From a virus, in IMG/VR virus record IMGVR_UViG_3300025132_008118: a DNA stretch of 64,000 nucleotides; one strand, 5' to 3'. A program made the translations under genes and the position numbers. The notes under the pieces are model-generated. The model worked only from the letters and a program-made list of their open reading frames with translations, was not told the DNA's origin and searched no databases. Below are positions 1-64,000 of the stretch, piece after piece (the stretch's first letter is position 1; every line of letters begins with the position of its first letter).

Positions 1-1
1 A

Positions 2-431
2 AATGTTCAATTATTTTACCGATAAAGATATTTTTAGGTTCACTGTACATGCACATAGAATCTATATAAAAAGGTAAATTTTGATGATTATAATAACTAT
101 TATTTGAATCCTGCGAAAACATGCAACATTTATCATCTAGTAAACATCTAATATCTTTAGTTAATAATACATCTAAATCTATATATAAACCACCATATTC
201 ATATAAGTAAAAAAATCTTGCGGAATCTATCTGATTAATTTTATTATTATAATTAGAATATATAGGATAAAAATCTGGAAATTTATTTTTTATAAAATTA
301 TTATTATCTTCATCAGTCCATAATTTAAACTCGCAATCGTTAAAATATTTTTTTAATTTAAGTTGATTTTTTTTATATTTTAAGGGTAGGAATTTACTAC
401 TCCAACTTTGATGTATAATTTTATAATTCAT
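2..431 (-). CDS. Glycosyltransferase, GT32/OCH1-like DxD family (partial; runs off the window start; absent from the ORF track)
   Basis: Manual translation from ATG at 431: MNYKIIHQSWSSK...KLWTDED...DSARFFYLYEYGGLYIDLDV, the typical GT32 signature (IIHQ.W; D..R...LY.YGG.Y.D.D). Confidence 0.8.
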   Translation of the reverse strand, partial: MNYKIIHQSWSSKFLPLKYKKNQLKLKKYFNDCEFKLWTDEDNNNFIKNKFPDFYPIYSNYNNKINQIDSARFFYLYEYGGLYIDLDVLLTKDIRCLLDDKCCMFSQDSNNSYYNHQNLPFYIDSMCMYSEPKNIFIGKIIEH

Positions 432-951
432 TTATATCTATTCTTTCTTTACCGTAAAATTTATTAAAGCCTTTTTTAGTTAAAATTTCTTTATATAAAC
501 CTGTTTCTTTATTAAACGGAAAACAAAATATATCAGGTATTTTTCCTAAATGTTTATTAAAATCATTTAACATATACCTATTATCAGCTATAATACACTC
601 AACACAGTCAGGAGTTTTTTTCATATGAAAATGACTATGGCACCCAACAACACAGTTATCTTGTTCATCTATATTTTTAATTTGAGACCATTTCATATAG
701 TTGTTGTATATACCTTTACATGAGTTTTTATGTGCATCTACGCATGTAATAAAGCTACTGTCTTGTATTTCATCTTCAGGACAAACTATACCACTACTAA
801 TAAAAAAATATTTTTCAGTATCTATCTGTAACAACTCATCTAGAAATAGATACTGAGTATATAAACCATCATCAAAAGTTAATACATAATCTTCTAACGG
901 TAAATTTAAAAAATCTTCCGTAAATTCGTGTATCATTAATATCGGTTTCAT
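421..951 (-). CDS. Polysaccharide deacetylase (NodB/CE4-like)
   Basis: LTFDDG motif, GCHSHFH metal motif, FCFPF motif. Confidence 0.75.
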   Translation of the reverse strand: MKPILMIHEFTEDFLNLPLEDYVLTFDDGLYTQYLFLDELLQIDTEKYFFISSGIVCPEDEIQDSSFITCVDAHKNSCKGIYNNYMKWSQIKNIDEQDNCVVGCHSHFHMKKTPDCVECIIADNRYMLNDFNKHLGKIPDIFCFPFNKETGLYKEILTKKGFNKFYGKERIDINEL

Positions 952-1685
952 TTCAATTTCAATACATAATCGATTATATCACTTTTAAAATAATTTTTAA
1001 TTATTTCAGCATTATTAATAATACAATGACCGCCAATTTTACCTTTAGGAGAATTAAGTACAGGTCTAACTACATTTACTTTACCTAAAGCAGTATAACC
1101 TTTATTGTATTCAGTATTCCAGTCAGTCATAATTTGCTCATAAGGTAAATTATTCTTTTTGCACAATAAATCTACATCATTATGAAAAGCTATACACATA
1201 CCATAATATAATGTAGATAATATTTTTGACGTCTCGACAGTTTTAGTATTTTTAAAAATTTTATATTTAATTTTTAACTTTTTAAAATGTTTTTTTGCAA
1301 GTTTGAGACTACTTTTATCGTTTGCACCTATAAATTTTGTAAATGTTTTTATACTTTTATATAAATTCGGATGAGTACCAACAACGGGTGAATATACTAT
1401 ATTTGTAGTTTTAATTTTTTTTGTCGACCCAGGTAAAACTGTGCTGTGTATTATTGTTAACTTCGGGTTAAATTTAGTTATATATTTTTTTACTATATCA
1501 ACAAATTGTTCACTATATGGTATACAAATATTCATTACATTAATATCCTTAACTTTTACTAAAGAGGAATTAATATCTACAACAGTTACATTATAATAGA
1601 CGCTATTATATAACTTATGAATTGCTTTACCAATTTCACCGTTACCAACTACTAATATATTTTCCTTTTTATAGTTAAAAATCAT
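948..1685 (-). CDS. UDP-glucose/GDP-mannose dehydrogenase family protein (short form)
   Basis: Rossmann VVGNGEIG; IHSTVLPG; catalytic GGHC motif; ends before a C-terminal UDP-binding domain. Confidence 0.75.
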   Translation of the reverse strand: MIFNYKKENILVVGNGEIGKAIHKLYNSVYYNVTVVDINSSLVKVKDINVMNICIPYSEQFVDIVKKYITKFNPKLTIIHSTVLPGSTKKIKTTNIVYSPVVGTHPNLYKSIKTFTKFIGANDKSSLKLAKKHFKKLKIKYKIFKNTKTVETSKILSTLYYGMCIAFHNDVDLLCKKNNLPYEQIMTDWNTEYNKGYTALGKVNVVRPVLNSPKGKIGGHCIINNAEIIKNYFKSDIIDYVLKLK

Positions 1686-2335
1686 AACATATTAAAAATG
1701 CAAATAAATGGTTCTGCTTGTTTATATCCTGAAATACTACCATAATATAAGTCTCGATATTTTATATATTCACTACTTACAGGGTCTGGAGCTGGCTGTA
1801 ACTCAGTTGTATACTTATCTATACAATTATATTTTATTTTTACATTATCTTCAATATTATAAAATGTATTATAATTTATACCCTTAAAATTCCATTCCCC
1901 GCTACCTGGTATTGAAAATTCATATAATGCCTTAACAGGACAGTTACGTCTTGGTCTGCATGCAACTCTTACTGCTTTTGATACTAACTCGTGGTCAATA
2001 TGTACATCACCGTTATAATTTGTATAAACGGTATCAGGTTTTATTTGAGATATAATAGATGATATATAACTACTAATTGATAAAAAGGAATGCTTATCCA
2101 AACTCACATCATCATATACATGTTGTATTAATTTTGAAATACCTAAACTTTTTACATTTTCATTAAGTGCCCTTTTACGATTAACCTCTACATCAGAATG
2201 ACTACCTGGTCTATTACCTCTACATAATACACAAAGAGTAATAGTATTGGTTTTAGATAATTTAGATATAGTACCACCCATACCAAACTCTGCGTCGTCT
2301 GGATGTGCTACAATTATTAAAATATTATTATTCAT
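1682..2335 (-). CDS. PIG-L/LmbE-family N-acetyl deacetylase
   Basis: AHPDDAE and HIDH Zn-binding motifs. Confidence 0.9.
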   Translation of the reverse strand: MNNNILIIVAHPDDAEFGMGGTISKLSKTNTITLCVLCRGNRPGSHSDVEVNRKRALNENVKSLGISKLIQHVYDDVSLDKHSFLSISSYISSIISQIKPDTVYTNYNGDVHIDHELVSKAVRVACRPRRNCPVKALYEFSIPGSGEWNFKGINYNTFYNIEDNVKIKYNCIDKYTTELQPAPDPVSSEYIKYRDLYYGSISGYKQAEPFICIFNML

Positions 2336-3218
2336 TCAACATACTTTCAATTATATCCGCATTAGTATATTTAGACTTATATATCGTATTCATTTTTTTG
2401 CAACACGGGCTCCGAAATAAAATATCATCATGGTTTTTTGAGAAAATTTTATCATAATCTATTTTGTTTATATTAATATTTTTTTTAGATATATTTTTAC
2501 ATAAAATAGCTAAATCTGACATTGTTATACAATTTTCTGATGAACCTACATTAAAAATATCACCATTAAAAATATCATTTTCAATAGCAAGTCTAATAAA
2601 CTCAACAGCATCTTTTTGATCGCAAAAAGATCTAACTTGATTTCCAGAACCGTATAACTGTATATTATTATTTGTTTTTATTGCTGTTATCATTTTATGT
2701 AAAACGCCTTTATTATCTCCAACACCAGTTATATTGAAAAATCTTAGTATTAAACTATTTTGACATAACGATTTACATAAAAATTCTGAAGTTAACTTAC
2801 CAGAAGCATACCCCCATCTCGATTTATCTGGACTACCAATAACTAAATTATGACTTTCTTTGGCAGACCTTACATCATGATAAACCTCTGACGTACTAGC
2901 AAAAATAATTTTTTTATTGTATTTTTTAACTAAATTGAATACGTTTAAATTTATAGTTAACATATCATGTAAGTAAGTATCATGATTATAATCAATTCTT
3001 TCAACTCCAACAGGGCCGGCTAAATGTATTATAATATCACTAGATTTAATTTCTTCCTCTACAGCATTACTATAAAACATTAAGTCATGTTCTATAGATT
3101 TAATTGGTGTATTTTTATCTATTACTTTATCTATACCAATAATTTCTATATTTTTATATAATTTTAAAACTATAGATTTACCTAAAAATCCGTTATGACC
3201 TGTTATTAAAACTCTCAT
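2328..3218 (-). CDS. NAD-dependent epimerase/dehydratase (extended SDR)
   Basis: TGHNGFLG, IHLAG, ASTSEVY, YASGK (YxxxK), RFFNITG. Confidence 0.9.
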   Translation of the reverse strand: MRVLITGHNGFLGKSIVLKLYKNIEIIGIDKVIDKNTPIKSIEHDLMFYSNAVEEEIKSSDIIIHLAGPVGVERIDYNHDTYLHDMLTINLNVFNLVKKYNKKIIFASTSEVYHDVRSAKESHNLVIGSPDKSRWGYASGKLTSEFLCKSLCQNSLILRFFNITGVGDNKGVLHKMITAIKTNNNIQLYGSGNQVRSFCDQKDAVEFIRLAIENDIFNGDIFNVGSSENCITMSDLAILCKNISKKNININKIDYDKIFSKNHDDILFRSPCCKKMNTIYKSKYTNADIIESMLNE

Positions 3219-3832
3219 TTAAATAAATTTTTATTTATTATTGGGTAATCTGTAGATCTACCAGGTATATTATCGGACGTTAAATTCATATTTAATAACA
3301 ATTCTAGGCCTTTAATTGCTTCATTAGGTAATAAAGGACAGTGATAACCAATTATATCTATATTACCTATATTGCCATATTCATTATACATATTTCTACC
3401 ATCGTGTCTCGCTTTGATTAACCACTCGTATGCATCAACATTATCTGTTAATATTGCTCCTCCCCTACCAATTGGTAAATGTTTTTTAAACTGAAAAGAT
3501 ATACAATGAAACGTATTTTCTATATACATATTTTTTGTAAAGTTTTGAGCTGAATCAATAATAGGTGTATTTTGTAATTTATATGAACCGATCCATTTAT
3601 AATCTACTAAGTTTAGTTTATAACCAGCATTTATTATTTGCATCGGTACCGATATATACGTTCTACTGGGTATTGTTATTGTAATATCTTCATTGTTAAT
3701 AAATTTTTTATAATATACTAATGATAAAAAAATTGCATTGGTACAGCTATCAACAGCGACAGCATACTTACTACCGGTATAATTACAAATAGATTCTTCA
3801 AAATCTTTTACACATAACCATGGGTTACTCAC
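3215..3832 (-). CDS. DegT/DnrJ/EryC1/StrS PLP-dependent sugar aminotransferase (short form)
   Basis: AVAVDSCTNAI, IIDSAQ, SFQFKKHLPIGRGG (PLP lysine region). Confidence 0.85.
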   Translation of the reverse strand: MSNPWLCVKDFEESICNYTGSKYAVAVDSCTNAIFLSLVYYKKFINNEDITITIPSRTYISVPMQIINAGYKLNLVDYKWIGSYKLQNTPIIDSAQNFTKNMYIENTFHCISFQFKKHLPIGRGGAILTDNVDAYEWLIKARHDGRNMYNEYGNIGNIDIIGYHCPLLPNEAIKGLELLLNMNLTSDNIPGRSTDYPIINKNLFK

Positions 3833-3847
3833 AATATTAATTATATA

Positions 3848-4474
3848 TTATATTTTTGGAATTTCAATATTTATATTACACATATGTGATATATTTTTTA
3901 TTGTATCTGTCTTTATATTAATATATTCATAAACTATATTAGTATCATTAATACATTTAATAGTCTGATCTAAAAATTCATCTATATATATAAAATTAAC
4001 AGTATTATTTAAATCTATAGAGTTAATCATACCTCTTCTTAATCGTTTCATTAAACCTTTTATTTTACTTTTATGATATACCCGAGGTATTCGTAATATT
4101 ACATAATTGTCATTAGTACTAGTAATATAATTTTCCATAGCTAATTTACAATTACCATATGCATATCTAGTATCCTTTTCGTATATACCCATAGTGCTAG
4201 CAAATATAAACTTACTTTTTGTTTTATTTGCTAGATCTAACATATTACAAGTACCATCGATAATAGTAGTAACTACTTTATTACTATCTTTTAAGTCTTC
4301 AAAATCAGTAGGAGATGCTAAATGAATGATTGTATCAATATCTAAATTATCTGTAATTGGTAATCTTACATCTTTATTATATGCAATAACATCATTATGA
4401 ATTGATAAAGCTTTATATAAATGTTTACCTAAAAACCCGTTACTACCGGTTAATAAAATTTTTTTACCATTCAC
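3848..4474 (-). CDS. NAD-dependent epimerase/dehydratase (short)
   Basis: TGSNGFLG, IIHLA, FASTMGIY, YGNCK, LRIPRVY. Confidence 0.85.
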   Translation of the reverse strand: MNGKKILLTGSNGFLGKHLYKALSIHNDVIAYNKDVRLPITDNLDIDTIIHLASPTDFEDLKDSNKVVTTIIDGTCNMLDLANKTKSKFIFASTMGIYEKDTRYAYGNCKLAMENYITSTNDNYVILRIPRVYHKSKIKGLMKRLRRGMINSIDLNNTVNFIYIDEFLDQTIKCINDTNIVYEYINIKTDTIKNISHMCNINIEIPKI

Positions 4475-4952
4475 AATTATCCCACCCTAGTCTAATAAAA
4501 CATGTACCAGTTTTATCTTTTAATTTATTTTTTATATACCTTATTAAACCACCTCTTGTAGTAGGTGTATGGGTTTCTATATTTAAAGCTTTACAAAGAG
4601 CAATATCATCATCAATTAAATGACCTCTACCAGCGTCAGTATAACAACCATTATGTCCGGAATTTATAAAAATAATTTTACCTTTATATTCAGCCCAATT
4701 TTTTACATTCAATTTAATTTGTTCATAGGCTCTATGCAATATCATACCCGATACTCCATATACAAAAACCGTTTTACCTTGACTAGCAATACCAGATGCT
4801 ATATTTACAATATTAGGTTCTTGAATACCGCAGTCAATGACATTACCTGGCATTCTATTTTTAAAATAATCAAAATGCCACATATCACCATGTATTAAGT
4901 AGATGTCTTTTTTATGTAATTTACCCAAAAATCTGTCTATAGTATTTCTCAT
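4464..4952 (-). CDS. Transketolase-like pyrimidine-binding (C-terminal) subunit
   Basis: DCGIQEPNIVNIASGIA, RAYEQIK, GH...DDIA, FIRLG; adjacent to the N-terminal subunit gene. Confidence 0.85.
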   Translation of the reverse strand: MRNTIDRFLGKLHKKDIYLIHGDMWHFDYFKNRMPGNVIDCGIQEPNIVNIASGIASQGKTVFVYGVSGMILHRAYEQIKLNVKNWAEYKGKIIFINSGHNGCYTDAGRGHLIDDDIALCKALNIETHTPTTRGGLIRYIKNKLKDKTGTCFIRLGWDNCEW

Positions 4953-5610
4953 CTATTTTTTTATAATGCCACTCTTTTATATTTTTCTCCATAAAATCTA
5001 CCCCATGCCCTTTAATTGTATCAAAGAATATAATTGTAGGTTTATCAAATTTAAGTTTATTTAATATGAGGTCGATTTTATCGTTATTATGACCGTTACA
5101 GCGATAAACATTCCAGTTATATTCTTTACAAAAATTTATTACTGGTTCGATATCTATCAATAAATTACCACATCGTTGTGATTTATTAAAGTCTACAGTA
5201 CATAATATATTTTTTATTTGTTTAGTGCCGATATACTGTATAGCCTCTAATGTATTACCCATTTGTAATACCCCATCACCTATATTAACCCATACAAGCT
5301 TTTGACTAACATGAGCAATACCCGAACCTACACCTAATGCATCGCCAAGTATGTCTATTGAAAAATCTAAAAAGTCTACATCATTATTTTTTAATGAAGT
5401 AGATATATTGTTATAATCATCAATTAAACCATATTTTTTCCATATATAAAAATACGATTGAGCTCCATGAGGTTTACCTATAACTGTATGATTTTGTTTA
5501 GATAAAATTTTATTATAATACAACCTATCTAAGTAGTTTAACATACTAAGAGCAGATGGTATATGAGAAAGATCATTTTCATATGATAGTTTTATTATAT
5601 CATTTTCCAT
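4921..5610 (-). CDS. Transketolase-like ThDP-binding (N-terminal) subunit
   Basis: HIPSALS, GKPH, GDALGVGSGIA, GDG...N ThDP motif, TIKGHGV, WHYK. Confidence 0.88.
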   Translation of the reverse strand: MENDIIKLSYENDLSHIPSALSMLNYLDRLYYNKILSKQNHTVIGKPHGAQSYFYIWKKYGLIDDYNNISTSLKNNDVDFLDFSIDILGDALGVGSGIAHVSQKLVWVNIGDGVLQMGNTLEAIQYIGTKQIKNILCTVDFNKSQRCGNLLIDIEPVINFCKEYNWNVYRCNGHNNDKIDLILNKLKFDKPTIIFFDTIKGHGVDFMEKNIKEWHYKKIDEKYYRQIFG

Positions 5611-6532
5611 TGTTAATTTTACTTTGAATTATATCAGTTGCGTTATATTTTTTTATAAAGTTTGTAAATTTTTCTTTAGTTTTAAAAAAGGAAGACTTAT
5701 TGTTAATAACATACTTAAGAGCTGCATTATTTTTTTCACTAAAATCATTACCGGTTATTAATTCATCACCACCGCAGTTAAAGTTATAGAAAAACTCATC
5801 TGGCTTCATTTTACCAGTTACACTATTTGTATTCCACTTTTTATCTAAAGCAGTTACTTTAATATCATTAATATATAATAGATAATTAATGGCAAAGTGA
5901 GATAAAACACCCCCCGCATTTAATAGTTCATTATGTTGTAAGTTAGTTACTTCACGGAGGAAAGTTATTTTATCATATATTTCTTCCCATGTTATATGAC
6001 CATTAAACAAGAACGTATTCATAGTCTCTCTATCAAACATCATAACACCACCAGATATTGCATCATTTACATAATATCTTAAAAAATCTAAACTAACATC
6101 CCTACCACATACTTCTTTTACAAATTCTGGTAGCAGTAGATTATCTTTTCCGTCTAGACCAGGGGTAGATACATATTCATTAAAATCAGACCTTGTATTT
6201 ATAATAATATGTTTATCGGTAAAACCAGTTTTCCATTTATATGCAGTAAATTTATCTTTACTATAACTTTCAAATATATTACTACTGTTTAAGGATATTA
6301 AAACATCCCAATCAATATATAACATTTTATCATATTTAGATTCTGCAAATTCTTTATAAGCCTCGTATACGGTAAAAACTGGAGGATTATAATTTTCATC
6401 GACATCCATTATTTTAAAATCACATTTACATTTTTCGGCATACGTCTTTATTAAATCTATATGTAGATCTAAAAATTTAGGTCGTTTATCAACTGGGCAT
6501 GAAAAACATGTGTATATTATATTATTTTGCAT
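5600..6532 (-). CDS. Putative GT-A glycosyltransferase (GT8/nucleotide-diphospho-sugar transferase-like), paralog B
   Basis: KMLYIDWDVL DxD motif, SGGVMMF, LDKKWN. Confidence 0.65.
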   Translation of the reverse strand: MQNNIIYTCFSCPVDKRPKFLDLHIDLIKTYAEKCKCDFKIMDVDENYNPPVFTVYEAYKEFAESKYDKMLYIDWDVLISLNSSNIFESYSKDKFTAYKWKTGFTDKHIIINTRSDFNEYVSTPGLDGKDNLLLPEFVKEVCGRDVSLDFLRYYVNDAISGGVMMFDRETMNTFLFNGHITWEEIYDKITFLREVTNLQHNELLNAGGVLSHFAINYLLYINDIKVTALDKKWNTNSVTGKMKPDEFFYNFNCGGDELITGNDFSEKNNAALKYVINNKSSFFKTKEKFTNFIKKYNATDIIQSKINNGK

Positions 6533-7481
6533 ATATTTCTATTAACCGTTTATTATCAAAATTATTTTTTATATACTTTAAAAAATCTTTTTCTTCATCG
6601 AAAAAAAGCAATTTATTATTTTTTACAAATCTCATACAAGCAACGTCTTTTTGATACAATATATTCTTTTTACTATCATCTGCACATGCTCCATTAAAAT
6701 TAAAAAAATAATCACTAGCCGACATATCACCCAATACTGAACTTGAGTTCCATTTTTTATTCAAGTTATAATCAAAATTTATATTATTAATAATTCTTAA
6801 ATAGTCTATAATATATTTTGATTGGGTTATTTCAACACTTTGCAACATTTTTATTTCATTATTATCCGATATACTATTATTAAGTTCTAATAGTTTTTTA
6901 TATAAATTAGACCATGACCATTTACCGCTATATAAAAAATTACACATAGTTTTTTTATCAAATAGCATTACACCACCAGAGCATTCTTCATTTATATAAG
7001 TTTCTAATATATTATTTGTTACATTTTCATTGCATACATATTTTAAAAAATAAATAAAAGCTTCTGCTTCATCACAAGGAGCTCCTTCTATTTTTGAATG
7101 TATTTTTTCATCATACACATGACTGATAAAATTTTCTATTGAACTTATATTAATATAATTATTAGTATAACTATCACGCCACCGGTATGCTGCAAAAGGT
7201 GCATTTTTATACTCTTCAAATATATTAGGTGCATTTTTAGATATTAAAATGTCCCAATCTATATACAACATTTTATCATAATTTGACTCGCTAAAATGTT
7301 TATATGCCTCGTATACAACAAACGACAATGGTTTATAATCTTCTTTAATATCACTTATACAAATGTAATCACAGTTATATTTTTCTGCATATTCTTTTGC
7401 TAGTTTTTTATGTAATTCAACAAATCCAGGTAAATTTTTATCATGCGGTTTTTTATAACATGTGTATATTACATTTTTCAT
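6522..7481 (-). CDS. Putative GT-A glycosyltransferase, paralog A
   Basis: KMLYIDWDIL, SGGVMLF, LNKKWN; collinear with 5600..6532. Confidence 0.65.
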   Translation of the reverse strand: MKNVIYTCYKKPHDKNLPGFVELHKKLAKEYAEKYNCDYICISDIKEDYKPLSFVVYEAYKHFSESNYDKMLYIDWDILISKNAPNIFEEYKNAPFAAYRWRDSYTNNYINISSIENFISHVYDEKIHSKIEGAPCDEAEAFIYFLKYVCNENVTNNILETYINEECSGGVMLFDKKTMCNFLYSGKWSWSNLYKKLLELNNSISDNNEIKMLQSVEITQSKYIIDYLRIINNINFDYNLNKKWNSSSVLGDMSASDYFFNFNGACADDSKKNILYQKDVACMRFVKNNKLLFFDEEKDFLKYIKNNFDNKRLIEIYAK

Positions 7482-8311
7482 TTATAATCAGTTAAATCAG
7501 GCTTCTTTAATTTATATTCTATTAACTTCTTTTTCCATGTTGGTGAAAGAGTTGTCTTATCTGTATATTTAACATGTTCCTCTGGGACTTCAAATGGTGC
7601 GATTTCGTTAAAATAACCACAATATTTACATAAATCTTCAAATTGGTTATATACCGCATCATCATTAATGTCTTTAATATTTTTAATACCAGTATCCATA
7701 CCGAATACTTTATCAATAGCAGCACCGGTTGTGCATGGATAATAACCATGTTTTGTTAAACAAGGTTGAGCACATTGACATTTTTTATGAACACGGGCAT
7801 ATTCTTTATTTTTATTTGCCTTATAATTAATATTATCTATCGGTGCAATATTAATAGGATAAAATAATTGATTATTATCTTTTTTATGGGTGCTTAGGAG
7901 ATTAATTAAATGGGATGTATGTTGTAAATTTATTAATTTATTTTTTTGTTTACCGTTAGTTAATACTACTAAACCCTCTTTAATATAATTCTCTATATGT
8001 TCATCAAAATAAGTAGTATGGTTATAATCACCTTTATATATTACACCATTCTTAAAAAATGCTTTATTTAACATTCTAATTATTTGTTGTATATTAGGGT
8101 GGAGTAAAGGTTCACCACCGGTAAGAACTATAATTTCCCATTTTATATTATTTTCTAAAGATTCATTTATAAAACTAGTTATTTGTTCAACTGACATAGT
8201 ACTATCCATTTTTGGAGCTTGTCTAACCATAGCATCGCAGTTATGGCATGCCATATTACATTTAGCAGTAATAGACAATTCTATGTATTTTTTATCCCAA
8301 CTTGGTATCAT
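7478..8311 (-). CDS. Radical SAM protein
   Basis: CNMACHNC (CxxxCxxC), TGGEPLLHP, LTNG; C-terminal Cys cluster (twitch-like). Confidence 0.9.
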   Translation of the reverse strand: MIPSWDKKYIELSITAKCNMACHNCDAMVRQAPKMDSTMSVEQITSFINESLENNIKWEIIVLTGGEPLLHPNIQQIIRMLNKAFFKNGVIYKGDYNHTTYFDEHIENYIKEGLVVLTNGKQKNKLINLQHTSHLINLLSTHKKDNNQLFYPINIAPIDNINYKANKNKEYARVHKKCQCAQPCLTKHGYYPCTTGAAIDKVFGMDTGIKNIKDINDDAVYNQFEDLCKYCGYFNEIAPFEVPEEHVKYTDKTTLSPTWKKKLIEYKLKKPDLTDYK

Positions 8312-9405
8312 ACTTTTTTCCTTTTAACATACTGATATTTGGTATTGCAATCACAATATTTTAACGGGCAAGTAACACAGCTAGTAAGATTATTGTTATC
8401 TATATCAATTAATTGTATAAGTTTACCGGTACATGAATTTTGAATTGTACCATTCATATTTATTTTCCACATTAACGGTCGACAATCCCAACCTTCATAT
8501 TGATATAACTTATGTTTATAAATATCAGCATCTGTTAATGTTTTATTTACTGATTTATTATTAATATTTCCTCTAAATAAACGAGCTCGATTAATTATAA
8601 CTGAATTATTATTTTTATACTTTTCATGTTTAATTAATTTACGATGATTTATTAAAAATTTTTCATTGTAGTTAACTAATTTTTCATTAAAAAATTTGTC
8701 TATATTATCGTTAGTTAATTCATTACTTTCTTCTATATGTATACTTTCATCTAAAGGGTTATTATAAAAAATAGGTTCAAAAATGTCCCAAAATTCTTTA
8801 GTATATTTTGGAGTAAAGTCATTACCTTCAAATTCATATAATAAATTACCAGCAAAATTAATTTTATTATTTTTTAATGTATCTACTAAATCTAAGGTAG
8901 ATTGCCAGTATTCTTTTTCATGAAATAAATTTATAAGAGGAGTAATAGTTAAATGTTTACATTTGTCTATTTCAATTAATTTGTCAATAAATTTTGGAGT
9001 AAAATATTCTGGATGGTATGAAGCAACTATATCAACTTTATCAGTTTCAGGTTTGTCAAATTGTTTAAAAAAATCTATACTTTTTGATAGATTAGTCGTT
9101 ATTTCAACCTGAATACAATTATCTATAGCACATAATTCTTTAACTATTTCATATATATCCGGGTGTAAAGTCGGCTCACCGCCAAGTAATTCTACAGTAA
9201 ATGGTATTTTTATTTTTTTAAGAGACAATATTTTTATTACATTCTGCCATGTAGCTTTTTTATCTTTTATTTTTTTAAATGTATGCTTATTAAAAGCTTT
9301 TGCACTACAATAGCTACATTTATAGTTACATACATCTATAATATCCCAAGAAAAAGTTAGTAATTTATAGTTTGTGTTACCCGCAGCTGTTATGGTATCA
9401 AACAT
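8308..9405 (-). CDS. Radical SAM protein
   Basis: CNYKCSYC, GGEPTLHP, TTNLS; C-terminal C...C...CVTCPLKYCDC. Confidence 0.9.
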   Translation of the reverse strand: MFDTITAAGNTNYKLLTFSWDIIDVCNYKCSYCSAKAFNKHTFKKIKDKKATWQNVIKILSLKKIKIPFTVELLGGEPTLHPDIYEIVKELCAIDNCIQVEITTNLSKSIDFFKQFDKPETDKVDIVASYHPEYFTPKFIDKLIEIDKCKHLTITPLINLFHEKEYWQSTLDLVDTLKNNKINFAGNLLYEFEGNDFTPKYTKEFWDIFEPIFYNNPLDESIHIEESNELTNDNIDKFFNEKLVNYNEKFLINHRKLIKHEKYKNNNSVIINRARLFRGNINNKSVNKTLTDADIYKHKLYQYEGWDCRPLMWKINMNGTIQNSCTGKLIQLIDIDNNNLTSCVTCPLKYCDCNTKYQYVKRKKV

Positions 9406-9425
9406 TTATGTATTTAGTTAATTTA

Positions 9426-10361
9426 TTATATAGTACCAGCTTGATCAGCCTTTTCTATATCAGCAGGTACATAAAATTTGCAATATTTACATATATTGTT
9501 GAATATACCATTATTTTGATCGTCTATTATTTTTTGTCGTAGTTGTAGCATCTCTTTAGGTGCATCTTTAAATACATTACCAACTTTACCATCCCCGTAA
9601 ACATCCAACCATGCGCATATAGTAAAATCTCCGTTACCTAAAATACCGCAATCAGTATATATCATACCACAATGACCTTTATGTTGGTTAGGTTTTTGGT
9701 TTTTAATTTTTTTAAAATCAATTGTATGTTTCCAATTAAAATGTATAGCAGTTTCTTCAAATACAACATCATGATGAGACTTAATACTAATAGCTTTTAA
9801 TTTTAACCAGTTAAGTTGCTGGTCATCATTTTTAATTGGTGCGCGTAGTGCTAGTAAAATTTTCATTTTACGTTTAACTGTTACCAATTTTTTAAGATTA
9901 GTTTTAAATTTGTCCCATAATTCATAGCCAGTCTGCTGTTTAAACTGTTTCGAAGTTAAACCGTAACAACTAATTTTTATCTGTAATTTTTTATACTGAT
10001 CAAAAATTTCAATATGTTTATTTTTTAATTGGGTTAAATTAGTATAGAAAAAATAACTTTCTATGTCTGGGTTAATTTCTAAATATCTAAAAATTTCATT
10101 TAAATCATCTATATTATGTTCTAATGGTTCGCCAATAGTTGTACCTAATTCTATTCTTCTGACACCCATTTCAATTAGATAGTCTATATATTTTTTTATA
10201 TCATTTATTCTACCTACCTTTAAATTATCATCTTTATTTTCCCATGGCCATGGGTAATCAGAAGATTCATTTTTTATATGCTTATTCATACAAAAATTAC
10301 ATTTTAATGAACAGGTATTATTTAAAAAAACTTGAGCTTGTGGTATCGGTGTAGTTTTCAT
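9426..10361 (-). CDS. Radical SAM/SPASM-twitch protein
   Basis: CSLKCNFC, GEPL, YTN; C-terminal C..ILGNGDFTIC...GNV...CKYC. Confidence 0.88.
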   Translation of the reverse strand: MKTTPIPQAQVFLNNTCSLKCNFCMNKHIKNESSDYPWPWENKDDNLKVGRINDIKKYIDYLIEMGVRRIELGTTIGEPLEHNIDDLNEIFRYLEINPDIESYFFYTNLTQLKNKHIEIFDQYKKLQIKISCYGLTSKQFKQQTGYELWDKFKTNLKKLVTVKRKMKILLALRAPIKNDDQQLNWLKLKAISIKSHHDVVFEETAIHFNWKHTIDFKKIKNQKPNQHKGHCGMIYTDCGILGNGDFTICAWLDVYGDGKVGNVFKDAPKEMLQLRQKIIDDQNNGIFNNICKYCKFYVPADIEKADQAGTI

Positions 10362-11020
10362 CTTATAGGGTACCTTTTATCTGTATTTAATTCAGAAAAA
10401 CTTAAATTGTCTTCACCGTCATTAGTTTGAACCCATATGGGTGATTTTATACACTTAAATGTATCAATTTTTAAACTTTTAAATAAATTGTAATCAAAAT
10501 CTAAAGTCGATTTAAAATTACTCTTAAAGAAATTTATTGCAGAACTTTTCCGGAAAACTATCTGAGTTAATTGAAAATATCTTGGGTTATATAGTGAGAT
10601 ATATTCTTTAAAATTTATATTATCTTTGTAATACAATGTACAATCTATTTCTTTAAATACAGTTTTAAAATCATAAGTTTTTTGTAGAGGTTTAGATATA
10701 TAATTAGATATATATAGATCTTGTTTAAGTTTTATATGTTTAAAAAAAGCAGGTAAAATATAATCATCATCTTCTAAGAAAAATATATATTCTCCTTTAC
10801 TTTCTAAATATAAAAATCTATATGTTTCACCTAATTCTTTATATTTTCTATAAAAATATTTTATAGTTATATTTTCACTATAAACTTCTTCTATATCGTT
10901 ACTATCGTTATTTACAAGTATTTCTATATGAAAATCTGGTAGATTTTTTATAACACTATCAATACACCTTTTAAATAATTTAGGTCGATTGTGGGTTAAT
11001 ATTAATATAGATAACTTCAT
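10358..11020 (-). CDS. Glycosyltransferase family 2
   Basis: SILILTHNRP, VNNDS, GEYIFFLEDDD. Confidence 0.88.
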   Translation of the reverse strand: MKLSILILTHNRPKLFKRCIDSVIKNLPDFHIEILVNNDSNDIEEVYSENITIKYFYRKYKELGETYRFLYLESKGEYIFFLEDDDYILPAFFKHIKLKQDLYISNYISKPLQKTYDFKTVFKEIDCTLYYKDNINFKEYISLYNPRYFQLTQIVFRKSSAINFFKSNFKSTLDFDYNLFKSLKIDTFKCIKSPIWVQTNDGEDNLSFSELNTDKRYPIR

Positions 11021-12042
11021 AACGTCTTCTTATGGTCCAGTCCATCGCAACATGAAGTTATAACGCATCTTTCACATTTATCTAAATATTGTTCGAAATT
11101 TAAATCAGATAGGTTAATAGATTTTAAATTTTTATAACTATAATCGTTACATCGAAACACTCTCATATCGTAGTTTATAATTATATTCTTTTTACCACTG
11201 TCACATTTCATGAATCTAAATTTTTTATGTATGTTATTACCTTTTACATGGGAATAATTTAGTTTTAATTTACCGTTTATAAGAAAATTCCAACTTTCCT
11301 CGAAGTATTTTTCAAATTGAGGATAGTATTTCATCCAGTATCGATACTCTAAACTTTTACCGTTATCATCACCAACTAATTCTACATCTTTTATGTATTC
11401 TTCATAACCACTACTAGGTTTTGAAGCTAAATTTTCTATTTCAGTAAATTTCATTTTAAGTTTTGTTGGATGTGATCGTATAATTTGATCCATTTCATCT
11501 AACATTTGTTCTTTTTTAGGTATTTCAGTACTAAAAAAACAAAAACCTAGACTATTGTATTTGTCACATATATCCATTTTCTTAATATACTCAGTAACTT
11601 GTTGTTTACCAATATGATAACTATTACATATATCTATTGTATGGTTACTATTTTTTAATTTATGAATATTAATTAAAAATTTTTCTAATCTTCTAACTGG
11701 TAAACTTAAGTTTGTATGGGTTTGTAAAAAAAGCTTTTTGTCTGGAAATAATTTTACAATTTCATAGTTTAAATATTCCCAAAATTTACTTAATGTAGGT
11801 TCACCTCCGTAGAAATAAAAAAATATTTTTTTCTTACTTTTTGGTATTTCTTTTAATTTAGATAAGACTTGATCGCATTGCTCTTTAGTCCACGTTTTTG
11901 TATTATTATCATATTCCCCACAAAACCAACATTTATGATTACATTTAAAACTGGGTTTTAAAGTAATTTTTAAATCGTAGTCGAACCAATCATTATTTTT
12001 TATTAATTCAAATGATTTTATTTTATCTATGTATTGTTTCAT
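11017..12042 (-). CDS. Radical SAM protein
   Basis: CNHKCWFC, YGGEPT, HTNLS; C-terminal CDSG...RC...CERC...CCDG. Confidence 0.88.
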   Translation of the reverse strand: MKQYIDKIKSFELIKNNDWFDYDLKITLKPSFKCNHKCWFCGEYDNNTKTWTKEQCDQVLSKLKEIPKSKKKIFFYFYGGEPTLSKFWEYLNYEIVKLFPDKKLFLQTHTNLSLPVRRLEKFLINIHKLKNSNHTIDICNSYHIGKQQVTEYIKKMDICDKYNSLGFCFFSTEIPKKEQMLDEMDQIIRSHPTKLKMKFTEIENLASKPSSGYEEYIKDVELVGDDNGKSLEYRYWMKYYPQFEKYFEESWNFLINGKLKLNYSHVKGNNIHKKFRFMKCDSGKKNIIINYDMRVFRCNDYSYKNLKSINLSDLNFEQYLDKCERCVITSCCDGLDHKKTL

Positions 12043-12988
12043 TTAGTATTCCTACGATTGGGTCTTCATTATTTAAAAATAATGTTTTAAAATTAGTATC
12101 AACATCACTTCTACGTACTCTTAAACCGCTATCAATTTTTAAATATTCATTATCTATATTATGATAAATAACATCTTTATTATAATATTTACACTCTGCT
12201 ATTAATCTAGGACTGCAGTCAAATTTACCATCTATTGGAGTGTATATATAGGTATTAAATTTTTCAAATAGTTTATCAATGCCAGGCTTTATAAATTCAA
12301 CACGTTCATCTTTATAATTAATATACTTTTCAGGTTTATTGGTAATTACTATATATTTTTCAAAATTATATCTATTAGTTATATCAGTTAATAGTTTATC
12401 AGTTATAGATCTACAATTAGAGGTTATATATAACATTGCCGTTTTATTAACTTTACATTTATCAATTTGTTTGTATTTTTCAAACAATATTTTTTTAATA
12501 TAATGTAATGCTATTTTATTTTCTTCGGGTATTATTTCTGAATATACTCTTAAGTCAGATAATAGTTGTACTTTATATGGGATATCAAAAAGCGTATGAT
12601 TGCAATGGTTTGAACATTTAAATGATAAGATATTTTTAAAATTTAATATAGTACCATTATTGACAAATCTAGCTTTCAACGCGCCATCGACAAATAATAT
12701 ATTCTTTCCAGTTATAATTTCTGGTCTATTATAATAAAATGTATTATTTTTATAATCTTTTAATTCTAAATCACTAAAATTATATTTTTGTAAAATTAAT
12801 TTTTTAAATTCAGACCAGTTATTAATACTTTCTCCAAAAAAAATACCAACTTTAAATGTTTTATTTAAAATATAAAAATAATCTATGATCTCATATATAT
12901 GACCGCTAATCCCATGTTCATGACCATTTTCCCAAGTAAGAGATAAGAATATATCATAATTTTTATTTAATTTAAAAATGTTTTTCAT
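12023..12988 (-). CDS. Hypothetical protein, possibly a GT-B glycosyltransferase (start reassigned to MKNIF at 12988)
   Basis: Located in the GT cluster; C-terminal FDCSPRLIAEC resembles the GT-B acceptor/E-x motif; no firm family call. Confidence 0.4.
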   Translation of the reverse strand: MKNIFKLNKNYDIFLSLTWENGHEHGISGHIYEIIDYFYILNKTFKVGIFFGESINNWSEFKKLILQKYNFSDLELKDYKNNTFYYNRPEIITGKNILFVDGALKARFVNNGTILNFKNILSFKCSNHCNHTLFDIPYKVQLLSDLRVYSEIIPEENKIALHYIKKILFEKYKQIDKCKVNKTAMLYITSNCRSITDKLLTDITNRYNFEKYIVITNKPEKYINYKDERVEFIKPGIDKLFEKFNTYIYTPIDGKFDCSPRLIAECKYYNKDVIYHNIDNEYLKIDSGLRVRRSDVDTNFKTLFLNNEDPIVGILNETIHR

Positions 12989-13871
12989 AATCCCACTGTA
13001 TATCACACCCACAATTACCAAAAGGACACTTTATTGATGTTTCTTTATTCATGTATAAGATGAATGGCATTTTAGAACACGCATTATATATACCACCTTT
13101 GTAGTCGATAACCCATCTTAGAGGTTTACAATTAATACCTTTTAAATTAGACATTTTATTGGTAATAATATCATCATAACTATAGTCACCTTGAACGCCA
13201 TCTACTTGAAACGGCCAGGTTCTATCATCATTTTTTATATATTTTTTGAATATGCTATAAAACTCTTCATTATATTTTGACCTATAACCAAACCCGGTAT
13301 CATAAAGATATGAAACATCGTATTTTATATTGTTATCTAAACAAAAGTTAAAAAACTCTACCATCTTACCCCAGTATTCACTTTTATCATGCAGCATAAC
13401 CGTAGGTGTCAGTCTAAAGCCTCTATCTATTAAATTTTTTATATTACTTTGAATTGAATACTCATCATATGATTCAAAATGTATAGAAGGGTTTATTAAA
13501 ATTTTATTAACCGGTTTAACATTTTGAAATATACGTTTAGCATTTTTTAAATTAGTCATTATTTCTATTTTATCACACTGATTAATTTTAATCAATGAGT
13601 CAAGAATATAATTAAACTTAGGATGTAGCGTTGGTTCTCCTCCTAATAATTCTATATTAAACCTAGGAACTTTTTTAAGATTTAGTAATTTTAAGACCTT
13701 TTTATATGATTCTTGTTTTGTTTTATTTTTATTAAAATCACATTTTTTTAAATATTCATTATTACCGAACCCCTCGATGCAATAACTACATTTCATATTA
13801 CATACATCTATCATGAACCATTGTAGTGTATGTAGCTTAAAATTTTTATAGCCGCATTTTTGTATATTCAT
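12972..13871 (-). CDS. Radical SAM protein
   Basis: CNMKCSYC, GGEPTLHP, MTN; C-terminal C...NAC...CPFGNCGC. Confidence 0.9.
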   Translation of the reverse strand: MNIQKCGYKNFKLHTLQWFMIDVCNMKCSYCIEGFGNNEYLKKCDFNKNKTKQESYKKVLKLLNLKKVPRFNIELLGGEPTLHPKFNYILDSLIKINQCDKIEIMTNLKNAKRIFQNVKPVNKILINPSIHFESYDEYSIQSNIKNLIDRGFRLTPTVMLHDKSEYWGKMVEFFNFCLDNNIKYDVSYLYDTGFGYRSKYNEEFYSIFKKYIKNDDRTWPFQVDGVQGDYSYDDIITNKMSNLKGINCKPLRWVIDYKGGIYNACSKMPFILYMNKETSIKCPFGNCGCDIQWDYEKHF

Positions 13872-14897
13872 TCAATAAAAATCTTTTCTATAAAAATTTA
13901 CATCAGTAATTTTTTCCCCTTCTTCAGGGTGTACTTCTATATCTAGTTGCTGTTCAATACCATCGCAGATGTTAAAATATTTACACCTTATACATTTAAT
14001 AGGTTTTTTACACCCGTCTAGTCGACCGTCTTGCGCTTTTAAATAACCTAAATCTATTTTTTCCTTTTCTGTATATGTTTTAGTTAAATCTACATCATAA
14101 TCATATATTTCCTTATTCCAATCATATATATCATACACATGTTGATACTGATTACATACATATTTTTCATAACCCTTCATATAGCAGTAAGGTGTATATC
14201 TTACATTAATATATTCTGTGTCATTTATGATAAGATCAATACATTGTTTTATTTTATCTGTAAGACCTTCGTAATCATCAATAGGTTCGAATGTTTTATT
14301 GGCATCCCAGTAGTTTAACGTTAAAAAGTTAACTTGAAATGGTTGTATTTCCTTTATAATTTTAGCATATTCTACTAAACCTTTATAATTTTTTTGATAT
14401 ACTGTGCAATTAACCCTAACCTTTATATTATGTTTCTTACATAGTTTAATAGCTTTATGTATTTTCTTCCAACCATTTTTTCTACCTACTATATCATCAT
14501 GTACTTCTTCATTATAACCGTGTAAACTAAATAATATTTCTTTTAAACCATGCTTTTTTGATTTTAATAAAAACTTTTCGTTAGAAAAGACTGAACCGTT
14601 ACTTAAACAACTAATATTATCAAATCTTTCATTGCAATAATCTAGTATTTTAAACCAATCTTTATGTATTGAACTTTCACCTCCAGATAAGTCTACTTCG
14701 GAAATACCATATTTATGAAGTATATTAATACGTTGCTTTATTGTAGAAAATGGTGTTTTAACATCTAGCCTATCTATGTAATAACAAAATTCACACTTAT
14801 AATTGCAGTGAAACCCAGTATCTAATTTCGCTCGATTACATCTTTTTGTTTCGTAATCGACGTCAAAATTTTTAATACTTAGATTATTAACATTCAT
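13872..14897 (-). CDS. Radical SAM/SPASM-like protein
   Basis: CNYKCEFC, SGGES, SNG, FSLHG; C-terminal CIRCKYFNICDG. Confidence 0.9.
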   Translation of the reverse strand: MNVNNLSIKNFDVDYETKRCNRAKLDTGFHCNYKCEFCYYIDRLDVKTPFSTIKQRINILHKYGISEVDLSGGESSIHKDWFKILDYCNERFDNISCLSNGSVFSNEKFLLKSKKHGLKEILFSLHGYNEEVHDDIVGRKNGWKKIHKAIKLCKKHNIKVRVNCTVYQKNYKGLVEYAKIIKEIQPFQVNFLTLNYWDANKTFEPIDDYEGLTDKIKQCIDLIINDTEYINVRYTPYCYMKGYEKYVCNQYQHVYDIYDWNKEIYDYDVDLTKTYTEKEKIDLGYLKAQDGRLDGCKKPIKCIRCKYFNICDGIEQQLDIEVHPEEGEKITDVNFYRKDFY

Positions 14898-14902
14898 ACC
14901 CT

Positions 14903-15757
14903 CTACAATATATAATTATCGTTAATTGCTTTATAGAGGGTATTATAATGATAGTCAGTTAATTTACTTTTATTATTTTCTAAAATTTTTAAAAAATTAG
15001 ATAACATATCTTTATCAGTAATATTTTCTATAGATTCAATTACTTGGATATGTTCATCTTTTTCACCTGTTAGTATTGGGGCTGTATTTGTATGAAAAGC
15101 ATTTGTTATTACATCAGGTAACGGTAATAATAACGGTGGCCAGTTATCAGTTAGGTCGGTAAATGTATTTACTTCGGTGAGATCCATATCGCTTACCACA
15201 TCATTAAAAATTTCTTTTATATTGTTTATATCTTCAATATCTTCGTCATCATCAGTATCTGTTAGAAGTTCATCTAACTCTGATAATGTTTTATTAACTT
15301 TATTTTGAATTATTTCGATAAAACTTGATATAATAGTTTCCTTTTCTTCATCAAAAGGTTTGTTTTTTATAATGTTATCACTATTAATTGAAAAGTTAAA
15401 TAAATTTAATACTTTATGTAAATTATGACTAACTACATCTTTATATAAAATTTTATCATATACATTTTTATCTTTAATAATTTGTTTATATTCATTAAAC
15501 AAAGATAATTCAGTAGTTTCATTTTTAGTCTCATCATCTCTATGCAATACTGTATAATTAACTATAGAATTTACATCAATAGTATCAACTTTATCAGTAA
15601 TAATGTTATATAATACAATATCGGTAGGTTTATCTACAACTAAATTATTTGAATTAAACTTTTTAATATTTGTATAAGGTATTGTTAAATTACCTATTTG
15701 TACTCTACAAATGTATTTAGATGCATCTTCAGTCAGTAACTCTTTAAGGGTTGCCAT
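14903..15757 (-). CDS. Hypothetical acidic protein heading the radical SAM/glycosylation operon
   Basis: 284-aa ORF with a sigma70-type promoter 5 nt upstream; no recognised family. Confidence 0.7.
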   Translation of the reverse strand: MATLKELLTEDASKYICRVQIGNLTIPYTNIKKFNSNNLVVDKPTDIVLYNIITDKVDTIDVNSIVNYTVLHRDDETKNETTELSLFNEYKQIIKDKNVYDKILYKDVVSHNLHKVLNLFNFSINSDNIIKNKPFDEEKETIISSFIEIIQNKVNKTLSELDELLTDTDDDEDIEDINNIKEIFNDVVSDMDLTEVNTFTDLTDNWPPLLLPLPDVITNAFHTNTAPILTGEKDEHIQVIESIENITDKDMLSNFLKILENNKSKLTDYHYNTLYKAINDNYIL

Positions 15758-15762
15758 AATAT

Positions 15763-15790
15763 ATTATATGCAAAAACTACCGGAAAACAA
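15763..15790 (-). promoter_or_regulatory. Sigma70-type (early/middle) promoter TTGTTT-N16-TATAAT
   Basis: Read on the minus strand; -10 element 5 nt before ATG 15757. Confidence 0.6.
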
Positions 15791-15791
15791 C

Positions 15792-16511
15792 TTACCCGGT
15801 ACCGGGGTAACCTACTCCATATCCTCTACTATTTGTCTGAACTCCGTTAAAAAAGTAAAGACTATCCCCAAAAGCTGTACCAGAAGCACCAGTTAAAAAG
15901 AATTGATACTCTGGGCCAGCTACGGTACCACTACCTCTAATAGTCGGTGTCCCATCATTATATGCAGTGGTCCACTGCATACTAATAGAAGTACCAGTAT
16001 CGTTATCGGTTAATTCAACAGCTACCGTTTTACCGCTAGTAAAATCACCAGATGTATATGCAGTGCCTCGATTACCACTTGAGGTAACTGTTGAACCACC
16101 AACTGTAATTGTATATGCACCAGCTGTACCACTACCATTTAATGGTGTTATTTTTAATTGAGCATTATCTGAATTTTTATACCTCGATGCAGTTTCATTT
16201 TTTGCCTGTACTTTCATACCTAAAATAGTAGCACTACGATAATCACTCCACTTGATATCGGTATCACCACCGCTTGAATTAGTATAATTACCTAAATCAC
16301 CGACATATGTCTCGAACCAGTCTTTAATAGCTACCGAGCCTAAATCAGTTGGAGCTACACCTGTACCTGATGATCCACCGGTAGTACTATCTTTAATATA
16401 TCTTAAACCTAATATACTACCACTATCGGTTGTGGTACTAAGATTAGCTCCTGTACCTTTTGGTGCCACGTTAGTAGATGTTATCTTACCGATATTATTG
16501 TTATGTGCCAT
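15792..16511 (-). CDS. Ser/Thr/Gly-rich late (probably virion) protein with beta-rich Ig/SprB-like segment
   Basis: Composition dominated by S/T/G/N; no Cys; TAAATA 5 nt upstream of the ATG. Confidence 0.6.
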   Translation of the reverse strand: MAHNNNIGKITSTNVAPKGTGANLSTTTDSGSILGLRYIKDSTTGGSSGTGVAPTDLGSVAIKDWFETYVGDLGNYTNSSGGDTDIKWSDYRSATILGMKVQAKNETASRYKNSDNAQLKITPLNGSGTAGAYTITVGGSTVTSSGNRGTAYTSGDFTSGKTVAVELTDNDTGTSISMQWTTAYNDGTPTIRGSGTVAGPEYQFFLTGASGTAFGDSLYFFNGVQTNSRGYGVGYPGTG

Positions 16512-16516
16512 ACTAT

Positions 16517-16522
16517 TATTTA
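16517..16522 (-). promoter_or_regulatory. T4-type late promoter core TAAATA
   Basis: 5 nt upstream of ATG 16511; a second TAAATA lies just upstream. Confidence 0.6.
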
Positions 16523-16523
16523 A

Positions 16524-16799
16524 TTATTTACCTTTTTTCTTCCAGGATACCCTCTTTGAACTTTTCTTTTTATACATCTTGCCTTTTATTTTTTTACATG
16601 CAGCTTTAGTAGGTCTACATGCTGGGTAACTACCTCCTGATTTTTTTGATTTTCTACCGCAAGGGCCTCCAGTTTTACAATTTATCCAACCACTAAATTT
16701 TTTACCTGTTTTTGGATCTTTACCACCACGTTTAAACCATTGATGTAAACTATCACTGGCCTCAGTTAAATAATATTCAACTAGATTATCAAAATTCAT
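16524..16799 (-). CDS. Small basic Cys-containing protein, putative internal head protein
   Basis: Leader MNFDNLVEYYLTE followed by a K/R-rich body. Confidence 0.65.
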   Translation of the reverse strand: MNFDNLVEYYLTEASDSLHQWFKRGGKDPKTGKKFSGWINCKTGGPCGRKSKKSGGSYPACRPTKAACKKIKGKMYKKKSSKRVSWKKKGK

Positions 16800-16960
16800 T
16801 ATTTACCAGCTTTACGCATTTTATTAGCATGCAATTTATCACCTGATTTTTTAGCAGCTTTATAAGCTTTAGAACCTTTTCTAGCTGATTTACGACCAGA
16901 TTTTCTTTTTTTATTAATGTTAGCCCATAGACTTTCTAATATTGTATCGAATTGATTCAT
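16799..16960 (-). CDS. Small basic 53-aa protein (absent from the ORF track), putative internal head protein
   Basis: Manual translation MNQFDTILESLWANINKKRKSGRKSARKGSKAYKAAKKSGDKLHANKMRKAGK*; overlaps both neighbours (ATGA and TAATG coupling). Confidence 0.7.
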   Translation of the reverse strand: MNQFDTILESLWANINKKRKSGRKSARKGSKAYKAAKKSGDKLHANKMRKAGK

Positions 16961-17232
16961 TTCTTTTTCCAAATTTTACCTTTTCGGCATCTAACGATTG
17001 CACCTGATTTATAAGCTGAAGTCTTCTTACCATAAACGCTATCAGCTTTTCTTTTGCATCTATCTTGAGCATCTTCTTCAGATGCGTTTTTAGCTTTTTC
17101 TAATTTTTTCTTAAGCATTTCGACGTATTTATTACCACCATACTCTTTAACTCTTTTAGGGTCAGGGTTAGCAATTAAAGCTTCAAGACTTTTTATTTCT
17201 GATTGTTCATAAAATATTTTAAATGTTTTCAT
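16957..17232 (-). CDS. Small basic protein, putative internal head protein
   Basis: Leader MKTFKIFYE resembles the T4 IP leader MKTYQEFIAE; basic C-terminus. Confidence 0.65.
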   Translation of the reverse strand: MKTFKIFYEQSEIKSLEALIANPDPKRVKEYGGNKYVEMLKKKLEKAKNASEEDAQDRCKRKADSVYGKKTSAYKSGAIVRCRKGKIWKKK

Positions 17233-17238
17233 AATAAA

Positions 17239-17559
17239 TTACCATTTTCTGCAAGACCAATATCTTGCTTTTGTTTTAGGGCCTGGGTTATCGCAATTAT
17301 GTCTAGCTCTGAAAGATTTACGAGCTTTAGGGTTACTCTTTCTAATTTTCATAGTTTTTTCACCGCGTCTTTTAGCTGATGTACCACCATGTCCAAAATT
17401 AACTTTTCTTACATTACCTGACTTAGGGTCTTTTACATATACTTTAAATTTTTTAACGTCTCCTCGAGTTGGTTTATTAAGAGTTACTTTTCTACCCCTA
17501 TATTCAGCATCTTCTTCGAATGCCTCCATAAAAGAAGAGTATAGTTTATCGAATGTCAT
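17239..17559 (-). CDS. Small basic protein of a family common in T4-like phages, putative internal head protein
   Basis: KKFKVYVKDPKSGNVRKVNFG...RKSFRARHNC...ARYWSC; late promoter upstream. Confidence 0.7.
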   Translation of the reverse strand: MTFDKLYSSFMEAFEEDAEYRGRKVTLNKPTRGDVKKFKVYVKDPKSGNVRKVNFGHGGTSAKRRGEKTMKIRKSNPKARKSFRARHNCDNPGPKTKARYWSCRKW

Positions 17560-17564
17560 GTAAT

Positions 17565-17577
17565 TATTTATTAAATA
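17565..17577. promoter_or_regulatory. Back-to-back late promoter pair (TATTTA-T-TAAATA)
   Basis: Each TAAATA is 5 nt from an ATG (17559 on minus, 17583 on plus). Confidence 0.65.
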
Positions 17578-17582
17578 TTAAT

Positions 17583-18134
17583 ATGGATAATGAATCTAAT
17601 CTAATATTTGAACAATATAAATCATTAAATGAAATGATTGGCTTAGGACCAATGGTTGGTAAAATGGTAAATGTACCTGGTCCAGGTTCACAAAATACTG
17701 CTTCAAAGGTAGTGGTGCTAAAGATTGGTGATAAAGAAGGTCCATCAGATTGCGAAGATGCAGAGAAAGAAGAAGAAACAGTTTATATTCAGGCTGGTGA
17801 GCAAGATGGGTGTGAAAGTGATTGCGGTTGTAATGACTGTGATACCGATGATTACGATGGGGAATTAGATATGGCAAGATCTGAATTACTTAAAGCTGCT
17901 GATTATGCAACTAAGTTATTTAACCATATGGAAAATTTAGAGAATTTAGAAGGTTGGACAGCTTCTAAAATTACAAAAGCTGCTGATTACCTATCATCAG
18001 TATATCATGCTTTAGAATATGATAAGTTAGATGCTGATGTTGAAGATGAGCAAGATCCCGATGATGATAGAGTAGAAGTTGACGAATTAGATGATACACA
18101 AACCGCTAAAAATACCGGTTTTGCAGGAGCTTAA
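17583..18134 (+). CDS. Acidic late protein, putative internal head protein (start reassigned to MDNES at 17583)
   Basis: Leader MDNESNLIFEQYKSLNE; block GELDMARSELLKAADYA...EGWTASKITKAADYL; Cys cluster CESDCGCNDC. Confidence 0.65.
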   Translation: MDNESNLIFEQYKSLNEMIGLGPMVGKMVNVPGPGSQNTASKVVVLKIGDKEGPSDCEDAEKEEETVYIQAGEQDGCESDCGCNDCDTDDYDGELDMARSELLKAADYATKLFNHMENLENLEGWTASKITKAADYLSSVYHALEYDKLDADVEDEQDPDDDRVEVDELDDTQTAKNTGFAGA

Positions 18135-20128
18135 ATTAGCTTATTATCAAATATTCTTTTTACCTCTTCATCCATTGAACCGTATAGGTCTTGAATAAGG
18201 TCTCTTCTACCTTGGTCGTCTGAATTTTTATATAATTCTCTTATTTGAGACGCACTTCTAATATCTTTACCAAGTATACTAAAGTCCATAGTAGGTAAAG
18301 TTGCAATATAACCGTGTTTATCACCACTATCTAATTTTTTGGACTTATCATATGGTTGAAAGTAACTTGGCGTACCATCTTTCTTTAAACCAAATTTAAA
18401 GCGGGGTTTATCACCTTCCATATCTTTTTCTGAAACAGCAAATATAACTTTAGTTTTATCTAAATCATATCTTTCAGTTATTTCTTTAGCTAAATATGGG
18501 TTGGCTGTCATTTCAACAAATTGTGGATCGATACCAGCACTTTGTATCATTTTTTTCTTTTCCTCAAATTCAAATGGTGAATTTGTATCATTAGTTTTAC
18601 CAGATGTTGAAATAAATACATCTGCAGTAGGAAACTGCTGTTTTAATTTATCGTAAACTGATGCATGACCTTTATGAAATGGGTGAAATCTTCCTGGATA
18701 TATAACTACTGTTTTAGTTAAATCTTCAGCATCTTCAAATTCATTTAACATTTTATACATCTCATTAAAAGATCCAATTTTTTTACTTCCTGTTGGATGC
18801 GTTTGTAATCTTGTGCCCTCTCCTCTATTGAATACCGGTGGGTTACTAATATATGATTCTTGATTTTCTGGAGACGTCGGTTTACCAGTACCAAAATTAG
18901 CACGGCTAAACTCTTCTCTATCTACCATTTTAGTAATTTCTGCACCAGCTGCAGTAACTTTCGATAAAGCAAAACCTTCTGGGGCAGTTGTTTGCCAATT
19001 ATTAGGACTTTCTTCAAGATATGTACCTAATAGATCATTTTTAGTTATTTCATTAAAGATTTTAATTAAATTATTCTTTAAATTAGCAATAATTTTAGTA
19101 ATTTCAAAAGCATTTTTAATAGAAGGTTTAAGTTTTTGAAGTGACTTTAATGTTGTTTTCATTTGCTCTTGCTTCTTAGCTTTACCTTTTTCACTTTTAA
19201 GTCTTTCTAGTTCTTTAATAAACCTATTACTAATATAATTAACATACTCTTCAGTTGACATCGATGTATCTTCTAGGAATCTACCTGATCTAATTTCAGA
19301 ATTAATATAAGATTTAAGAGTACCAGTATAATCATCTAATGAACTGAAATCTACCTTATCAGCTAATTTAAGAAGTTGTTTCTTTTTAGTTTTAACATCT
19401 TTTAAAAGTAACTTACTAAAAGATGACTTACTATTTTTTGGTTTGTTTGCTAATACATTGAAAACAAATACCGTATTAGATGGTGAAAATTCATCCGTTG
19501 AAGAAGTATATTTTTTAACTTTTAATATACCATTTTGTACCATATATTCAATATGAACTGCAACACCTATCTTTGATCTGGCTATTTGATCACCGTAAGG
19601 GCTATTTTCAGTAACAGCATACTTAATAGTATTGGGTGTAAAGGTTAAAAATTTATTTTCATTTTTAACACCATCTATAGTTTCAGGCGTTTCAAATACT
19701 TTCATTTGTGGATCAAACATATAATCCATTTGATATATACCTTTAAGATTTAAAGATGGTAAATACCGTAAAGCTAATTTTAATTTGTCTGCTAAACCAC
19801 CTGTTCCATGATTTTCAGTAATATCTTCTTCAGTATAGTTGATTTTAGGATTTTTAGCAAAAGCTGATTTACTAGCTACAAAAAATTTATTATTAGTATC
19901 AACACCTGCAACGATAGCAGGTGCACCATCAAACTTAGTAGATATTTTATAATCAGATTCATCAACGAAATATGATATAGAAGATTCGATTTGGTTAATA
20001 GCTTCTATAACACCTTGCTTACCTTTATTAAGTATATTTTCTTCTAAATGGTCAATATGCTTAACTGCTCCATCGATTGCATCGAAGAATTCTAATATTA
20101 CTTTATGGTGTTGTTTAAAATTTATCAT
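18131..20128 (-). CDS. Fusion protein: ligase-like covalent nucleotidyltransferase domain plus C-terminal HxGH nucleotidyltransferase
   Basis: STKFDG (KxDG), PEGFAL and KMVDREEFS ligase-type motifs; YPGRFHPFHKGH at about residue 480. Confidence 0.65.
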   Translation of the reverse strand: MINFKQHHKVILEFFDAIDGAVKHIDHLEENILNKGKQGVIEAINQIESSISYFVDESDYKISTKFDGAPAIVAGVDTNNKFFVASKSAFAKNPKINYTEEDITENHGTGGLADKLKLALRYLPSLNLKGIYQMDYMFDPQMKVFETPETIDGVKNENKFLTFTPNTIKYAVTENSPYGDQIARSKIGVAVHIEYMVQNGILKVKKYTSSTDEFSPSNTVFVFNVLANKPKNSKSSFSKLLLKDVKTKKKQLLKLADKVDFSSLDDYTGTLKSYINSEIRSGRFLEDTSMSTEEYVNYISNRFIKELERLKSEKGKAKKQEQMKTTLKSLQKLKPSIKNAFEITKIIANLKNNLIKIFNEITKNDLLGTYLEESPNNWQTTAPEGFALSKVTAAGAEITKMVDREEFSRANFGTGKPTSPENQESYISNPPVFNRGEGTRLQTHPTGSKKIGSFNEMYKMLNEFEDAEDLTKTVVIYPGRFHPFHKGHASVYDKLKQQFPTADVFISTSGKTNDTNSPFEFEEKKKMIQSAGIDPQFVEMTANPYLAKEITERYDLDKTKVIFAVSEKDMEGDKPRFKFGLKKDGTPSYFQPYDKSKKLDSGDKHGYIATLPTMDFSILGKDIRSASQIRELYKNSDDQGRRDLIQDLYGSMDEEVKRIFDNKLI

Positions 20129-21204
20129 GATACCTTTAAATCTAATTTAAATTTAGCTTTAACATTACTTCCTGGGTAACCTATATATACCCCTTCACCG
20201 TCAAAATCAAAAGCAATAAAATTATCATTAATAGCATTTAAAATATTTGCATAATTAGTAACGTTTAGATAACGAGCCTTATCAAAAGTACCAGTATCCA
20301 TAAATTCACCTGCTTTTCTTGAAAATCCTTTTTGGTAAACAAATAATACAACATCAAAACCTTCGTTACCATATTCATTTAATATTATACCTGCAAAATG
20401 CTGCATTCGTTGGTTAGGATCCGTTATTTTTTGATTAATAAACTGTTGTAAAATAGAATTATTAGCAAAAGCTTTTTTCATTACATCTCCAGTAAATTTA
20501 GCTTCTTGTAAATCTTCTACAGATAGATCAGGTTTAACTGCTAACTCTTCAAGTTTATTTTTATCATTTTTAAACCCTCCGCCTCTGGCACTAATAATTC
20601 TACCTTTACCTACTTTCAATTCAACGTTTAAACCGCTTGGAGTTTTTAAATCTCCGACATCACCTTTAAAACATTCAGTAAATAAGCTTAGTAATAACTC
20701 TCCATCTCCTACACTAACGTTACCTTCTGAAAAACTTTTTACAAATAACGAATTATAAAACTGTTCAAGTTTTTCAGGTGTTTCTCCAGATAATATTTTT
20801 CGTAAAACAGGAAAAACAGCTTCATGTAAACTTAATTCCCCTTGAGAACCACCTATTTGACTGGTAATACTATTTATTTTTTGTTTAATTTGAGATAATA
20901 TTTCTACTTCACCGTAATTTACATCAAAGTCTCCTAAAAAATTCTTTATATAACGTGTTTGATTAGCGAATCCAGATTGCTCTACTAATTTTTCAATTGA
21001 TTTATCACCTTCTTTTTTAATTATATTAACTATTTTTCTATAATCTTTATCATCAACAGAACCTACTAATTCATACCCATCACCTTCACTTCTGAATAGA
21101 TTAACGTCTTCAAAAAATAAATTTACCTTTTGCCGGGGTAATTTGTCTACTTTTTTATTAGCAGATTCATTTAAATATACTTGATCTAAGGATTTCCAGC
21201 TCAT
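20125..21204 (-). CDS. Putative PD-(D/E)XK nuclease-fold protein
   Basis: VGDGELLL...GDL...VELK motif; leader MSWKSLDQVYLNE. Confidence 0.5.
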   Translation of the reverse strand: MSWKSLDQVYLNESANKKVDKLPRQKVNLFFEDVNLFRSEGDGYELVGSVDDKDYRKIVNIIKKEGDKSIEKLVEQSGFANQTRYIKNFLGDFDVNYGEVEILSQIKQKINSITSQIGGSQGELSLHEAVFPVLRKILSGETPEKLEQFYNSLFVKSFSEGNVSVGDGELLLSLFTECFKGDVGDLKTPSGLNVELKVGKGRIISARGGGFKNDKNKLEELAVKPDLSVEDLQEAKFTGDVMKKAFANNSILQQFINQKITDPNQRMQHFAGIILNEYGNEGFDVVLFVYQKGFSRKAGEFMDTGTFDKARYLNVTNYANILNAINDNFIAFDFDGEGVYIGYPGSNVKAKFKLDLKVS

Positions 21205-21500
21205 GTTTCAACATCAATATCTTGTGAATATTTTTTCATTATATTAATAAGAGATGTTAATGATTCTTTTGCGTTAGTTTCATTAATATCTGCTAATAGA
21301 CCAATTTCATCAATATCACTAGGTTCTATTTTAGTAACTAATGCCTTTTTAATTAATCTTACAAGCAAAACTTCACCTTCTGGAGACAATTGTTCAATTT
21401 GCGGTTCTGTTACAGGAGCTTCAACTGGATCTTCAGCTGGTACTTCCATTGTTTCATCTTGTTCTAATACTTTATTATATTGTTTAAGAAATTTTTTCAT
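21201..21500 (-). CDS. Hypothetical late protein
   Basis: Leader MKKFLKQYNKVLE; translationally coupled. Confidence 0.65.
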   Translation of the reverse strand: MKKFLKQYNKVLEQDETMEVPAEDPVEAPVTEPQIEQLSPEGEVLLVRLIKKALVTKIEPSDIDEIGLLADINETNAKESLTSLINIMKKYSQDIDVET

Positions 21501-21513
21501 TTTTGTTTATACC

Positions 21514-22149
21514 TTATTGTTTACGTAAACCCTTTTCTGCCTTCTTTAATAAACCAGCTAAAGTAACATAAGTTTTATCTAATGCTTTACCTAAAGCTTT
21601 TTCCCCGGCCTGAACACTAAAAAATCTTTCTTTCGGTAAAATTCCTAATTTTTGAATAGCTTTAACTGTATTTAAACCTGCTTTTACATCAGGGTCGATA
21701 CCTCGTTTCATTTCATTATCTTCTATTTCAACACCAATATAGCTAACTAATTCATTAGGAATATATTCACCATTTACTATACGACCGTAATTACCATTAG
21801 AATAAAATTCTATAACATCACGAAAAGTACTTTGTTTAGGTCTCATACCGTTCCTGTCTTTAAAATCGTCTGAATAATTCGAAGCCATTTCAGGATCTAT
21901 TAAATATGCTGATCCATCAATACCAAATTTTTCTAATGCTTTATTCTTTATGTCTTCGTACTTCTTTAATGCTACTAAATGAGATTCTTTATCTTGTTTA
22001 TGTATAGCGTCAAAAATTTCAGGTATAAGAGCTACCATTTGATCAGCAAACTCATGATCATTCGATGATTTATCTTCCATTTCGTTGTTTTCGTTTGCTC
22101 TAAATTGCTTTCTTAGCATTTCATTAGCCAGTTGGTTAAATTTATCCAT
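21514..22149 (-). CDS. Hypothetical late protein
   Basis: TAAATA at 22155..22160, 5 nt upstream of the ATG. Confidence 0.7.
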   Translation of the reverse strand: MDKFNQLANEMLRKQFRANENNEMEDKSSNDHEFADQMVALIPEIFDAIHKQDKESHLVALKKYEDIKNKALEKFGIDGSAYLIDPEMASNYSDDFKDRNGMRPKQSTFRDVIEFYSNGNYGRIVNGEYIPNELVSYIGVEIEDNEMKRGIDPDVKAGLNTVKAIQKLGILPKERFFSVQAGEKALGKALDKTYVTLAGLLKKAEKGLRKQ

Positions 22150-22157
22150 ATTATTAT

Positions 22158-22718
22158 TTATCTAATTAGAAGTAGTTTTGTAGATAGTCTATTAAAGTAA
22201 TCTTTATTTAAGAATGTTAATTCGTAACGTTTTGTAAATTTCTTTACACCTGAAAAGGTATACTTACTAATATCCATATTATTAATCTTGCTTATCATTG
22301 AATTAATAGTAGTTTGAGCTTTACCGTCATTAATCTCTATAAGATGATCAAGATATACTATTGAATATTTACTAATAAATATTTTTAAAGGTAATATTCT
22401 ATCTACCCTACGAAGAAAATTAGTGAAAAAGGTTAAAATATCACTTTCTTTATAGTATTTTGTTAATTCGCAGTCATCCAACTGAGTATTATTAAAGTAT
22501 ATAATAGACTTTGACTTACAATTAAGTAACTTTTGACATATATTGTATATAGTATAGTGATATATAAACTTTTTAACCTGTAGATTGTTAATGCTCTTTT
22601 CTAGTAAATTAAATTCATGTAAAGAATTAATTACTTGAGGCTGTATATCGTTTATTAATAACTCATTAAAGTCAATTATAGTAAAATCATAGTTTTCTAT
22701 ATGCAAATCAGCCATCAT
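22158..22718 (-). CDS. Hypothetical protein (start reassigned to MMADL at 22718)
   Basis: Open frame whose start overlaps the end of the upstream GIY-YIG gene. Confidence 0.65.
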   Translation of the reverse strand: MMADLHIENYDFTIIDFNELLINDIQPQVINSLHEFNLLEKSINNLQVKKFIYHYTIYNICQKLLNCKSKSIIYFNNTQLDDCELTKYYKESDILTFFTNFLRRVDRILPLKIFISKYSIVYLDHLIEINDGKAQTTINSMISKINNMDISKYTFSGVKKFTKRYELTFLNKDYFNRLSTKLLLIR

Positions 22719-23142
22719 CACCTTTATTATAGTACTGTTCCAAAAACAATTTAGGAGCTTTACCAATTCTACAGTTTATAATACCATTATAATAATCTTC
22801 ACTTAATAATACATCCATTTCAAACTGCATTTTAGCTTCAAAATATGATAATTCAAATTTACTATTGCAAAATTTTAATATTTTAAATATAAATTTATCT
22901 AAACCGAGTGAAGCTATATCATTATTAAGAGCATCAGATGAACCGGTATATGTTTTCCAATCACTTTCAATGAAATCAATACGTTTACGTTTTTTACCTT
23001 TTAATGGTTTACGTTTTATTTTACGAACCATTTGTTTTTTACCGATATATTTTTTATCATTAACAGTATTGGTAATTTCATATATAAAACCGAAAGCGTC
23101 TTCCGGTATCGGTTTACATACTTCCCATATACCCGTATCCAT
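22708..23142 (-). CDS. GIY-YIG nuclease family protein
   Basis: GFIYEITN...KKYIGKK; conserved YTGSS and YYN; late promoter upstream. Confidence 0.85.
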   Translation of the reverse strand: MDTGIWEVCKPIPEDAFGFIYEITNTVNDKKYIGKKQMVRKIKRKPLKGKKRKRIDFIESDWKTYTGSSDALNNDIASLGLDKFIFKILKFCNSKFELSYFEAKMQFEMDVLLSEDYYNGIINCRIGKAPKLFLEQYYNKGDDG

Positions 23143-23150
23143 TAAGATAT

Positions 23151-23504
23151 TTACTTCTTATTCTTCTTTTTTCTAGTTTTTCTTTTTTTCTTACCTACTT
23201 TACCGTTTCTAGAATACATTGCACCTAAAGCTACCGGTTTTCTATAATCACCTTCTGCATATTTATCTATACCAGGTGTACCACTAACTGTAGTTCCGTA
23301 ACCTGCAGCTGCTGCAGAACCTAAAGCACCACCACCGACAGTATTTTCATCTTCTTCACCTACTTTTTTTCTACCTTCTTTTTTAGACGATTCTTTTTTC
23401 TTATCTTTATGGACTCTAGTCTTTGAACCCATTAACCCTTGTCTATTTTTTCTTACATTCAAGGACCTTTCGAAAGCTTTTTCAAATAAAGTTGTTTTCT
23501 TCAT
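23151..23504 (-). CDS. Hypothetical late protein with a Gly/Ala-rich segment
   Basis: TATAAATA at 23510..23517; ENTVGGGALGSAAAAG segment; basic tail. Confidence 0.65.
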   Translation of the reverse strand: MKKTTLFEKAFERSLNVRKNRQGLMGSKTRVHKDKKKESSKKEGRKKVGEEDENTVGGGALGSAAAAGYGTTVSGTPGIDKYAEGDYRKPVALGAMYSRNGKVGKKKRKTRKKKNKK

Positions 23505-23519
23505 AATAGTATTTATAAT
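23492..23519. promoter_or_regulatory. Overlapping divergent promoters: plus-strand TTGTTT-N16-TATAAT (uvsY) and minus-strand TATAAATA (late)
   Basis: -35 at 23492..23497, -10 at 23514..23519; tatttata at 23510..23517. Confidence 0.6.
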
Positions 23520-23525
23520 TAATAG

Positions 23526-23921
23526 GTGAGTTTATTAGATCAATACATAGATGAAATAGAAAAAGATTTACAAATTAATGAATTCAATTTGAAAGATTCT
23601 TCAATGAAGGCACCAGCTCGTAAGCATTATTGGGTTTCTAAGTTAATAAGACATAAACAAAATCTATTAAAACTTAGAATACTTAGAGATTCGATTAAAA
23701 AAGAAATAGTAGGTAAAATTGTAGAAGAAAGTCCAGTTAAGATAACTATACCTGTTGCAGAAAAAGCAAGTTATAAACATGATAAAATGAAAGAAATATC
23801 TGAAAAAATAAGTAATGAGGAATTACTTATTGAATTTTTAGAAAAAACAGAAAAGACTTTTAGTACAGTGGGTTTTGATATAAAAAATATTATTGAAATA
23901 ATGAAAATGGAACAATTATAA
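23526..23921 (+). CDS. uvsY: Recombination mediator UvsY
   Basis: About 130-aa helical protein with GTG start directly before uvsW; C-terminal FDIKNIIE motif. Confidence 0.85.
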   Translation: MSLLDQYIDEIEKDLQINEFNLKDSSMKAPARKHYWVSKLIRHKQNLLKLRILRDSIKKEIVGKIVEESPVKITIPVAEKASYKHDKMKEISEKISNEELLIEFLEKTEKTFSTVGFDIKNIIEIMKMEQL

Positions 23922-25339
23922 TGAAATTTGAATTAGCTAAAGATAAAATTAGATTAATAACTGATGATTTAGATAATATACGGGAACATTTTAGTGTTAA
24001 AGATGAAACAGCTCGTTTTAGAATGAGAGGTAGAGCAAGGTTTTATTCTAACCCTCGTATATATGGTATAACACCGACTGGTCTTTTTGAACCTGGGTTA
24101 TTTTTTGATATTTTAAGTTACATAAAACAAGAATATCCCAATACTGATTACCAAATAGACCAAGATATTTTACCTATAGTTAAACCTGTATATAAAGAAG
24201 AAAGAGCATATGATAATTTAAAGTTTCCATTAAGAGATTACCAATTAGATTCGGTAAAAGAAGCATTAAAATTTGGAAGAGGTATTATAAAACTCGGTAC
24301 TGGTGGTGGTAAAACATTAACTATTGCTTCATTGTTGATGAGTCTTTATTCTAATAATCCTAAAATAAAAATTTTAATATTGGTACCAGATCTTGGCCTA
24401 GTCAATCAAACTTATAATGATTTTATAGAATATAATGTATTATTTAAATTTACAAGATGGACCGGTAAAATAAAACCAGATTTAACTGCTAACTGTATTA
24501 TTGCTAATAGAGGTATATTACAGAGTCAATTCGATGATAATGATTGGATAAAATATATAGATGTTTTAGTAGTCGATGAATGTCATACTATTAAAAAATC
24601 AAATAAAGTAAGTAAGATGGTTAATAAAATACATACTTTTAATAAGTTTGGTTTAACCGGTACTTTACCAGATGATAAACCAGAGCAATGGAATGTCATT
24701 GGTAAATTGGGTAAAGTCATATACGATAAGGACAGCTATGAACTTAGGTTAGAGAGCTATCTAACTAACGTAGACATTAAGGTCGTTAACATAGGTTATA
24801 AAGATAAACCTCTCGTTGTTAGTGGTGATAATAATTTTAAAGCAGAACTAGATTTTATATATACTAATAATTTTAGAAATAATATTATCAAAAATATATG
24901 TACTAAATTTAATAACAACTCTCTTATATTGGTTAACCATTTAGCTCATGGGGATGCATTATATGACAACTTAACTTTAATTGAAAATAAAAAGGTATTT
25001 TTTGTTAAGGGTGAAGTCGAGGTTGAAGAAAGAGATAAAATTAAAAGGATAATGGAAACTAATAATGATGTTATTTGTATTGCAATGAGTTCTATTTTCA
25101 GCACCGGTGTTAATATTAAAAATATACATATGATTATGTTTGCTTCAGGTGGTAAGAGTTTTATTAGAACGATTCAATCAATCGGAAGAGGTTTAAGATT
25201 GCATGAAAGCAAAGATAAACTTATTATTATAGATCTTGCTGATAAATTAAAATACGGTACGCGTCATTCTGACAAACGTAAAGAAATATATAATACAGAA
25301 AAAATTAATTATAATATAACAGAGATAGTTGAAAAATAG
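23921..25339 (+). CDS. uvsW: SF2 DNA helicase UvsW
   Basis: LRDYQ, GTGGGKT, DECH, GLTGT, QSIGRGLR. Confidence 0.95.
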   Translation: MKFELAKDKIRLITDDLDNIREHFSVKDETARFRMRGRARFYSNPRIYGITPTGLFEPGLFFDILSYIKQEYPNTDYQIDQDILPIVKPVYKEERAYDNLKFPLRDYQLDSVKEALKFGRGIIKLGTGGGKTLTIASLLMSLYSNNPKIKILILVPDLGLVNQTYNDFIEYNVLFKFTRWTGKIKPDLTANCIIANRGILQSQFDDNDWIKYIDVLVVDECHTIKKSNKVSKMVNKIHTFNKFGLTGTLPDDKPEQWNVIGKLGKVIYDKDSYELRLESYLTNVDIKVVNIGYKDKPLVVSGDNNFKAELDFIYTNNFRNNIIKNICTKFNNNSLILVNHLAHGDALYDNLTLIENKKVFFVKGEVEVEERDKIKRIMETNNDVICIAMSSIFSTGVNIKNIHMIMFASGGKSFIRTIQSIGRGLRLHESKDKLIIIDLADKLKYGTRHSDKRKEIYNTEKINYNITEIVEK

Positions 25340-25356
25340 TATTTATACACTATAAT
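25329..25356 (+). promoter_or_regulatory. Sigma70-type promoter TTGAAA-N16-TATAAT
   Basis: -10 element 6 nt before ATG 25363. Confidence 0.65.
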
Positions 25357-25362
25357 TAGGCT

Positions 25363-25836
25363 ATGGCTAATACTAAAAAAACTACTGGTAAGCGTAGAGG
25401 TCCTAAACCAAAAAAGACTGAATACTATGTAGATCCACGCGAATTAAAAGCTGAACTAGTTGCATATTATGAATGTGAAGATTGTACACCTGCATTAGGT
25501 GATATGATCCATAAAATTGCACACGGTTTAAGTTATTCATCTAATTTTATTAATTATACATATCGCGATGAGATGGTAGGAGATGCTTTAGTTAAAATGT
25601 ATACTGCTGTTACTAATAAAAAATTTGATATCGAATCTGACTATAACCCATTTTCATATTTTACCACTATTGCATTTCATGCTTTTATTAATAGAATTAA
25701 AAAAGAAAAAAAGCATGCTGAAACTTTAAGTCAATATAAAGAAAAAATTTATGAGCAGGAAATGTTAGATTCAATGGATGGTAGAGTATATGTTAAACCA
25801 TCATACGATGATGAAGATACAGATCCGAATGAATAA
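25363..25836 (+). CDS. 55: Late-transcription sigma factor gp55
   Basis: NFINYTYRDEMVGDA, NPFSYFTTIAFHAFINRIKKEKK. Confidence 0.93.
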   Translation: MANTKKTTGKRRGPKPKKTEYYVDPRELKAELVAYYECEDCTPALGDMIHKIAHGLSYSSNFINYTYRDEMVGDALVKMYTAVTNKKFDIESDYNPFSYFTTIAFHAFINRIKKEKKHAETLSQYKEKIYEQEMLDSMDGRVYVKPSYDDEDTDPNE

Positions 25837-26869
25837 AGTAGCTATATTTTCTGATATACATTTAGGTGTGCACCAGAATAGTGATTTTTGGCTTGGTGTT
25901 GCAAATAAATGGACTGATTGGTATATAAAAGAACTTAAAGATAAAAATATTACTGATATAATATTTTGTGGAGATTTCTTTCATTATAGAGATGAAATTT
26001 CAGTTAAGACTTTAAATTTTGCTAAGGATTTATTGGATAAATTTAAAGATTTTAAAATTACTATGATAACCGGTAATCACGATGCATGGTATAAAGATAC
26101 ATCAGAGATTAATAGTTTAAGTATTCTTAAAGGTTATAAAAACTTAACTGTGTATGATAAACTTGCTACTGTAGATTATAAAGGTAAATTGATATCGTTT
26201 TGTCCATGGGGTACGAAAATAGATGATATACCGAATAGTGATTTAATATTTGGCCATTTTGAGTTAGAAAATTTTAAAATGAATATGTTTAAAATCTGTG
26301 ACCATGGTGACGATCCAGATGTACTAGTAGAAAAATCTAAGTTAATATTCACAGGACATTTTCATGCAAGAGATGAAAAACATTATAAAAAACAAGATAG
26401 CTCTATTATCTATGTTGGTAATCCATATGAAATGGACTTCGGCGATACAATGCAAGCAAAAGGTTATTACATTTTAGATCTGGATAATATGTCATATGAA
26501 TTTTTTGAAAATAATACTACACCAAAGCATATTAAAATAATACTATCTAAACTAATCAATATAACTGATATTGAAAATGTTTTTAAAGATTCATTACCTG
26601 GTAATATCATAAAATTAATTATTGATAAAAATATCAGTACCGATCATTTGGATGCTTTAGTTACTAAATTAACTACATATAAACCAATTGAATTAAGGAT
26701 TGATTATGATGTAAACTATAATAAACTTAAGATTGAAAGTGATGAAGATTACGATTTATCAGGGGTTGATATTAAACATGCAATTGAAGAGTTCGTTAAT
26801 ATGTTAGATATAGAAAATAAAAAAGACGTGGTAAATTATTCTACATCTTTGTATGAAAGAGTTAGATGA
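25778..26869 (+). CDS. 47: Recombination endonuclease subunit gp47 (Mre11/SbcD-like)
   Basis: SDIHLG, GDFFH, GNHD, GHFE, GHFH; true start probably MNKVAIF. Confidence 0.93.
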   Translation: MVEYMLNHHTMMKIQIRMNKVAIFSDIHLGVHQNSDFWLGVANKWTDWYIKELKDKNITDIIFCGDFFHYRDEISVKTLNFAKDLLDKFKDFKITMITGNHDAWYKDTSEINSLSILKGYKNLTVYDKLATVDYKGKLISFCPWGTKIDDIPNSDLIFGHFELENFKMNMFKICDHGDDPDVLVEKSKLIFTGHFHARDEKHYKKQDSSIIYVGNPYEMDFGDTMQAKGYYILDLDNMSYEFFENNTTPKHIKIILSKLINITDIENVFKDSLPGNIIKLIIDKNISTDHLDALVTKLTTYKPIELRIDYDVNYNKLKIESDEDYDLSGVDIKHAIEEFVNMLDIENKKDVVNYSTSLYERVR

Positions 26870-28671
26870 AATACGTAAGCTTTAAAGAGTTAAAAATTAA
26901 AAACTTCCTGTCTATAGGTGAGGAATTCGTAACTGTAAATTTTGAAAAAGGTTTGCATATTGTAACTGGTATCAATAGAGATAAAGAAGATAGGAGAAAC
27001 GGTGTCGGTAAAAGTACTATAGCTGATGGTTTATATTTTGCTATATTTGGTCAAACTTTAAGAGATATTAAAAAGAACTTTATAGCTAATAACTTAACTT
27101 CTGGTACTTGTGAAGTACAATTATCATTTACAGTAGACGACCCAAAGCATGGTGTAAACGAATTTGATATTATACGTACTTTGAATCCGAGTAAAGTTTA
27201 TATCTATAAAAATGGTAATGATAAAACTAGAGATAGTATTGCTAATACAAATGAGTATATAAATACGGTATTATCTTCTACACCAGAAATATTTCAAAAT
27301 TGTGTTATAATGACTCTTAATAATCACGTACCTTTCATGGGTAAGAGTAAGACAGAAAAACGTAAGTTTATTGAGCAAATATTTAATCTTGAAATATTTA
27401 GTAAAATGTTAGCAGAACTTCGTAATGAGCATAATGAAATTAAACGTAACTTTGACATTGAAATTACTCGATTAGAAGAAACTAATAATCATTTAAATAC
27501 TCAGCAGCAGCAAGTTGATAACTTTGAAGAAAATAAAAATCAAAGAATTAATAGAATTGAAGATCAGATAAGTGTAAAAAATACTGACCTTAAAAACTAT
27601 AAGGAGGAAAAAAATACAGTTGAATCATTAGATGAAACCCCTTATATCGATAAATCGGAAAAATTAAATGAAGAAATAGAAGATTTAAATAGTATTAAAA
27701 ATGTAAAGTATGAAAAAATTGTACAATTAAAAACTAATTTAACTACTAATAAAAATACATTAGCAAAAATTGGTACTGATGAAGCTACATGTCCGATGTG
27801 TTTAAGACCTTTAGAAGATCATGATAAAGATTTAATTGATGAAGAAAAAGGAAAAATTAATAATATATTAGATAAAATTTTACATGATATAAAAGATAAT
27901 AAAGAAGATTATGAAACCACAGTTAAAGAAATTAATAGTTATTCTGTGGCTAAAACAAAAATAGATAATAAACTTTTAAGTATAAAAAATCAAAAAGATA
28001 ATATTTCTTATCTTGAACGTAATATAACTGAAATAGAAAATATTATTACCCAATATCAAACTGATATAGATAATATTAAAAATGAAACTAATTCATTTGA
28101 TGAATTAATTAGTGACACAACAAATAAGATTAATGATATAAAACAAGAAATAGATTCTCTTAAAAAGGTTATAAATCTTATGGACGTGGTTAAGTTCGTT
28201 GTAAGTGAAGAAGGAGTAAAAAGTTTTATTGTAAAGAAAATATTATCTCATTTTAATGGTAAATTAACTCATTTCTTAAAAAAATTGGATAGTAATTGTG
28301 TATGCGTTTTTAATGAATATTTTGAAGAAGAAATCGTAAATGAAAAGGGTAAGATATGCCTTTATAATAACTTTTCAGGAGCTGAAAGAAAAGCTATTGA
28401 CTTGGCCTGCTTATTCTCTTTTATGGACATGAGAAAGTCACAAGGTGATGTTTATTATAATATTAGTTTTTATGATGAATTATTTGATAGTAGTTTAGAT
28501 GAAAAGGGAGTAGATTTAGTTCTAGAGATATTAAATGAGAGAGTTCAAAAATATAATGAGTGTGTTATGGTTATAAGTCATCGAAAGGAAAGTATTAAAT
28601 CTGCTAACGGAGACGTAATATTTTTAGAAAAACATAATGGCATCACTAGAAGAGTAAATTTTATTGATTAA
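26866..28671 (+). CDS. 46: Recombination endonuclease subunit gp46 (Rad50/SbcC-like)
   Basis: KNFLSIG, NGVGKST, CPMC zinc hook, FSGAE, DELFD. Confidence 0.95.
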   Translation: MKYVSFKELKIKNFLSIGEEFVTVNFEKGLHIVTGINRDKEDRRNGVGKSTIADGLYFAIFGQTLRDIKKNFIANNLTSGTCEVQLSFTVDDPKHGVNEFDIIRTLNPSKVYIYKNGNDKTRDSIANTNEYINTVLSSTPEIFQNCVIMTLNNHVPFMGKSKTEKRKFIEQIFNLEIFSKMLAELRNEHNEIKRNFDIEITRLEETNNHLNTQQQQVDNFEENKNQRINRIEDQISVKNTDLKNYKEEKNTVESLDETPYIDKSEKLNEEIEDLNSIKNVKYEKIVQLKTNLTTNKNTLAKIGTDEATCPMCLRPLEDHDKDLIDEEKGKINNILDKILHDIKDNKEDYETTVKEINSYSVAKTKIDNKLLSIKNQKDNISYLERNITEIENIITQYQTDIDNIKNETNSFDELISDTTNKINDIKQEIDSLKKVINLMDVVKFVVSEEGVKSFIVKKILSHFNGKLTHFLKKLDSNCVCVFNEYFEEEIVNEKGKICLYNNFSGAERKAIDLACLFSFMDMRKSQGDVYYNISFYDELFDSSLDEKGVDLVLEILNERVQKYNECVMVISHRKESIKSANGDVIFLEKHNGITRRVNFID

Positions 28672-28679
28672 TTAATATT

Positions 28680-29903
28680 ATGCTAATACAAGGTAATCAA
28701 CCATTCCAAGCAAATGTCCCGTTTGCAGCAAAACCGTTTCAAAATAATATCATTAATCCGAAACCTCAAGTAGATGTAGTTAAAGCTCCGCATCAACCGG
28801 GAAATGATTTACCAAGATTTTTAAATTATTATGCAGATTATTCCGGGTGTGGTCACTGGAGAATGATATGGCCAGAACAAGTAATGAATGCTCATAATAA
28901 AGCTGTTGTACATGGTACGACAGTAATGAATGTTGATGAAAGATATTATATACAAACCAAGGGTATAAGAATACAAAGACAAGCAACACCGCAACAATTA
29001 GAATTTGTAAAATGGTTAAGACAGTTAGCTAATAAAAACAATATTAAATTAATATATGAAATTGACGATATATGTTTTCATGAAGATATACCTGATTATA
29101 ATAAATATAAAACTGCATTTACCGATCCAAATATTAGAAAATCAGCTCAAGAAATGATGACATTGTGTGACGAAATTACAGTTACGTGCCCGTTTATGAG
29201 AGATTATTATCGTGATAAAACAGGTAATAAAAATGTTACTGTTGTGCCTAATTTTATGCCAAAGTTTTGGTTGGATAGGTTTTATAATAACAATAGGACG
29301 ATGGAAAGTTATGATATAAATAAGAAGAAGCCAAGGATTTTATACGCAGGGTCTGGAGCTCATTTTGATATCGAAAATCGAGTTAAATTTAAAGATGATT
29401 TTTACCATGTTAATGAAGTTATTAGAAAGACAATTGATAAATATCAATGGGTATTTTTAGGAGCTCACCCATTACCGATAAGAGATTTAGTTCAATCCGG
29501 TAAGGTAGAATTTCACCCATGGAAAAGATTATATGAATATGGTCAAGGTTTGTATGATTTAAACGTTAATATGATTGTAGCTCCTTTACAAGATAATACA
29601 TTCAATAAAGCTAAATCTGATTTAAAATATATTGAAGCATGTGCATTAGGTTTACCGATTGCTTGTCAAGATCTTTGTACTTATGAAAATGCACCAATTA
29701 AATTTAAAACTGGTGATGAAATGATTGCTCAAATAGAGCACACTTTACAAGATAGGAAACGTTATAAAGCTCTTTGCAGAAAAGGTCGTCAATATGCCGA
29801 TACAAGATGGTTAGAGGATGATAAAAATATTGATTGTTATACTGAATTATATCAATACCATGTAGGTGATCCTAAGAGAGTAAACTTAAGTAGGTATAAT
29901 TAG
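28680..29903 (+). CDS. GT-B fold glycosyltransferase
   Basis: SGCGHWRMIWP, YEIDD, APLQDNTFNKAKSDLKYIEA. Confidence 0.8.
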   Translation: MLIQGNQPFQANVPFAAKPFQNNIINPKPQVDVVKAPHQPGNDLPRFLNYYADYSGCGHWRMIWPEQVMNAHNKAVVHGTTVMNVDERYYIQTKGIRIQRQATPQQLEFVKWLRQLANKNNIKLIYEIDDICFHEDIPDYNKYKTAFTDPNIRKSAQEMMTLCDEITVTCPFMRDYYRDKTGNKNVTVVPNFMPKFWLDRFYNNNRTMESYDINKKKPRILYAGSGAHFDIENRVKFKDDFYHVNEVIRKTIDKYQWVFLGAHPLPIRDLVQSGKVEFHPWKRLYEYGQGLYDLNVNMIVAPLQDNTFNKAKSDLKYIEACALGLPIACQDLCTYENAPIKFKTGDEMIAQIEHTLQDRKRYKALCRKGRQYADTRWLEDDKNIDCYTELYQYHVGDPKRVNLSRYN

Positions 29904-29924
29904 GAACTGTGATATAATTATTGG

Positions 29925-32480
29925 GTGAGTTATCGTAATATATACTATGATCCCCGTGAAAGATGTATCAATTTATTTACCTGGGATACCGACGGTAAAA
30001 GAATTAAAGTAACAACGTCATATGACCCTTATCTGTATGTCGAGGGTAAAGGTGAATATGAATCTATATTTGGTACTAAACTGGTTAAAAAGAGTTTTAG
30101 AACCCAGTACGATAGATTTAAGTATATTAAAGATACTGGAATTAAAAGGGTATTTGAAAACCAACCAGCCGTGCAGCAATACTTAATTGATACGTTTTGG
30201 AAGGTTAATGAAACGTCTGACTTTAGTAAGAACCCAATTAAAGTAATGTTCTTAGATATCGAGACTTATTCACCAGATGAGTTTCCGAATCCTCAGGACC
30301 CGACTCATACCTGTAATGTTATTACTTGTTTTGATTCTCTAAATCGTCATTACCATACGTTTGGTTTAGGTGAATTTAATAATAAAGATACTGATGTAAC
30401 TTATGTTAAATGCTCTTCTGAAAGGGAGTTATTTATGAAGTTTATTGAGTATGTTGAAAAGGATTATCCTGATATTATGTCAGGTTGGAATAGTGAATTT
30501 TTTGATTTACCTTATATCTTAAATAGGTGTACCCGTATACTTGGTGAAGAATGGACTAATAGAATATCACCTTCTGGTAAGGTTTATAGTAGAACGATAC
30601 GTGGTCAGTTTGGTCAGGAACAACAGCGTTGGTATGTTGAAGGCATTTCATTGATTGACTATTTAGATGTATATAAACGTTTCTCAGTTGGTGTTAAAGA
30701 AAGTTATAAACTTGATGCAATTGGCGAGGCTGAGTTGGGTGAGAAGAAAGTAGATTTTGGTAATATGAATCTTGCAACTCTTGCCGATACTGATTGGCAA
30801 ACGTTTGTTGAATATAATATTCAAGACGTTAGACTGCTAACCAACTTAGAAGATAAACTGAAATATACGGAACTAATTAAAATGTTAGCTTATGTAGGTT
30901 TAACTACCTTTGAAGCTGCTATGGGATCCCTATCAGTAATTAATGGTGCAACTGCGGTCATATCAAGAAAGCGTGGTCAATGCGTACCATCGTTTATTAG
31001 GAATGAAGATACAGGTAAAAATCCTGGTGCATATGTTGGTGAACCTTTAAAAGGTTTTCAAGAAAATATTATATCGTTTGATGCTAACTCTCTATATCCG
31101 AACGTGATGATATCTTTAAATATGTCTCCAGAAACTAAAGTAGGTAAGATTGAAGATAAAAATAATAATGAAATAGTTATAAGGCATGCAAACGGTCAAG
31201 TCTTTACTTTAACTCATGAAAAGTTTTTAAAGTTCTGTAAAAAGGAAGAGATAGCTATTAGTAAAGCTAACGTATTATTTACTCAAAGGTTTAAAGGGGT
31301 AATGCCTGAAATTTTAGACTACTATTATGATAAGAGAGTTGCAGTTAAAACTAAACTCGGTAAACTAAAAAGAGAGTATAGTAAAAATAAGAATAAAGAA
31401 CTTAAATTTGAGATAGAACAATTAGATGCTAAGCAGTTATGTATCAAAGTTTTGATTAATTCTATTTACGGTTACTTTGGTAACAAGCATGCGCCTTTCG
31501 GTGATGATGATATTGCAGCTTCAATTACCTTAACTGGTCAAGCAGTTATTAAACAATCAAATGAATTACTAAAAAGATATATAAAGGAAAAAGCTAATAT
31601 ACAAGATGAAAAAACTCTTAATGATTGTATCATCTATAACGATACTGATAGTAGTTATATTTCAGTAAAACCTCTCGTTAAAGCAGGTTTAACTTTTACC
31701 GATGAAAATGGTAAGTTAACTCAAGCATTCCATGATGAAGTGCAAAATATTGAAGATTTCTTAAATGATGAAATTAAAGTATGGGGTGGTAAAAACTTAA
31801 ATTCTAAAGACTGTAGATTTATCTTTAAACGTGAGGTTATAGCTGATACCGGTATATTCTTACAGAAAAAACGTTACGTTATGCATATATTAGATGACGA
31901 AGGTATACCGATGGATAAGTATAAGTATACTGGGGTAGAAGTTGTAAGAAGTACAATGCCAGATGCAATTAAACCTCATGTAAAAGGTATAATTGAGACG
32001 ATGCTATCAACACAAAATATAGCTAAAACTAATGAAGTACTTGATAAAACGTATAAAATATTTAAAGATCTACCGGTAGAAGATATTACGTTTGTATCTG
32101 GATTGAAAGGTTATGAAAAATATGCAGGTCAATGTGATGGTTGGAAGACTGCAAAAGGTATGCCTATTCATGTTAAAGCTGCTTACTACCATAATATGTT
32201 ACTAGAAAAGTTTGATATTGAAAAGAAATATGAAACTATTAGTTCAGGAGATAAAGTTAGATACTTTTACTTACAACAACCAAACCCGTATAATTTACCA
32301 AGCTTGGCATACAAGTATTATTATCCGGAAGAATTTAAAAAGATATTTCATGTTGATTACGATAAAATGTTTGAAAAAAATCTTTATGCGGTTATTGAAA
32401 GATTTTATGATAATGTTAAATGGGCTATTCAAAAACCTGGTAATGCAGTTCAGACAAACTTATTTGATCTTTTAAGTTGA
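29925..32480 (+). CDS. 43: Family B DNA polymerase gp43
   Basis: DIETY, FDLPY, FDANSLYP, KVLINSIYG, YNDTDS, KKRY. Confidence 0.97.
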   Translation: MSYRNIYYDPRERCINLFTWDTDGKRIKVTTSYDPYLYVEGKGEYESIFGTKLVKKSFRTQYDRFKYIKDTGIKRVFENQPAVQQYLIDTFWKVNETSDFSKNPIKVMFLDIETYSPDEFPNPQDPTHTCNVITCFDSLNRHYHTFGLGEFNNKDTDVTYVKCSSERELFMKFIEYVEKDYPDIMSGWNSEFFDLPYILNRCTRILGEEWTNRISPSGKVYSRTIRGQFGQEQQRWYVEGISLIDYLDVYKRFSVGVKESYKLDAIGEAELGEKKVDFGNMNLATLADTDWQTFVEYNIQDVRLLTNLEDKLKYTELIKMLAYVGLTTFEAAMGSLSVINGATAVISRKRGQCVPSFIRNEDTGKNPGAYVGEPLKGFQENIISFDANSLYPNVMISLNMSPETKVGKIEDKNNNEIVIRHANGQVFTLTHEKFLKFCKKEEIAISKANVLFTQRFKGVMPEILDYYYDKRVAVKTKLGKLKREYSKNKNKELKFEIEQLDAKQLCIKVLINSIYGYFGNKHAPFGDDDIAASITLTGQAVIKQSNELLKRYIKEKANIQDEKTLNDCIIYNDTDSSYISVKPLVKAGLTFTDENGKLTQAFHDEVQNIEDFLNDEIKVWGGKNLNSKDCRFIFKREVIADTGIFLQKKRYVMHILDDEGIPMDKYKYTGVEVVRSTMPDAIKPHVKGIIETMLSTQNIAKTNEVLDKTYKIFKDLPVEDITFVSGLKGYEKYAGQCDGWKTAKGMPIHVKAAYYHNMLLEKFDIEKKYETISSGDKVRYFYLQQPNPYNLPSLAYKYYYPEEFKKIFHVDYDKMFEKNLYAVIERFYDNVKWAIQKPGNAVQTNLFDLLS

Positions 32481-32504
32481 ATTATATAAAACAGTTATTA
32501 AAAT
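32477..32504 (+). promoter_or_regulatory. Sigma70-type promoter TTGAAT-N16-TAAAAT
   Basis: -10 element 6 nt before ATG 32511. Confidence 0.55.
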
Positions 32505-32510
32505 ATATGT

Positions 32511-32879
32511 ATGTCAGATAAGAATTATACCACATTTATTGATAACGCAGGTCGTGCAATTTTTGCCGAGCTTGATAGTGAAACGGATGATAAGCTTGTT
32601 GCTAAAAATCCTGTCATGATTACAGTTCAACAAGGGGAGAATGGTCAAATGGCTGTTCAGTTATTTCCTCTATTCTTTCAAGAATTTGTTCAACCGGGTG
32701 AGAACGATTCACGTGCTAATTACTTTACTTATGCAAAAAATAATATTGCATTGGGTAATAATTTTGCTATTGAAAATCGAATTATTGAGCAATATGAAAA
32801 AATTGTAAACCCGGTCCTAGTACCAGCTGATCAATCAGCAGCTGGTGAGCCAGAAGTTATTAAGTTATTCGACGAATAA
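32511..32879 (+). CDS. Hypothetical protein, possibly Sm-like fold
   Basis: Beta-rich pattern (AIFAEL...LVAKNPV) seen in small T4-like proteins; no firm call. Confidence 0.6.
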   Translation: MSDKNYTTFIDNAGRAIFAELDSETDDKLVAKNPVMITVQQGENGQMAVQLFPLFFQEFVQPGENDSRANYFTYAKNNIALGNNFAIENRIIEQYEKIVNPVLVPADQSAAGEPEVIKLFDE

Positions 32880-32906
32880 AAAAATAAAATAAATAAAGAA
32901 AGAAAC

Positions 32907-32940
32907 AGCCTCTCATAACTAAAAAATATGAGAGGCTTTC
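32907..32940 (+). terminator. Hairpin, probable intrinsic terminator
   Basis: Perfect 11-bp stem AGCCTCTCATA/TATGAGAGGCT with a 9-nt loop; short T tail downstream and A-run upstream. Confidence 0.55.
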
Positions 32941-33170
32941 CATGTATGTCTCCTCAAGAAATATTTGATTATAAATTAGGGTGGAAATCTTATTCATTTT
33001 CTGTCCCGTTTCATTCAGATTGGGAAATGGAATATAGAGATTACTGTAAAGAAAATTTTAATAAATGGCAGTGGGATATGTATAAATGGTCAAACGTTTA
33101 CGAGCATACGATGTTATTTGAAAAAATAAAAGATGCTGATAAGTTTAAAGAATTTATTGATAAACGATAA
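32928..33170 (+). CDS. Hypothetical aromatic-rich protein (start possibly at 32946)
   Basis: Open frame; the first ATG lies inside the hairpin stem. Confidence 0.65.
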   Translation: MRGFPCMSPQEIFDYKLGWKSYSFSVPFHSDWEMEYRDYCKENFNKWQWDMYKWSNVYEHTMLFEKIKDADKFKEFIDKR

Positions 33171-33184
33171 ACATATACTATAAT
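33157..33184 (+). promoter_or_regulatory. Sigma70-type promoter TTGATA-N16-TATAAT
   Basis: 8 nt before the uvsX ATG. Confidence 0.65.
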
Positions 33185-33192
33185 AGTAGTAT

Positions 33193-34293
33193 ATGAGTAA
33201 AGAAATTGATGATATTTTATCTGTAATTGATAAGTCTAATCCATATGCATCTTTCTTAAATGAAAGTGCTATTAGTAATGTAGATGGTTGGTTAGATACT
33301 GGATCGATGGTACTAAATGGTATTGTATCTGGTTCGTTGTTTGGTGGTATACCGAAAAATAGAATGACCTTATTGGCTGGTCCAAGTATGACTGGTAAGA
33401 GTTTTATTTTACAAAAGATTCTAGCTAATGCTCAAAAAGAAGGTTTGATACCAGTTATATTTGATAGTGAAAATGCTATTGATAGAGACGGTGCTGCTGC
33501 TTTAGGATTAGATGTTAGCAAAGTAAAATATGTACCTGTATTTAGTATTGAAGAATGCCGTAATACAATTTATGATTTTTTAACAAAAGTTAAAGAAAAC
33601 GGTCAAGAAGGTAAATTTATTATTGCAATTGATTCATTAGGTAATATGGAAAGCCAATTACAGATCAATCGTCAGGAAAAAGGTAATGTAAGTGCTGATA
33701 TGGGTAGTAGAGCTAAAGCTATGAAATCTTTATTACGTACTTTAACTCAATTATCTGGTTTAACTAAAACTACTATTTTAGCTACTAATCATATCTATGA
33801 GGACCCGGCTGCATTATTTCCTTCGTTAGTTAAAGCAATGCCAGGTGGTACTGCTACTGTTTACTTACCTTCAGTTACTATTCAATTAGCTCGTAAGCCA
33901 GTTAAAGAAGATAAGAATACAGATGGTAAGTTAGCTGTAGGTCAGAAGAATTATTCAGGGGTTATTCTAAGAGCATTGACAGTTAAGAATAGATTCGTTA
34001 AGCAATATTTACAAGGTGAAATGTATCTATCTTTTGATAAAGGTCTAAACAAATATTATGGTTTATTGGATCTTGCAGTAGGGTTAGGAGCAGTGATACA
34101 AACTGGTTCTACTTATACATTACCTGATGGTAAGAAACTTGGCTATTATAGTAAATGGAAAGACGATACAGAATTATGGGATAATACTATTATACCTGTT
34201 GTAGAAGAAAAAATTAAACAAGAATGGAAGTACAGTAATAAATCAGAAGAAGATGAAATTATACCAGACGAAGTAAACGATGAAGAAGAATAA
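33193..34293 (+). CDS. uvsX: RecA-like recombinase UvsX
   Basis: DTGS, AGPSMTGKS, FDSE, IDSLG, TNHIY, KNRF. Confidence 0.95.
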   Translation: MSKEIDDILSVIDKSNPYASFLNESAISNVDGWLDTGSMVLNGIVSGSLFGGIPKNRMTLLAGPSMTGKSFILQKILANAQKEGLIPVIFDSENAIDRDGAAALGLDVSKVKYVPVFSIEECRNTIYDFLTKVKENGQEGKFIIAIDSLGNMESQLQINRQEKGNVSADMGSRAKAMKSLLRTLTQLSGLTKTTILATNHIYEDPAALFPSLVKAMPGGTATVYLPSVTIQLARKPVKEDKNTDGKLAVGQKNYSGVILRALTVKNRFVKQYLQGEMYLSFDKGLNKYYGLLDLAVGLGAVIQTGSTYTLPDGKKLGYYSKWKDDTELWDNTIIPVVEEKIKQEWKYSNKSEEDEIIPDEVNDEEE

Positions 34294-35026
34294 AATAGTT
34301 ATAACCTTATCAGGGGGAATGGATTCATCTGTTCTACTTTATAAAGCAGCTGAGCAATATAATGAAGTACATACTGTAACATTTAATTATGGTCAACGTC
34401 ATGATAAAGAATTAGAAGCAGCAGAAAAACAATTAGTTAACGCTATGCATGATTTTCCTAATGTTACATTTACTAATAAATTATTAGACGTTACTTATAT
34501 AAAGGATATAGCTGATACATCTTCTCTAACTAATAATAAAATTGATACACCTGATGTAAAAGATGTAATGGGTGAAGCTCAACCTAAATCATATGTACCA
34601 TTCCGTAATTTAATGTTTTTAAGCATATTACTATCATATGCAGAAAAAATGGAAGCTGATGAAGTATGGTACGGTGCAGCAGAAGCTGATAGTCTTGCTG
34701 GTTATTGGGATGGATCTATACAATTTGTCGATAAAATAAATCAAATTTGCTTATTAAACCGTGAAAAGGATATAAGAGTTAGAGCTCCTTTACTTGAAAT
34801 GAGTAAAAAGGAAATTATTTTAAATGGTGTTGAGCTTGGTGTAAATTTTGCTGATACTTACACATGTTATTCTGGTGAATATCCATGTGATGCAAATAGC
34901 GCAAGTAGTGCACTTAGATTAAAAGGGTTTGTAGACGCAGGATTGCAAGATCCATTACGTTATAAACAGCAAGATAAGTTAGATTTAGTTTATACAGATA
35001 ATAATTGTAAAGCTATAATATATTAA
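34280..35026 (+). CDS. queC: QueC-family (7-cyano-7-deazaguanine synthase-like) PP-loop ATPase
   Basis: LSGGMDS, FNYGQRH, YVPFRN, APLL; C-terminal Cys motif degenerate. Confidence 0.88.
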   Translation: MKKNKIVITLSGGMDSSVLLYKAAEQYNEVHTVTFNYGQRHDKELEAAEKQLVNAMHDFPNVTFTNKLLDVTYIKDIADTSSLTNNKIDTPDVKDVMGEAQPKSYVPFRNLMFLSILLSYAEKMEADEVWYGAAEADSLAGYWDGSIQFVDKINQICLLNREKDIRVRAPLLEMSKKEIILNGVELGVNFADTYTCYSGEYPCDANSASSALRLKGFVDAGLQDPLRYKQQDKLDLVYTDNNCKAIIY

Positions 35027-36546
35027 TAACCGTGTCTATGCATTCTCTCTCGTGAATGAGCATTTTGCATTTTTTGTCTGTACTGATTAAGTAGATAGTT
35101 ATTAATATCTTGTTGGGACATTGCAACTTGCTCTTCTTCTTCATCTTTAGGTAAAGCCTTTTTCATTAAATGACCACCCGCAGCCGCTGCAGCTCCACCC
35201 GCAGCCGCTAATCCTAACACTGGTAATATATTATCTTCAGCAGGTTCATCTTCTTCTTCTGATTTCTTTTTTGCATGATTGTATTCAAAAGTATCGCCAT
35301 CGCCGACATCGTCGTAATGATCTGCAACTGCTCTTGCATGAGCTTGACCTGCTCTTTCCTTCTCTTTCTTCATTATTTTATCAGCTCTTGCTTCTCCATA
35401 TTCATAAGTTTCTTCATCGCCGCTCATTGGGCAATTTTCAGCTTCTTCTCTTCTACCTTCTTCTTTATTCATTGCAGCTTTAATGGCCTTATCTCTAGAT
35501 CCCATATATTCATCTGTTGATGATTCTAGCTCACCATCACCATCGTGATCCTTTTTAGCCGTTTCTTCACCTTCTATTCTTCTTCCATAACGATCAAACT
35601 TACCTTCTTCACCTTCAGGGAAATCAGCAACTAATTTTTCTCTATCACCCATTTCTATTTCACCACCAAATTTATCAACTTTTTCTGTTTCACTTGGCTT
35701 TACAATTACAACTGATACTACATCATCTTGTTTTATATCATCTAAGTTAAGTTTAGTACCTTTAAATTTGTTTAGGGTAACTCTATATTTTAAACCATCA
35801 CTAATAGTAGTATATAAATCGTTATCTCCCACTCCACCTTCTGATTTGAACACTTTATCTCCTCCTAAATTTAATTGAAGAGTTTCAAAACCTGTATCAC
35901 CCTTCTTAAGACCTTCTTTTGCAGCTCCTCTTTCTCTTGTTGTAATTTTTACATCTGATCTACCTGCCAAAGGTTTTGAAACTTGTGAAACTACATTTAT
36001 TGCATTTTGAATATCATCATTTGATAAATTTTCTAAGTCTAATTCGGGATTTTCTTTTTGTAAAAATCTAATTACTTTAGTTGCAAAATATCTAGGTGTC
36101 ATTGTACCTTTTAAATCACGGATATCTTCCATTCCCATTAGTTTGGCTCTAATAGGGTCTGTTATTTTCTTACCCCTTGCTTCTTCTATTAAATCATAAT
36201 CTATGCCTTCCAGATAACCTTCAGTTGAAATTTTTACTTGTGCAAATGCTTTTCGAATATCGTCGTCAGATGCATTTGAAATATCTAATTGAGGATTTTT
36301 ATCAATAATCTGCTGAGCATAAATTTTTGGCGATACTCTGCCCATTTGAGATGCAATATCCAAACTACCTAATCTTGCTGCTAATTGTGCCACCGGGTGC
36401 TTTATTGTTTTCCATTTTGCAGCAAGCATGCTTTTATCAAAAGGGTTAGTGGTTAATTCTTCGATATAATCGTAGTCAATACCATCCATATAGCTTGATG
36501 TGTTTTCGTTAATAATTTTTTTATTGCTCCAGTTATGTAAACTCAT
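35023..36546 (-). CDS. Large acidic late protein with an internal duplication, putative internal head polyprotein
   Basis: TAAATA at 36552..36557; repeated GIDYD.IEE units; KKDHDGDGELES...DEYMGSRDKAIK motif. Confidence 0.65.
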   Translation of the reverse strand: MSLHNWSNKKIINENTSSYMDGIDYDYIEELTTNPFDKSMLAAKWKTIKHPVAQLAARLGSLDIASQMGRVSPKIYAQQIIDKNPQLDISNASDDDIRKAFAQVKISTEGYLEGIDYDLIEEARGKKITDPIRAKLMGMEDIRDLKGTMTPRYFATKVIRFLQKENPELDLENLSNDDIQNAINVVSQVSKPLAGRSDVKITTRERGAAKEGLKKGDTGFETLQLNLGGDKVFKSEGGVGDNDLYTTISDGLKYRVTLNKFKGTKLNLDDIKQDDVVSVVIVKPSETEKVDKFGGEIEMGDREKLVADFPEGEEGKFDRYGRRIEGEETAKKDHDGDGELESSTDEYMGSRDKAIKAAMNKEEGRREEAENCPMSGDEETYEYGEARADKIMKKEKERAGQAHARAVADHYDDVGDGDTFEYNHAKKKSEEEDEPAEDNILPVLGLAAAGGAAAAAGGHLMKKALPKDEEEEQVAMSQQDINNYLLNQYRQKMQNAHSRERMHRHGY

Positions 36547-36557
36547 ATTATTATTTA

Positions 36558-36585
36558 TTGATTTTTTTTAATTTTATACTATAAT
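36558..36585 (+). promoter_or_regulatory. Sigma70-type promoter TTGATT-N16-TATAAT abutting a divergent late promoter
   Basis: 8 nt before ATG 36594; tattta at 36552..36557. Confidence 0.65.
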
Positions 36586-36593
36586 ATAGTTAT

Positions 36594-37265
36594 ATGTGTG
36601 GTATTTATTGCAGTAATGATTTGTCTACCTTTGAAATTTTACAGGAGGCTAATAAAAAGCGTGGTAATTTTTCGACTGGTATATTTTACTGTTATAATAA
36701 AGCTAATTATAATATACTCAAAGAAAAAGGTAATATAAACTGGAATAAAACTAAAATACCGCACCAAGAAGGCCATATATACTTGGGTCATAACCAGGCT
36801 CCTACCGAAACAGGTAGAGGTTGGCAAGAGGAAACGTCTCATCCATTTTGGGTAGGTGATTGGATAGTAGCTCATAATGGTGTTTTAACTAATTCTAATG
36901 AATTAATTGATGAATATATACCAATGCATGATAACCCTGTAGATAGTAGTATAATACCAGCATTATTAGATGAATTTGAATATACCCATGGTCCTTGTGA
37001 AGACGCTGAAACTGAAGTACAAAATATATTATACACTATAGAAAAACTTAAAGGTACATTTGCTTTATGGATAGTTAATATTAAAACTATGAATGTATAT
37101 ATAGCAAGACAAGGTAGCACATTATATTACAAAGACGCTAATATATCATCAATTAAGGGTAACGGTTATAAAGAAGTATTACAGGGTGTACTTTATAACT
37201 TTTCATATGAAGGCTTAACTGAAATAGACGGGTTTGTATATGACTCACCATTTTTAACATTATGA
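36594..37265 (+). CDS. Stand-alone class II (Ntn) glutamine amidotransferase
   Basis: MCGI (N-terminal Cys nucleophile), LGH, AHNG, DS, KGTFAL. Confidence 0.88.
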   Translation: MCGIYCSNDLSTFEILQEANKKRGNFSTGIFYCYNKANYNILKEKGNINWNKTKIPHQEGHIYLGHNQAPTETGRGWQEETSHPFWVGDWIVAHNGVLTNSNELIDEYIPMHDNPVDSSIIPALLDEFEYTHGPCEDAETEVQNILYTIEKLKGTFALWIVNIKTMNVYIARQGSTLYYKDANISSIKGNGYKEVLQGVLYNFSYEGLTEIDGFVYDSPFLTL

Positions 37266-37735
37266 ATATAAATTACGTAACAATTAACCAATTAACTGAA
37301 ATAGATAAATTAAGATTTATTAAATTTATTTACGATAATACAGACTCCTTTATTTTAAATACATTTGGCCATACATGGTCAGGTAGAGATTGGTGGTCTG
37401 AGCATCCAATAGAGGTATGTACTGATGATACGGGTAGGGTACTTGGATTGCATGCATATACTGTGAATACTAAAGCAGAAGATACATTAAAAACATATTA
37501 TATAGTTACATCTAAATATAATAGGGGTAAAGGTATTGCTAAATTGTTAATTAAAAATGCTTTATATAAACATAAAGATGATATTAAATTTTATTACGTT
37601 AATTCAGATGTAAAAAGTGAAGGAGCTGTCTTTTATAAAAAATGGTTCGGAGACAGTTTTACCCTTGAAGATAATGATTTTTCTTCGCAAGATATGATTT
37701 TTAAGGAACCGGTTTATAATATTATAGATGGGTAA
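37262..37735 (+). CDS. GNAT-family acetyltransferase
   Basis: Acetyl-CoA motif A: VTSKYNRGKGIAKLL; FYKKW. Confidence 0.75.
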   Translation: MNINYVTINQLTEIDKLRFIKFIYDNTDSFILNTFGHTWSGRDWWSEHPIEVCTDDTGRVLGLHAYTVNTKAEDTLKTYYIVTSKYNRGKGIAKLLIKNALYKHKDDIKFYYVNSDVKSEGAVFYKKWFGDSFTLEDNDFSSQDMIFKEPVYNIIDG

Positions 37736-38066
37736 TTTAAAAACTACAGGTAAGCCGCGTCAATTTGAAACCGGTGCTCAACGAGATAACGGAGATGGTA
37801 AACTTCGAATGAGTTTAGTACCTCATAAGGCCTTAAATGGGGTAATGATGAGGTATTTACAAGGGGCTGATACATACGGGGAAAATAATTGGAAGAAAGG
37901 TATGAAACACTCAGTTTTGTACGATAGTACTATGAGACATCTCATGCAAGATTTTACTGGTGATGATAGTGAAGACCATTTAGGAGCTGCTTTATGGAAT
38001 ATTATGGGTATGATCTGGAATAGAGACCATAAACCTGAAATGGATGATAGAAAAGAATATGAGTAA
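37728..38066 (+). CDS. dATP/dGTP diphosphohydrolase-like protein (DUF5664-type)
   Basis: FETGAQRD, K.R.SLVP, YG.NNWKKG, RHL, EDHLGAALWN. Confidence 0.85.
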   Translation: MGNLKTTGKPRQFETGAQRDNGDGKLRMSLVPHKALNGVMMRYLQGADTYGENNWKKGMKHSVLYDSTMRHLMQDFTGDDSEDHLGAALWNIMGMIWNRDHKPEMDDRKEYE

Positions 38067-39153
38067 AGTATTTGTTTCCGGTTGTTATGATATTATTCAT
38101 GCAGGTCATATAGAATTTTTTAAAGAAGCTCTTAAACAAGGAGATAAACTGGTAGTGTGTATACCATCTGATGAAGTATTATATCAGTATAAAAAAAGAC
38201 GACCTAGTATACCAATCGAGCATAAGATAGAAATTTTAAATAATATATCTTTTATTGATGAGGTGGTAATTGGTGGTAATTTAGATAAAAATGGTTTAAA
38301 TTTTAAAGACATTATAATAAAAATATCACCAGACGTTTTAGTTGTTACGTCAGATGATAAGTTTGAAAAAAGCAAAAGAAAATTTTGTACAAAGCACAAT
38401 ATAGGATACGTTAAACTAGAAAAAACTCCTCCAAAGTTTGACCCAATAAGTACATCATCTATTCTTAATAATATTAAAACACCAAATGAAGCTCCCTTAC
38501 GGGTTGACTTAGCTGGTGGTTGGTTAGATGTACCTGAACATGCAAGAGATGATGGGTTTATAGTAAATTGCGCAATATCACCAACTGTATCTTTACATAA
38601 TTGGCCGTATGAAACCCAATCTGGACTCGGAGGTAGTGGAGCATGGGCATTATTGAATGGTAAAGATGGGGTACAAAGTGAATTAGATTTAGGTGTTGGG
38701 TGGCAAGACCCAGCTGTAATAAAAGAAACTGGTTTATGTGTTTGGAAAAGTGGTGAAAAACCTCATCTTATCTTAAAACGAAACGGGGATATATTAAAAG
38801 GTAAAATGGCATTACATTACACTGGAATTAGTCATGATACTCCGTCATATGTTAAAAATAATCGTGATTATAATTTGTTAGCTAGGTCTAGTCGTTTAGC
38901 ATACACAGGGGTACAAAATAATAATTTAGAGCAAATATGTGCTGGTATTAATATGAATTATGAAGTACAATTAAAAGAAGGTATGAATGCATCACCAGTT
39001 ATTGAAAATACAATAGCAACCAAATATTGCGGTGGTGGTTTTGGTGGATATATTTTATCTGTATTTTATAATAAAATAGATCGTGATAAATTTATTAATA
39101 ATTATCAACATTTTGGAGCAATTAAAATAGAACCATACTTAAATGAAATATAA
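38044..39153 (+). CDS. Fusion of an HxGH cytidylyltransferase-like domain and a GHMP sugar kinase
   Basis: SGCYDIIHAGH; PLRVDLAGGWLD, SGLGGS, GGGFGG. Confidence 0.85.
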   Translation: MIEKNMSKVFVSGCYDIIHAGHIEFFKEALKQGDKLVVCIPSDEVLYQYKKRRPSIPIEHKIEILNNISFIDEVVIGGNLDKNGLNFKDIIIKISPDVLVVTSDDKFEKSKRKFCTKHNIGYVKLEKTPPKFDPISTSSILNNIKTPNEAPLRVDLAGGWLDVPEHARDDGFIVNCAISPTVSLHNWPYETQSGLGGSGAWALLNGKDGVQSELDLGVGWQDPAVIKETGLCVWKSGEKPHLILKRNGDILKGKMALHYTGISHDTPSYVKNNRDYNLLARSSRLAYTGVQNNNLEQICAGINMNYEVQLKEGMNASPVIENTIATKYCGGGFGGYILSVFYNKIDRDKFINNYQHFGAIKIEPYLNEI

Positions 39154-39799
39154 AATTTATACAACTACTAAAGGTGAGAAAGAAGATACTTTATTATATA
39201 AATCTCTTAATAAAAAATATTACGATATACCAGTACATTATGAAGAAAAAAATACTAAAAGTTTGCAAAGCTGTTATAACAGCTTTTTGGAGGACGCTCG
39301 TAATAATAACGTTGATATCTGCGTATTTGTCCATGATGACGTTTTTATTAATTGCGGGGATTTGTTGCATAGGTTGGACAATTATGGAAAAATGTATACA
39401 GTTTTTGGTCTCGCAGGGGCCAAGGCATGCAAGGTTAAAGAACCTGCTTTATGGCATCTTATGTCCGAAAGAAAAGACCAAAGAGGAAATGTTGCTCACG
39501 GATATCCTGACCAATATCAGTATACTTCGTTTGGCCCTATTCCAGGCCGTGTTTTGGTTATTGATGGTGTCTTTATCGGCATTAATATACGAAATTTACC
39601 AACTAATGTAAAGTTTGATGAATCATACCCATCTAAGTTTCATTACTATGATTTAGATTTTAGTCTAGAATGCAATAAAAATAGTGTTAAAATAGGGGTT
39701 GTGGATATACCAATAATACATTCAAGTCCAGGTCTAACAAACCCTAACGAAGAGTTCTATAAAGGACAGGAATACTTTATTAAAAAATGGAAACGGTAG
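39143..39799 (+). CDS. GT-A (GT2-like) glycosyltransferase
   Basis: SCYN, VFVHDDV, VIDGVF, FHYYDLD. Confidence 0.8.
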   Translation: MKYKIYTTTKGEKEDTLLYKSLNKKYYDIPVHYEEKNTKSLQSCYNSFLEDARNNNVDICVFVHDDVFINCGDLLHRLDNYGKMYTVFGLAGAKACKVKEPALWHLMSERKDQRGNVAHGYPDQYQYTSFGPIPGRVLVIDGVFIGINIRNLPTNVKFDESYPSKFHYYDLDFSLECNKNSVKIGVVDIPIIHSSPGLTNPNEEFYKGQEYFIKKWKR

Positions 39800-40224
39800 T
39801 ATTAGTTACAGGGGGATTTGATCCTTTACATTCAGGGCACTTAGCTTATTTTAGAGCAGCCAAGAAGCTAGGCGATAAGCTTATTGTTGGTATTAATTCC
39901 GATTCGTGGTTAGAGCGTAAAAAAGGAAAAAACTTTTTACCTCTTAGTGAAAGGTACGAGATAGTATCCGCGCTAAAGTATGTTGATAATTGTATACTAT
40001 TTAACGATGAGGATGATACTGCAATTGAAGCCATACGTAATGTTATAATGCTGTACCCTTTTGATAGGATTATATTTGCTAACGGAGGTGATAGAGTTGA
40101 GGGAAATACCCCTGAGGAAGATGCCAAGTTCTTTCCGGAAAAAGATATTATCTTTCAATATGGAGTTGGAGGGCTTGATAAAAAAAATAGTAGTAGTTGG
40201 ATATTGCAAAGATGGGAAAAATAA
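39787..40224 (+). CDS. HxGH cytidylyltransferase-like nucleotidyltransferase
   Basis: TGGFDPLHSGH, VGINSD, ANGGDR, KKNSSS. Confidence 0.9.
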   Translation: METVVLVTGGFDPLHSGHLAYFRAAKKLGDKLIVGINSDSWLERKKGKNFLPLSERYEIVSALKYVDNCILFNDEDDTAIEAIRNVIMLYPFDRIIFANGGDRVEGNTPEEDAKFFPEKDIIFQYGVGGLDKKNSSSWILQRWEK

Positions 40225-40523
40225 CACAAACGAGATGGGGTAGTTACAATGTTTTATTAGAAGGTAAAGATTATAAAATTAAAACTTTACATATTGAACC
40301 AGGCAAATCATTAAGTGATCAAAGACATTTTCATAGAAATGAACATTGGTTTATTTTAGAAGGAGAATTATCTCTTAACGGTGATATATATCACAAAAAT
40401 GATTTTATTAATATACCAGTTGAAAAGTGGCATTTACCAGCTAATATTAGTAATAGTATGTGTGTTATTTGCGAAATACAATATGGTGATAAATGCATAG
40501 AAGAAGATATTGAAAGAAAATAA
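40197..40523 (+). CDS. Cupin, mannose-6-phosphate isomerase C-terminal type
   Basis: RWGSY, PGKSLS.QRH.HRNEHW, EIQYG.CIEEDIER. Confidence 0.85.
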   Translation: MDIAKMGKITQTRWGSYNVLLEGKDYKIKTLHIEPGKSLSDQRHFHRNEHWFILEGELSLNGDIYHKNDFINIPVEKWHLPANISNSMCVICEIQYGDKCIEEDIERK

Positions 40524-41863
40524 TGGAAGATATAGGTAGATTAAATTTAGATTATTATGAGCAGGTTATAGTTTATAAGAGCTTAACTAACGAAAGTTAT
40601 CTAACTCAAATTATAGATCATATAAAGCCGGATTACTTTAATGATAAAAATATTAAGACAGTCTTTAATTTAATAACTAATTTCTATATTAAGAGGCAGA
40701 GTATACCTACTATTACTGAATTAAAGTCATACTTAATTAATGATGAACTTAAAGAAAGTTTTAGATCAGTTGTAAAGAATTTTCCTAATATTGATAAAAA
40801 CTTTAATGATGAAGAATTAACTTCTAATACTGAACGTTTCTTAAAAGAAAGGGCAATATATAATACAATGTTATCAGTTGCTGAAGATGTTAGTAAAGGT
40901 GAAGTTAATACGAGTTTTATTTTAGATAGCTTTGAAAAAAGCTGTAACGTTAATTTAAAAGAAGAAATAGGTTTAGATTTATTCGAAAATATTGATAAGG
41001 TTGTAGATGATTTGAATATAGATCAACCTACCATATCTTCAGGTTGGAAATGGTTAGATGATAAAATAGATGGAGGTTTCTTAGAAAATGGTAGATCGTT
41101 ATATGTATTTGCTGGTGAATCTAACGTTGGTAAATCTATATTTTTAGGTAATATAGCTTGTAATATAGCTTCAAGAGGTAAGACGGTTTTAGTTATTAGT
41201 CTTGAAATGTCAGAGATGATATACGCAAGAAGATTATCATCTAATATAACTAGAATACCGATGAGAGAACTAAAAGGAGCTGGTCAATCTTTATCAGCTC
41301 AAATAAAAAGTTATAATAGTGGTAAACCTAATAGTAAAATTTTAATTAAAGAGTTTCCACCTAGTACTGTTACGCCGCAGAATATACAAGGTTATATTAC
41401 TGAATTAAAAAATAGAGGTATTAAAGTAGATGCAGTGGTTCTTGATTATTTGAATCTATTAAAAAGTCCTCTCGGTGATAATTCTTATGAAAGAGTTAAG
41501 CATGTTGCTGAGGGTATACGAGCATTAAGTTATGTTTTTGAATGCCCGTTTATTTCTGCAACTCAGTTAAATAGGTCAGGTTACGATGAAGAGAATCCTG
41601 GTTTAGATACCATATCAGAATCTATTGGAATGGCTGCTACTGCTGATTGTATTTTTAGTATATTTCAAGATGATGAAGATAAGGAGTTAGGTATAGTTAA
41701 GATGGGTATGATGAAAAATAGATATGGTGCTAATTATGGCTATACAGCATTAAGGTTAAATTATGACACGTTAACTATTTCAGAGGATGAAACGTTAAAC
41801 GTTGACGATGAAGGTAGCGAAATGTCTGATTTAACTAATACTCTCAACCTGTTGAGTAATTAA
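40523..41863 (+). CDS. 41: Replicative DnaB-like helicase gp41
   Basis: AGESNVGKS, SLEM, DYLNL, ATQLNR, ESIG, MKNRYG. Confidence 0.95.
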   Translation: MEDIGRLNLDYYEQVIVYKSLTNESYLTQIIDHIKPDYFNDKNIKTVFNLITNFYIKRQSIPTITELKSYLINDELKESFRSVVKNFPNIDKNFNDEELTSNTERFLKERAIYNTMLSVAEDVSKGEVNTSFILDSFEKSCNVNLKEEIGLDLFENIDKVVDDLNIDQPTISSGWKWLDDKIDGGFLENGRSLYVFAGESNVGKSIFLGNIACNIASRGKTVLVISLEMSEMIYARRLSSNITRIPMRELKGAGQSLSAQIKSYNSGKPNSKILIKEFPPSTVTPQNIQGYITELKNRGIKVDAVVLDYLNLLKSPLGDNSYERVKHVAEGIRALSYVFECPFISATQLNRSGYDEENPGLDTISESIGMAATADCIFSIFQDDEDKELGIVKMGMMKNRYGANYGYTALRLNYDTLTISEDETLNVDDEGSEMSDLTNTLNLLSN

Positions 41864-41885
41864 AAAGAGGAACTAAATAAAATAA

Positions 41886-42773
41886 ATGCCTAAGATCCAT
41901 ATAATTACAGATGCAGATCTAGACGGAGCTGGTTCATACTTATGTTTAAAGCAAGCTTATAATGATGTAACGTTAACGTATTCAGTTACCACAGAAAAAA
42001 AGTTTATTAGTGATGTAGCTTATTTTAAATTTGAAGATTATGATTTAGTAATTATTAGTGATTTAAATCTAAAAGAAAGTGAAATTAGACTTTGTGATTT
42101 AAAAAACGTTATTGTAATTGATCATCACGCTGAGCATATAGAACTAATTGATAATTATAAAAATGCTAAACCAATAGTAAAAGACTACCCATCATGTACT
42201 AAGTTAATATATGATACCTTCAAGTTAGAAAATAAGCTAAATAAAAATCAAAAATTATTGGTTAAACTAATAGATGATTACGATAGTTATAAATTAAAAT
42301 TACCGTTTAGTAAACCATTAAATCAAGTATTTTGGTCTTATACAGGGGATAGAGTTAATAAATTTGAAAATGATTTTAAAGATGGTTTTTTTGGTTTTAA
42401 TCAATTTCAAAAAAATGCTTTAAAAATTGTTGAAAATAAAATTAATAACTTTTTTAAAGATGAGACCATACACAGAGGTGATATAAAAATTGGTAATACT
42501 GTTTATAATGTAGCAGGTGTTATGGTATCATTTAGCCCGAATGAAATAGCTGAACGTATTATAGATCAATATGGAGTAGATTTCGTTATAATGGTAAACC
42601 TGGAAGGTAAAAGTGTTTATATGAGACGGAGCAATAATTGCCCGCTGAATATGGGTAGATTAGCCTTTAAACTTATGAACGGCGGCGGTCATCATGATGC
42701 TGCTGGTGGAACTTTAAACGATTCGATAATTAATATTACTAAATTACTTAAACCAATTATTAATGAAAAATAA
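41886..42773 (+). CDS. DHH/DHHA1 phosphoesterase
   Basis: DADLDG, IDHH, GGGH..AAG. Confidence 0.88.
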   Translation: MPKIHIITDADLDGAGSYLCLKQAYNDVTLTYSVTTEKKFISDVAYFKFEDYDLVIISDLNLKESEIRLCDLKNVIVIDHHAEHIELIDNYKNAKPIVKDYPSCTKLIYDTFKLENKLNKNQKLLVKLIDDYDSYKLKLPFSKPLNQVFWSYTGDRVNKFENDFKDGFFGFNQFQKNALKIVENKINNFFKDETIHRGDIKIGNTVYNVAGVMVSFSPNEIAERIIDQYGVDFVIMVNLEGKSVYMRRSNNCPLNMGRLAFKLMNGGGHHDAAGGTLNDSIINITKLLKPIINEK

Positions 42774-43047
42774 TAGCCCTTATCAAAATATTCAAACTGC
42801 AGAGTTTGAAAAATCTTTTTATTCATTTTGCACTTTCGTAGCGCTATTACATGATAAAAAAATGAATTTTGCTACTGTTTTCTTAAAAATACTTGAAAAT
42901 AAAGCTTTACGTGATATATTTATTAGTATTATAGAAGAAGAAAATGACTTTACCGCAATTAAAAAATATATTCAAACTGAACCTTCTGTGACTAAAAGTA
43001 AGTATGTAACTAAATTTTTGAATAAATTTGATGGATTCAATGACTGA
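42763..43047 (+). CDS. Hypothetical protein
   Basis: Coupled ORF; no recognised motif. Confidence 0.65.
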   Translation: MKNNSPYQNIQTAEFEKSFYSFCTFVALLHDKKMNFATVFLKILENKALRDIFISIIEEENDFTAIKKYIQTEPSVTKSKYVTKFLNKFDGFND

Positions 43048-43672
43048 TATAGAAAAGGTAATTTATAATAATTTTTTAGAAGTTAGTAAAAAGGTTAATA
43101 ACAAGCCAGTAAAGTATAGAAAGAATTTTGATAATTTTCCGGATGAAAGTTATATCATTGTTAATAAATTAAGTAGTTTTTTCTTTAAATTTAAACATTT
43201 AAAAATAAAAGATTTTTTCGAAGCACCGTATTTTGTTTACGATGAAAATTATTTTGATTTAAAATTTTATCTTGGACCTAAAGCAATAAAAGCCTATACT
43301 TTATACAATGATAAGTTTCTTTTGAATAATCCTGATGATGATAAGACATTATCTAAAATGCAAGAATCGATAAAATTTATTTACAACTATTGTAAAGAAA
43401 GAGATGTCAATATTAAAGATTACCTTACAATAAAAGAAGGTGAATATAATGTTTTTCTTAAGCATATAAAAAATAGAGATATTATTATCTTTGTATTATT
43501 TGCTTTTAGTAATTTTGAAAAAGTAGTAGGTTCTATAGATACAGAGATAAAAAATATGTATAGTTCTAATTTCTCTCGATTGAACTATATTAGAACAAAA
43601 TACTATTCTAGCTCTAAAGCAAAGAAAATAATTAATAATTTTAAAATATTCGTTGAAAAACGAAAAGTATAG
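43028..43672 (+). CDS. Hypothetical protein, possible gp59 helicase-loader analogue
   Basis: About 214 aa, basic, directly upstream of gp32 (T4 gp59 position and size); sequence support weak. Confidence 0.4.
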   Translation: MMDSMTDIEKVIYNNFLEVSKKVNNKPVKYRKNFDNFPDESYIIVNKLSSFFFKFKHLKIKDFFEAPYFVYDENYFDLKFYLGPKAIKAYTLYNDKFLLNNPDDDKTLSKMQESIKFIYNYCKERDVNIKDYLTIKEGEYNVFLKHIKNRDIIIFVLFAFSNFEKVVGSIDTEIKNMYSSNFSRLNYIRTKYYSSSKAKKIINNFKIFVEKRKV

Positions 43673-43680
43673 TCTATAAT
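43653..43680 (+). promoter_or_regulatory. Sigma70-type promoter TTGAAA-N16-TATAAT
   Basis: 6 nt before the gp32 ATG. Confidence 0.65.
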
Positions 43681-43686
43681 TAAATT

Positions 43687-44544
43687 ATGAGTAATATAAC
43701 GAGTTCAATGTTTGATAGTATTAAGTCTGCATTAGCAGCAGATAATGATAATAATAAGAGTGCAATAGGTGATATCTTAAAGACGCCTCCTGGTAATACC
43801 TTTACTGTAAGGTTACTACCTTATGCTAAGGATCCTTCTAAGACGTTCTTTCATTATTATCAGCATGGTTGGAATAGTTTTGCTACTGGTCAATATACAA
43901 GTGCAATATCTCTTCAAACCTTTGGTGAGAGAGATCCTATTGCTGAAGAGCGATATAAGATTCTTCGTACTGGTAATGAAGAAGAAAAAGAGAAGGCTAA
44001 GGCAATTGTACGTTCTGAGAAATGGTTAGTTAATGTATATGTTGTTAATGACCCTGTTAATCCTGAAAATAATGGTAAGGTTAAAATGCTTCGTTATGGT
44101 AAGCAGATTCATAATATTATTACTGATGCAATTGAAGGTGAAGATGCAGCCGAATTAGGTCCTCGTATATTTGATCTTGGTCCAGATGGTGTTAACTTTA
44201 GAGTTAAGGTTGAGAAGCAAGGTGATTTCCCGACTTATGTATCGTCTAAGTTTGGTATGCCGGGTGCAATTGATAATCTAGATGAAGATCGTCATAATGC
44301 AATTTATGAAAACGTATTTGAACTATCTAGTGTATTTAGCGTTAAGAGTGCAAATGAACTTAAGACGATGATGGATGAGCATTATTATGTTAGAGATGCA
44401 TCAGCTGATAATAGTGTTGTTGAAAATGTGGTAGTCGATACCCCTATTGAAACTACTCCTACAGCAGCTCCTGTTACTGAGACTAAAAAAGATGATAATG
44501 AAGATGAAGTTCTAAAAGAGCTACTTGAAGGTTTAGACGTTTAG
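43687..44544 (+). CDS. 32: Single-stranded DNA-binding protein gp32
   Basis: VRLLP, NVYVVNDP.NPENNGKV, YGK.I, NFRVK, acidic C-terminal tail. Confidence 0.9.
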   Translation: MSNITSSMFDSIKSALAADNDNNKSAIGDILKTPPGNTFTVRLLPYAKDPSKTFFHYYQHGWNSFATGQYTSAISLQTFGERDPIAEERYKILRTGNEEEKEKAKAIVRSEKWLVNVYVVNDPVNPENNGKVKMLRYGKQIHNIITDAIEGEDAAELGPRIFDLGPDGVNFRVKVEKQGDFPTYVSSKFGMPGAIDNLDEDRHNAIYENVFELSSVFSVKSANELKTMMDEHYYVRDASADNSVVENVVVDTPIETTPTAAPVTETKKDDNEDEVLKELLEGLDV

Positions 44545-44548
44545 TAAT

Positions 44549-45103
44549 ATGAGCGATCAAATGCCAGAAATGATACCAATGCCTGGTAATCCAGGTGGAG
44601 GACCCCCTCCGTCAGAGTTATCACGAAAGCTATCTCCGCAGGAAGAAAGAGATACATTACTCAATTTTATGGGTCATATGTACGGGGAAGCAAAAAAAAT
44701 GGATGGTAACATTATTGGTGAAGCTACTACTTTGAAGAGGGGTGCGGGTGAGGAAATAAAGAAGCAAATTGAACAAGTTTATGCTCAACCGCATCAGCCT
44801 GCACCACCTCCGGTGCAGGCTACTCCTCCTCAACCAGAAGTACAACAATCTCAAGTAAGTGTGGAGCAACCAGTAGTATCTATTCAAGAGCAATCAGTAG
44901 ATAATAGTCAATTATCATTTAACTTTAATACTACAGAAAAAGATGAGTTATTTTTATTAGTTGAAAGAGTTTTGACTAGATTAGACCGTTTAAATAAAAA
45001 AGTTGATGATTTAACTGAAACGGTAAAAAATTCTAAAGTTACTTCCTTACCTATAAAAAAGCAAACAAAAAAAAAGTCAGTGGGTAAAAAAGAGGAAGTC
45101 TAA
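44549..45103 (+). CDS. Hypothetical Pro/Gln-rich protein
   Basis: Open frame between gp32 and gp45. Confidence 0.65.
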   Translation: MSDQMPEMIPMPGNPGGGPPPSELSRKLSPQEERDTLLNFMGHMYGEAKKMDGNIIGEATTLKRGAGEEIKKQIEQVYAQPHQPAPPPVQATPPQPEVQQSQVSVEQPVVSIQEQSVDNSQLSFNFNTTEKDELFLLVERVLTRLDRLNKKVDDLTETVKNSKVTSLPIKKQTKKKSVGKKEEV

Positions 45104-45120
45104 TATAATAGATATAGTTT

Positions 45121-45855
45121 ATGGGTTATTTAAAAATTAAAAATAAAAAAGATTTTGTATCTAACTTTTTAGGTCCAGTTTCAAATCTAAATGATGCTTG
45201 TATTTTATCTGTAAAAGATAATATAATAAGTTGTACATTAGCATCAGCAGATGCAACTATAGTATGTAAATCATCTATGGAAGTAAATACTGATATACCT
45301 AATAATACGACTTTAAATTTACCTGATATTAAGAAACTTATTAGAGTTTTAGATATTATACCTACAGCAGATGTCGAACTAAAGGTAAACGAAAATAATT
45401 TATCTTATAATCAGAATGGTTATAAGTTTAAATACCATTTATTGGATGATGGTATTATTAAACAACCTTCTTTAAACGTTGAAAAGGTAAAAAAGCTTGA
45501 ATTTAATACTAAATTTGTAGTTAAAGAAAGTGAATTAAATACTTTGTTTAAAGGTAGTAGTTTTGCTACTGAAACATCTAAGGTCTATCTTTTTGAAGAA
45601 GATAATAAGATTTATAGTGAGTTAGGTGATAGATCTAGACATAATTCAGATAACTTTGTATGTTTATTGAGTGATAATTTTGAAGGTAATATAGTTAAAC
45701 CTCTACCAGTAAACTTCGATTCATTTCGTTTAGTAAGTTTTTCGGGTAGTCGAGAAGTTAACTTTAGTGTTAATACAGATATGGGGGTAATAACTTGCAA
45801 CTTTAAAAGGGGTGATAGTGAATTGATTTATATTATCTCCGCATTAATTAATTAA
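45121..45855 (+). CDS. 45: Sliding clamp gp45 (PCNA-like)
   Basis: 244 aa; clamp-like pattern (LNLPDIKKLIRVL, KFKYHL.D..II); located in the replication module. Confidence 0.75.
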   Translation: MGYLKIKNKKDFVSNFLGPVSNLNDACILSVKDNIISCTLASADATIVCKSSMEVNTDIPNNTTLNLPDIKKLIRVLDIIPTADVELKVNENNLSYNQNGYKFKYHLLDDGIIKQPSLNVEKVKKLEFNTKFVVKESELNTLFKGSSFATETSKVYLFEEDNKIYSELGDRSRHNSDNFVCLLSDNFEGNIVKPLPVNFDSFRLVSFSGSREVNFSVNTDMGVITCNFKRGDSELIYIISALIN

Positions 45856-45858
45856 TAT

Positions 45859-46215
45859 ATGAAGAAGGATTGGTCAGAACATAAAGTAAAAAATAAAATT
45901 AAAACTGCAGGTTATTTTATTAAGAGATTGAAAGATAACGGTTTTGTCGTTTTAAAAATGTTTAACGCATATTCACAAGTAGATCCAAGAAGATGGTCTG
46001 TACTAGTTGACCCGGGTTATCATAGTGTATACATTACCTGTTTTAATAATAAAGATGAAAAAGGTGAAGTACTATTTGAATTCGATGACGGAGGTAATAA
46101 CTTTAATAAAGGATTTTATTTAAAAACTGACAGTATCGAAGCTGTTATAAATCAGCTACTTGAAAAGGGTATCAATAATGACCCAGCGAAAAATCCATTT
46201 AGTAGAATTAAATAA
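45859..46215 (+). CDS. Hypothetical protein
   Basis: Open frame. Confidence 0.65.
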   Translation: MKKDWSEHKVKNKIKTAGYFIKRLKDNGFVVLKMFNAYSQVDPRRWSVLVDPGYHSVYITCFNNKDEKGEVLFEFDDGGNNFNKGFYLKTDSIEAVINQLLEKGINNDPAKNPFSRIK

Positions 46216-46219
46216 TTAA

Positions 46220-46543
46220 ATGAGTGACGAAGACGAAAACAACGAGAGCGAAGAAGATCTAGTTGATAAGAACATCGTCAATAAAGATATCGACCCTGAT
46301 ACTGAAAGTTTAATAAGAGATGCTTTAAAAACTTTAGTCCAAGAAAAATTTAATAACAGAAAAACCGATGATGAAATCGAAGCAATGATTTCAACATGTG
46401 CTGAGTTTATGAAATGTTTTGTTATTATGGGTTACGACTTTAAAGGTAATTCAATAAAACCTATTTTCTATGCAAAAAATGATATAGATACCGATGCTCT
46501 TACTCAGTATATTCAAAAATTTATAATGAATTCTTTACATTGA
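46220..46543 (+). CDS. Hypothetical protein
   Basis: TAAATA at 46209..46214, 5 nt upstream. Confidence 0.65.
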   Translation: MSDEDENNESEEDLVDKNIVNKDIDPDTESLIRDALKTLVQEKFNNRKTDDEIEAMISTCAEFMKCFVIMGYDFKGNSIKPIFYAKNDIDTDALTQYIQKFIMNSLH

Positions 46544-46567
46544 TTTTTAGTTTTTTTAAGCTAAAAT
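46540..46567 (+). promoter_or_regulatory. Sigma70-type promoter TTGATT-N16-TAAAAT
   Basis: 6 nt before ATG 46574. Confidence 0.6.
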
Positions 46568-46573
46568 ATATAT

Positions 46574-47452
46574 ATGAATGTTTTAATACTCGGTAAGGGT
46601 TATGTAGGTAACCATTTACTAACATATCTAACTAATGCATCTAAAGATGACGTGCATTTAAATCTATTTTATAAATCTAAAAAAGATTTGGATTATACTA
46701 ATTCTGAAATATTGTATAATTTTTGTTTATCAGAAGAAATTGAAACAGTTATCAATGCTTCAGGCTATACTGGTTCACCTAATGTAGATAGTTGTGAAGA
46801 TAATAAACAAGATTGCTTTTTTTACAACGTAAATGTCCCAGTAAGTATTGAAAGTATTTGTAAATCTTTAGATATTAATTTTATTCATATTGGTTCAGGG
46901 TGTATATATGAAGGGTATGAAAAAGAATTTACAGAAAAATGTACACCTAATTTTGGATTATATCAACCGCATTCAAGCTTTTATAGTAAGACAAAACATA
47001 TATCTGAATTAATGCTCGATACTAATTTTACTAATATTATTCGAATTAGAATGCCTATTGAATGTAAGTTAACTAAAAAAAATCTATTAACTAAACTTAT
47101 GAATTACCCTAATTTGATTGATTTTGTCAATAGTAAAACAGATATGATAGTTTTATGTAAATTTATCGAAACTGTAATAAAAAACTTTAAAGCTGGTATA
47201 TACAATGCAGTTCACTCGAGTGCATTAGGTACTGAAGAGGTTATTGACATTTTAAAAGAGTATGGTATTAAAAATGACGATTGGAAGTTTATACCTTACG
47301 ATGAGCTTGAAATAAAATGTAATCGGAGTAATTGTGTGTTATCTAATCAAAAAGCCAAAGATGAATTTGATTTTGATTTCGGGAATGAAGAACATTACTT
47401 AAGAATAAACGCATCTATGATTGGAAGGGAATTAAAATGGAAAAAGAATTAG
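46574..47452 (+). CDS. rmlD: dTDP-4-dehydrorhamnose reductase-like protein (RmlD family)
   Basis: GKGYVG, INASGYTG.PNVD.CE, YSKTK, RIRMP. Confidence 0.8.
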   Translation: MNVLILGKGYVGNHLLTYLTNASKDDVHLNLFYKSKKDLDYTNSEILYNFCLSEEIETVINASGYTGSPNVDSCEDNKQDCFFYNVNVPVSIESICKSLDINFIHIGSGCIYEGYEKEFTEKCTPNFGLYQPHSSFYSKTKHISELMLDTNFTNIIRIRMPIECKLTKKNLLTKLMNYPNLIDFVNSKTDMIVLCKFIETVIKNFKAGIYNAVHSSALGTEEVIDILKEYGIKNDDWKFIPYDELEIKCNRSNCVLSNQKAKDEFDFDFGNEEHYLRINASMIGRELKWKKN

Positions 47453-47871
47453 TGGGGTTTACAGCAGGTAATTTTGATTTATTACATCCTGGTTACATAT
47501 ATACTTTTGAAGAAGCAAAAAGACATTGCGATAGATTTTTAGTATTCCTACAGAAAGATCCTTCAGCTACTAGATATACAAAATACAAACCTGTTATACC
47601 TTATTATGAAAGATATAAGACGTTAATGGCAATTCAGTATGTTGATGAAGTTTATATGTACCAAACAGAAGAAGAATTAATAGAATTAATTAAATTTTTT
47701 AAACCTGATATTAGAATTTTAGGTGAAGATTATATTGGTAAATCATTTACAGGTGACAATTTACCTGGTAAAGTTATATATACAACTAGATCTCATGAAT
47801 GGTCAACAACTAGAATTAAAGATTTAATTACTCAACAAACTATAAAACAAAATCCTGATATAATTAAATGA
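47437..47871 (+). CDS. TagD-like cytidylyltransferase (HxGY variant)
   Basis: AGNFDLLHPGY, ERY..L.A..YVDEV, LGEDY, RSH.WSTT. Confidence 0.85.
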   Translation: MEKELVGFTAGNFDLLHPGYIYTFEEAKRHCDRFLVFLQKDPSATRYTKYKPVIPYYERYKTLMAIQYVDEVYMYQTEEELIELIKFFKPDIRILGEDYIGKSFTGDNLPGKVIYTTRSHEWSTTRIKDLITQQTIKQNPDIIK

Positions 47872-48728
47872 GTAGAAAAATATTAGTAACAGGTGGCGCC
47901 GGTTTTATCGGTAGCCATTTATGTGAAAGATTAGTAAAAAAAGGTTATGATGTAACGTCAATTGATAATTATTTTACCGGTAATAAAGATAACCATGTTG
48001 ACGGTGTAAAATATATTACTGGTAACACGGGAGATATTAAATGGTCTGAATTGGATACACCAGATATTGTTTACCATTTAGGTGAATATTCTCGAGTAGA
48101 GCAAAGCTTTCAAGATATTGAATTAGTGTATAAATTTAACACTCTAGGTACAGTTAAAGTATTGGAATTTGTAAAAGATCGCGGCTGCAAACTTATTTAC
48201 GCTGGCAGTGGTACAAAATTTAGTGATAACGGTGCTAACGCATCTCCTTACGCTTTTACAAAAGCTCAAAATACACAATTAATTATAAATTACGGTAAAT
48301 GGTATAATATATCTTACGCAATAACATATTTTTATAATGTATATGGTCCAAGAGAAATAAAAAATGGTAAGTATGCAACTCTTATAGCATTATATAAAGA
48401 AAAGGTAAAAAATGGTAAAAATCTACCAGTAGTTTTACCTGGCGTTCAAAGAAGAAATTTTACTCATATAGATGACATTGTTGATGGGTTAATATTAGTT
48501 GGGGATAAAGGTCAAGGCGATAATTATGGTATTGGTCATCATGAATCATATTCAGTTATCGATGTTGCAATGATGTTTTCTAATTATTTTAACGTTGACA
48601 TAGAAGAGTTGCCAGAACGAAAAGGTAATAGAATAACTGGTGACTTAGTTACTGAAAAAATAAAATCTTTAGGGTGGTTACCTAAGAAAAATTTAAAGGA
48701 ATATATAAAAAATGAAAGAAGAAGGTAA
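47868..48728 (+). CDS. NAD-dependent epimerase/dehydratase
   Basis: TGGAGFIG, YAFTK, YNVYGP, RNFTHIDD. Confidence 0.9.
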   Translation: MSRKILVTGGAGFIGSHLCERLVKKGYDVTSIDNYFTGNKDNHVDGVKYITGNTGDIKWSELDTPDIVYHLGEYSRVEQSFQDIELVYKFNTLGTVKVLEFVKDRGCKLIYAGSGTKFSDNGANASPYAFTKAQNTQLIINYGKWYNISYAITYFYNVYGPREIKNGKYATLIALYKEKVKNGKNLPVVLPGVQRRNFTHIDDIVDGLILVGDKGQGDNYGIGHHESYSVIDVAMMFSNYFNVDIEELPERKGNRITGDLVTEKIKSLGWLPKKNLKEYIKNERRR

Positions 48729-49671
48729 AAATATACTAGTAACGGGTGGTTACGGGTTCATCGGTGGTAACTTTATACGATTTCTACGAGATAACTTCCC
48801 TCAGCATAAAATAACATGTATAGATAAAGATGGTTATGCATCAAATAAAGATTATGTTAAGGGGTTATGCGATAAAGAGTATAAATTAGATATTATCAAT
48901 ACATTAGAGTTAGAAAATGTTTTTTTAACTAATGATAAGTTTGATTACGTTTTTCATTTTGCAGCAGAATCTCATGTTGATAATAGTATTAGCGGTCCCA
49001 AGGTTTTTATTGAATCAAACGTATTAGGTACGCAAAATATGTTAGAATGTTTCCGGAAAATTAATAATAATTACGGTAGATTTATACATATTAGTACTGA
49101 TGAGGTTTACGGGCATCTAGGGTTCAATGATCCATCATTTACTGAGTTAACTCCTATTGCACCTCGTTCTCCCTATGCTGCAAGTAAGGCATCAAGCGAT
49201 CTCTTATGTATGTCATATATTGAAACGTTTGATTGTAACATAAGTATAACGAGATGTTGTAATAACTATGGTCCAAATCAGCATAATGAAAAATTTATAC
49301 CAACAATCATAAAATCCTTGAGTCAAGGTAAGAAAGTACCGATATATGGCGAAGGTTTAAACGTTCGTGAGTGGGTACATGTACATGACCACAATTTAGC
49401 AGTGTGGTCTGTTGCAACACAAGGTAAAAATGAAGTTTATAATATTGGATCCGGTCTAGAACTATCAAATATTGAATTAGTAGATAAAATATGTACAATT
49501 ATGGGTAAGGACTTAGATAAAAACGTTATTTTTGTTAAAGATAGGCTCGGTCATGACTTTAGATACAGTATTAATTGCAATAAAATTAAAGAAGACTTGT
49601 TATATGAACCATTATACAATGATTTTGATGAACAATTAGCGGAATTAGTAAAAATTTATGAGGAAATCTAA
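48712..49671 (+). CDS. rmlB: dTDP-glucose 4,6-dehydratase
   Basis: TGGYGFIG, FAAESHVD, HISTDEVYG, PYAASK, NNYGP, REWVHV.DH, DRLGHD.RY. Confidence 0.93.
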   Translation: MKEEGKNILVTGGYGFIGGNFIRFLRDNFPQHKITCIDKDGYASNKDYVKGLCDKEYKLDIINTLELENVFLTNDKFDYVFHFAAESHVDNSISGPKVFIESNVLGTQNMLECFRKINNNYGRFIHISTDEVYGHLGFNDPSFTELTPIAPRSPYAASKASSDLLCMSYIETFDCNISITRCCNNYGPNQHNEKFIPTIIKSLSQGKKVPIYGEGLNVREWVHVHDHNLAVWSVATQGKNEVYNIGSGLELSNIELVDKICTIMGKDLDKNVIFVKDRLGHDFRYSINCNKIKEDLLYEPLYNDFDEQLAELVKIYEEI

Positions 49672-49936
49672 GATAAAAGCTGGGAACATGTATGCTTGTC
49701 ATCATGGACAGTGGGCAGGTCAAATGTTTTGTTTTATACGCCAGAATAAAAAGGAACAGACGTATAATTTTTTAAGAATGCCTGATATGGTAACAGTAGA
49801 AATGTCTCAAAACGATTTTAATAACGGTTTAGATAAGGATATTATAAAATTTGTCGAAAAATGTCCAAAATACGTGTTTAAAGTTATAGAATCTCAATAT
49901 AAAAAGAATGAAAATACTAACGATAGACGGAAATAA
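49658..49936 (+). CDS. Hypothetical protein
   Basis: Coupled ORF. Confidence 0.6.
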   Translation: MRKSKIKAGNMYACHHGQWAGQMFCFIRQNKKEQTYNFLRMPDMVTVEMSQNDFNNGLDKDIIKFVEKCPKYVFKVIESQYKKNENTNDRRK

Positions 49937-50792
49937 TTTAGTACATCGAGTATATTGGGTAGCTAATAATATAAAAAACGTATCCGAAAATTATCATGTA
50001 TATATGTTCCTGAATAGCGTTAAAAGTTACGTGGAAATGTACCAACCGGACAAAGTTTTGTGTGTATGGGATGAAAAACCAGACTATAGACCTAATAAAC
50101 GTAAGGAACTCTTAGAAGATTATAAAGGAAATCGTGATCCAGAGTACGGTAAAGAGGTACATAATAAGAATGAAATAATTAAAGAAATGCTAAATACATT
50201 AGGTATACCATCAATATTTCCTAGATCATATGAAGCTGACGATGTTATTAAAATAATAAACGATGCATATGATAAAATGAGCACAACTAAATTTTATTTA
50301 ACTAAAAAATTATTCAGACATGTTATTGTTACTGTAGATAAAGACTTATGCCAGTTAATTTCTAGTAAAGTTTCGGTATATGACCCAATAAGAAAAGTTG
50401 AAATTAACAAAGAAAACTTTAATGAAATATTGAAATATGATAAAAAAGATTTTATTAAAGTAAAAGCGTTAACTGGTGATAAAAGTGATAATATTCCCGG
50501 ATTAAAAGGTTTTGGTAAAGTTAAAATAGATAAGTTCCTTGCAGGGGAAGTTGTTTTAACTGAAGAAGAAAACGCTACATACAGTAGAAATTTAGAATTA
50601 GTTACGTTAACTGATGATAAAGATGAAAAGGAATATGTTTTAAATCAATTATCAGAGATTAAAAATGAAACTGATTATGACCAGTTTAAAAAATTAAGTA
50701 AAGATTACAATTTAAGTCAAATTGTAAAAAATGATACAAAATGGTATATTACCTTTTTCCAAAAAAATAGATTATTAGAGTTACTATCATAA
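49908..50792 (+). CDS. rnh: 5'-3' exonuclease / T4 RNase H
   Basis: IDGNN, WD, YKGNR, EADD, TVDKDL, GDKSDNIPG. Confidence 0.92.
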   Translation: MKILTIDGNNLVHRVYWVANNIKNVSENYHVYMFLNSVKSYVEMYQPDKVLCVWDEKPDYRPNKRKELLEDYKGNRDPEYGKEVHNKNEIIKEMLNTLGIPSIFPRSYEADDVIKIINDAYDKMSTTKFYLTKKLFRHVIVTVDKDLCQLISSKVSVYDPIRKVEINKENFNEILKYDKKDFIKVKALTGDKSDNIPGLKGFGKVKIDKFLAGEVVLTEEENATYSRNLELVTLTDDKDEKEYVLNQLSEIKNETDYDQFKKLSKDYNLSQIVKNDTKWYITFFQKNRLLELLS

Positions 50793-50800
50793 ATATTAAT

Positions 50801-51046
50801 ATGCAAGATCAATTTATTAACCCACAACAAATACGGTCACCATTTACCGGTGAGACTGTTAGACCAGTTTATAATACCTATGATGCTAATGGTAAAACGT
50901 ATGAACAAGCAGTGATGTCTGATCCAGTTACTGGTCATATTATTAAAAAGGGTTTAGTTTCTATTAAAGATGCTAAGACCGGTGAAGTCATACAAGATTA
51001 TAAGTCAGCATTATCTCAAAGTAATACAACTCAAAGCAGAAGATAA
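50801..51046 (+). CDS. Hypothetical late protein
   Basis: TAAATA at 50790..50795, 5 nt upstream. Confidence 0.65.
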   Translation: MQDQFINPQQIRSPFTGETVRPVYNTYDANGKTYEQAVMSDPVTGHIIKKGLVSIKDAKTGEVIQDYKSALSQSNTTQSRR

Positions 51047-51048
51047 GC

Positions 51049-51076
51049 TTGAAATATATAATATTGCATTTATAAT
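51049..51076 (+). promoter_or_regulatory. Sigma70-type promoter TTGAAA-N16-TATAAT
   Basis: 6 nt before GTG 51083. Confidence 0.65.
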
Positions 51077-51082
51077 TATAAT

Positions 51083-52123
51083 GTGATAGTTATACCAGAG
51101 CAATACGTTGTAAACGTTTTATATGAGAATGTCTATAAGATCTCATATAATAAATATACTAAAACTTATAATGGTTGCTGCCCTATATGTAAAGAAGGAG
51201 GGTCTTGGGGTAAAAAGAAACGATTCTATTATATACCTAATAAAGAATTAGCGTATTGCCATAACTGCGGGTATAGTAAAAAGGCTTTAACGTTTGTAAC
51301 GGAAGTAACGAATAAACCATTGCATATTATCGTTAATGAAGTTAAGGATTTTGATGTAGAAATACAAATACCAAATGAAGAAAATGTAGAGATAAGTAAA
51401 ACTATTGATAAAAGTTTACCTGAAGATTGTATTAATTTGTCTGATAGTAGTCAGGTAGAGTATTATAAAGATAATACTACAGTAAAAATAGCTTTACAAT
51501 TAATTAAAGACAGAAAATTAGATAAAGGTATCAATAAACCAAAAACATTTTATTTATCCTTAAAAGATCCTGTTCATAAAAATAGATTAATACTACCCTT
51601 TTATGATGAAAATGATAATATAATTTTTTATCAGTCTAGAGGTTTAACTAAAAAGGACTTATATGAAAGACCGAAATATCTAAGTAAAGTAGGTTCAGAG
51701 CGAAGCTTGTATGGTATCCAAAATATAAATTCAGATTTAGATAACGTTTTTATATTTGAAGGTCCTATTGATAGTTACTTTGTTGAAAACGGTTTAGCAA
51801 CTTGCGGTATTACTGAAAAAAGTAACAAGATGTTTACAACATTACAGTTACAGCAAATTAATAAACTAAACTTATATGAAAAAATTTATGTATTAGATAA
51901 CCAATACTGTGATAAAGCTGCTTTAAGTAAAAGTATCATATTAGCTGATAACAATGAAAAGATTTTTATATGGCCTAAAGAGTTGAAGCAGTTTAAAGAC
52001 TTTAATGATATATGTGTAGCTGGTAATAAAGACAAAATAAAACCTGAATTTATATTAAAAAATACTTATTCAGGTCTTAAAGCTAAATTATTATTAACTG
52101 AAATTAAAAATCACCTTCTATAA
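51083..52123 (+). CDS. 61: DNA primase gp61
   Basis: CPIC...CHNC zinc finger, RLILPF, FEGPIDS TOPRIM, LDN, KDFND. Confidence 0.93.
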   Translation: MIVIPEQYVVNVLYENVYKISYNKYTKTYNGCCPICKEGGSWGKKKRFYYIPNKELAYCHNCGYSKKALTFVTEVTNKPLHIIVNEVKDFDVEIQIPNEENVEISKTIDKSLPEDCINLSDSSQVEYYKDNTTVKIALQLIKDRKLDKGINKPKTFYLSLKDPVHKNRLILPFYDENDNIIFYQSRGLTKKDLYERPKYLSKVGSERSLYGIQNINSDLDNVFIFEGPIDSYFVENGLATCGITEKSNKMFTTLQLQQINKLNLYEKIYVLDNQYCDKAALSKSIILADNNEKIFIWPKELKQFKDFNDICVAGNKDKIKPEFILKNTYSGLKAKLLLTEIKNHLL

Positions 52124-52358
52124 GTGAATCGTGTGCTTTTCTTAATTCAGGGTCGTCAACATAAGGCTCTTGCTTTAATACATCAACAGCATCGAACACC
52201 TTTCCAAGTATTTGATTTATTTTATCTTCTAATTCAGGAACTTCTTGTTTAAGTTGCTCTAGTAAATTTACAGCACCTTCTGACAACTCTTCATTTTCAT
52301 CATGTGTATTGTCAAATTGAGCATAAGCTTCGAAAATTAAATCTTGATCTGTTTTCAT
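52104..52358 (-). CDS. Acidic late protein, putative internal head protein
   Basis: Leader MKTDQDLIFEAY; TAAATA at 52364..52369. Confidence 0.65.
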   Translation of the reverse strand: MKTDQDLIFEAYAQFDNTHDENEELSEGAVNLLEQLKQEVPELEDKINQILGKVFDAVDVLKQEPYVDDPELRKAHDSLIEGDF

Positions 52359-52370
52359 ATTATTATTTAA

Positions 52371-53006
52371 TTAAAATGGATATAACCTAGCGAGACTAGT
52401 AAACACTTCTAGAGCGTCAAAATCATTAGTATCTATTTTATCAATTTCCATAAGAGCATCTTCCATTTCAAGTAATATAGGCTTTAAAACTCCTTCTAGT
52501 TCAGGTTTACTGTTCATAAGCTCTTCAAGTCTTTCGAAAACAGAAGGTTCATCAACGTCATAGTCTGTATTACCTTCTTCATTATCTTCAATGAATTCAT
52601 CTTTGAGAACGGAATCTTCAATATCTTGCCTTAGTTGTGGAGAAATACTGCCTAAATCTATTTCATTATGATCGTCAAGTTCTTTGTTATACTTAAAAAG
52701 AGAAGTTATTTCAACATCGTGACCTGATATTTTTGCTTGTACGATATATTCATCACCATTTAACATTAATGCATCATTTTCATATTCTTCCATTTCACTG
52801 TGAGTCTTATTAGATTGAGCACTAGGTGGGCGAGTTTTTCTATACCTACCACCTGAACCATCTCTTGCAGCATCTACATTACTTGGTGCACCTCCTCTGG
52901 ACATATCAAATGATTTACCTTTAGGAGCTTTAGATGTACCTTTTTGCCAATCTTCAGTTAAAGCTTGGGTATAGGCTTCAAAAATTAAGTCTTGATCTTT
53001 ATTCAT
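52371..53006 (-). CDS. Acidic late protein, putative internal head protein
   Basis: Leader MNKDQDLIFEAYTQALTE. Confidence 0.65.
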   Translation of the reverse strand: MNKDQDLIFEAYTQALTEDWQKGTSKAPKGKSFDMSRGGAPSNVDAARDGSGGRYRKTRPPSAQSNKTHSEMEEYENDALMLNGDEYIVQAKISGHDVEITSLFKYNKELDDHNEIDLGSISPQLRQDIEDSVLKDEFIEDNEEGNTDYDVDEPSVFERLEELMNSKPELEGVLKPILLEMEDALMEIDKIDTNDFDALEVFTSLARLYPF

Positions 53007-53015
53007 ATTGAGTTT

Positions 53016-53432
53016 TTAATTAAATTTGTATTTAGGATCATTAGCACCTGCTAAATAACCTTTTAAAATTTCACTTAAAGAAGATATTTCCATTGCAACT
53101 CTGGCAATCTTTTTTGTTTCAGCATTTGAAATACTATCAAAAATAGTATCAGGTTCTGCTGAATTAAGTGACGTTTGAATGCTATCTGAAGTACCATTTA
53201 AGTAATCCCCAAATCTATCCATTTCATCAATCCAACTACTTAACTCTTCATACATCTGTCTAGACTGAGAACTTACTGCGTTTTCACTATCAGCTGGAAC
53301 ATCTACATCAAACTCTTCAGGTGATGTCTCTGGATCAAGGGTAGAAGCCATTGCTTCTTGATCAGTTAACTCGGTATTTTCATCATCTTGTTCAGATAAA
53401 AACTTTTTAAATCGTTTTTGGTATAAGCTCAT
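53016..53432 (-). CDS. Acidic late protein
   Basis: Leader MSLYQKRFKKFLSE; late promoter upstream. Confidence 0.65.
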   Translation of the reverse strand: MSLYQKRFKKFLSEQDDENTELTDQEAMASTLDPETSPEEFDVDVPADSENAVSSQSRQMYEELSSWIDEMDRFGDYLNGTSDSIQTSLNSAEPDTIFDSISNAETKKIARVAMEISSLSEILKGYLAGANDPKYKFN

Positions 53433-53437
53433 ACTAT

Positions 53438-53449
53438 TATTTATAAATA
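53438..53449. promoter_or_regulatory. Palindromic bidirectional late promoter TATTTATAAATA
   Basis: Perfect 12-bp palindrome giving TATAAATA on both strands, 5 nt from ATG 53432 (minus) and ATG 53455 (plus). Confidence 0.75.
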
Positions 53450-53454
53450 TTTAT

Positions 53455-53835
53455 ATGCAATCATACAAAAAATTTAAAGACTTTGTAAAAGTAATTAAAG
53501 AAGACGCTGGGCAAGAAATAATGCCCGATGTTACTAGAGACCAACCTGGTCAAAAAACAGAGTATCCTTCCCAACCATCTAGCGTTCAAGATATAATGAG
53601 CAGACAAAATCGAAGTGATGTTGCTCCAGAAAATGTACCATATCCATTAAATGAATTTGACGATGTTGTTGCTGGTGCATTTGTATCTTTACAAAATTTA
53701 GAAGAATTATTAAAGATAGCAAACACTAATACAGTTATTAAAGATAAGAAACCAATAGAAGGTATCGGCAAAGAGATAGTTGAATTAAAAGGTAGATTAG
53801 TTGATATTAGTAAAAAAGTTAGTAAAATAAAGTAA
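53455..53835 (+). CDS. Late protein, putative internal head protein
   Basis: Leader MQSYKKFKDFVKVIKE. Confidence 0.65.
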   Translation: MQSYKKFKDFVKVIKEDAGQEIMPDVTRDQPGQKTEYPSQPSSVQDIMSRQNRSDVAPENVPYPLNEFDDVVAGAFVSLQNLEELLKIANTNTVIKDKKPIEGIGKEIVELKGRLVDISKKVSKIK

Positions 53836-54197
53836 TGAAGAAATTAATAACGTCATTAACATTAACTTTTTTAGTTAGTGGTATATTTGGTATACTCTTT
53901 AGAGATTGGTTAGTGTTTGGATTGGTTACAATATTACAGATTTTATTCTTTTATTTCTTTAATACTATATATGAAAATTTTTTAATTAAAAGAGCTGTTG
54001 AAATTAATGCTCTAGCAGAAAAAGCAAAATATGATAATACAGTTACAGTTAGTTGTCCATGTGGTTCCACTCAAGATGTTGTATTATCATTAACTGAAGA
54101 TACTATTTATCGTTGCAATGATTGCAAAAATGAAATAAGAGCTACTACCAATATTGGTACTGCATTAGTTACCACCCCGTTAATGACTAAAAATTAA
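53835..54197 (+). CDS. Membrane protein with a C-terminal Zn-ribbon
   Basis: Two hydrophobic N-terminal segments; CPCG...CNDC. Confidence 0.65.
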   Translation: MKKLITSLTLTFLVSGIFGILFRDWLVFGLVTILQILFFYFFNTIYENFLIKRAVEINALAEKAKYDNTVTVSCPCGSTQDVVLSLTEDTIYRCNDCKNEIRATTNIGTALVTTPLMTKN

Positions 54198-54613
54198 TGG
54201 ACGAAAATGAAATAGATAGAATTGCTGATAAAATTGCTACTGATATACCTAGTACATCATTGCACCCTGTTAATGATTCAACGGAGATAAATATAGAACA
54301 AATAGTAGATTTATTCACCGGTAAAGATAATGATAAGAAAGCTCAAATGGTTACCGGTAGAGTTTATCAAAAAAATAAAAAACTTAAATTCTTAGAAACT
54401 TTTTTTAAATTAATTGAAGAAGAAATTAGTAAACTAGAAACTAAGAATAATAAAGATTTAGATAATTCATTTTTTAATTTAAATAAAAAAATTCTTTCAG
54501 CCAATATCTATAATATAAAAGAAATTATTAATCTTTACGGTATTGATGAAGATAGATTAGTCACATTTTTAGTAGGAACTGTGATACAATCTATATATGA
54601 TAAAAAAGACTGA
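54197..54613 (+). CDS. Hypothetical protein
   Basis: Coupled ORF. Confidence 0.6.
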   Translation: MDENEIDRIADKIATDIPSTSLHPVNDSTEINIEQIVDLFTGKDNDKKAQMVTGRVYQKNKKLKFLETFFKLIEEEISKLETKNNKDLDNSFFNLNKKILSANIYNIKEIINLYGIDEDRLVTFLVGTVIQSIYDKKD

Positions 54614-54860
54614 TGATATAATTCAAGAATACGGTATAGATTTTGTTGCAAGATTTGCGTGTTTATATGAAGGTGTTAATGTAGCTTGTAGTAGAGCTGA
54701 AAGAATAGGTTATGATACTGAATATAGTTCAGCTTGGATAAAACCTACAGCATTTCAAAAATACGTAGACGAAAGATACTTAGATATGAAACATGATATT
54801 CAACTATATTTGAAAGGAATTGATACAGATGAAATTTATCCCTGGGATGAGGTTTATTAA
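54597..54860 (+). CDS. Hypothetical protein
   Basis: Coupled ORF. Confidence 0.6.
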   Translation: MIKKTDDIIQEYGIDFVARFACLYEGVNVACSRAERIGYDTEYSSAWIKPTAFQKYVDERYLDMKHDIQLYLKGIDTDEIYPWDEVY

Positions 54861-55038
54861 TAGAACCGGTACCAACACAAAATTATTTACAACTAATAAA
54901 TTGTATATACTTCATGATATCAAAAGATTAAATGAAGATACAGTATCTTATACATTTTTAATTGACGCAGATATAAAAGAAATTAAATTTAAATCCTTTA
55001 AACAAGCAGAAGATTGGTTACAGCAAATTGCTATTTAA
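54820..55038 (+). CDS. Hypothetical protein
   Basis: Coupled ORF; true start probably MKFIPG. Confidence 0.55.
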   Translation: MIQMKFIPGMRFINRTGTNTKLFTTNKLYILHDIKRLNEDTVSYTFLIDADIKEIKFKSFKQAEDWLQQIAI

Positions 55039-55979
55039 TAATAATCCCCATATACATCGGTATCATTACTTGACATATCAAAAACGTCTTCTTTACTGGT
55101 ATTATCAGCTGAATATAATTCATAATCTTCTCTTTTCGGTAATGATGGAGGGTTTGTACCGGGTAATCTACCAGCAAATTTGTCTTCATAAACTTGATCA
55201 TTGGTTCTTTCCCCACCAGTTGATAACCCAGCTTGTAAAGTATATAAATCTTCAGTCGCAAGATCTGATAACCGACTTGTATCAGTAGACATATCAGCAA
55301 ATCCAACATCACTTCTAGCATTATTGAAATCTATATTTGGTTCAAAGCTATAATCTAATCGTTTTGCCTTTAATAAAAATACATAATGGCCTTGTAAATT
55401 ATTAATTTGGGATATATCTTGATCTAATTTTTCAGTAATTTCGAAAAATTTAGACTGTCTATTATTAGGTCTATCATTACCATATTCAGTTAGTTCAAAA
55501 ACATCACCAGCTTTTGGCTCTACGATTGGACCGAAATCAAAATATCGATCATAAATACCTTCAGGTATTTTACCATTTACAATATTATTAGAACCAAAAG
55601 GTTCAAAAACTGAAGATAATGTATAAAATTCATCATAAAAAGAAGATATATGAATATATGCAGTTACTTCATCGTCACTGTCAAAACCAAATTTGGATAA
55701 AGTAATTGCATTTTCATTTAACGTGACCGCTAAAGTAATTTTTCTTGGATCTGCAAAAGTTTGTGTAGGTTGTTCACCGTAAAAGTTATCTGCACTTAGT
55801 GTATTATACGTATTAACGTAATAATTTACTTTAACACCAAATTGATTTATTTGTTCTCTCCACCAATTAGAGAATAGTATACGTTCACTTGCTTGAATTG
55901 ATTTATCGGTAAATCTATAACAAGTTTCATCGGTCTGCACTATACCGGGGTAATCACAACTGTAATCTATTTGACTCAT
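55035..55979 (-). CDS. 14: Neck (head completion) protein gp14
   Basis: EQINQFGVKVNYY, LSKFG, PKAGDVFEL, FFEIT, LKAKRLDYS.E. Confidence 0.8.
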   Translation of the reverse strand: MSQIDYSCDYPGIVQTDETCYRFTDKSIQASERILFSNWWREQINQFGVKVNYYVNTYNTLSADNFYGEQPTQTFADPRKITLAVTLNENAITLSKFGFDSDDEVTAYIHISSFYDEFYTLSSVFEPFGSNNIVNGKIPEGIYDRYFDFGPIVEPKAGDVFELTEYGNDRPNNRQSKFFEITEKLDQDISQINNLQGHYVFLLKAKRLDYSFEPNIDFNNARSDVGFADMSTDTSRLSDLATEDLYTLQAGLSTGGERTNDQVYEDKFAGRLPGTNPPSLPKREDYELYSADNTSKEDVFDMSSNDTDVYGDYY

Positions 55980-56320
55980 TTTTCTAAAACAAATTTCTTT
56001 AATTTTTCATCGAAATATAACTTTATACCAGTACTACCTAATTTTTTAACTTCTCCTTTAAACGGTATAACTTTATATTCTTTACGTATATATTCTAAAT
56101 CTGCAGAACTACAAACTTTTTTACCAGTACCACCACGCAGTTGTTCTATTGATGAATTCTTTGTTGGGTCAGTTTTAACATAATCAGGTACAATATTTTC
56201 ATGCTTACGGAAGTACCGGGGATCACTACTACTACCGGGGATCGCTCTTCTATGTCTATGATTAATACCAGGTTTAGACCCTTGGTATTTATTTTCAAAA
56301 AACTTATGAAATTTTATCAT
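55976..56320 (-). CDS. Small basic late protein
   Basis: Leader MIKFHKFFE; TAAATA at 56326..56331. Confidence 0.65.
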   Translation of the reverse strand: MIKFHKFFENKYQGSKPGINHRHRRAIPGSSSDPRYFRKHENIVPDYVKTDPTKNSSIEQLRGGTGKKVCSSADLEYIRKEYKVIPFKGEVKKLGSTGIKLYFDEKLKKFVLEK

Positions 56321-56339
56321 AATTATATTTAAGCAAAAA

Positions 56340-56369
56340 AAAGCGCAACCAAATTAATGATTGCGCTTT
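56340..56369 (-). terminator. Intrinsic terminator
   Basis: Stem AAAGCGCAA/TTGCGCTTT; T-run follows on the minus strand; lies downstream of the 57283 gene. Confidence 0.75.
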
Positions 56370-56389
56370 AAATTTTAAATCTACTTTTT

Positions 56390-57283
56390 TTATTGAATAT
56401 AGTCACCAGTCGAGCCGGTTACTGTGCTATGTACTTTATTTTGCTTGCTTTGAAGAGCAGCTTTTCCATCAGCTAATGGTTTTGGTTCAGCATCAACATA
56501 CTTTTTAGTTGAATCAGATGCTTTCTTTCCTTTTGCTTTAAGCTTACCAACCTTGTTATGACCCGGATGGGTTAAATTTGTACCAGCTGTATCAGGCACT
56601 GCTTGCATTTCTACTGCTTCCTTATGGGTATCATCTTCTTCTCCTTCACCATCATCATCTTCTTCAGCTTCTTCAAATGATTGGAAACCTTCTTCACTTT
56701 CGTAATCTTCTTCCCCATCGTCTTCTCCTTCACCATCACCATCTTCATCTTCATCGCCCATTGCTGCTTGCAATAAGTCGCAAAGTGACTTGGCCATTTC
56801 ACGATCAAGTGTAACTGTAATATCATCACCCTCACCTGGTTCATCGACTTCAGTATCAATACCGAGTGCGTCTAATTCTTGTGTTTCTTGATCTGAGTGA
56901 CCCATTTCTTCACCCATCACATTTTCAAAAAGTTTATCAAAAGTAGATTTCATATAATTATTTATACTCTCTTTTACTTTTTTCTCTATTTTTTTATTAT
57001 TTTCGTTATATTTTTCAGAAGAATAAATTTCACTGTTATATAATTCGTCTTCTACACCATTATGTTTCGGGTCAATAACATTGTCATATATTTTTGCTTT
57101 TTCAGCATTTGCCGGTCCAGATGTATTATCATTAGCAAAACCTTTCTTAATATCATTTGCTTTAACAGGTGGCTTGCCTGGTTTAGTACCCATTTTAGCT
57201 GCTTTAACCCCAGGAGCTTTTTCAGATAAAATATTATTATTATATGTATTCCAAATTTCGGTTAGAGTATTTACTCGTGTCAT
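56390..57283 (-). CDS. Highly acidic late protein, possible prohead core/scaffold component (start reassigned to MTRVN at 57283)
   Basis: TATAAATA 5 nt upstream; D/E-rich tract; several L/I-x-E sites. Confidence 0.55.
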   Translation of the reverse strand: MTRVNTLTEIWNTYNNNILSEKAPGVKAAKMGTKPGKPPVKANDIKKGFANDNTSGPANAEKAKIYDNVIDPKHNGVEDELYNSEIYSSEKYNENNKKIEKKVKESINNYMKSTFDKLFENVMGEEMGHSDQETQELDALGIDTEVDEPGEGDDITVTLDREMAKSLCDLLQAAMGDEDEDGDGEGEDDGEEDYESEEGFQSFEEAEEDDDGEGEEDDTHKEAVEMQAVPDTAGTNLTHPGHNKVGKLKAKGKKASDSTKKYVDAEPKPLADGKAALQSKQNKVHSTVTGSTGDYIQ

Positions 57284-57284
57284 G

Positions 57285-57296
57285 TAAATATTTATA
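57285..57296. promoter_or_regulatory. Bidirectional late promoter (TAAATATTTA palindrome)
   Basis: Lies between the divergent starts 57283 (minus) and 57302 (plus, terminase). Confidence 0.6.
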
Positions 57297-57301
57297 GCGA
57301 G

Positions 57302-58987
57302 ATGATTAAAAATAAACAAAACTATATGAATAATCCTAATCTACCTACAGTAGGGGCGGAATTCGAATATACTCCAAGCATGGTTAAAGACTTAAAAAAG
57401 TGTAAGAAAAATATTTTACACTTTGCAGAAAGGTTCTTTTATATTATATCATTAGACGAAGGTAAAAAGACAATCGACTTGCATTACTGTCAAAAAAGAG
57501 CATTGCGTAAGATGAGAGATAATCGCTTTTTTATATTATTAGCTAGTCGTCAGATAGGTAAGACGACAATGATGACAATTTATGCTTTATGGATTGCATG
57601 CTTTAATGAAGATCAAAGAATATTAATTGTGGCTAATAAAGAAGGTACAGCGTTGGAAATAATGAGCAGAATAAGATTAGCATATGAAGAATTACCTAAT
57701 TGGTTAAAACCAGGTGTTAAAGAGTATGGTAAGACTTCTATTTTATTAGCAAATGGTACAAAGATAGGTATATCAACCACAACCGGTACAGCTGCTCGTG
57801 GTCAATCAGTTAACTGCCTTATTCTTGATGAGCTTGCTTTTATTGAACCTCATTTGGTAGATGATTTCTGGAAATCAGTATACCCGATCGTTTCATCATC
57901 CAAAAAATCTAAAATCTTTATAGCGTCAACCGCAAATGGCACAGATAACCTTTTTTATAAATTATACTCTGGTGCGGAAAATGGTGAAAATGATTGGGCT
58001 TGTGATAAAATTTTATGGAATGAAGTACCTGGTAGAGATGAAAAATGGAAACAACAAACTATTAATAGTATTGGTAGTAGGGAAGCGTTTGAGCAAGAAT
58101 TTAACTGTGAATTTATTTCATCAGGTGAAAGTTCAGTTAATGATGAATTATTTGAAAAGCTTAAAAGTAAAACTTCCGAACCAAAATTTGTATTCGATAA
58201 TGGTAGATATCTTTTATGGGATGAACCTTCTGAAAACGGTATATATATAGCAAGTGTCGATACTGCTGAAGGTTTGGGTAAGGATGCATCAGTAGTTCAA
58301 ATATTAGATTATACTGACCTAACTAACATTAAACAAGTTGCAGTATATCATAATAATGAAATATCACCATATAATTTCACTGAAAAAGTTTATGAAATAT
58401 TACAACATTGGGGGAATCCATTAGTTTGCGTTGAAAGAAATAACAGCGGTGGTCAAGTAGTAGATATTCTAAAAAATACTCACGATTATGAAAATATTGT
58501 ATCGTGGGGTGGTTCATTAGCCAATAGAAAGAAACAGCAATTAGGTATTATTTCACATACCAACACAAAATATAAAGCAGTTACTAATATGCGCTATTGG
58601 GTTAATGAATTAGAGTCAGTGCAAATAAATGATAGCAGAACAGTTAAAGAATTAAAAAACTATGTAAAAGCTGCAAACGGTACATGGAATGCAAAGAAGG
58701 GATATCATGATGATTTAGTCACCTCACTCATGTGGAACCTGATTATACTTGATAATGATATAGTTGAAACTTATTTCGATGTGGTGAAAAAAGATACTAA
58801 TAATAGACCTTTAGAACTGCAACAAATGGATTTTGGTATTAAATATTTTATGGACCCAACTTCTTTATATTCCAATGAAAAAAGCGGGCTCAACAATACA
58901 CTACCGGTTATTATAGGTAACGCTTCTAATACTAATAGTGAAATAGATCAATTATATATGCAAGGCTTTAAAGTATGGGGACAATAA
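57302..58987 (+). CDS. 17: Terminase large subunit gp17
   Basis: SRQIGKT Walker A, ILDELAF Walker B, ASTANG, nuclease D-x-A.G..D.S and HDDLV. Confidence 0.96.
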   Translation: MIKNKQNYMNNPNLPTVGAEFEYTPSMVKDLKKCKKNILHFAERFFYIISLDEGKKTIDLHYCQKRALRKMRDNRFFILLASRQIGKTTMMTIYALWIACFNEDQRILIVANKEGTALEIMSRIRLAYEELPNWLKPGVKEYGKTSILLANGTKIGISTTTGTAARGQSVNCLILDELAFIEPHLVDDFWKSVYPIVSSSKKSKIFIASTANGTDNLFYKLYSGAENGENDWACDKILWNEVPGRDEKWKQQTINSIGSREAFEQEFNCEFISSGESSVNDELFEKLKSKTSEPKFVFDNGRYLLWDEPSENGIYIASVDTAEGLGKDASVVQILDYTDLTNIKQVAVYHNNEISPYNFTEKVYEILQHWGNPLVCVERNNSGGQVVDILKNTHDYENIVSWGGSLANRKKQQLGIISHTNTKYKAVTNMRYWVNELESVQINDSRTVKELKNYVKAANGTWNAKKGYHDDLVTSLMWNLIILDNDIVETYFDVVKKDTNNRPLELQQMDFGIKYFMDPTSLYSNEKSGLNNTLPVIIGNASNTNSEIDQLYMQGFKVWGQ

Positions 58988-59589
58988 ATCAATCACAGTT
59001 TAATAAAAGTAGATTAGATAAGTTTTTACTTGTTTTGAATCTACCACCTATACTAAAAGATATTAGTAATCAGTATATAGGTAGCAGAAAAAATACCAGT
59101 ATAATAGAAAATAGTTTACAATTTTCAGTATATGGTACCGTGGTACCTCAAATACAAGTACCTGAGGAAAGCTTATATTATGCAGGTCAATCAATGAAAT
59201 TGTCAACGCATACAAGACCAGTTTATGAAAACGTAACTGTTAATTTTACTATTGATAATGAATTTAATAATTATTGGGTAATATACAAATGGCTTGATTT
59301 AATGAATGATGAAAAGATCTCAACGTTTAATAGTAAAGATATATTTGACAAACCTAATATTTCACCTAAAGAAAAGAAAAACTCAAAAACTCTAACCCCA
59401 ACTGATTTATATCAAGCCGATATTTCATTATATGCCAAGGATGAATTTGATAAAAATAAGGTTAAATTTGTGTTTACCAAAGCATTCCCTGTAAATTTAG
59501 GCAGTATTGATTTTAACTACCGGGCCTCGGGTGAAATTGAAACAACTTTAGAATTTGCATTCTCTCAGTTATTAGTTGAATTGGTATAA
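58975..59589 (+). CDS. 3: Tail completion/tube terminator gp3-like (tube-fold) protein
   Basis: YENVTVNFTIDNEFNNYWVIYKW; AFP..LG.I.F. Confidence 0.7.
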   Translation: MGTINQSQFNKSRLDKFLLVLNLPPILKDISNQYIGSRKNTSIIENSLQFSVYGTVVPQIQVPEESLYYAGQSMKLSTHTRPVYENVTVNFTIDNEFNNYWVIYKWLDLMNDEKISTFNSKDIFDKPNISPKEKKNSKTLTPTDLYQADISLYAKDEFDKNKVKFVFTKAFPVNLGSIDFNYRASGEIETTLEFAFSQLLVELV

Positions 59590-59606
59590 TTTTTACCTCA
59601 GGATGC

Positions 59607-59614
59607 TATAAATA
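59607..59614 (+). promoter_or_regulatory. T4 late promoter TATAAATA
   Basis: 7 nt upstream of the sheath ATG. Confidence 0.75.
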
Positions 59615-59621
59615 ATAGTAT

Positions 59622-62003
59622 ATGGCACGTACAATTCAATCTCCCGGAGTAGAAATTAGAGAAATCGATCAATCTATAAGACCTGTAGTTCCTGCAGGTA
59701 CAAACGTTTTAATTACAGGTTTTGCTGATAAAGGACCTACTGATGAAGTTATTCAAGTAACTTCACGTAGTGAGTTTGCTGATATCTATGGTGAACCAAC
59801 TGTACCAGCAGAATTATATTTTTCAAGCACCGCCAGAGCTTTATTTAATAGCCCAGCAAATGTGTTTGTTTATAGAATGCCATACGGTAAAGATAGAGGT
59901 ATTGGATTTGGTAATAATTATAGTGTTTTAGCATACCCTGCATCTGCAATTTCAATTAATGATGCAGCATCTGCAAGTGAAGCATTACCAACTTTTAGTA
60001 ATACTGGAGCAGTTAGTAGTACACGTACAGTATTAATAGGTAAACCAGAACATTTTACAATTGATCAAGAAACATATTTTAACATCCAGCAAAAAAATGG
60101 TTTTGACTGGGTAGATGAAACATCATCAAGCTTTGATACTTTAGCATCACTTGGTAAAGCAGCATTTCTAGTCATTAATAAAGCTCAGACAACAATTGAC
60201 CAATCTTTTCAAGGGTTCTATTTCGGTGCTATTGATAATACAAATTTAAACCCAGCGACAAATTTTGATGGAATCATAGATATTCAAACACTTACCAATG
60301 CAATAAGTGGTAATGCATTAAATTTAAAAGCTGAAACGTTTATCAACTTACCTACTACAAGATTAGATAATGTGCTTTCAGCGAAAAGTAGTAATAATGT
60401 AGATACATTTGGAGCTAATGATAATAGTATATCTGAGCAAATGGAAAATTTAACTGACTATGATATATCATCGAATCAGTTCGACGATACTTTATCGATA
60501 GGTTTATTTAGATTAGGGGTTACACCAGCTACTAATAATACAATTAAATTAGCTCTAAATCTTGAAGAAACAGTAGTTGGTTCGACAGATTACCATAGAC
60601 GTATTAATGATCCTCAAGGTGGTGAACCTTTACCATTCAGAATTGAAACTGAGAATCAATTACCAACAATGGATATAATGGTTAATGATTTCTTGAGTAA
60701 TAGAAATACATCAACATATTTAGATGCAGATGGTATACCTAAAACTAAGATTAGATTTGTAACTAATAAAACAAAAGATTTAACTAATAATTGGACCACT
60801 TTATCAGCAGCATATGGCGGTACAGTTAATACACAAGCTGATCTTAAAACACTAGTTGGTTCAGTGCAAACAAATGCCTTACTAGGTACTACTAATAGTT
60901 TATTTGCTTTAGGTTCATACGCTGATACGGATCTTAGTAATAAAATAATTGGTAACATTCCTCAAAAATTAGATCGACTATTGGACACAGTTGAAAATAC
61001 TGAAAGATTTGACATTGATATTACAGTCGACGGTGGTCTATCAACAATTCACTCATCAGTAAAAACATTAAACGCTGATTCATATGACGACACAACGCAT
61101 ATCCAATCCATCAGCGGTTTTCAGACAACAAGAACAGATAATACAGGTTTAAGTGATCAATCAAGCAAATATAGAGGTTATTGGAATGATGTTATAAATA
61201 GATTTGTAACATTTGCAGAATTTAGAAGAAAAGATCATATCTTTATTGCTGATTTACCCAGATCAATTTTCATTCAAGGGGATAGTTTCTTAACTTTACA
61301 AGATAGTAATAAGAACTTCTCTAGAGATATACTTAACCCAATAAAAGCATTTGGTTCTCAAGTTAATTCTAGTTATGCAGCGACATATGGTCAATGGATA
61401 CAAAGTAATGATACATTATATGGAGGTTTATCTTATTGCCCATCATCTGGATATCTTGCTTCGATCATGGCTAATACAGATGCTAATTTTGATCCATGGT
61501 TTGCACCGGCAGGTTTTGCAAGAGGTAGATTAACTGGAGCAGCTGGCTTAGCATTATTTCCAACACAGAAACAAAGAGATCAACTATATAAGATATCTGT
61601 TAACCCGATTCCTTCATTTCCAGTTGAAGGACCTGTTGTATTTGGTCAAAAGACATTACAAAAGTTACCAAGTGCATTTGACAGAATTAATGTTAGACGT
61701 TTATTCTTATATCTTGAAAAGGCTACAAAGAATACAGTTAGAAACTTTATATTTGAACCAAATACACTATTAACAAGAACTAGAGTAGTTAATACATTAA
61801 CACCTATTTTTGAAGATGTTAAGAATACGGAAGGTTTATTTGATTATCTAATTATTTGCGATGAAAGAAATAATACACCAGATATTGTCGATGCAAATGA
61901 ATTAAGAATTGATATTTATTTAAAGCCAACAAGAGCTGCAGAGTTTATATTAGTTAATTTCTACGCAACAAAAACAGGTACAGATTTCAACGAATTAGTT
62001 TAA
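59622..62003 (+). CDS. 18: Tail sheath protein gp18
   Basis: SPGVEIREID, PWFAPAG..RG, VNPI..FP, GQKTL, RINVRRLF, FEPN, KPTRAAEFI. Confidence 0.96.
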   Translation: MARTIQSPGVEIREIDQSIRPVVPAGTNVLITGFADKGPTDEVIQVTSRSEFADIYGEPTVPAELYFSSTARALFNSPANVFVYRMPYGKDRGIGFGNNYSVLAYPASAISINDAASASEALPTFSNTGAVSSTRTVLIGKPEHFTIDQETYFNIQQKNGFDWVDETSSSFDTLASLGKAAFLVINKAQTTIDQSFQGFYFGAIDNTNLNPATNFDGIIDIQTLTNAISGNALNLKAETFINLPTTRLDNVLSAKSSNNVDTFGANDNSISEQMENLTDYDISSNQFDDTLSIGLFRLGVTPATNNTIKLALNLEETVVGSTDYHRRINDPQGGEPLPFRIETENQLPTMDIMVNDFLSNRNTSTYLDADGIPKTKIRFVTNKTKDLTNNWTTLSAAYGGTVNTQADLKTLVGSVQTNALLGTTNSLFALGSYADTDLSNKIIGNIPQKLDRLLDTVENTERFDIDITVDGGLSTIHSSVKTLNADSYDDTTHIQSISGFQTTRTDNTGLSDQSSKYRGYWNDVINRFVTFAEFRRKDHIFIADLPRSIFIQGDSFLTLQDSNKNFSRDILNPIKAFGSQVNSSYAATYGQWIQSNDTLYGGLSYCPSSGYLASIMANTDANFDPWFAPAGFARGRLTGAAGLALFPTQKQRDQLYKISVNPIPSFPVEGPVVFGQKTLQKLPSAFDRINVRRLFLYLEKATKNTVRNFIFEPNTLLTRTRVVNTLTPIFEDVKNTEGLFDYLIICDERNNTPDIVDANELRIDIYLKPTRAAEFILVNFYATKTGTDFNELV

Positions 62004-62031
62004 TAACAAAGTCATCTAATTAAATAATTAC

Positions 62032-62436
62032 ATGGCAGATACCAAAGTATCAGATTTAACTCCTATAACTGTTGCTAGTGACAGTGATGTATTATACATT
62101 GTTAGAGCATCTACAGGGGGGACTTCTAATAAAATAACCTTTCAAAATTTACTAAGCGGGGTTAATGATAGTATTACCACGTTAACAACAACTGTTAATA
62201 CAAATCAAAGTACTGTACTTGATCTTTCAGGTACCTTTGAATCTGCTAATATTGACATAGGTCCTTTAACAACTACCACTCGAATATTATGTTCAGTTCA
62301 ACTTGGTTTATCAGCTGAATTAGATGAATTGTCTGATGATGTTGAAGGTACAATAGGGACAGGTTTATCTCGAGATGTAACAATAAGCGGTACAACATTA
62401 AAATTCTTAAGCGGAGTATTAATCCAAGTAACATAA
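62032..62436 (+). CDS. Putative tail/virion accessory (fibre-like) protein, paralog A
   Basis: N-terminal MADTKVSDL...DVLYIV...KIT module; TAAATA at 62021..62026. Confidence 0.55.
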   Translation: MADTKVSDLTPITVASDSDVLYIVRASTGGTSNKITFQNLLSGVNDSITTLTTTVNTNQSTVLDLSGTFESANIDIGPLTTTTRILCSVQLGLSAELDELSDDVEGTIGTGLSRDVTISGTTLKFLSGVLIQVT

Positions 62437-62437
62437 A

Positions 62438-63025
62438 ATGGCAAATAGAAAATTAACAGAATTACCTACTTTATCACCAATTAATTTTGATAGTGATGAT
62501 ATACTTTATATTGTAGATGTACAAACAGATATATCTAAAAAAATTACTTATGCATCATTAGTCGGTGATAATGTAACTGCATTATCAGCTTATGATGCAC
62601 TTAATACATTAGATATAAATTTTTTATCCGGTAGTATAGATGCTTCTAATGCGGGTATAGCTGCATTAGAAGCAGGGGCTATAGGTCAAACGACAAAGAT
62701 TACCGCAATATCCGCTGCTGTAGCTGAAAATATAACTGATATCGTAACTGTATCTGCTATAGCTGAAGCTGCTGCAGACCCGACGGAGATAAATTCTGTA
62801 CGGACGGATGTTAATATAGTTAGTACCGTGCAACTTGGTTTATCTGCTGAAGCAGATGAATTAAGTGATGAAGTAGAAGCTTTGGCAACAGTATTAGCTA
62901 CAACATCTGCTGTTACTGATAAATTTACCATGACAGCAGCTGCTACTAGTGATTTATCCGCTAGCCACACTTTCAATGTAAACTTAGGCGGTACTACATA
63001 CAAAATATTATTACGTCAAGCTTAA
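62438..63025 (+). CDS. Putative tail/virion accessory (fibre-like) protein, paralog B
   Basis: MANRKLTEL...DILYIV...KKIT; shares VQLGLSAE.DELSD.VE with paralog A. Confidence 0.55.
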   Translation: MANRKLTELPTLSPINFDSDDILYIVDVQTDISKKITYASLVGDNVTALSAYDALNTLDINFLSGSIDASNAGIAALEAGAIGQTTKITAISAAVAENITDIVTVSAIAEAAADPTEINSVRTDVNIVSTVQLGLSAEADELSDEVEALATVLATTSAVTDKFTMTAAATSDLSASHTFNVNLGGTTYKILLRQA

Positions 63026-63060
63026 TTAAATTTAGTATAAATGAATAAATATTAATAACC

Positions 63061-63606
63061 ATGGCACAGACTAGACAAACAATACAAAATTTTTATACAC
63101 AAGCTCAAGAAAAAGACTTTGCAAGGAATAATCTTTTTAGAGTTTTAAATGTAAACTTCGGCGGTGGTACAGAGATCAATTTTAATGAAGATGATTTAAT
63201 TTACGCGAAGACAGCTACCTTACCTGGTAAAGAAGTGACATCACAAACAGTACCATATATGGGATTAGATTTTAATGTACCTGGTGTTACCAAATATACA
63301 GGAAGCGCTGGTTACACTATTACCTTTAGATGCGATGAAAGCTATGATTTAAGAAATAGATTTTTACAGGTTTTAAATGATACTTTTAATGATGCAGATA
63401 GTACAGGTAATTATTTTATGCCTACAGCTGAAAGTGTTATTGACTTAGCTTTATTAGACAAGGAATTAGATAGAGTATCTCAATTCCAATTAGTAGGTGT
63501 CGCTATTAAAAGTGTTGGAGAGTTAAGTTACGATGTAACTGCTGAAGGTACAGTCCAAGATTTCGACGTTACAGTTACATATCATTACTTTAGGCAAACA
63601 GCTTAA
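63061..63606 (+). CDS. 19: Tail tube protein gp19
   Basis: ARNNLFRV, ATLPG, PYMG, ITFRCD, VGELSY, F.VT.TY.Y; TAAATA at 63046..63051. Confidence 0.85.
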   Translation: MAQTRQTIQNFYTQAQEKDFARNNLFRVLNVNFGGGTEINFNEDDLIYAKTATLPGKEVTSQTVPYMGLDFNVPGVTKYTGSAGYTITFRCDESYDLRNRFLQVLNDTFNDADSTGNYFMPTAESVIDLALLDKELDRVSQFQLVGVAIKSVGELSYDVTAEGTVQDFDVTVTYHYFRQTA

Positions 63607-63623
63607 AATTTATTAAGTTGTAG

Positions 63624-63652
63624 AAAAGCTCTCTTCGTGAGAGCTTTTTTTT
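63624..63652 (+). terminator. Intrinsic terminator
   Basis: AAAAGCTCTC-TTCGT-GAGAGCTTTT followed by a T-run. Confidence 0.85.
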
Positions 63653-63668
63653 GTATAAATATATTTAA

Positions 63669-64000
63669 ATGCCTATAAAAATATTAAATTCAGTTAATAA
63701 TGCATTAAGAGGAGTTACTAACCCTATTAATAGTATTGTAGGTGGTTCATTAGCTCAGCCAGGATTATCATTATTTGGTACCAATTTACCAGGTTCTCCG
63801 TTAGTTAGTTTTAGAGATACATTCTTAAAAAGTTTAAGTCAGTGGAATACTTCTATACCTTTAAATACACAATTTATTGTATTAATAGACAATTTTCCAC
63901 TCGGTTTAACAACACGTATATTGAGAGATTTAGAACCAGTTGTCAATTCTACAGGTTTTGATATCGATTTACCTAAGGAAACTACAGCTAATTTTAAAAA
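63669..64000 (+). CDS. Late structural protein (partial; runs off the window end; absent from the ORF track)
   Basis: TATAAATA at 63654..63661; open frame MPIKILNSVNNALRG...; possibly baseplate-tube junction type. Confidence 0.6.
   Translation, partial: MPIKILNSVNNALRGVTNPINSIVGGSLAQPGLSLFGTNLPGSPLVSFRDTFLKSLSQWNTSIPLNTQFIVLIDNFPLGLTTRILRDLEPVVNSTGFDIDLPKETTANFK

Follow-up and report, generated by a model that had tools for sequence, protein, structure and literature searches.

In Flavobacterium phage immuto, guanine modification involves DpdA3, a marker of complete guanine replacement, and DpdN, which by prediction only is a preQ1 formyltransferase (formylase) (PMC10516641). Phages of the immuto type arrive at preQ1 derivatives with no Gat (class II, or Ntn, glutamine amidotransferase), and Gat is therefore dispensable for preQ0 synthesis as such. 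Fused Gat-QueC forms occur in PHROG 10428 and in Enterobacteria phage 9g, where the fusion gives dG+, not preQ0 (Hutinet et al. 2019, PMC6884629). In Vibrio phage 2.275.O (MG592671), QueC and an Ntn glutaminase are separate adjoining genes, in the order QueF-YhhQ-QueC-Gat-FolE. The dNTP-pool enzymes of Z-phages (2-aminoadenine) include MazZ/DUF550, DatZ and the stand-alone DUF5664 protein of Arthrobacter phage Wayne, which converts dATP, dUTP and dGTP to dNMPs; the one characterised DUF5664 homologue prefers dATP tenfold over dGTP (PMC12884076). As cited in a preprint (bioRxiv 10.1101/2025.10.29.685425), Pseudomonas phage Ab18 offers a chemical precedent for an acetylated aminomethyl DNA base, 5-acetylaminomethyl-2'-deoxyuridine, which is however a pyrimidine made by a thymidine hypermodification route.

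We compared these systems with a locus in a 64-kb window (the whole stretch of DNA analysed) from an uncultured marine T4-like phage (Table 1). An earlier note had proposed that four genes between uvsX and gp41, encoding QueC, a class II amidotransferase, a GNAT and a dNTP hydrolase of the DUF5664 family, form a new base-modification pathway. Domain matches and a model of the GNAT confirm all four genes and their location. However, they are not contiguous, as a 507-aa minus-strand ORF lies between QueC and Gat, and they do not make up the whole unit: the conserved 3' genes had been left out, among them the glycosyltransferase GT218, which accompanies QueC and Gat more constantly than any other gene and belongs to the same conserved module. 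Nor are they a stand-alone new pathway; they are part of a known DpdA3/QueF-type system like that of immuto. From sequence comparison, we put at about even the chances that the block is the base-tailoring half of such a system, replacing guanine with a 7-deazaguanine, and that its GNAT acylates preQ1.

Table 1. Features of the locus, in window coordinates
Feature	Position	Strand	Basis or remark
Promoter-like site TTGATA-N16-TATAAT	33157..33184	+	directly 5' of uvsX; best scan score, 11/12
uvsX	33193-34293		
QueC-family PP-loop enzyme (preQ0 synthase)	34280..35026	+	PF06508, E 5.9e-53
ORF, 507 aa, acidic, low-complexity	35023..36546	-	between QueC and Gat
Promoter-like site TTGATT-N16-TATAAT	36558..36585	+	ends 8 nt 5' of Gat start codon
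Gat, class II (Ntn) glutamine amidotransferase, glutaminase domain only	36594..37265	+	GATase_6, 27.1 bits (cut-off 27)
GNAT-fold N-acyltransferase	37262..37735	+	predicted fold; RGKGIA acyl-CoA motif
DUF5664 / dGTP_diPhyd_N, small helical protein	37728..38066	+	PF18909, E 7.5e-20, 71.2 bits (cut-off 27)
Nucleotidyltransferase (RfaE domain II-like), GHMP-kinase-like C-terminal half	38044..39153	+	PF01467, 1.3e-13; rfaE_dom_II, 4e-19
GT-A type glycosyltransferase, here named GT218	39143..39799	+	PF13712, 1.5e-10
Second small nucleotidyltransferase, 145 aa	39787..40224	+	PF01467, 4.1e-16; rfaE_dom_II, 2.7e-19
Small cupin-like protein	40197..40523	+	weak PHROG match, phrog_7851, 4.4e-5
gp41	40523-41863		

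The first 14 nt of QueC lie within the end of uvsX, and the promoter-like site before uvsX would be a candidate promoter for both genes. The site before Gat would likewise be a candidate promoter for Gat through gp41; its hexamers and spacing are kept 5' of Gat in most relatives, while the total of promoter-like sites in the whole region is not above chance expectation in our scan. The two sites belong to one class. Gat and GNAT overlap by 4 nt and GNAT and DUF5664 by 8 nt, which suggests translational coupling of the three genes. The conserved block continues 3' of these with the nucleotidyltransferase/GHMP-like protein, the PF13712 glycosyltransferase, the second nucleotidyltransferase and the cupin. 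The 507-aa ORF has no Pfam or PHROG match, an atlas model pLDDT of 0.47 and only viral hypotheticals as neighbours. Relatives have either a version of it (31–78% identity) or other genes in the same place, and distant loci with QueC directly next to Gat lack it. It is probably a variable insert outside the pathway.

QueC scores 165.5 bits against NCBIfam TIGR00364 (cut-off 150.3), has the PP-loop motif SGGMDSS and keeps two of the four canonical zinc-binding cysteines, i.e. it belongs to a zinc-poor subtype. Gat starts with MCGIY, which places the catalytic cysteine directly after the initiator methionine, and also matches GlmS/PurF N-terminal domain models. No variation is seen at its catalytic residues Cys2, R23-G24, H94-N95-G96 and D117 among 23 relatives and 34 distant homologues. 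Among 80 distant loci, whose Gat homologues are 27–35% identical, 70 have QueC directly before Gat. GNAT and DUF5664 are absent from all 80, and DUF5664 is present in 42 of the 61 evaluable GNAT-bearing loci, i.e. missing from about a third. In complex prediction, Gat with QueC scored 0.57 (best control, 0.00), with contact agreement of at least 93% between runs and partner pLDDT of at least 87. This mark was also attained for 58 of 80 solved complexes and for 2 of 110 mismatched pairs, counts that apply only roughly to this complex because it used custom alignments; at scores of 0.60 or under it is reached by 7 of those 80 and both passing mismatches. Likeness to solved enzymes that combine Gat with a PP-loop domain, such as AsnB, may contribute to the score, and the predicted complex gives weak support to the pairing. 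Overall, Gat most likely supplies ammonia to QueC. Counting against our reading are the Gat-free immuto-type phages, the dG+ product of the 9g fusion and the two zinc ligands that QueC has lost relative to canonical QueC.

In the 64-kb window we found no homologue of folE, queD, queE or dpdA, as the earlier note had cautioned, nor of queF. FolE2, QueD, QueE, QueF, DpdA3 and a kinase are seen in the genomes of relatives, outside the conserved block. The 88% complete relative G001, whose uvsX and Gat are 98.6% and 90% identical to those of the window, encodes FolE2, QueD, a QueE homologue, a bimodular QueF and an AAA_28 kinase. It also encodes a protein of 268 aa that shares 51% identity with immuto DpdA3 and 49% with the CP220 homologue. 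In the complete genome of relative G006 we found DpdA3, QueF and just one QueC, the counterpart of the window gene. These relatives bear out the proposed membership in 7-deazaguanine DNA modification. As in immuto, the AAA_28 kinase and bimodular QueF adjoin the clade's DpdA3 (PMC10516641); the zinc-poor QueC subtype and a SASS motif are in common, an NTP pyrophosphohydrolase is near the genes, and some sister phages have a true DpdN orthologue. Unlike immuto, the window has an unrelated GNAT instead of DpdN, the modifier gene of its clade adjoins QueC/Gat outside the DpdA3 cassette. Immuto in turn has neither the stand-alone Gat nor the PF13712 glycosyltransferase of the clade, which also uses FolE2 instead of FolE and DUF5664 instead of PRA-PH.

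The GNAT falls below Pfam cut-offs (23.8 and 20.4 bits), but its model (pLDDT 90.6, pTM 0.86) matches at least 500 GNAT structures, including amine acetyltransferases; an amine N-acetyltransferase would agree with both this predicted fold and the RGKGIA motif. Three related loci (L014, L017 and L112) have a 177–178-aa formyltransferase in its place between Gat and DUF5664. This protein aligns with immuto DpdN over its full length (42–43% identity, E 2e-44 and 4e-45) and, by this similarity, is a DpdN orthologue. L013, with GNAT, and L014, with DpdN, are 93% identical in nucleotide sequence through Gat; similarity ends exactly at the Gat stop and returns, at 94%, exactly from the DUF5664 start. 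L020 and L017 show the same abrupt loss and return, and the flanks of the swapped gene in such sister phages are 90–94% identical. A quick tree of Gat places the three DpdN loci at separate points within a 20-row GNAT subclade (support 97), which requires at least three swaps. All 39 in-clade rows have the slot filled, against none of the 6 outgroup rows. Among near-complete genomes, GNAT occurs only where QueF is present (both in G001 and G006, QueF only in G011, neither in G012). Since a DpdN orthologue replaces exactly the GNAT in sister phages, we suggest that the GNAT is a candidate preQ1 N-acetyltransferase, a functional stand-in for DpdN, and that it probably acylates the preQ1 amine to give 7-(acetylaminomethyl)-7-deazaguanine. 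Of the new points raised earlier, the acylated deazapurine is thus, on the strength of the cassette swap, the best supported.

We infer four steps of the resulting pathway: CDG formation, ammonia supply, preQ1 formation and acylation. FolE2, QueD and QueE, whose genes lie elsewhere in the genomes of relatives, would produce CDG, and QueC would convert it to preQ0 with glutamine-derived ammonia handed over by Gat, a division of labour like that in asparagine synthetase B and fused Gat-QueC. QueF, also encoded elsewhere, would turn preQ0 into preQ1. The GNAT would then acylate the preQ1 aminomethyl nitrogen of a free base, a nucleotide or DNA, with acetyl, donated by acetyl-CoA, as the simplest case; the predicted DpdN of immuto would make the formyl counterpart. 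DpdA3 and its adjoining kinase, again elsewhere in relatives' genomes, would insert the base into DNA. DUF5664, a probable dNTP pyrophosphohydrolase with roughly 31–36% identity to Arthrobacter phage homologues, would be an optional helper that probably converts dGTP, and possibly dATP or dUTP, to the monophosphate, which would cut competition from the canonical nucleotide. The Wayne protein is likewise a small stand-alone PF18909 member, but the window's DUF5664 has a deazaguanine rather than a PurZ setting, and some members of its own clade lack it. The hydrolase activity proposed earlier agrees with that published for stand-alone DUF5664 (PMC12884076). The proposed depletion of a canonical dNTP cannot be obligatory, since the gene is missing from about a third of GNAT loci and from complete G006, where we found no DUF5664, MazG or PRA-PH. 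It is an optional accessory. Its absence from G006 and the tenfold dATP preference of the characterised homologue count against the helper role. In other DpdA3 phages, an NTP (pyro)phosphohydrolase of another fold adjoins the deazaguanine genes: immuto has PRA-PH, phiST has MazG and CP220 has an HD domain.

The earlier note drew a parallel with Gat-QueC fusions and an amidino product. Gat and QueC could act as a split archaeosine-type synthase turning CDG/preQ0 into G+ or ADG, with dG+ or dADG in DNA, and we give this a low but appreciable probability. The 9g fusion together with DpdA yields dG+ in E. coli, also when the host's own queC is deleted (PMC6884629), and the complete genome G012 combines QueC-Gat-GT218 and DpdA3 without QueF, so its product cannot be preQ1. 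However, QueF is present in the clade of the window, and the gene beside Gat is DpdN or GNAT, both preQ1-dependent; preQ0 must therefore be released, which makes an amidino product unlikely here and favours preQ1 chemistry over the G+ of 9g. The parallel is also weakened by ancestry. The window Gat is only remotely similar to the 9g Gat domain (E 7e-5 across 81 residues), and of the 150 representatives nearest to it, nearly every one is a separate protein of ∼220 aa and none is a fusion of ∼470 aa. By these comparisons, Gat is a member of a large stand-alone family, not a recent split of a 9g-type fusion. In the window, Gat and QueC are two genes on separate predicted transcripts, and the clade has DpdA3, not the DpdA1 of 9g. 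Separate genes together with QueF recall phage 2.275.O, whose Gat is 29% identical; its QueC, though, has all four cysteines, and it has no GNAT, DUF5664 or GT218 homologue.

GT218 follows Gat in all evaluable clade loci and in 76 of 80 distant loci. Its atlas clusters (score 0.99) are all PF13712 and all viral, and it has no match among 50,697 isolate phage records. The sugar-nucleotide genes around it vary: GDP-mannose 4,6-dehydratase and an epimerase in L014, an epimerase/dehydratase in L150, nucleotidyltransferases in the window. Both window nucleotidyltransferases are present only in some relatives, and the equally variable cupin-like gene accompanies the 145-aa one; the GHMP label of the larger protein comes from a GGGFGGY motif alone, read in the sequence. 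Gat, the GNAT or formyltransferase, GT218 and these genes might thus make an N-acylated amino sugar, with the GNAT acting on a sugar amine instead of preQ1. N-formyl and N-acetyl groups are known alternative decorations of amino sugars, and a glycosyltransferase and sugar-nucleotide genes share the operon, so the swap would also fit an amino-sugar acceptor. Possible acceptors of such a sugar are a virion protein, the host envelope and DNA. We consider this reading unlikely. The formyltransferase in the slot is orthologous to DpdN over its full length, and at 33 other viral loci DpdN orthologues are always in DpdA3-DpdN-kinase-QueF cassettes with no glycosyltransferase nearby. The GNAT is missing from the 80 distant QueC-Gat-GT218 loci, and GT218 is therefore independent of it. 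Gat has no sugar-isomerase (SIS) domain by Pfam and NCBIfam matches, and G001 encodes a separate Fmt/ArnA-type formyltransferase elsewhere.

Quite improbable, in our view, is that the genes are passengers sharing only an inherited order, the GNAT being a general acetyltransferase (e.g. of polyamines or host proteins) and DUF5664 a house-cleaning dNTPase. Every GNAT locus comes from one, though deep, phage lineage, the fold matches include SpeG-type polyamine acetyltransferases, G001 encodes spermidine synthase, and DUF5664 proteins are common among phages with canonical DNA. Yet if their acceptors were unrelated, it would be difficult to see why DpdN has replaced GNAT repeatedly, to the base and between near-identical flanks, and the gene overlaps with Gat and DUF5664 argue against mere neighbours. 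Use of the genes to raise queuosine precursors for host or phage tRNA, not DNA, is very unlikely: QueC, QueF and a YhhQ-type transporter do occur in Vibrio phages with barely modified DNA (∼0.1% of G in phage nt-1; PMC6884629), but relatives have the complete-replacement marker DpdA3 (PMC10516641), a canonical TGT was not found, and DpdN and GNAT have no role in queuosine synthesis.

We found no description of 7-(acetylaminomethyl)-7-deazaguanine in the literature. If the GNAT acetylates preQ1, as the exchange with DpdN suggests, acetylated preQ1 would be a phage DNA base not yet described.

The window is AT-rich (25–34% G+C), its replication genes are T4-like, and two of these, uvsX (33193-34293) and gp41 (40523-41863), bound the block analyzed here. 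The ORF listing and profile searches confirmed all four genes named in an earlier note made from the sequence, i.e. QueC, a class II glutaminase (Gat), a GNAT protein and a putative dNTP hydrolase (DUF5664). That note overlooked both orf507, which lies between QueC and Gat, and the genes further downstream.

Genes of the block between uvsX and gp41, from the ORF listing and profile searches
Feature	Position	Strand
QueC	34280-35026	+
orf507 (507 aa; no family match)	35023-36546	-
Gat, class II glutaminase, N-terminus MCGIY	36594-37265	+
GNAT	37262-37735	+
DUF5664 / PF18909 protein	37728-38066	+
Nucleotidyltransferase with GHMP-like tail	38044-39153	+
GT218, PF13712 glycosyltransferase	39143-39799	+
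Second nucleotidyltransferase	39787-40224	+
Small cupin	40197-40523	+

The genes from Gat to gp41 overlap or abut, which suggests a single transcript over this stretch. The two top promoter-like sites of the region are located directly 5' of uvsX (33157-33184) and directly 5' of Gat (36558-36585), and the latter is kept in most relatives. Profile searches assigned orf507 to no family; its product is acidic and repeat-containing, has only viral hypothetical proteins as neighbours and, given its disordered structural model, is probably disordered. In relatives this place is occupied either by a strongly divergent version of it or by one or two different genes. A DHH phosphoesterase gene lies 3' of gp41 (41886-42773, plus strand), a position kept in nearly all relatives.

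Isolate phages offer no close relative: when searched by megablast with this region they gave no matches. An exact 37-mer taken from queC had none in viral_contigs or genome_contigs either. A scan of IMG/VR returned 27 related loci with Gat as the query and 62 with a GNAT alignment, in the order uvsX, QueC, variable minus-strand genes, Gat, GNAT, (DUF5664), (sugar genes), GT218 and gp41, bracketed genes being optional. The uvsX-to-gp41 order persists down to 59% identity for uvsX and 41% for GNAT, and the related proteins stem from marine sets, Tara among them. Among the genes of the preQ0/preQ1 pathway, QueC alone is found inside the 64-kb window. The earlier note had remarked that dpdA, folE, queD and queE are absent there and proposed looking for them in the full genome; FolE2, QueD, QueE and DpdA3 are all found in the relative G001, a 185-kb contig (88% complete) with a uvsX 98.6% identical to that of the window. 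G001 holds FolE2, QueD, a QueE homologue and QueC, plus a cassette of a 268-aa protein, an AAA_28 kinase and a bimodular QueF, so that its preQ0 and preQ1 gene set (GTP cyclohydrolase, QueD, QueE, QueC, QueF) is complete. The 268-aa protein shares 51% identity with DpdA3 as annotated in Flavobacterium phage immuto_2-6A, a transglycosylase that would put the base into DNA, and 49% with the homologue in Campylobacter phage CP220. A protein search with it detected DpdA3 in G001, G006, G008 and G011-G016; the PF01702 (TGT) profile, from which DpdA3 is too divergent, gave no matches in the five relatives searched. Efforts in published work to obtain a functioning DpdA3 in E. coli, itself a preQ1 producer, were unsuccessful. 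In the complete genome G006 (209 kb, with terminal repeats), DpdA3 and QueF are found along with a single QueC. From the pathway genes and DpdA3 in G001 and G006, we infer that the block is part of a DpdA3-type 7-deazaguanine DNA system; in published systems of this type every guanine is replaced (PMC10516641).

Several further observations were made in these genomes. In G012, which is complete and lacks QueF, DpdA3 adjoins neither the kinase nor QueF and is flanked by a family B DNA polymerase fragment and ThyX (L233, G012:211502-214942). The QueD/FolE2 neighbourhood of G001 (L039, G001:60000-75000) also includes a spermidine synthase, a CsgG-like protein, PhoH and a DXD glycosyltransferase. 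Within the window, 8069-8266 (minus strand) bears a weak likeness to the QueE of phage 9g (30% over 67 aa), probably reflecting the shared radical SAM core only.

The position between Gat and DUF5664 is filled in the window by the GNAT protein. Its AlphaFold2 model (pLDDT 90.6, pTM 0.86) has at least 500 Foldseek matches in the PDB at E ≤ 0.001, hundreds of them amine N-acetyltransferases, the top ones being GNAT acetyltransferases (TM 0.65-0.71). Motif A (R/Q-x-x-G-x-G/A, CoA pyrophosphate) reads R88-G-K-G91-I-A93; among 28 homologues G91 never varies, and R88 and A93 are each conserved at 90% or more. The protein falls short of the Pfam cut-offs (PF13508, 23.8 versus 27; PF00583, 20.4 versus 20.7), and matches to these families are present in many of its cluster relatives. 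No homologue was found among 50,697 isolate phage records.

In three loci (L014, L017 and L112) the same position holds a formyltransferase of 177-178 aa instead, and the replacement is exact. Over its full length the formyltransferase is 42-43% identical to DpdN of phage immuto. DpdN is the predicted preQ1-formylating enzyme, and immuto has fdPreQ1 by mass spectrometry (PMC10516641). DpdN orthologues were found in 33 further viral loci, always in DpdA3-DpdN-kinase-QueF(-QueC) cassettes. The GNAT locus L013 and the DpdN locus L014 share 93% nucleotide identity through Gat, none from the Gat stop codon, and 94% again from the start of DUF5664; the same loss and regain of similarity is seen between L020 and L017. 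A quick maximum-likelihood Gat tree places the three DpdN loci at scattered points of a well-supported GNAT subclade, which implies at least three exchanges. The position is filled in all 39 non-redundant rows of the clade (36 GNAT, 3 DpdN) and empty in 6/6 outgroup rows. Among near-complete genomes GNAT occurs only alongside QueF (both in G001 and G006, QueF only in G011, neither in G012).

Comparison of GNAT with the DpdN of L014 revealed no sequence similarity, and GNAT is outside the DpdN (PF00551-type) family; it appears to stand in for DpdN without belonging to its family. Precise and repeated replacement of one acyl-transferring enzyme by an unrelated one is most simply explained by a common acceptor, with the aminomethyl nitrogen of preQ1 as the candidate. 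GNAT would then acetylate preQ1, with 7-(acetylaminomethyl)-7-deazaguanine as the predicted product; the corresponding nucleoside, 42 Da above dPreQ1, would have an [M+H]+ near 338, compared with the 324 published for fdPreQ1. Our literature search found no paper naming this compound or combining dPreQ1 with an acetyltransferase; an acetylaminomethyl pyrimidine is known in the DNA of Pseudomonas phage Ab18, as cited in bioRxiv 10.1101/2025.10.29.685425. We also considered a second DpdN elsewhere in a GNAT-type genome. The other PF00551 protein of G001 (L044:1192-1884) turned out to be of the Fmt/ArnA/sugar-N-formyltransferase type and no DpdN orthologue, which suggests a separate amino-sugar chemistry in these phages.

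QueC of the window scores above the curated cut-offs (PF06508, 179.9 bits versus 22; TIGR00364 equivalog, 165.5 versus 150.3), and its PP-loop LSGGMDSS (residues 10-17) has S11, G12, G13, D15 and S16 invariant in 19 relatives. The four-Cys zinc site (C...CxxCxxC), a trait of canonical QueC structures that is separate from the curated model cut-off, keeps only two of its four cysteines here (TCYS..PCDANSASS versus TCYN..GCGECPAC in 3bl5; C-terminus, 34859-34900). Two zinc cysteines are present throughout the window's subclade, one in deeper clade members and none in immuto (L109), and a D-x-x-S/T-A/P-S-S motif is common to all three. All four are intact in QueC of a Vibrio phage, CP220, 9g and the distant QueC-Gat-GT218 loci lacking GNAT. 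On these sequence features we file the protein as a zinc-poor subtype of QueC-family enzymes. Since immuto DNA contains a preQ1 derivative, loss of the zinc cysteines apparently does not abolish QueC function.

In Gat, the catalytic Cys2 directly follows the initiator Met and, like R23-G24, H94-N95-G96 and D117, is shared without exception by 23 close and 34 distant homologues; judging from profile matches to GlmS and PurF, R23-G24, the HNG triplet and D117 would correspond to the catalytic residues of those enzymes, with Asn-Gly at the oxyanion hole and Arg and Asp binding glutamine. In three distant relatives (L071:81, L088:9167, L093:9327) the codon before the catalytic Cys is ATT, not ATG, and looks like a rare start codon; these starts have a strong Shine-Dalgarno sequence 8-11 nt upstream and no promoter-like site. 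Gat consists of the glutaminase domain alone (223 aa), and since it has no acceptor (synthase) domain in the same protein, it must work with a partner in trans. Rather than one polypeptide, QueC and Gat are separate ORFs, with 1.5 kb and a minus-strand gene lying between the two. A recent split of a fused Gat-QueC is ruled out: similarity to the Gat domain of the phage 9g Gat-QueC is marginal, and among 407 relatives (E ≤ 1e–10; profile search of 1.84 billion representatives) the nearest 150 consist almost entirely of stand-alone proteins (205-240 aa), with no fusions of ~470 aa. The link between Gat and QueC nevertheless appears strong. In a scan of 80 distant loci, built on the closer subgroup of Gat homologues (27-35% identical), QueC is immediately upstream of Gat in 70, directly adjacent and with no orf507 in between, and Vibrio phage 2.275.O has the order QueF-YhhQ-QueC-Gat-FolE. 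A complex prediction for QueC with Gat (0.57 versus 0.00 for the best control) lends weak support to a physical complex. Gat could act either in forming the amidine product G+ or in feeding QueC, and in the window's clade we favour the latter, because DpdN, GNAT and QueF all require released preQ0; Gat would thus supply ammonia to QueC.

The DUF5664 protein matches PF18909 over profile positions 2-99 of 99 (71.2 bits versus a cut-off of 27), and a sequence search of this 112-aa protein against solved structures gave no matches. Its model (pLDDT 79.7) has three long helices and no significant Foldseek match; the best VIA hit, 2p06_B (Z 7.0, rmsd 3.7, 81 residues), and the PRA-PH 1yvw (Z 3.9) both lie in the chance range for helical bundles. 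This weak best match is no more than compatible with the all-alpha NTP pyrophosphatases. The stand-alone DUF5664 protein of the Z-genome Arthrobacter phage Wayne converts dATP, dUTP and dGTP to monophosphates with a preference for dATP (2026, PMC12884076), and we therefore dropped the idea that the window's protein is a mere non-catalytic N-terminal domain of a Z-phage dATP/dGTP hydrolase. The same activity agrees with the depletion of a canonical dNTP proposed in the earlier note, but an obligatory dGTP-clearing role is ruled out, as 19/61 evaluable GNAT loci have no DUF5664, and neither does the complete G006, where MazG and PRA-PH are missing too. We rate it as accessory for the same reason. 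NTP (pyro)phosphohydrolases of other folds accompany the deazaguanine genes elsewhere: PRA-PH in immuto (L040:11273-11797), MazG beside DpdA3 in phiST (L042:6597-7184), and HD plus kinase beside DpdA3 in CP220 (L041:6868-7899). PF18909 is absent from these three phages, and a P-loop kinase adjoins DpdA3 in all of them. Such hydrolases of different folds fit pool clearing, and their pairing with a kinase hints at work on the nucleotide pool; their spread across DpdA3 lineages bears on whether complete guanine replacement proceeds at the pool level or on finished DNA.

GT218 is located 3' of Gat or of the modifier gene in every evaluable clade locus and 3' of Gat in 76 of the 80 distant loci. 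GNAT, DpdN and DUF5664 are all missing from this distant set; DpdA3 is present in 6/6 large contigs of the distant group. QueC, Gat and the PF13712 glycosyltransferase remain associated even in very distant phages, whether QueF is present or not. The genes around GT218 vary: nucleotidyltransferases in the window, GDP-mannose dehydratase and epimerase in L014, and epimerase/dehydratase followed by DUF366 in L150. A DUF366 protein lies directly 3' of the glycosyltransferase in distant loci (L150:7347-7919, L217:7045-7626). GT218 has no homologue among the 50,697 isolate phage records. The constancy of QueC-Gat-GT218, together with the lineage-varying sugar-nucleotide genes, raises the idea, which we consider improbable, that a 7-deazaguanine derivative in the DNA of these phages carries a sugar, here perhaps in addition to the N-acyl group. 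Judged by titles and abstract openings, no paper in our literature search was evidently about glycosylated deazaguanine in DNA. A glycosylated deazapurine base, if true, would represent a so far unreported class of DNA modification.

Overall, we infer each functional step from sequence, context and published relatives. The earlier note's reading of the block as a deazaguanine DNA system is supported by DpdA3 in relatives, and its proposed acylated base by the GNAT/DpdN exchange; its separate new pathway gives way to a variant of the known DpdA3-type system. The best-supported novelty is a GNAT taking the part of DpdN, from which an acetylated preQ1 base is predicted. Phage DNA is known to contain eight 7-deazaguanine derivatives, and with every further one the set of restriction enzymes, glycosylases and CRISPR nucleases able to act on the DNA changes. 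N-acetyl-preQ1 is predicted to be the ninth, with the responsible gene named. A stand-alone glutaminase and a glycosyltransferase emerge as constant partners of QueC. Wild marine phages with nearly identical genomes exchange the formyl modifier and the acetyl one as a cassette, as would be expected of an arms race against enzymes that recognize the modified base.
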